Shown: one piece after another, positions 1-19,586 of the stretch | How positions within the stretch are numbered: position 1 is the first letter of the stretch | Layout: every line of letters starts with the position of its first letter | DNA from: Candidatus Hermodarchaeota archaeon | GTDB lineage: Archaea; Asgardarchaeota; Lokiarchaeia; Sigyniarchaeales; SOKP01 | Assembly (NCBI GenBank): GCA_048885535.1 | Contig: JBHLLO010000027.1 | Span: forward strand, 1-19,586 | Direction: 5' to 3' | Length of the DNA: 19,586 bases | The notes under the pieces: generated by a model | Seen by the model: the letters and a program-made list of their open reading frames with translations, nothing else | Database searches by the model: none | What the model was told of the DNA's origin: nothing | Made by a program: the position numbers and the translations under genes

Positions 1-1229
1 GTACGAGGCATTGTTGGACAAATAATCACATCACATTCATTAAAAACCCTTTGAAAATCATTTTTTATTAGAGTTCTTACTTTGAGAGCTTTAATATAAT
101 ATTGATCGTAGTAGCCAGCTGACAATGCATAGGTACCTAAAATAATCCTTCTTCTTACTTCATCTCCAAAATTCTGCCCTCTTGTTCTGTTATATACATC
201 GAATGTATCGCCACTTAAATCTGAACTCATTTTTCCATATCTTAATCCATCATATCTAGCTAAATTCGAACTAGCTTCACTCATACATAGCAAATAATAA
301 GTAGCGACTGTATATTCAAGATGAGGGATTGTAACTTCTATGGTTTTGGCTCCTAAATTTTTGAGTTTCTCAATAGATTTATTAACTGATTGTCTTACTT
401 GAGGTTCAATTCCTTCACCAAAAAATTCTTTCGGAACTCCAATTTTTTTTTTTTCTATAGACTTGTCAATTCCATCTGTATATTTGTCAGGCTTTACATC
501 AGCTGAGGTTGAATCAAGCAAATCTTTCCCTGATATGATTTCAAGCAGTAATGCTGAATCAAAAACACACTTAGTTATGGGTCCAATCTGATCCAAAGAA
601 TTTGCAAATGCTATTAATCCATATCTTGAAACTCTACCATATGTAGGTTTTAAACCAACTGCTCCACAAAAAGATGCAGGACATCTAATACTTCCTCCTG
701 TATCGCTTCCTAATGCAATTACAGATAACCCTGATACAACTGCTGCTGCTGCTCCCCCACTTGAACCTCCTGGAACTCTATTTAAATCCCAAGGATTGTA
801 ACTCGGACCATAACAGCTTGTTTCTGTTGAACCTCCCATGGCAAATTCATCCATATTTGTATTCCCCAAATGAATTGCTCCTTCTTGCTCTACAAGACGC
901 TCAATAACAAAAGCATTATAAGGTGGACGGTAATTTTGCAAGATTTTTGAACAACACGTCGTTGGGAAATCTTTTATACATATTAAATCTTTGTTTGCGA
1001 AAGGTAATCCATAAAGACTTCCGACTTTTTTTTCTCCATTCTTTATTTTAATATCATATTCTTTTGCCCTGCTTAGTGCTTTTTCTTTTGAAAGATTTAT
1101 AAATGAATGAATAAGGTCATCATATGCTTCAATATTTTCAAATACTTCGCTAATTACCTCTTGAACAGTAATATCTCTATTTTTAATTTTTTCAATTAAT
1201 TCAAATCCCATGAGATTAGCAAATTGCAT
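1..1229 (-). CDS. gatA: Asp/Glu-tRNA amidotransferase subunit A (3' end lies outside the window)
   Basis: Translated by hand from ATG at 1229 (MQFANLMGFELIEKIK...). The same frame holds to the window edge. Amidase-signature motifs PFANKD, NMDEFAMG, PGGSSGG and GSDTGGSIRCPA are present, plus the GatA-specific ASSNLARYDGLRYG. It is absent from the ORF track, presumably because the stop codon is outside the window. Confidence 0.95.
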   Translation of the reverse strand, partial: MQFANLMGFELIEKIKNRDITVQEVISEVFENIEAYDDLIHSFINLSKEKALSRAKEYDIKIKNGEKKVGSLYGLPFANKDLICIKDFPTTCCSKILQNYRPPYNAFVIERLVEQEGAIHLGNTNMDEFAMGGSTETSCYGPSYNPWDLNRVPGGSSGGAAAAVVSGLSVIALGSDTGGSIRCPASFCGAVGLKPTYGRVSRYGLIAFANSLDQIGPITKCVFDSALLLEIISGKDLLDSTSADVKPDKYTDGIDKSIEKKKIGVPKEFFGEGIEPQVRQSVNKSIEKLKNLGAKTIEVTIPHLEYTVATYYLLCMSEASSNLARYDGLRYGKMSSDLSGDTFDVYNRTRGQNFGDEVRRRIILGTYALSAGYYDQYYIKALKVRTLIKNDFQRVFNECDVIICPTMPR

Positions 1230-1302
1230 ATATTAAAACCTTATTTTTAAATAACTCAGAAAAATTAGCTAACTATTAAATAACTCAACAATAGTAATTC
1301 TG

Positions 1303-1318
1303 GATTTCTAAAAAATTT
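1303..1318. repeat. 16-bp exact direct repeat, copy 1 (GATTTCTAAAAAATTT)
   Basis: Identical to 2713-2728. The two copies lie in the intergenic regions on either side of asnS. Confidence 0.7.
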
Positions 1319-1364
1319 GATTGTATGAGTTAGAAACTATTAAAGTGAATGATTAGATCTATTA

Positions 1365-2666
1365 TTAAGGTGTTTTTCTTAGCATCGTTCGAGGGAATGG
1401 AATGGCATCTTTAATATTATCTAATCCACAAATCCAAGAAACTACTCTTTCCACGCCTAATCCATAACCCGAATGAGGAACACTTCCATATTTTCTTAAC
1501 TCAAAATACCATTTATATTTTTCTGGGTCTTCCCCTTGCTCTTTTAATCTTTTGATCATATCATCTACCAACAGACTTCTCTCTGATCCACCTATTATTT
1601 CACAGTATCCTTCGGGAGCTAACATATCAAAACATAAAGCTTCTTCAGGATGATCTCCACTAGGTGGCTTATAGAATCCCATTATTTCTGTCGGATAATG
1701 AGTGACGACAACAGGAACTTTAAAGTGATCTGCGATTTTAGCTTCTTCAATTGTTCTTAAATCCTTGCCCCAAGGTATATCCATTTGATATTTTTGATTA
1801 AGGATTTCTAAAACTTTTGCATACTTTATGGTGGGATATTTTGCTTCAAAATAATGTTTAAGTAATCCAATATCTCTCTCTAAAATTTCTAGTTCTTTCT
1901 TATTAATTTCAAGCACTTTTTGAAGAATAAATCGAATTTCATCTTTTGCAACTTCTGCAATCTCATCTAATTTCATCCAAGCAACTTCCATTTCAGCCAT
2001 CCAAAATTCGGCTAAATGCCTTGAAGTTTTGGATCTTTCAGCTCTAAATGTCGGACCCATATTATAAATTTTACCTAATGAGAAAATTCCCGCTTCAGCA
2101 TACAATTGCCAAGTTTGGCTTAAATATATTTTATCTTCAAAGTATTTAACTTCAAATAAAGTTGCTCCTCCTTCAGATTGAGTAGGTTGGAATATAGGAG
2201 CATCAAATTCATAATAACCTCGAGTTCTAAAAAATTCATGGATTGCTCCAACAATCGTGTGTCGTATTTTTAAAATTGCGGTTAATTTTCTAGATCGCAA
2301 CCATAGATGTCTATTATCATACAAGAGTTCAGGAGATTGATACTCTGTAATTGGAAATGGCTCAGCAATTTGAATTATTTCTAGATTAGATATAGTAACT
2401 TCATAACCAGTAGGGGCTCTTTCATCCTTTCTTAGTTCACCGGTAACTTTTACAGATGATTCAATAGTTAATTTCTCAGCTTCTTTAAATATTTCAGGCG
2501 CTTTACTTTTAGATATAACACATTGTATTATATCTGACTCATCTCTCAAGATCAAAAAAACAAACTTATTTGAAGCCCGCTGTCTATATACCCATCCTCT
2601 TAAGTTTACTTTTCCAGATTCTTTTTTCAGAGCCTCTTCAATTGTTATATATTTTACTTCTGTCAT
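1365..2666 (-). CDS. asnS: Asparagine--tRNA ligase (class IIb)
   Basis: N-terminal OB fold (LRGWV...FLILRD). AsnRS-type motifs GPTFRAERSKTSRHLAEFW, EIIGGSER and RKYGSVPHSGYGLGVER...IPFPR. Confidence 0.93.
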   Translation of the reverse strand: MTEVKYITIEEALKKESGKVNLRGWVYRQRASNKFVFLILRDESDIIQCVISKSKAPEIFKEAEKLTIESSVKVTGELRKDERAPTGYEVTISNLEIIQIAEPFPITEYQSPELLYDNRHLWLRSRKLTAILKIRHTIVGAIHEFFRTRGYYEFDAPIFQPTQSEGGATLFEVKYFEDKIYLSQTWQLYAEAGIFSLGKIYNMGPTFRAERSKTSRHLAEFWMAEMEVAWMKLDEIAEVAKDEIRFILQKVLEINKKELEILERDIGLLKHYFEAKYPTIKYAKVLEILNQKYQMDIPWGKDLRTIEEAKIADHFKVPVVVTHYPTEIMGFYKPPSGDHPEEALCFDMLAPEGYCEIIGGSERSLLVDDMIKRLKEQGEDPEKYKWYFELRKYGSVPHSGYGLGVERVVSWICGLDNIKDAIPFPRTMLRKTP

Positions 2667-2712
2667 CTTTAAAAATCAATGATTCAATTGATTGATAAAT
2701 AAGAAAAAAGGT

Positions 2713-2728
2713 GATTTCTAAAAAATTT
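2713..2728. repeat. 16-bp exact direct repeat, copy 2 (GATTTCTAAAAAATTT)
   Basis: Identical to 1303-1318. Confidence 0.7.
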
Positions 2729-2817
2729 CACTAAAAAAAACTTATTCCTAGTATCCACTAATTCGAAAGTACTTTAATTATAAAATTTAAGAGAAAAATA
2801 AAGAGTAAATATAACGT

Positions 2818-3366
2818 TTATAATATAAAAATCGCAGCAGCAACTACTGAGGCCCATTCATTTTCGTTCCTTACCGTGGCAGAAGAAGTAATATTTTTTG
2901 TTTCTACAATTTTACCTTCCATTCGAAAAACTTCTCTCTTTTCATCATAATTTGCCTCGGGATCAAAAGGTATGCCTAATGTAGTTGCTAACATTTCTGC
3001 GGCTAGATCTTCCGCAAAATCTCCAACATTTTCAGGTTTTATTCCAAAAGAATGATGTTCACTTAAATATCCATAATGGCCTATATCAGCTGGTTTTGCT
3101 ACACCAATTGAAGCGCATATTAAGCGATTATATTCATTGGAATCTGCTCGTGCAATAACGGCATAAATAATCTGACCTGGTCGAAGCTGATCTAATCCAT
3201 TTTCTCTATCTACTTCAATACAATATGGAGGTAGGATGGAAGAAACATTCACTAAATTATATTTTTCAATGCCCGCATCCCTAAGGGCTTCTTCAAATGC
3301 TGCTAATTTAGATTTGTGAAATCCTTTCCCTCTTACAAAGAATACCTTTTTTGGGACAAGTGACAT
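2818..3366 (-). CDS. pdaD: Pyruvoyl-dependent arginine decarboxylase
   Basis: 182 aa. AFEEALRDAGIEKYNLVNVSSILPP contains the Ser-Ser autocleavage site, and GYLSEHH is present. Confidence 0.9.
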   Translation of the reverse strand: MSLVPKKVFFVRGKGFHKSKLAAFEEALRDAGIEKYNLVNVSSILPPYCIEVDRENGLDQLRPGQIIYAVIARADSNEYNRLICASIGVAKPADIGHYGYLSEHHSFGIKPENVGDFAEDLAAEMLATTLGIPFDPEANYDEKREVFRMEGKIVETKNITSSATVRNENEWASVVAAAIFIL

Positions 3367-3717
3367 GCTTTAGCTTTAATCTTAATTCTTATATTTATTA
3401 TTAATATTATAAATACTAAAATTATTTAAATTTAATTAAAAGATATGAATAATATAAAATTCAATTAGAATAGAGTCTCAAATTTCTGCCAATTTTCGAT
3501 TTCTCCAATGAAATTTTTAGATCTTAAGCCATAAGATTAAAAGTCTTCTCCTCAAGGCGTATCTCTTTATAGAATTTTCAAATCTTATTAACTGGAAGAC
3601 TTCATTAGAATCATTAAGATTTAGATTATTTAGTATTATCAAACTAATATTTATGCATTTCAAATTGACAAGGTTTTTTAGTGTTATTTAAAACGTTTAA
3701 AGCATTTTTATTATTCT

Positions 3718-4707
3718 ATGAATAAACGTCATTTAGAAGAATACCTTATTAAAAAAGTTGAACCATTTAATGTTTATAATGTGAAAAATGTCGAGAACTT
3801 ACTAAATTCTTTAAAAAATTGCGGATTTCAAGGAAGGAATTTAGGGAAAGCTCTTGATATTCTTCATAAAATGGTCACTGACAATAACATTTTAACAGTT
3901 TTAACACTTTCAGGTGCAATGGTTCCGGCTGGGATGGGTGAAATAGTATGTGCCTTAATTGAAAACAATCTTATTAATGTCATAGTGAGCACAGGAGCAA
4001 ATATTATTCATGACTTAGTTGATGTAGCGTCTAATATTGGACATTTTGTTGGAAATCCAAATATAGATGATGGAGAGTTATTCAAAGTTCGTATAAATCG
4101 AATTTATGATACCTTTTTACCTGAAGATAATTATAAAAAGGCAGAGAATTTGATCTTGGATATATTTCATAACATTTTTGATTCTAAGCACGTTGAAATA
4201 ACTCCTTCTGAACTCTTCAAAAGAATAGGAGAAAAAATCGAATCAAGATGTATTCTTTCTGTGGCTGCTAAGTATAATATCCCTATATTTGTTCCAGCAT
4301 TTTCTGATTCGGAATTTGCACTAGATATGATAAAATTTTCTATTAGAGATGGCTATAAATTCACTCTTGATATTTTTGGTGATGTACTAAGCTTCGCAGA
4401 TATTATCAGAAAAGCAAAAGAATATGGAACGATAATAATTGGGGGCGGAGTACCCCGAAATTGGGCTCAACAAGTATTTCCTTTATTAGATCAAATTGAT
4501 CATATTGAATCAATGGGATATAATTATTCTGTAAGAATACATACTGCTACAGAGTATGATGGTGGCCTTTCTGGTTGTACTATTAATGAATCTAAATCTT
4601 GGGGTAAATATTCATTAGAATCAAAATATGTGAGCATATGGTGTGATGCAACAATTGCTTTACCTATCTTAATTACAGGGTTATTTCAACGTCTAAAAAT
4701 CATTTAA
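3718..4707 (+). CDS. dys: Deoxyhypusine synthase-family protein, paralog 1
   Basis: Motifs GFQGRNLG, LSGAMVPAGM, STGANIIHD, RIYD, PAFSDSE, GGGVPRNW, DGGLSG, catalytic-Lys motif ESKSWGK and DATIALP. Confidence 0.9.
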   Translation: MNKRHLEEYLIKKVEPFNVYNVKNVENLLNSLKNCGFQGRNLGKALDILHKMVTDNNILTVLTLSGAMVPAGMGEIVCALIENNLINVIVSTGANIIHDLVDVASNIGHFVGNPNIDDGELFKVRINRIYDTFLPEDNYKKAENLILDIFHNIFDSKHVEITPSELFKRIGEKIESRCILSVAAKYNIPIFVPAFSDSEFALDMIKFSIRDGYKFTLDIFGDVLSFADIIRKAKEYGTIIIGGGVPRNWAQQVFPLLDQIDHIESMGYNYSVRIHTATEYDGGLSGCTINESKSWGKYSLESKYVSIWCDATIALPILITGLFQRLKII

Positions 4708-4759
4708 TTTATAAAACATATTCCATTAATTTTTAATTTGGGATTATATTAATTCTTAT

Positions 4760-5761
4760 ATGCCTAATTCTCGAAAAGAAGATTACCTTACAACAAAAGT
4801 CTCTCCTTTTGATATTTCTAATATTAAAAACATTGATGATGTGTTAAAATCATTAAGATTCTGTGGTTTCCAAGGTCGGAATTTAGGATTAGCAGGTGAT
4901 ATTCTTTATGAAATGTTTAATGATCAGAGTTGTTTAACGATCCTAACTTTAAGTGGAGCTATGGTTCCTGCTGGAATGGGAAGATTAATTTGTGAATTAA
5001 TAGAAAATAAACTAATTGATGTTATTATTTCAACTGGAGCAAATATAACTCATGACTTTATTGATGCTACCATAAATGGAGGACATTACATAGGAAATGA
5101 TAACGTGGATGATGAAGATTTATTTAGACATCAAATAAACCGAATATATGACGTTTTTTTACCTGAAGATAATTATAATGTAGCAGAGAATGAACTGCTT
5201 AAAATATTAAAAAGTAAATTTCCAAATAAGGTATTTGAGATAACTCCTTCAAAATTTTTTCAAATAATAGGAAAAGAAATTAAAAACAGAAGTATATTAT
5301 CGAGTGCAGCAAAAAATGACATACCAATTTTTGTTCCTGCAATCTCTGACTCTGAATTTGCATTAAATCTTGTGAAGTTCACAGAAACTGAAGGATTTGA
5401 TATAGATTTTAGAGTTTTAAAGGATGTTAAAAAATTCGCCGAAATAATCAAGAAAGCAGATTCATGTGGGACGTTTATTATTGGAGGAGGGGTTCCTAGA
5501 AATTGGGCTCAACAAATTTATCCTTATATTGAGAACATAGAGAAATTAAGAAGAAATGATTATGAGTTCGGGTATAAATATTCTGTTAGAATTCATACCG
5601 CAACAGAAAAAGATGGTGGGTTAAGTGGTTGCAGTTTAAGTGAAAGTAAATCTTGGGGTAAATATTCAATCGATGCAAGGTATGTGAGCATATGGTGCGA
5701 TGCTACTATTGCTCTACCGATATTAATCACTGGAGTTTTACAAAGATTAAAATTAGCTTAG
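4760..5761 (+). CDS. dys: Deoxyhypusine synthase-family protein, paralog 2
   Basis: Same motif set as paralog 1 (GFQGRNLG, STGANITHD, GGGVPRNW, ESKSWGK, DATIALP) and colinear with it over the full length. Confidence 0.9.
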   Translation: MPNSRKEDYLTTKVSPFDISNIKNIDDVLKSLRFCGFQGRNLGLAGDILYEMFNDQSCLTILTLSGAMVPAGMGRLICELIENKLIDVIISTGANITHDFIDATINGGHYIGNDNVDDEDLFRHQINRIYDVFLPEDNYNVAENELLKILKSKFPNKVFEITPSKFFQIIGKEIKNRSILSSAAKNDIPIFVPAISDSEFALNLVKFTETEGFDIDFRVLKDVKKFAEIIKKADSCGTFIIGGGVPRNWAQQIYPYIENIEKLRRNDYEFGYKYSVRIHTATEKDGGLSGCSLSESKSWGKYSIDARYVSIWCDATIALPILITGVLQRLKLA

Positions 5762-5780
5762 TTTTTCATATATTTTAGAT

Positions 5781-6569
5781 TTACTTTGTATTTTCCTTAC
5801 GCCTAAGAAGGTATCTTGAGAAAATATTCATATAAAGGCATTCTTCAGGAGGCATTTCCATTGTTAGTTTTGGATTTTCTGCAAACTCTACGTCTGATCC
5901 TCGAATAATCACAACAGGAGTTTGTTTGTCTGCTTCACTCAATAGAAATTGAGCCGCACTAGCAAGATCATCAGCTATAGCTCTCATCGTTATTTCTAAA
6001 GGTCTATTAAAAAGATCAGGTTTTCCTCTAAGATCCTCAATTGGTTCAAATCCTGCTGTTTTAATGGCAATACCGATAGTACCTTTTCTTAAAGGTTGAA
6101 CGCGAGAATCTACAATAATAATGCCAAGTTCTTCTAGATTGAACTCTTCTTTCAATTCTTTCCAATAGCTCCAGACCACATTATCAAGATCTTTTGGAAG
6201 TAGTACTACCTTGCCTAATCCTGCATTAGATTGATCTATTCCTGAATTTGCTATTAAAAAATCATTTACTTTAGTTAATATTACGTGTCTCATTCCCCCT
6301 AAAACTATAGATGCTTCATCTAATATTAACTGAACAAATCTTTCATCCATCTCATACTTTTTAGCTAGCTTTTTAGCTTTCTTTGAGATATGTTTAACAT
6401 CTGATAGTTTTGTAACTCTACCTTGGGAAGTTGCTACCACTTTTTCTGCTATAACAAGAATATCTCTTTCCCTTAGTGAGACATTTGATGTTTTAACATT
6501 ATTAATTATGATTTTCAGCAGATCGTCATTTTCTTTTATCAACGGAAGTTTTATTGCAAATAGTTCCAT
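5781..6569 (-). CDS. cofE: CofE-family gamma-glutamyl ligase (F420-0:L-glutamate ligase-like, possibly FolC2-type)
   Basis: Motifs LPLIKENDDL, DILVIAEKVVATSQG, ANSGIDQSN, DSRVQPLRKG, DLFNRPL..T...ADDLASAA and TPVVIIRG. Confidence 0.88.
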   Translation of the reverse strand: MELFAIKLPLIKENDDLLKIIINNVKTSNVSLRERDILVIAEKVVATSQGRVTKLSDVKHISKKAKKLAKKYEMDERFVQLILDEASIVLGGMRHVILTKVNDFLIANSGIDQSNAGLGKVVLLPKDLDNVVWSYWKELKEEFNLEELGIIIVDSRVQPLRKGTIGIAIKTAGFEPIEDLRGKPDLFNRPLEITMRAIADDLASAAQFLLSEADKQTPVVIIRGSDVEFAENPKLTMEMPPEECLYMNIFSRYLLRRKENTK

Positions 6570-6624
6570 CCTAACTAAAAAAATTAAACTTATTTGATAT
6601 AGTTTTTTACAATTATAAATAGGA

Positions 6625-7488
6625 ATGAAAAAAATATATGCTAGGCTGCATGATTCTTTAGAAATTGGGGATGATTTTGCGCCAGTTATAATGGGTGTTT
6701 TAAATTTAAGCCCAGAATCTTTCTATAAAGGCTCGGTTTATGAAGACCTCAATAAAATGAAACAAGCAGCTACAGAAATGATCCAAAATGGAGTAAAATT
6801 GTTAGATCTCGGAGCAAGATCAACTGCTCCATGGTCTAAAACAATTACCATAGAGGATGAAATCAATAGATTTGTTCCTGCTATGGAAGAATTATGTAAA
6901 ATCATTCCGAATGATCTAATTATATCTGTCGATACCCAGTACAAAAAAGTGGCTCAGGAAGCTTATGATATTTCCCAAAAAAATGGTAAAAAGATAATTA
7001 TAAATGATGTAAGTTGCCTAAAAACAGATCCTTCTTTAGCAGATTTTGTGAATGAATATGATCTTCCAATTATTTTAATGGCATCGAAAGAAATACCTGG
7101 TGATTTATTAGAAATAAAGGACATCGTATCCGAATTTAGGAAAACGATTAAAAGTTTAAAGTTGAAAGGGTATGATGCAAATAATATTATATTAGATCCT
7201 GGAATTGGACACTGGGTTGAAAAAAAAACATATAAATATGATTTAAAGATAATAGGAAACCTAAATACACTAAGAATCTTAGAAAAACCTATCCTTATTG
7301 CCGTCTCGAGAAAATCATTCATAGGTACAGCTTTAAACCTCCCTGATCCAAAGGATAGATTAAATGGTACTCTTTCTGCAACTGCTATAGCAGTATATAA
7401 CGGAGCACATATAATCCGAACTCATGATGTGAACCGCCAGTTATCTGAAATCGTTGAATTAGCTAATTATATAAGAAAGAATACATAA
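6625..7488 (+). CDS. folP: Dihydropteroate synthase
   Basis: Pterin-binding TIM-barrel motifs MGVLNLSPESF, DLGARST.P, ISVDT, IINDVS, DPGIG, SRKSFIG and RTHDV. Confidence 0.92.
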   Translation: MKKIYARLHDSLEIGDDFAPVIMGVLNLSPESFYKGSVYEDLNKMKQAATEMIQNGVKLLDLGARSTAPWSKTITIEDEINRFVPAMEELCKIIPNDLIISVDTQYKKVAQEAYDISQKNGKKIIINDVSCLKTDPSLADFVNEYDLPIILMASKEIPGDLLEIKDIVSEFRKTIKSLKLKGYDANNIILDPGIGHWVEKKTYKYDLKIIGNLNTLRILEKPILIAVSRKSFIGTALNLPDPKDRLNGTLSATAIAVYNGAHIIRTHDVNRQLSEIVELANYIRKNT

Positions 7489-7777
7489 CTAGAGCCTAAA
7501 TTTTAAATTTACTTATCCTTTAAAAATGAAGGTCTATTGTGTAATAAGTCTTAAATTTTACTGTTAATTAACTATTTGGTTTACCTCTTAAACGAATTCC
7601 GTGAAATTGGCTTAAAAGGTTGAAAAAAAATTAATTTCAAATAAAAAAAAAGTGTGCTTATATTTAAATTAGTGGAATACCTTTCATTATATGTAAAACG
7701 TTAAATAATCTCATAAGTTCAATTAAGAATTGATTAATTTAACCTTACATAAGAATATACACAAGATTAGATCTTTT

Positions 7778-9787
7778 ATGTCCGATAAGGAATCTTATGA
7801 TGCAGAAGATATTAAAGTTCTTAAAGGTTTAGAAGGCGTCCGAAAGCGCCCAGCGATGTATATTGGCGATACAGGTAAAAAAGGACTGCATCATCTAATT
7901 TTTGAGGTATTAGATAATTCCGTCGATGAGGCAATCAGTGGTTTTGCAAATGAAATAAAAATAACCTTGAATAATGATAATTCAGTTCAAATATATGATA
8001 ATGGAAGGGGAATCCCGATTGATGATCACCCTGAATTCGCGAAACCTGCAGTAGAGGTAATATTGGAGCATTTACACTCTGGAGGTAAATTTGATAAAAA
8101 AAGTTATAAAATATCTGGCGGATTACATGGCGTGGGGCTATCTGTGGTGAACGCTTTAACTGAATGGTTAGAAGTAGAAATTTGTAAAGATGGAAAAGTA
8201 TATCTACAGAAGTTCTCAAGGGGGAAAAAATCTTCTGAACCAAAAATTAAGAATGCTAATGGTGAAAAAAGCTATACTAAGATTACATTTTATCCCGATT
8301 GTGATATCTTTGAATATGATCCAAAAGACCCAATTTTTAGTTTTTCTTTGATTGCTAATAGAGTGAGGGAATTAGCCTTCCTTACACCACAAGCAAGATT
8401 CGAACTTCTTAACAAATACAATGATGATAAGGTAGAATTTCATTATGAAGGTGGAATTAAGGAATTTATAGCATATCTAAATAAAGACAAACAACCATTA
8501 CATCAAGATATTATTTGTATTAGTGATTCTTATCAAGAGGATGATGGTTCTACTACATATTGTGACATTGCCTTACAGTATAATCAGGGGTATCAAACAA
8601 ATATTCTCACTTATGCAAACACAATTAACACCATTGAGGGTGGAACACACCTTACTGCTTTTAAATCAGCATTAACCAGAACCTTTAATTCATACATTGA
8701 AAATTATTTGGAGAAGAAATACAAGGATCATATATTAAGTGGTTCCGACACTCGAGAAGGTTTATCTGCCATTGTTTCAGTTAAGCTACCAGATCCCCAA
8801 TTTGAGAGCCAAACAAAAATAAAACTGGGTAATCCAGAAATCAGACAGATTGTAAGTCAAATAATTACTGATAAGTTGACCCAATATTTAGAAGAGCATC
8901 CTGAAACTGCTCGAAAAATTGTATTGAAGACGATAAATGCAAAACTAGCTCGAGAAGCAGCTCAAAAGGCAAGGCAACTTATCCGCCGTAAATCTGCCTT
9001 GGATAGTGCTAGAATGCCCGGAAAGTTAGCAGATTGTTCATCTGATAACCCCGAAAAAACAGAAATATTCATTGTAGAAGGTAATTCGGCTGGAGGCTCT
9101 GCCAAGCAAGGTCGAGATAGAACGTACCAAGCAATACTCCCTCTTAGAGGAAAAATCTTAAATGTAGAAAAAGCTAGAATGGACAAGATCTTACAAAATA
9201 ACGAGATTCAGTCTATAATAAAAGCACTGGGAGTTGGAATTTATGAGGAGAGTTCAATAAATGGTACTAATGGAGAACTTGAAGAAAATGACGACACAGA
9301 TGATACTTTCGATATAGATAAGTTAAGATACCATAAAGTTGTTATTATGGTTGATGCTGATATCGATGGAAAACATATAGAAACTCTACTATTGACTTTC
9401 TTTTTTAGATATATGAGACCTCTAATAGATGAAGGGCATTTGTATATTGCTTGTCCTCCTTTATATCAACTCTCCTACAAAAAATCTAAGCACTACGTTT
9501 ATTCAGATCAAGAAAGAGATAAAATTTTAAGCGAATTAAAAAAGAAATACAAACTTAAGAGTACAGACTCAGTAAAAGTTCAAAGATATAAAGGTTTAGG
9601 TGAAATGAATCCAGATGAACTCTATGAAACGACAATGAATCGAGAAACTAGAAAATTAAAAAAGGTCACTTATGAAGATTATTTAGAAAATGATTTAATC
9701 TTTTCAAAATTAATGGGAAAAGAAGTAAAAGCTCGTAAGAAGTTCATTATTAGTAACTTTGACGAGGTTAATCTATTAGATATTTAA
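7778..9787 (+). CDS. gyrB: DNA gyrase subunit B
   Basis: Motifs GLEGVRKRPAMYIG, EVLDNSVDE, DNGRGIP, GGLHGVG, TOPRIM EGNSA/PLRGK/DADIDG and QRYKGLGEMN. ATG at 7778 (MSDKESYDAEDIKVL) fits the family N-terminus better than TTG at 7730. Confidence 0.97.
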   Translation: MSDKESYDAEDIKVLKGLEGVRKRPAMYIGDTGKKGLHHLIFEVLDNSVDEAISGFANEIKITLNNDNSVQIYDNGRGIPIDDHPEFAKPAVEVILEHLHSGGKFDKKSYKISGGLHGVGLSVVNALTEWLEVEICKDGKVYLQKFSRGKKSSEPKIKNANGEKSYTKITFYPDCDIFEYDPKDPIFSFSLIANRVRELAFLTPQARFELLNKYNDDKVEFHYEGGIKEFIAYLNKDKQPLHQDIICISDSYQEDDGSTTYCDIALQYNQGYQTNILTYANTINTIEGGTHLTAFKSALTRTFNSYIENYLEKKYKDHILSGSDTREGLSAIVSVKLPDPQFESQTKIKLGNPEIRQIVSQIITDKLTQYLEEHPETARKIVLKTINAKLAREAAQKARQLIRRKSALDSARMPGKLADCSSDNPEKTEIFIVEGNSAGGSAKQGRDRTYQAILPLRGKILNVEKARMDKILQNNEIQSIIKALGVGIYEESSINGTNGELEENDDTDDTFDIDKLRYHKVVIMVDADIDGKHIETLLLTFFFRYMRPLIDEGHLYIACPPLYQLSYKKSKHYVYSDQERDKILSELKKKYKLKSTDSVKVQRYKGLGEMNPDELYETTMNRETRKLKKVTYEDYLENDLIFSKLMGKEVKARKKFIISNFDEVNLLDI

Positions 9788-9824
9788 TATTTTAATTTTT
9801 TTTACTCAATGTGAGGTTTGCATC

Positions 9825-12263
9825 TTGAGTTCAGAACATATAGAAGAGATAATGTTAAAGAACGAAATGAAAAGTAGTTATATCGACTACGCTATGTCTG
9901 TTGTTGTTGGGAGGGCTATACCTGATGTAAGAGATGGACTTAAACCAGTCAATCGTAGAATAATTTATGCAATGGCACAAAATAATTGGAATCATTCTAG
10001 TTCTCCTGTGAAATGTGCCAAGATTGTAGGCGAAACACTTGGAAATTATCATCCTCACGGGGATATGGCAGTTTATAATGCTCTAGTCAGAATGGGTCAA
10101 GACTTTTCTTTAAGATATCTATTAATAGATCCTCAAGGTAATTTCGGTTCTATTGATGGAGATGAACCCGCAGCCTATAGGTACACAGAAGCTCGATTAT
10201 CTCAGATTTCAGAAGAATTAATTGAAGATATTGACAAAGAAACAGTTAATTTTCAGCCAAATTTTGATAATTCTACTATAGAACCTATCTATTTACCAGC
10301 AAAATTACCTAATATTTTAATTAATGGGACAAAAGGAATTGCGGTAGGGATGGCTACCTCCATGCCACCACATAATTTAACTGAAATTTGCGAAGGTATT
10401 ATTGCAACCATAAATGATCCTGAAATTTCTATCCAAGAACTTTTAGAAATTATAAAAGGACCCGATTTTCCTACTGGAGGTATAATTACAGATACAAATG
10501 GAATATATAATGCTTATTCAACAGGAAATGCAACTATCAATATACAAGGTAAAATAGAAACAGAAACAACAGGAAACAAAGCGCAATTAATTATTTCTGA
10601 AATTCCTTATTTGGTAAATAAAGCAACTTTAATAGAATCTATCGCCAAGCTAATTAAAAATGGAGTATTAAAGGATGTAAAAGATTTAAGAGATGAATCT
10701 GATAAAAGTGGGATGCGCATTGTAATAGAACTAACTAAAAATGCTCATCCAGTTATAATAAAGAATATTTTATTTAAAAGAACGAGCCTTTTTACGAGTT
10801 TCAGCATCACGAACCTAGTTTTAATCAATGAAGGTAAACAGCCAAAGATATTAACCTTAAAAGAAATAATCCAAGAATATATTGAACATAGATTAATTAT
10901 AATTCAAAAAAGAACAGATTACAAATTAAGAAAAACTCAAGAAAGACTTCATAAAGTTGAGGGTTTACTTATCGCCTTAAATGATATTGATAATGTAGTT
11001 GATATGATTAAAAAATCTAAAGATGTTAATGAAGCTAAATTAAAATTAATAGAAAAATATAATTTTAGTGATATTCAAGTTCAAGCAATTCTTGGTATGC
11101 CTCTTTCACGCTTAACTAATTTAGAACACCAAAAATTAGTTGATGAAGAGAAATCGTTGAATGAAGAAATAAAAAGCTACAAAAAAATTTTAGCAAGTAA
11201 GGATGTACAGCTTGACGTTATTAAGCAAGAATTAAGAGATTTAATTAAAAAATATGGTGACAAACGAAGAACCAAGATTGAGTTTGTTCCTACAGAAGAA
11301 TTTAAAGAGATAGAGAAGAAAGACTTAATCAAAAACGAACCAACTATCGTTATTTTTACTAAAAATCAATATATAAAAAGGATATCAGTACAAGAATATC
11401 AAGCTCAAGCGAGAGGTGGACGTGGTAAAAAGGGAATGACTGTAAGGGAAGAAGACTTCATTACAGATTTATTCGTAGCTTCTACTCATGATACTATTTT
11501 AATTTTTACTTCAAAGGGTAGAGTCTATTCAATAAAATGCTATGATATTCCTCAACAGACTAGAACAGCTAGAGGAAAACCGATTGTAAATTTTATTGCA
11601 TTACAAGATGAAGAAAAAATTGCAGACATGATTGCTATTAACAATTTCAACACAAATGAAATGTTAATAATGACCACTAAAAATGGAATTATAAAAAAAA
11701 CACCTTTAAAAGAGTTTTCTAAATTTAGAAGCACTGGCGTAAAAGCTCAGAGAATTCGCTCTGATGATGAATTAGTTAGTGTAAAAAGACTTTCAAACGA
11801 ACTTCAAGACATTTTTATAGCTACAAAATTAGGATATGCTGTAAGATTTGATGAATCAGAATTAAGAGAGTTAGGAAAGTATTCAATGGGCGTTAAAGGA
11901 GCAGAATTAAGAGAAAACGATGAAATAATTGATGCCTTATTAGTATCAGATGATGATATTATTTTAACCTTAACTGAAAATGGTTATGGTCAAAGAACTC
12001 CAGTCAAAGAATACAGAAAAACTGGTAGAGGTGCTAAAGGAGTAAAAAATATTACGCTAGATCCTTCTAAAAATGATAAAGTCATTGCTATTAAAATAGC
12101 AAAACATATGGATATGTTAATTGGTACTGAACAAGGTCAAGTTATTAGATTCCCAGTGGATTCAATAAGAATTACACACAGAAAAGCTAAAGGAGTGAGA
12201 GTTATAAAGCTTTATGAGGGAGATTCAGTAGTAGCAATTGGAAAATGTGAAAAAGAAGAATAA
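9825..12263 (+). CDS. gyrA: DNA gyrase subunit A
   Basis: Motifs [18 protein letters not shown] and active site [10 protein letters not shown]. The GyrA-box QARGGRG and beta-pinwheel repeats indicate gyrase rather than ParC. The TTG start is preceded by the SD-like GTGAGGT. Confidence 0.97.
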
Positions 12264-12287
12264 ATATATTTCCTTAAGCACTTATTT

Positions 12288-12635
12288 TTAAAGATAAGGC
12301 ACAAGGCACAAGAATACAAGGTTATCAGTCCCAATATTGTTTATTCCATGCTTTTCATTAGGAGGAATATAAATTGCATTACCAGGTTGTACTTGCACTT
12401 TTTCTAATTCATTATAAAACACACCGGTACCATGTAATATATATATCTCATGATCTTGAGGGTGATAATGTATTGGAACCTTCCCATTTGGTCTAATCTC
12501 AAATCTCCTCATAGCAAAATTTTTCGCACCATCATGCTCATCAATCAACCATCGTACATATACATTCTCGACTGGAGTTCCATCACTTAAAGTCGCTGGT
12601 TTATTTTCTATATCTTTATAATACTTTTTTAACAT
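12288..12635 (-). CDS. Cupin_2 domain protein
   Basis: Cupin metal-binding motifs PIHYHPQDHEIYIL.G.G and PGNAIYIPPNEKHGI.N. Confidence 0.9.
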   Translation of the reverse strand: MLKKYYKDIENKPATLSDGTPVENVYVRWLIDEHDGAKNFAMRRFEIRPNGKVPIHYHPQDHEIYILHGTGVFYNELEKVQVQPGNAIYIPPNEKHGINNIGTDNLVFLCLVPYL

Positions 12636-12677
12636 AAATTAAATAATTTATAATCTATTAAAATAATATCTTATATT

Positions 12678-13619
12678 ATGAATGCGGAATTAAATGCATA
12701 TTTTGGGTTCGATTATTCACATAAGAATAAATTCATAATTGAGGATCCTGCTTTTAATGATTTTATTGAGTTTCTTTTTAATTCTGATTTCAAGTTGGGA
12801 AAAATTGAGGAAGGTATTACTTATGAGAAATTATCTCGGTACAATGTCTTTATTATTGGGGTTCCTATAGCTGAAGCTTTTTTGCAATCCAATGAAATCA
12901 ATGACTTAGTTAAATATGTTAAAGACGGAGGCTCACTATTAATCATAAATGAAAAAGGAGGAGATAAGGCAAATAAGAGTAATCTATCTGAACTGTCTTC
13001 TAATTTTGGTATAAAATTCAATTCCGATCAATTATTTGATAATGAACATTTCTCAAAAGATAATTCACGCCCAATTATTAAAAATTTTAAAAAACATTTT
13101 CTGACGAGAGATATAACTCAAATTGTCCACTCTGGAGGCTGTTCACTAGAAATCATAGAAAACATTGAAGATGAAGACTTAGATGTGACAGCAGTAGCTT
13201 TTTCTTCGGAGGATTCTGCATGGCACAAAATCTTCAGTGAAGGGCAATGGTTTGATGAGCCAGTTAAGAAAGTTGCAATAATTGCTGCTGCTCGTTATGG
13301 TCTCGGTAAAGTAGTTGCAATAGGGAATTTATCGCTCTTTTCAAGCTTTCATGAAATTTATGGTATTTACGCTGCAGACAATTTTAAATTAATAGTAAAC
13401 ATTATATCATGGCTTATGAATAAAGCACATTCAGAAGAAGCCCAATTAACTCAACCAATCTATACAACAATACCCCTTGAACAAGATCTTTATTATTGGA
13501 TAAGAGAAAAACTTGATGAGGGCAGATGGAAAACAATACAAGAAGTTATTAACTTTGCTTTGAAAGTAATAAAATTTAGAATGAAACAACAATTACGAGA
13601 AGGTGAAAACGTTGATTAG
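12678..13619 (+). CDS. GIFT/IFT52-like (DUF4350, class I GATase-like fold) protein with a C-terminal ribbon-helix-helix-like segment
   Basis: EINDLVKYVKDGGSLLII.EKGGD...NLSELSSNFGIKFNSD and YGLGKVVAIGN....DN resemble the GldG/IFT52 domain. The C-terminus TIPLEQDLYYWIREKLDEGRWKTIQEVINFALK resembles a ParD/CopG-type RHH. Recognised by eye. Confidence 0.65.
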   Translation: MNAELNAYFGFDYSHKNKFIIEDPAFNDFIEFLFNSDFKLGKIEEGITYEKLSRYNVFIIGVPIAEAFLQSNEINDLVKYVKDGGSLLIINEKGGDKANKSNLSELSSNFGIKFNSDQLFDNEHFSKDNSRPIIKNFKKHFLTRDITQIVHSGGCSLEIIENIEDEDLDVTAVAFSSEDSAWHKIFSEGQWFDEPVKKVAIIAAARYGLGKVVAIGNLSLFSSFHEIYGIYAADNFKLIVNIISWLMNKAHSEEAQLTQPIYTTIPLEQDLYYWIREKLDEGRWKTIQEVINFALKVIKFRMKQQLREGENVD

Positions 13620-14154
13620 AACTAATAAAGATGAATTATTAATTGGTGTCATTTCAGATACTCACGTTCCTCATAAAATCTCTGAAATATCTCAAGAAGT
13701 TATAGGTGATTTTAAGAGAAGAAAGGTTGATTATGTATTCCATCTGGGGGATTTCACTTCATATCAAGCGTACCAGAAACTTGCAACGACTTTCAGACCT
13801 GAACATTTAATTGCAATTCATGGAAACATGGATTTTGATAAAAAGTTAAGAAGAGAATTACCAGAAAAAATAGAAATGGAAATATTGGGGCATAAAATTT
13901 TAATGGTTCATGGCATGGGAGGACCGGATGGGATCGTAGATCGCTTAATTAAAAAGTTAAATCTTCTTAGCTCAAAATATGATATTGTAATCTTTGGTCA
14001 TACACATCGACCTTTAAACGAAATAAGGAATGAGATCCTCTTCTTTAACCCTGGAACTACCACAAAAAACTATAAAGATCCCAGTTTTTCAGGTTCTTAT
14101 GGATACCTAGTAATATCCAAAAACAAAATCGAGCCTGAAATCGTATACTTTTAG
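13603..14154 (+). CDS. YfcE/MJ0936 (Vps29-like) metallophosphoesterase
   Basis: Motifs ISDTH, HLGD, HGNMD, VHG, FGHTH and NPG. The GTG start overlaps the upstream gene by 17 nt. Confidence 0.9.
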   Translation: MKTLIRTNKDELLIGVISDTHVPHKISEISQEVIGDFKRRKVDYVFHLGDFTSYQAYQKLATTFRPEHLIAIHGNMDFDKKLRRELPEKIEMEILGHKILMVHGMGGPDGIVDRLIKKLNLLSSKYDIVIFGHTHRPLNEIRNEILFFNPGTTTKNYKDPSFSGSYGYLVISKNKIEPEIVYF

Positions 14155-14191
14155 TTTTTCTATTAAAAAAAAAATATATAAGGCGAATTTA

Positions 14192-14695
14192 ATGGCAGAA
14201 ATAAAGTACAAATGTAGAAAGTGTGGTGCAAAACTCTCTCCTGGTTATGATTTTTGTCTTTCATGTGGGACAAAATTCAGTGAATTACCACCAATAACAA
14301 AAAAAAGAAAAGAGAAAAAGGAAAAGAAGGGAAGTCTATCATCTGGTGCTATTGCCGTAGGTAGTGTAGCGGGTGCTGCAACAGAAGCTCTTGAGTTTGT
14401 CTCGTCAATGTGCTTTATTGCTACAGCTGCGTATGGTTCACATTTATCACCCCAAGTCAAATTCTTAAGATATGTTCGAGACATAGAATTAAAATCCACT
14501 AAATTAGGAACTCTTTTCGTAAATAGATTTGAATGGCTTTATTATAAATTCAGTCCTGAAGTTGCTAGGCTTATGGTACGATATCCATTCTTCAAACGTA
14601 CGATGAAATGGCTGATAGTAACTCCAATAGTATATCTCTTAATGGCTGTATTTAAGCCAGTTGATTCAATACGAAAAACTTTAGTTAGAAAGTAA
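14192..14695 (+). CDS. Zinc-ribbon plus CFI-box-CTERM domain protein
   Basis: N-terminal CRKCG...FCLSCG ribbon. The C-terminal part has CFIATAAYGS...LR..RD..L....G..FV...YY..SP..A followed by a hydrophobic and basic tail. Confidence 0.85.
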   Translation: MAEIKYKCRKCGAKLSPGYDFCLSCGTKFSELPPITKKRKEKKEKKGSLSSGAIAVGSVAGAATEALEFVSSMCFIATAAYGSHLSPQVKFLRYVRDIELKSTKLGTLFVNRFEWLYYKFSPEVARLMVRYPFFKRTMKWLIVTPIVYLLMAVFKPVDSIRKTLVRK

Positions 14696-14712
14696 ATAAA
14701 AAAAGCCAATAA

Positions 14713-15356
14713 CTAAAAGCCTTCAATCGACTTTCCTGAAAGCTTTTTATAATGATTTAATACTGCTTGCCGAGCAGCATATACAAATGCCCGTTTTACA
14801 TTAACACCTTGTATAGCAATTGTTTCGTATATTAAACAATGACTAAGCTTGGCAGTATCTAGTACTTGTCTAATTTTCGATATTTCCACAATTTCCTCTA
14901 AGTCTCTCTTATTTGCGAGTAAAACTATTGGTACTTCTGGAGGATCAAATTCTTTTGGTGGAATAAGTTTGTCTCCATAAAATTTTAGCAATTCTTTAAG
15001 CGACCAAATGTTCTCTTGCCATTGATCTATGAGAGAATCCCAAGTGAATATTACGGCATCGGTACCCTTTAATACAGTTTGCCTTTGAAATTTATGACGT
15101 CTCTGACCCGCAACGGTGTAAACTTGAAACACAACATTAGATACACGAGCTACAACACGATCGAAAAATAGTGTACGTCCAGTGGGGTCTTGTATTTGTT
15201 GCATATCACCACTAGCTAATCCTTCCTTGTTATAAACCCATTCTAATGCTGTGGTTTTACCTCCTAAGCTGGGACCGTAAAAGCAGATTTTCTTTCTTAA
15301 TCCGAAACGAATTAAACTTTAAAGACCAAGGTCCCATCTCCTCTACGTGAAGGCAC
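14713..15356 (-). CDS. mglA: MglA-like small GTPase, predicted two-exon gene: join(15356..15319, 15289..14713), 204 aa
   Basis: The track ORF (ATG 15204) lacks a P-loop, but its frame continues upstream through KICFYGPSLGGKTT (G1) to a TAA with no ATG/GTG/TTG start. MglA hallmarks RTLFFD, YTVAGQ and NKRD are present. An upstream GTG frame (MPSRRGDGTLVFK), preceded by SD-like GAGTGG, joins in frame if 29 nt are removed. Confidence 0.85.
15290..15318 (-). other. Candidate 29-nt bulge-helix-bulge/loop (BHB/BHL) mRNA intron
   Basis: Minus strand reads GGU-CUUU-AA^A-G-UUUAAUUCG-uuu-CGGAUUAAG-AAAG-AA^A-AUC. This gives a 4-bp helix CUUU/AAAG, a 3-nt AAA bulge, outer pairs GGU/AUC and a 9-bp inner stem. 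Cutting after the second nucleotide of each bulge gives in-frame GUC UUU AAA AUC UGC. Confidence 0.7.
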
Positions 15357-15435
15357 TTTTTAACCACTCATTTTTATTTTTTTAATATAAATCATAATAA
15401 CTGTATTCTACTAATTAGAAATAATATAAAACTTA

Positions 15436-15447
15436 TTTTATATAAAA
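15436..15447. promoter_or_regulatory. Possible TATA box (palindromic TTTTATATAAAA) between the divergent GTPase and Fe-S genes
   Basis: Matches the archaeal TTTAWATA consensus on both strands. The evidence is weak because the region is very AT-rich. Confidence 0.3.
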
Positions 15448-15539
15448 ATTTCTTTTCCAAAAAAGATTATTAAATTCTCAAGCCTTTTTAAAAAAGAAGT
15501 TTAATATTAGATTAACAAAAACGTGGGATCTATTATTTT

Positions 15540-16607
15540 ATGGCAATAGATGTATATGAGAAATTAAGAGAATTCCTTGATCAATTTCCAATAGGATTTC
15601 GTAAAACGAAATCAGGAGTTGAGATTAAAATATTAAAGCGATTATTTACTGAAGAAGAAGCTGAACTAGCTACATTTTTAACCATACGACCAGAACTGGC
15701 CCAAACCATAGCAAGAAGAGCTGGAAAGAATTTGCAGCAAATAGAAAAAAAGCTTGAATCGATGGCGAAAAAAGGGCTCATTTTTCGGACACGGAGAGAA
15801 AATCAGATTCTTTATAATGCTATTCCGTTCATGATTGGTTTGTATGAATATTCTATTAAAAAAATTGATAAAGAATTAGCCAAGCTTTTTAAGGAGTATT
15901 ACAATACAGCTGGGCTTGAAGAGATGGGAGCAAGTAATGTCCCCGGTTTTAAAGTGATTCCCTTACAAGAGACTATTCAACCTCAAACTACACTTCTTCC
16001 TTATCAAATGCTCCAAGAATCAATAAAAAATGCAAGGGTTATCGCAGTAACTGACTGTATCTGCAGAAAAGAGGCTCAGCTCCTAGGAGAAGGTTGTAAT
16101 AATCCGATAGAGAGTTGTTTGAGCTTTGGAGTTGCTGCTGAATATTATATAGAGAATGGGATTGGGCGAAAGATAACCCCAGAGGAAGCAATCCAAATAA
16201 TCAAAAAAGCTGATAAGGCTGGTTTAGTTCATGCTGGAGCTAATTCAAAACACCTATCAAACATCTGTAATTGTTGCCCTTGTTGTTGCGGTTCAATGAA
16301 GGGTATGACTCAATATGGTCAAGATAAGCATAAATTTATGAATGCTATATTCGAATCAACAATTGAGAAAGAATTATGTGTTACTTGTGGAAGTTGTATA
16401 GAAAGATGTCCTGTAAAAGCTATATCCCTAGAGGATATTGCTATTGTTAATAGAGATTTATGTCTTGGATGTGGCTTATGTGCTACTGTTTGTCCAGAAC
16501 AAGCAATTATTTTGAAACTGAGGGGTGATCGTGAAGAACCATTTGACCGAGTGTTAGAAATGGGGAAGGCTATGATTGAAGGAAAACGAAAAACTGCAAT
16601 AAAATAA
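15540..16607 (+). CDS. 4Fe-4S binding protein with N-terminal HTH-like region and Cys-rich cluster
   Basis: Contains CICR, CNCCPCCC and two ferredoxin motifs (CVTCGSCIERCP, CLGCGLCATVCP). The N-terminal LFTEEEAEL...LESMAKKGLI is typical of this family in anaerobes. Confidence 0.88.
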   Translation: MAIDVYEKLREFLDQFPIGFRKTKSGVEIKILKRLFTEEEAELATFLTIRPELAQTIARRAGKNLQQIEKKLESMAKKGLIFRTRRENQILYNAIPFMIGLYEYSIKKIDKELAKLFKEYYNTAGLEEMGASNVPGFKVIPLQETIQPQTTLLPYQMLQESIKNARVIAVTDCICRKEAQLLGEGCNNPIESCLSFGVAAEYYIENGIGRKITPEEAIQIIKKADKAGLVHAGANSKHLSNICNCCPCCCGSMKGMTQYGQDKHKFMNAIFESTIEKELCVTCGSCIERCPVKAISLEDIAIVNRDLCLGCGLCATVCPEQAIILKLRGDREEPFDRVLEMGKAMIEGKRKTAIK

Positions 16608-16747
16608 CTTGTTGTTAAAAACATGTAAACTTAAATATTAAGAATATGCTCAAAAAACTAAGAAAAAATTAATTCCATTAATTTGGTAAAAATATCAAAT
16701 TTAGATACATAGATTTAAATAGCCTCGATTGGATTATATAAATTGGT

Positions 16748-17254
16748 TTGAAGTTAGATGTAATATCTCGAAAGTACGGTTGGTATTTAGCTAAAGTAAC
16801 TGCTAGTATTGAGAGTTTCAAGAATATAGTAGCAACCAGTCTAGAAACTATTAAAAAATACAATCTGCAACCCGGCAGATATATCAAAATAAGCAGTTTA
16901 ATTCAAACTAATTCTGATCAACGATTTGAGAATAAATTTATCTTATTACCATATTTTAAAGAACTTATTAGAAATTATCTGTTATTACATGATGTGATTA
17001 AATCACTTACTAATACCACCTTTCGCTATGTTGATAAGGAATATATAACTGAGATAATCAAATTAATGAGTAAGTTCTATCAATCAAAGAACGATATTAG
17101 AACTTTAAAAGTAAGTGAGTTACTCGAATTTGATGACAAACATGAATTTCAAATGAAAATCGCAGTGCCTGAATCTTGGCTAAATGATAACAATGTTGAT
17201 TTAGGAGAGATTGTTCTATTAAGAAATAATATACCCTCTCCAGTTATTTTTTGA
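16748..17254 (+). CDS. Hypothetical protein (possible split double-psi beta-barrel; start uncertain)
   Basis: 168-codon ORF in AT-rich DNA that fills the gap between co-oriented genes, with a TTG start. Confidence 0.65.
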   Translation: MKLDVISRKYGWYLAKVTASIESFKNIVATSLETIKKYNLQPGRYIKISSLIQTNSDQRFENKFILLPYFKELIRNYLLLHDVIKSLTNTTFRYVDKEYITEIIKLMSKFYQSKNDIRTLKVSELLEFDDKHEFQMKIAVPESWLNDNNVDLGEIVLLRNNIPSPVIF

Positions 17255-17396
17255 GTTATTTTTGCATCAAGAATAACTTAGAACATTCTTTTAATTAAAA
17301 ATGTCATTCAGCATATTTATCTAAATAATATTAAGTTTTTTATTCAAGTGCCAAATGTCTTAAATAATTGGATAATATACACTTCAAAATTCATCA

Positions 17397-18251
17397 ATGC
17401 AGTTTTTATTAGCAATTTCTTACTTTGATAGGAAAATGGGGCCCTCTGTTTTCTATTCCTATCCAGAGCATAAATTGAAAAAAGAAAATGCTTCAATAAT
17501 CGCCAATTTAATGGATCAAATTATCTCAGAAGGCTTTTTTACTCATTCGTTCAATTCATCTTATACTGTAAATTATTATTTTGAACTTGATTCACATTGG
17601 GCCAGAGGGAAAAAAGAGTTCCTAATGATTTCAATAATATTTAATCAACCAATCTCCATTGAAACTGAAAAGGCTTTATTTACACTTTGCATTGAGTTTA
17701 TAGAATGGTTAAAAGCAAAAAGTGACATTTTTACTGCTTTTTATAGAAGCACTGAATTAGATGATCAGAATTTTCATGATAATATCGATCAAAATTTCAA
17801 TCTAGTTAAAGCTTGGCTTCAAGAATTTTATTTAGCAGTAGTAGATGAGATTCAAAATAGTTTAAAAGAATATAATATCTCTTCATTATTAGAAAAGAAA
17901 GAAGTTTTAGAAACTCTCAAAGTATTATCTGAGAACCCTATACCAATAAGAGAATTAAGAAAGTGGTATAACGAGAGCTTTCCTCATAATAGTTTTACCC
18001 ATTTAATTACAACTTTATTTAAATGTCATATTGTGTATATTCCAAAAATTGGAGGAAGAAAGGAAGCTCCTTTTAATGTGCATTTGGTGAAAGAGTTTAT
18101 CACGATAACCAACTTAGTTTCTTTAAAAAATAATCTCATTAAAAAATTCATTAAGAGACATTTTGCTAAAGCTATACAAGATTTAGAAAAAAACGCAAGA
18201 GATTTCCACAAATTTTTAGAGAAGGTTTTTGCTGAAAAGCAGGTGATATAG
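17397..18251 (+). CDS. Longin/uDENN-like domain protein with a possible C-terminal winged helix
   Basis: N-terminal LAISYFDRKMGPSVFYSYPE matches the F-D/H-xxx-GP-xxxxxx-P signature of uDENN/NPRL2-type longin domains. The ARGKKEFLMISI strand follows. Confidence 0.65.
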   Translation: MQFLLAISYFDRKMGPSVFYSYPEHKLKKENASIIANLMDQIISEGFFTHSFNSSYTVNYYFELDSHWARGKKEFLMISIIFNQPISIETEKALFTLCIEFIEWLKAKSDIFTAFYRSTELDDQNFHDNIDQNFNLVKAWLQEFYLAVVDEIQNSLKEYNISSLLEKKEVLETLKVLSENPIPIRELRKWYNESFPHNSFTHLITTLFKCHIVYIPKIGGRKEAPFNVHLVKEFITITNLVSLKNNLIKKFIKRHFAKAIQDLEKNARDFHKFLEKVFAEKQVI

Positions 18252-18294
18252 GAATAGAGTGTTTGAAATAATCAAAATAACACTACTTAAATGC

Positions 18295-19443
18295 TTAATA
18301 AAAGGGATTATGATATCTTTTGGGATCTTTTTTCTCTAAGCTTTTTTGAATGATTTCCTTATTAATTAAACCTTCAATATGACATAAATATTCATATTCA
18401 TCTGCTAAACATAATGTAATAGCAGTTCCGCGTTTATTCATACGTGAAGTTCTACCGATTCGATGAATATATACATCAGGATATTTTGGAACATCATAAT
18501 TGATTATATGGGTTATATTCTCAATATCTAATCCTCTAGCAGCTACATCTGTGGCAATTAACATATTAATTTTGTGCTCTTTAAAAGCTTTTAAAATTTT
18601 TTCACGATTGTGTTGCGTTAATCTCCCAGAAATCATATCTACTCTATACTTGAAACTTTTCTGTGACTTTAACCTGTTTACTAACCATGAGGCTGTTTTT
18701 TTAGTATTAACAAATACTAATGTATGTTTTGGCTTTTCAATTTTTAATATCTTTAAAAAAGTATTAAACTTCTCTTCAAATCGATTTATCAAATAATAAA
18801 ATTGGTGAGTATTACCAACAGTTAAATCGTCCTTACTTAAATTTATGAATTTGAATTCATTTTGAGAATACTTTTTAACCAATTTTCTTATTTGCGAGTA
18901 AAGAGTAGCAGAAAATAGCATGAATTGATACTTACTTCTGATTTTGCTTAGAATATAATTAACATCTGGAGCAAATCCCATATCAAATAATCGATCAGCC
19001 TCATCAATTACTACAAACTTTATATTATTGAAATTTAACTTTTTTCTTTTGTATATATCTATAAGCCTTCCCGGTGTTCCACAGATAAAATTAACTCCTC
19101 TTTCTAGATCTTCGATTTGGCGATCTATTGATACACCTCCATAAATTGTTGTGGATTTGATAGTATGATTTCCTAATTCTTTTAGTACTTGATCTACCTG
19201 TTTTGCTAGTTCTCTGGTGGGTTCTAGAATTAAAACTTCGTTATGTTTATTACTCAACTTTTCAATAATAGGAAGTAAAAAAGCCAATGTTTTGCCGCTT
19301 CCAGTTTTAGCTTGAACCATGATATGGTGACCCTCCATTATTAGAGGAATAGCCACTTTTTGTACTGGAGTTGGTCTACTTATATCTATTTTTCTTAAGG
19401 CATTAGTTAAAAACTCACTAATACCCAATTCTTTGAAACTCAA
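18295..19443 (-). CDS. DEAD-box RNA helicase (minimal core)
   Basis: Q motif F..LG...PTPVQ, then AKTGSGKT, PTRELA, TPGR, DEAD, SAT, ARGLD and HRIGRTSR. TTG start. Confidence 0.96.
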   Translation of the reverse strand: MSFKELGISEFLTNALRKIDISRPTPVQKVAIPLIMEGHHIMVQAKTGSGKTLAFLLPIIEKLSNKHNEVLILEPTRELAKQVDQVLKELGNHTIKSTTIYGGVSIDRQIEDLERGVNFICGTPGRLIDIYKRKKLNFNNIKFVVIDEADRLFDMGFAPDVNYILSKIRSKYQFMLFSATLYSQIRKLVKKYSQNEFKFINLSKDDLTVGNTHQFYYLINRFEEKFNTFLKILKIEKPKHTLVFVNTKKTASWLVNRLKSQKSFKYRVDMISGRLTQHNREKILKAFKEHKINMLIATDVAARGLDIENITHIINYDVPKYPDVYIHRIGRTSRMNKRGTAITLCLADEYEYLCHIEGLINKEIIQKSLEKKDPKRYHNPFY

Positions 19444-19586
19444 TTTTAATTATACCTTAATAATCTTCTTTTTTCTCTCTCGTCAAATATCAAAATGTGT
19501 AATAAAAGAAAAACCTTTGTAATTTAATAAATTACATTTATGGAATAGTATCGATTTTTATAAATCCCTTTTTTATATTATTTTTT

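What the first reader, a model, noticed from the sequence alone, without database searches (positions are those of the whole stretch)
15286..15356. Candidate tRNA-endonuclease-type (BHB/BHL) mRNA intron splitting an MglA-like small GTPase gene
Seen: on the minus strand, GTG at 15356 opens MPSRRGDGTLVFKV and stops at TAA 15314-15312. The GTPase body (ICFYGPSLGGKTT...RTLFFD...TVAGQ...NKRD) is in another frame with no start codon ahead of its P-loop. The intervening sequence is a compact hairpin (UUUAAUUCG-uuu-CGGAUUAAG). It is closed by a 4-bp helix CUUU(15324-15321)/AAAG(15295-15292), each strand followed by AAA, and by outer pairs GGU/AUC. The 3' bulge is a canonical 3 nt, while the 5' one has an extra G (relaxed, BHL-like). 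Established: archaeal EndA cuts after the second bulge nucleotide and RtcB ligates, and protein-gene introns of this type are known mainly from crenarchaeal cbf5. Applying that rule removes 15318-15290 (29 nt) and yields LVFKICFYGPSLGGKTT, a normal beta1/P-loop in a 204-aa protein. Inference: this is a splicing-dependent, possibly regulated switch for a signalling GTPase in a probable Asgard archaeon, conceptually like Ire1/RtcB splicing of XBP1/HAC1. The unspliced mRNA would give only a 14-aa peptide.
Basis: partly seen in the sequence, partly recalled or inferred. Interest (0 to 1): 0.95.

Follow-up and report, generated by a model that had tools for sequence, protein, structure and literature searches.

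The report
Mini-introns splitting an Asgard GTPase gene
A 29-base insert that breaks a conserved small GTPase gene of an Asgard archaeon has the shape that the tRNA-splicing enzyme cuts, and related genomes carry some thirty similar mini-inserts at fourteen sites in the same gene, so this looks like a prokaryotic protein gene with several true introns.

Summary
On the minus strand a GTG at 15356 opens 14 codons that stop at 15314-15312. The GTPase body runs in another frame.

Orthologues are 204-aa proteins whose start reads straight through the join. That is exactly the product obtained by removing 15318-15290.

The same gene carries 29 further inserts of 28-45 nt in 15 other genomes of the family, at 14 sites in all and up to four per gene.

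[quoted passage not shown] Shuffled inserts give 6.8%.
- **Selection:** exons stay under strong purifying selection, and exon and intron bases co-vary in the central helix.
- **Enzymes:** the genome has two EndA paralogues and one RtcB.
- **DNA support:** contigs from three studies hold the insert.
- **Gene specificity:** one neighbouring gene and 150 listed Ras-family genes show no such insert.

No RNA data exist, so splicing itself is inferred. The proposed "regulated switch" has no support. This is a new variant of a known kind; only crenarchaeal cbf5 has confirmed splicing.

The parts
15319..15356 (-). Exon 1. GTG start at 15356-15354, 12 full codons and the first two bases (AA) of the Lys-13 codon.
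   Evidence: The peptide is identical to residues 1-13 of orthologues P0003-P0008. Orthologues L013 and L014 start with the same GTG.
15290..15318 (-). The 29-nt BHB-type mini-intron. It consists of 1 bulge base, an extra G, a 9-bp hairpin with a UUU loop, the 4-nt strand AAAG of the central helix, and 2 bulge bases. It carries the in-frame TAA at 15314-15312.
   Evidence: It is the single 29-nt insertion relative to the uninterrupted orthologue. Central helix 4/4 and outer helix 3 bp. Core hairpin -4.5 kcal/mol, z -2.5. Present without gaps in contigs of runs X4, X5 and X6. The border is ambiguous over 4 positions.
14713..15289 (-). Exon 2. Third base of the Lys-13 codon, then the GTPase body from the P-loop to the stop codon at 14715-14713.
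   Evidence: P0001. It is 96-97% identical to orthologues from query residue 9 onward. Pfam Arf and Ras. Best solved-structure match MglA.
15321..15324 (-). 5' strand (CUUU, exon) of the 4-bp central helix H.
   Evidence: Pairs with 15295-15292 (AAAG) in the canonical register, 4 of 4. The same exon bases form H with different introns in G005 and G077.
15292..15295 (-). 3' strand (AAAG, intron) of the central helix H.
15317..15320 (-). 5' bulge, AAA plus an extra G (4 nt, relaxed). The predicted cut lies between 15319 and 15318.
   Evidence: Read. With a 4-nt 5' bulge the inner helix is 9 bp. In the strict 3-nt register it is 0 bp.
15289..15291 (-). 3' bulge AAA (canonical 3 nt). The predicted cut lies between 15290 and 15289.
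15296..15316 (-). Inner helix h': hairpin 15316-15308 paired with 15304-15296, loop 15307-15305.
15286..15288 (-). 3' strand (AUC, exon 2) of the outer helix h. It pairs with GGU 15327-15325 in exon 1.
   Evidence: pairs T-A, G-T, G-C.

Best explanation
The 29 nt at 15318-15290 (minus strand) are an archaeal bulge-helix-bulge intron inside the coding region of an MglA-like small GTPase gene.

Proposed mechanism: the pre-mRNA folds so that exon bases CUUU pair with intron bases AAAG. An exon-exon outer helix and an intron hairpin flank this central helix. The host splicing endonuclease (two EndA paralogues, which suggests the heterotetrameric broad-specificity type) cuts in the two bulges. RtcB joins the exons and probably circularises the intron. 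The joined message encodes the 204-aa GTPase that relatives encode without interruption. Unspliced RNA yields only a 14-aa peptide.

What is shown: the insertion, its exact restoration of the conserved protein, BHB geometry here and in 29 related inserts, covariation, purifying selection, the presence of the enzymes, and presence of the insert in independent DNA assemblies.

What is inferred: cleavage and ligation in the cell.

The intron is most likely a tolerated insertion that constitutive splicing keeps harmless, not a regulatory device.
For: 1. **Exact restoration.** Orthologues P0003-P0008 (204 aa) read straight across the join. The DNA alignment shows one 29-nt insertion.
2. **Recurrence.** My protein-to-DNA spliced alignment found 30 inserts (28-33 nt, one of 45) in 16 genomes at 14 sites. 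It found none in the conserved part (aa < 190) of 19 control loci, L013-L031.
3. **Geometry.** With peptide-preserving borders only, the canonical register gives a central helix of 4/4 in 22 of 30 inserts and 3/4 in 8 of 30. Shuffled inserts give 4/4 in 6.8% (mean 2.0 of 30, maximum 6, over 300 replicates). The intron core folds as a hairpin with z < -1.64 in 25 of 30.
4. **Same site, other genomes.** At the window's own site, G005 has a different 29-nt insert with fully canonical 3-nt bulges (H 4/4, h 3, h' 5). G077 has a 30-nt insert.
5. **Covariation.** Double-sided changes between a synonymous exon base and its intron partner occur at sites aa41, 68, 75 and 102.
6. **Selection.** All 16 genes are open when spliced in silico. 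Against uninterrupted genes pN is 0.02-0.14 and pS 0.64-0.93. G100 and G075 share an 83%-identical intron, with pN 0.026 and pS 0.366.
7. **Effect of not splicing.** 27 of 30 inserts stop translation if left in.
8. **Enzymes.** Two EndA matches (99.7 and 70.2 bits) and one RtcB (560.9 bits) are in the genome. Passages of PMC5829648 state that Asgard archaea have the (alpha-beta)2 EndA with the L1 loop.
9. **Independent DNA.** Contigs of X4 (704 nt, 0 differences), X5 (341 nt) and X6 (331 nt), from three studies, cover the insert without gaps.
10. **Gene specificity.** The 355-aa neighbour shows no insertion-type break in the same 135 genomes. All 150 listed Ras-family matches, out of 337 found in the five most interrupted genomes, are uninterrupted.
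11. **Intron-rich background.** ARAGORN calls introns in 23 of 34 tRNA genes of this genome.
Against: - There is no RNA evidence of any kind.
- The window's 5' bulge has 4 nt. In the strict 3-nt register its inner helix is 0 bp, so cleavage by this EndA is assumed, not known.
- Folding the local 76 nt is not better than shuffles (z -0.78).
- The window's intron has no sequence relative. Identity to the same-site introns of G005 and G077 is 0.59 and 0.60, within the shuffle range (95th percentile 0.62). Purifying selection after this particular insertion therefore cannot be shown.
- 8 of 30 related inserts have one mismatch in the central helix. Only 9 of 30 meet the full strict motif (H 4/4, h >= 2 and h' >= 2).
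- A genome-wide scan of G000 for BHB motifs that would join two open frames gave no excess over shifted-cut controls (585 against 590-680). No second spliced gene was found in this genome.
Confidence: 0.85

Rival explanations
1. Inactivating insertion. In this genome the gene is a young pseudogene, and the BHB-like shape is a by-product of inserting a hairpin-forming sequence.
For: No RNA data. The 5' bulge is non-canonical. The intron sequence is unique to this genome. Selection after the insertion cannot be measured for G000 alone.
Against: The insert has the 4/4 central helix in the exact register that restores the frame. Exon 1 keeps all 13 residues. The same allele occurs in DNA contigs of three studies. 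Fifteen other genomes carry such inserts while staying under purifying selection, including pairs that inherited a shared intron. Other genes in the same genomes are not broken in this way.
Confidence: 0.07
2. Translational bypass (ribosome hopping of the phage T4 gene 60 type). The peptidyl-tRNA-Lys would leave AAA 15320-15318 and land on AAA 15291-15289, skipping the hairpin.
For: Matched AAA codons exist at both borders and a hairpin lies between them. A stop codon follows two codons after the take-off site.
Against: Only 4 of 30 related inserts have the >= 3-nt border repeat that hopping needs. All 30 fit the BHB register at 3/4 or 4/4. Exon-intron covariation in the central helix has no role in hopping.
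Confidence: 0.03
3. A shorter protein is made from a non-standard start just after the insert, as in the database gene call P0002 (191 aa). The upstream 14 codons would be a leftover.
For: P0002 is such a call, seen on 2 contigs.
Against: That product would lack the first beta strand, which all 204-aa orthologues keep. It needs a non-ATG/GTG/TTG start. Exon 1 is intact, in frame from the same GTG as in L013 and L014, and differs from them only at synonymous bases.
Confidence: 0.03
4. Assembly or sequencing artefact, or programmed -1 frameshifting.
For: The window is a metagenome-assembled contig. The two frames overlap.
Against: Contigs from three studies carry the insert with no gaps. The window in which the two frames are both open is only 4 nt (15318-15315), and no slippery heptamer lies in the zero frame. 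A frameshift would add about 9 residues that no orthologue has.
Confidence: 0.01

Closest known systems
BHB intron in the cbf5 (pseudouridine synthase) pre-mRNA of Desulfurococcales and Sulfolobales (Watanabe 2002 and Yoshinari 2006, seen only as references; Yokobori 2009, PMC2738675: search-listing abstract and found passages)
   Same: A short intron inside an archaeal protein-coding region. It has a bulge-helix-bulge motif built from exon and intron bases. It is removed by the tRNA splicing endonuclease of the hetero-oligomeric type. It is present in some species and absent in relatives.
   Different: It occurs in another gene (an MglA-like GTPase) and another lineage (Asgard). There are 14 sites instead of one. 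There are up to four introns per gene. Sizes are uniform at about 30 nt. Same-site introns have unrelated sequences. Splicing is not yet shown here, whereas cbf5 splicing was shown experimentally (per PMC2738675's listing abstract and found passages; the passages also say splicing had been confirmed for no gene other than cbf5 at that date).
Non-canonical and multiple tRNA introns of Asgard archaea (PMC11291895, passages; bioRxiv 10.64898/2026.10.13.758758, passages)
   Same: The same recognition motif and enzymes. Many independent gains. Relaxed motifs in a minority. This genome is also rich in tRNA introns: 23 of 34 ARAGORN calls.
   Different: Those papers report tRNA genes only, in the passages I read. 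Here the host is an mRNA, so the reading frame and translation depend on removal.
Ire1/RtcB splicing of XBP1 and HAC1 mRNA in eukaryotes (recalled, not read)
   Same: Spliceosome-independent removal of a small frame-shifting intron from an mRNA. Ligation is by RtcB in metazoa.
   Different: The endonuclease is different (Ire1, which recognises stem-loops). That splicing is a conserved, stress-regulated switch. Here no conservation of the intron and no sign of regulation was found.
MglA polarity GTPase of bacteria (PDB 5ymx, 6h17, 6hjh, 3t12)
   Same: It is the best solved-structure match over residues 12-198, E 8e-22 to 6e-21. P-loop, G3 and NKRD motifs are present.
   Different: Identity is low. 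Pfam places the protein only weakly in Arf and Ras. No MglB partner was looked for. The function in Asgard archaea is unknown.

Membership tests
Archaeal BHB intron (EndA/RtcB-spliced) | A 4-bp central helix between the two cut sites, in the register that places each cut after the second bulge base | tested here: met
   Window: CUUU/AAAG, 4 of 4. Across the family: 22 of 30 at 4/4 and 8 of 30 at 3/4, against 6.8% at 4/4 for shuffled inserts.
Archaeal BHB intron (EndA/RtcB-spliced) | Two 3-nt bulges on opposite strands | tested here: inconclusive
   In the window the 3' bulge is 3 nt (AAA) and the 5' bulge is 4 nt (AAAG), so the motif is relaxed. The same-site intron of G005 is fully canonical.
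Archaeal BHB intron (EndA/RtcB-spliced) | Flanking helices h (exon-exon) and h' (within the intron) | tested here: met
   In the window h is 3 bp. h' is 9 bp once the extra G is left unpaired.
Archaeal BHB intron (EndA/RtcB-spliced) | Removal restores a functional product | tested here: met
   The in-silico product equals the orthologue N-terminus. All 16 interrupted genes are open after in-silico removal.
Archaeal BHB intron (EndA/RtcB-spliced) | The host encodes the splicing endonuclease and the RtcB ligase | tested here: met
   Two PF01974 matches and one PF01139 match, all above cut-off. Subunit type and the L1 loop were not examined.
Archaeal BHB intron (EndA/RtcB-spliced) | Excision and exon ligation observed in RNA | not testable with these tools
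   No RNA run is listed for this stretch. The runs laid were DNA contigs.
MglA-like small GTPase | Ras-superfamily G domain with a P-loop, a G3 motif and an NKxD motif | tested here: met
   All three motifs are in P0001. Pfam Arf 35.8 bits and Ras 34.5 bits, both above cut-off.
MglA-like small GTPase | Closer to MglA than to other small GTPases | tested here: met
   PDB search: four MglA sequences at E 8e-22 to 6e-21, next best Rab7 at 1e-7. That Thr in place of Asp in G3 is an MglA hallmark is recalled, not tested.
MglA-like small GTPase | A cognate MglB (Roadblock/LC7) GAP partner | not tested
   The neighbouring ORFs were only listed.
Translational bypass (T4 gene 60 type) | Matched take-off and landing codons at the two borders | tested here: not met
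   Met in the window (AAA/AAA), but only 4 of 30 related inserts have a >= 3-nt border repeat.
Programmed -1 ribosomal frameshift | A slippery heptamer in the zero frame inside the frame overlap | tested here: not met
   The overlap of open frames is 4 nt (15318-15315) and has no X XXY YYZ in frame.
Group I or group II self-splicing intron, or any Rfam family | A match to a curated RNA family | tested here: not met
   No Rfam match at gathering score anywhere in the window. The insert is only 29 nt.

The most novel reading that the evidence does not exclude
In one family of Asgard archaea, this MglA-like GTPase gene is a hot spot where spliceosome-independent mini-introns keep arriving: 14 sites, up to four per gene, with unrelated sequences at the same site. 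Its mRNA would then be a regular substrate of the tRNA-splicing machinery. The boldest version has two parts. First, the machinery also puts the introns in, through cutting of BHB-like folds in the message, RtcB ligation of free introns, and copying back into DNA. Second, the cell uses the splicing step to tie production of a polarity GTPase to EndA/RtcB activity. That would be a living example of how introns can colonise protein genes before a spliceosome exists, in the closest prokaryotic relatives of eukaryotes.
Probability: 0.2. Interest if true: 0.95.

Novelty: new variant of a known kind. Interest (0 to 1): 0.85.

Why it matters
Archaeal protein genes with introns have been close to a curiosity. 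Passages of PMC2738675 say that splicing had been confirmed only for cbf5. My seven searches of the held library found Asgard reports on tRNA introns only.

A protein gene with up to four introns, at sites that differ between species, in Asgard archaea bears directly on how introns can spread in coding sequence without a spliceosome.

It also gives a concrete, cheap test system: a transcript of about 80 nt, two EndA subunits and RtcB.

There is a practical point too. Gene callers truncate or split this gene (P0002, 191 aa). Asgard gene catalogues therefore under-count or mis-model such genes. Contig breaks at intron sites may come from intron presence/absence variation within populations.

Tried and rejected
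- **RNA evidence.** The look-up of sequencing runs listed no RNA holder. Only DNA contigs could be laid.
- **Intron-less DNA form.** No joint skipping 15290-15318 appeared in the four runs. Contigs cannot show absence. A loose end at 15318 in X4 belongs to an uninterrupted relative, not to this strain.
- **Genome-wide search for other spliced genes in G000.**
  - A strict BHB scan (218,995 motif candidates) with an open-frame-joining filter gave 585 hits, against 680, 590 and 648 with the 3' cut shifted by +1, -1 and +2.
  - With stricter limits it gave 15 against 15, 15 and 15. There is no excess.
  - This scan does not even catch the window's own relaxed intron. Its hits are mostly gene junctions.
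  - The best-looking hit (C8:13378-13408) is the junction of two ordinary adjacent genes with their own start codon. I read them from their sequences as the two subunits of a 2-oxoacid:ferredoxin oxidoreductase, with no family search.
  - The method has low power, so this is not evidence that other genes lack introns.
- **Mobile repeat.** The intron with flanks has no second copy in G000. Only chance matches of 12-22 nt were found.
- **Common origin of the introns.**
  - Mean identity is 0.55 for same-site pairs, 0.51 for different-site pairs and 0.50 for shuffles.
  - Only a few same-site pairs stand out: G100/G075 0.83, G012/G077 0.73, G005/G012 0.71, G064/G069 0.70.
  - TTTC (16 of 30) and TCGA (13 of 30) are enriched over shuffles (maxima 13 and 8). 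I cannot tell shared descent from a shared loop preference.
- **Whole-region fold.** It is not significant.
- **Other tools.** Rfam and ARAGORN found nothing in the window.
- **G060.** Its copy starts inside the P-loop and no exon 1 was found within 3.7 kb upstream. This is unresolved.
- **Contig-end copies.** The copies in G131, G080, G117, G114 and G105 could not be scored by the spliced alignment.
- **Spliced-alignment artefacts.** "Introns" at aa >= 193 in 11 loci (L022, L025, L027, L030, L033, L038, L039, L041, L051; also L054 at aa190) come from the variable C-terminus, and I dropped them. The three calls in L042 and the one in L048 were also dropped, as unresolved or at a contig end.
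- **Nonsynonymous outliers.** The pN of 0.28-0.30 for G064 and G069 is an artefact of ungapped comparison with a one-codon length difference. The gapped comparison gives 0.054 between these two.
Full report
**What is in the window**

The window is a whole 19,586-base contig (C27) of a metagenome-assembled genome of 3.09 Mb in 112 contigs, 91.6% complete.

On the minus strand a GTG at 15356 opens 14 codons that end at TAA 15314-15312. A small GTPase body runs from 15318 to the stop at 14715-14713 in the -1/+2 frame. It has no usual start codon before its P-loop.

Between the two lie a 9-bp hairpin, a possible 4-bp helix (CUUU 15324-15321 with AAAG 15295-15292), an AAA after each strand of that helix, and three outer pairs.

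The local fold alone is not better than chance: z = -0.78 for 76 nt. This one sequence cannot settle the matter.

**The comparative test**

The body finds hundreds of proteins from Asgard metagenome bins. Source names include Promethearchaeota, Lokiarchaeota, Heimdallarchaeota and others. Nearly all are 204 aa long.

Their N-termini read the exon 1 peptide and the P-loop strand as one continuous sequence. The DNA of two close relatives shows the same GTG start and no interruption.

Aligned to an uninterrupted orthologue, the window has one insertion of 29 nt at CDS position 36-38 and nothing else. Removing 15318-15290 therefore gives precisely the conserved protein. Because of the A run, four neighbouring cuts give the same result.

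**The window's intron is one of many**

In the first 40 relatives, three genomes of the same genus showed the orthologue in pieces.

I searched all 135 genomes held for the family with an uninterrupted orthologue. I fetched the 20 places that looked interrupted or cut, plus three from the first search.

My own protein-to-DNA spliced alignment gave these results:
- It found no insert in the conserved part (aa < 190) of 19 control loci.
- It found 30 inserts in 16 genomes: G000, G005, G012, G019, G133 and G139 in the window's genus, and G057, G064, G069, G075, G077, G079, G093, G100, G126 and G150 in four other genera.
- The lengths are 28 (1), 29 (4), 30 (15), 31 (7), 32 (1), 33 (1) and 45 (1).
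- The inserts sit at 14 sites: after or within codons 9, 13, 20, 23, 35, 41, 45, 53, 60, 68, 70, 75, 102 and 105.
- G012 and G069 have four each.

A 31st insert, like that of G079, is visible by eye in a partial second copy at a contig end in G105.

By my hand count's listing, about 103 genomes have an orthologue of at least 80% identity. About one in six of these is interrupted.

None of the orthologues in the three other families of the order was interrupted. This rests, with five of them also checked by spliced alignment.

**Do the inserts have the BHB shape?**

I applied the canonical rule. Each cut falls after the second base of a 3-nt bulge. Four exon bases upstream of the 5' bulge pair with four intron bases upstream of the 3' bulge. 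I allowed only borders that leave the encoded peptide unchanged.

- The central helix is 4 of 4 in 22 inserts and 3 of 4 in the other 8. With the insert shuffled, 4 of 4 occurs in 6.8% of trials (mean 2.0 of 30, never more than 6 in 300 replicates).
- The full strict motif (also at least 2 bp in both flanking helices) is met by 9 of 30. Twenty of 30 have 4/4 plus at least one flanking helix of 2 bp or more.
- The intron cores fold as hairpins, usually starting at the second intron base. In 25 of 30 the z-score is below -1.64.
- The last two exon bases are AA in 19 of 30. The first base of the next exon is A in 17.

At the window's own site, G005 has a 29-nt insert of unrelated sequence with fully canonical 3-nt bulges. 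G077 has a 30-nt one. The window's version differs by one extra unpaired G on the 5' side.

**Covariation and selection**

At sites shared by several genomes, a synonymous change in the exon strand of the central helix is matched by a change in the intron strand:
- site 41: T-A to C-G
- site 68: C-G and T-A
- site 75: G-C and C-G
- site 102: T-A to C-G

After in-silico removal of the inserts, all 16 genes are open over codons 1-190. Nonsynonymous differences to uninterrupted orthologues are 0.02-0.14 per site, while synonymous sites are near saturation at 0.64-0.93. Two higher values are alignment artefacts; see Tried and rejected.

G100 and G075 share an 83%-identical intron at site 41 and so inherited it. 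They differ at 0.366 of synonymous sites but only 0.026 of nonsynonymous sites. The gene therefore stayed under selection while carrying the intron.

If left in, 27 of 30 inserts stop translation. These are not decaying genes.

**Machinery and background**

The genome encodes two proteins with the tRNA-intron endonuclease catalytic domain and one RtcB.

Two paralogues fit the heterotetrameric enzyme. Passages of PMC5829648 ascribe that enzyme to Asgard archaea, together with the loop that gives broad substrate range. Passages of the 2026 preprint report two paralogues in 44 of 60 Asgard genomes. I did not examine the loop here.

ARAGORN finds 34 tRNA genes in the genome and calls an intron in 23 of them.

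**Not an artefact, and gene-specific**

No RNA run is listed for this stretch. DNA contigs from three studies cover the insert without gaps: 704 nt with no difference, 341 nt with two, and 331 nt with one.

As controls for general assembly noise or decay:
- The 355-aa neighbouring gene, searched in the same 135 genomes, shows full-length uninterrupted matches. The exceptions are three rows with a single in-frame stop. One of these has no extra length; the other two are partial matches whose length I did not assess.
- In the five genomes with the most inserts, all 150 listed Ras-family matches (of 337 found) are full-length without stops.

Among the genes examined, the inserts are therefore particular to this one. 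That is one other gene family plus the Ras paralogues, which is a small sample.

A crude scan of G000 for other frame-joining BHB motifs found no excess over controls. Its power is low.

**What the protein is**

Pfam gives weak Arf and Ras matches. Among solved structures, four MglA sequences match at E 8e-22 to 6e-21 over nearly the whole length, far ahead of Rab7 at 1e-7. "MglA-like small GTPase" is a fair name. Its role in these archaea is unknown.

**Rivals**

- **Young pseudogene in G000.** This cannot be excluded for this one genome, because its intron has no sequence relative. The precise BHB register, the intact exon 1, the spread of the allele over three studies, and the behaviour of the other 15 genomes all argue against it.
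- **Ribosome hopping.** It is formally possible here (AAA at both borders), but only 4 of 30 inserts have such a repeat.
- **Frameshifting.** It lacks a slippery site, and it would add residues that no orthologue has.
- **Downstream start.** A non-standard start after the insert, as in gene call P0002, would drop a conserved strand.

**Regulation**

Most species lack any intron. Sites and numbers vary. Same-site introns are mostly unrelated in sequence: mean identity is 0.55 against 0.50 for shuffles.

The simplest reading is constitutive removal of tolerated inserts. Why this gene collects them is unexplained.

**Novelty**

In the held library I found BHB introns of archaeal mRNAs described only for crenarchaeal cbf5, with others merely predicted. 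This rests on PMC2738675's listing abstract and found passages, and on the reference lists of PMC5829648 and PMC12397907.

Asgard reports concern tRNA introns (PMC11291895 and the 2026 preprint, passages). Searches combining Asgard, intron, mRNA, RtcB, MglA, BHB and protein-coding terms found nothing on this. Subscription journals and supplements were not searched.

I rate it a new variant of a known kind, of high interest. The one missing piece is RNA evidence.

Noticed in passing
L048 (G131:C81, contig end at 12702) and L052 (G105:C1:1-650): G131's contig begins 3 nt before the codon-102 intron site and reads straight across it without an intron. G105 has one uninterrupted copy (C27) and a second partial copy at a contig end that carries a 33-nt insert at codon 102, like that of G079. 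Assembly breaks at intron sites may reflect intron presence/absence variants within a population.
   Followed up: partly
L042 / L059 (G060:C95:1-4500): The G060 orthologue starts at an ATG inside the P-loop (matches residues 21-203). No exon 1 was found within 3.7 kb upstream. It may be a truncated copy, or exon 1 may lie elsewhere.
   Followed up: partly
the 30 introns in L001, L032-L041 and L043-L047: TTTC occurs in 16 of 30 introns and TCGA in 13 of 30, mostly at the hairpin tip. Shuffle means are 5.7 and 2.7, with maxima 13 and 8. Loops are typically 5 nt and U-rich. This may be shared origin or a loop preference.
   Followed up: partly
window 15336-15330 and 15278-15272 (minus strand): A 7-bp helix between exon 1 codons (Gly-Thr) and the exon 2 P-loop codons (Gly-Pro) encloses the whole motif in the minimum-energy fold. 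The two close uninterrupted orthologues use other synonymous codons there and lack it. I did not test it for significance.
   Followed up: no
G000 whole genome (/data/genome.fa): ARAGORN finds only 34 tRNA genes, 23 of them with a predicted intron. The low count suggests that further tRNA genes are hidden by non-canonical introns.
   Followed up: no
P0002 (database gene call for this locus): A public gene call models the gene as 191 aa starting at the codon after the intron, and it is seen on 2 contigs (longest 25,799 nt). Annotation pipelines truncate this gene.
   Followed up: no
G075:C64:38949-40004, G064:C114:27851-28669 and G047:C75:12905-13756: Orthologues of the 355-aa neighbouring gene (window 15540-16607, Cys-rich) carry a single in-frame TAG, TAG and TGA. 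The G075 match has no extra length. They may be recoding, errors or decay; I did not examine them.
   Followed up: no
G000:C8:12200-14800 (L058): Two overlapping adjacent genes, read from their sequences as 2-oxoacid:ferredoxin oxidoreductase alpha (422 aa) and beta (327 aa) with no family search, mimic a BHB-joined split gene in my scan. It is a false positive that shows the weakness of motif-plus-ORF scans.
   Followed up: yes
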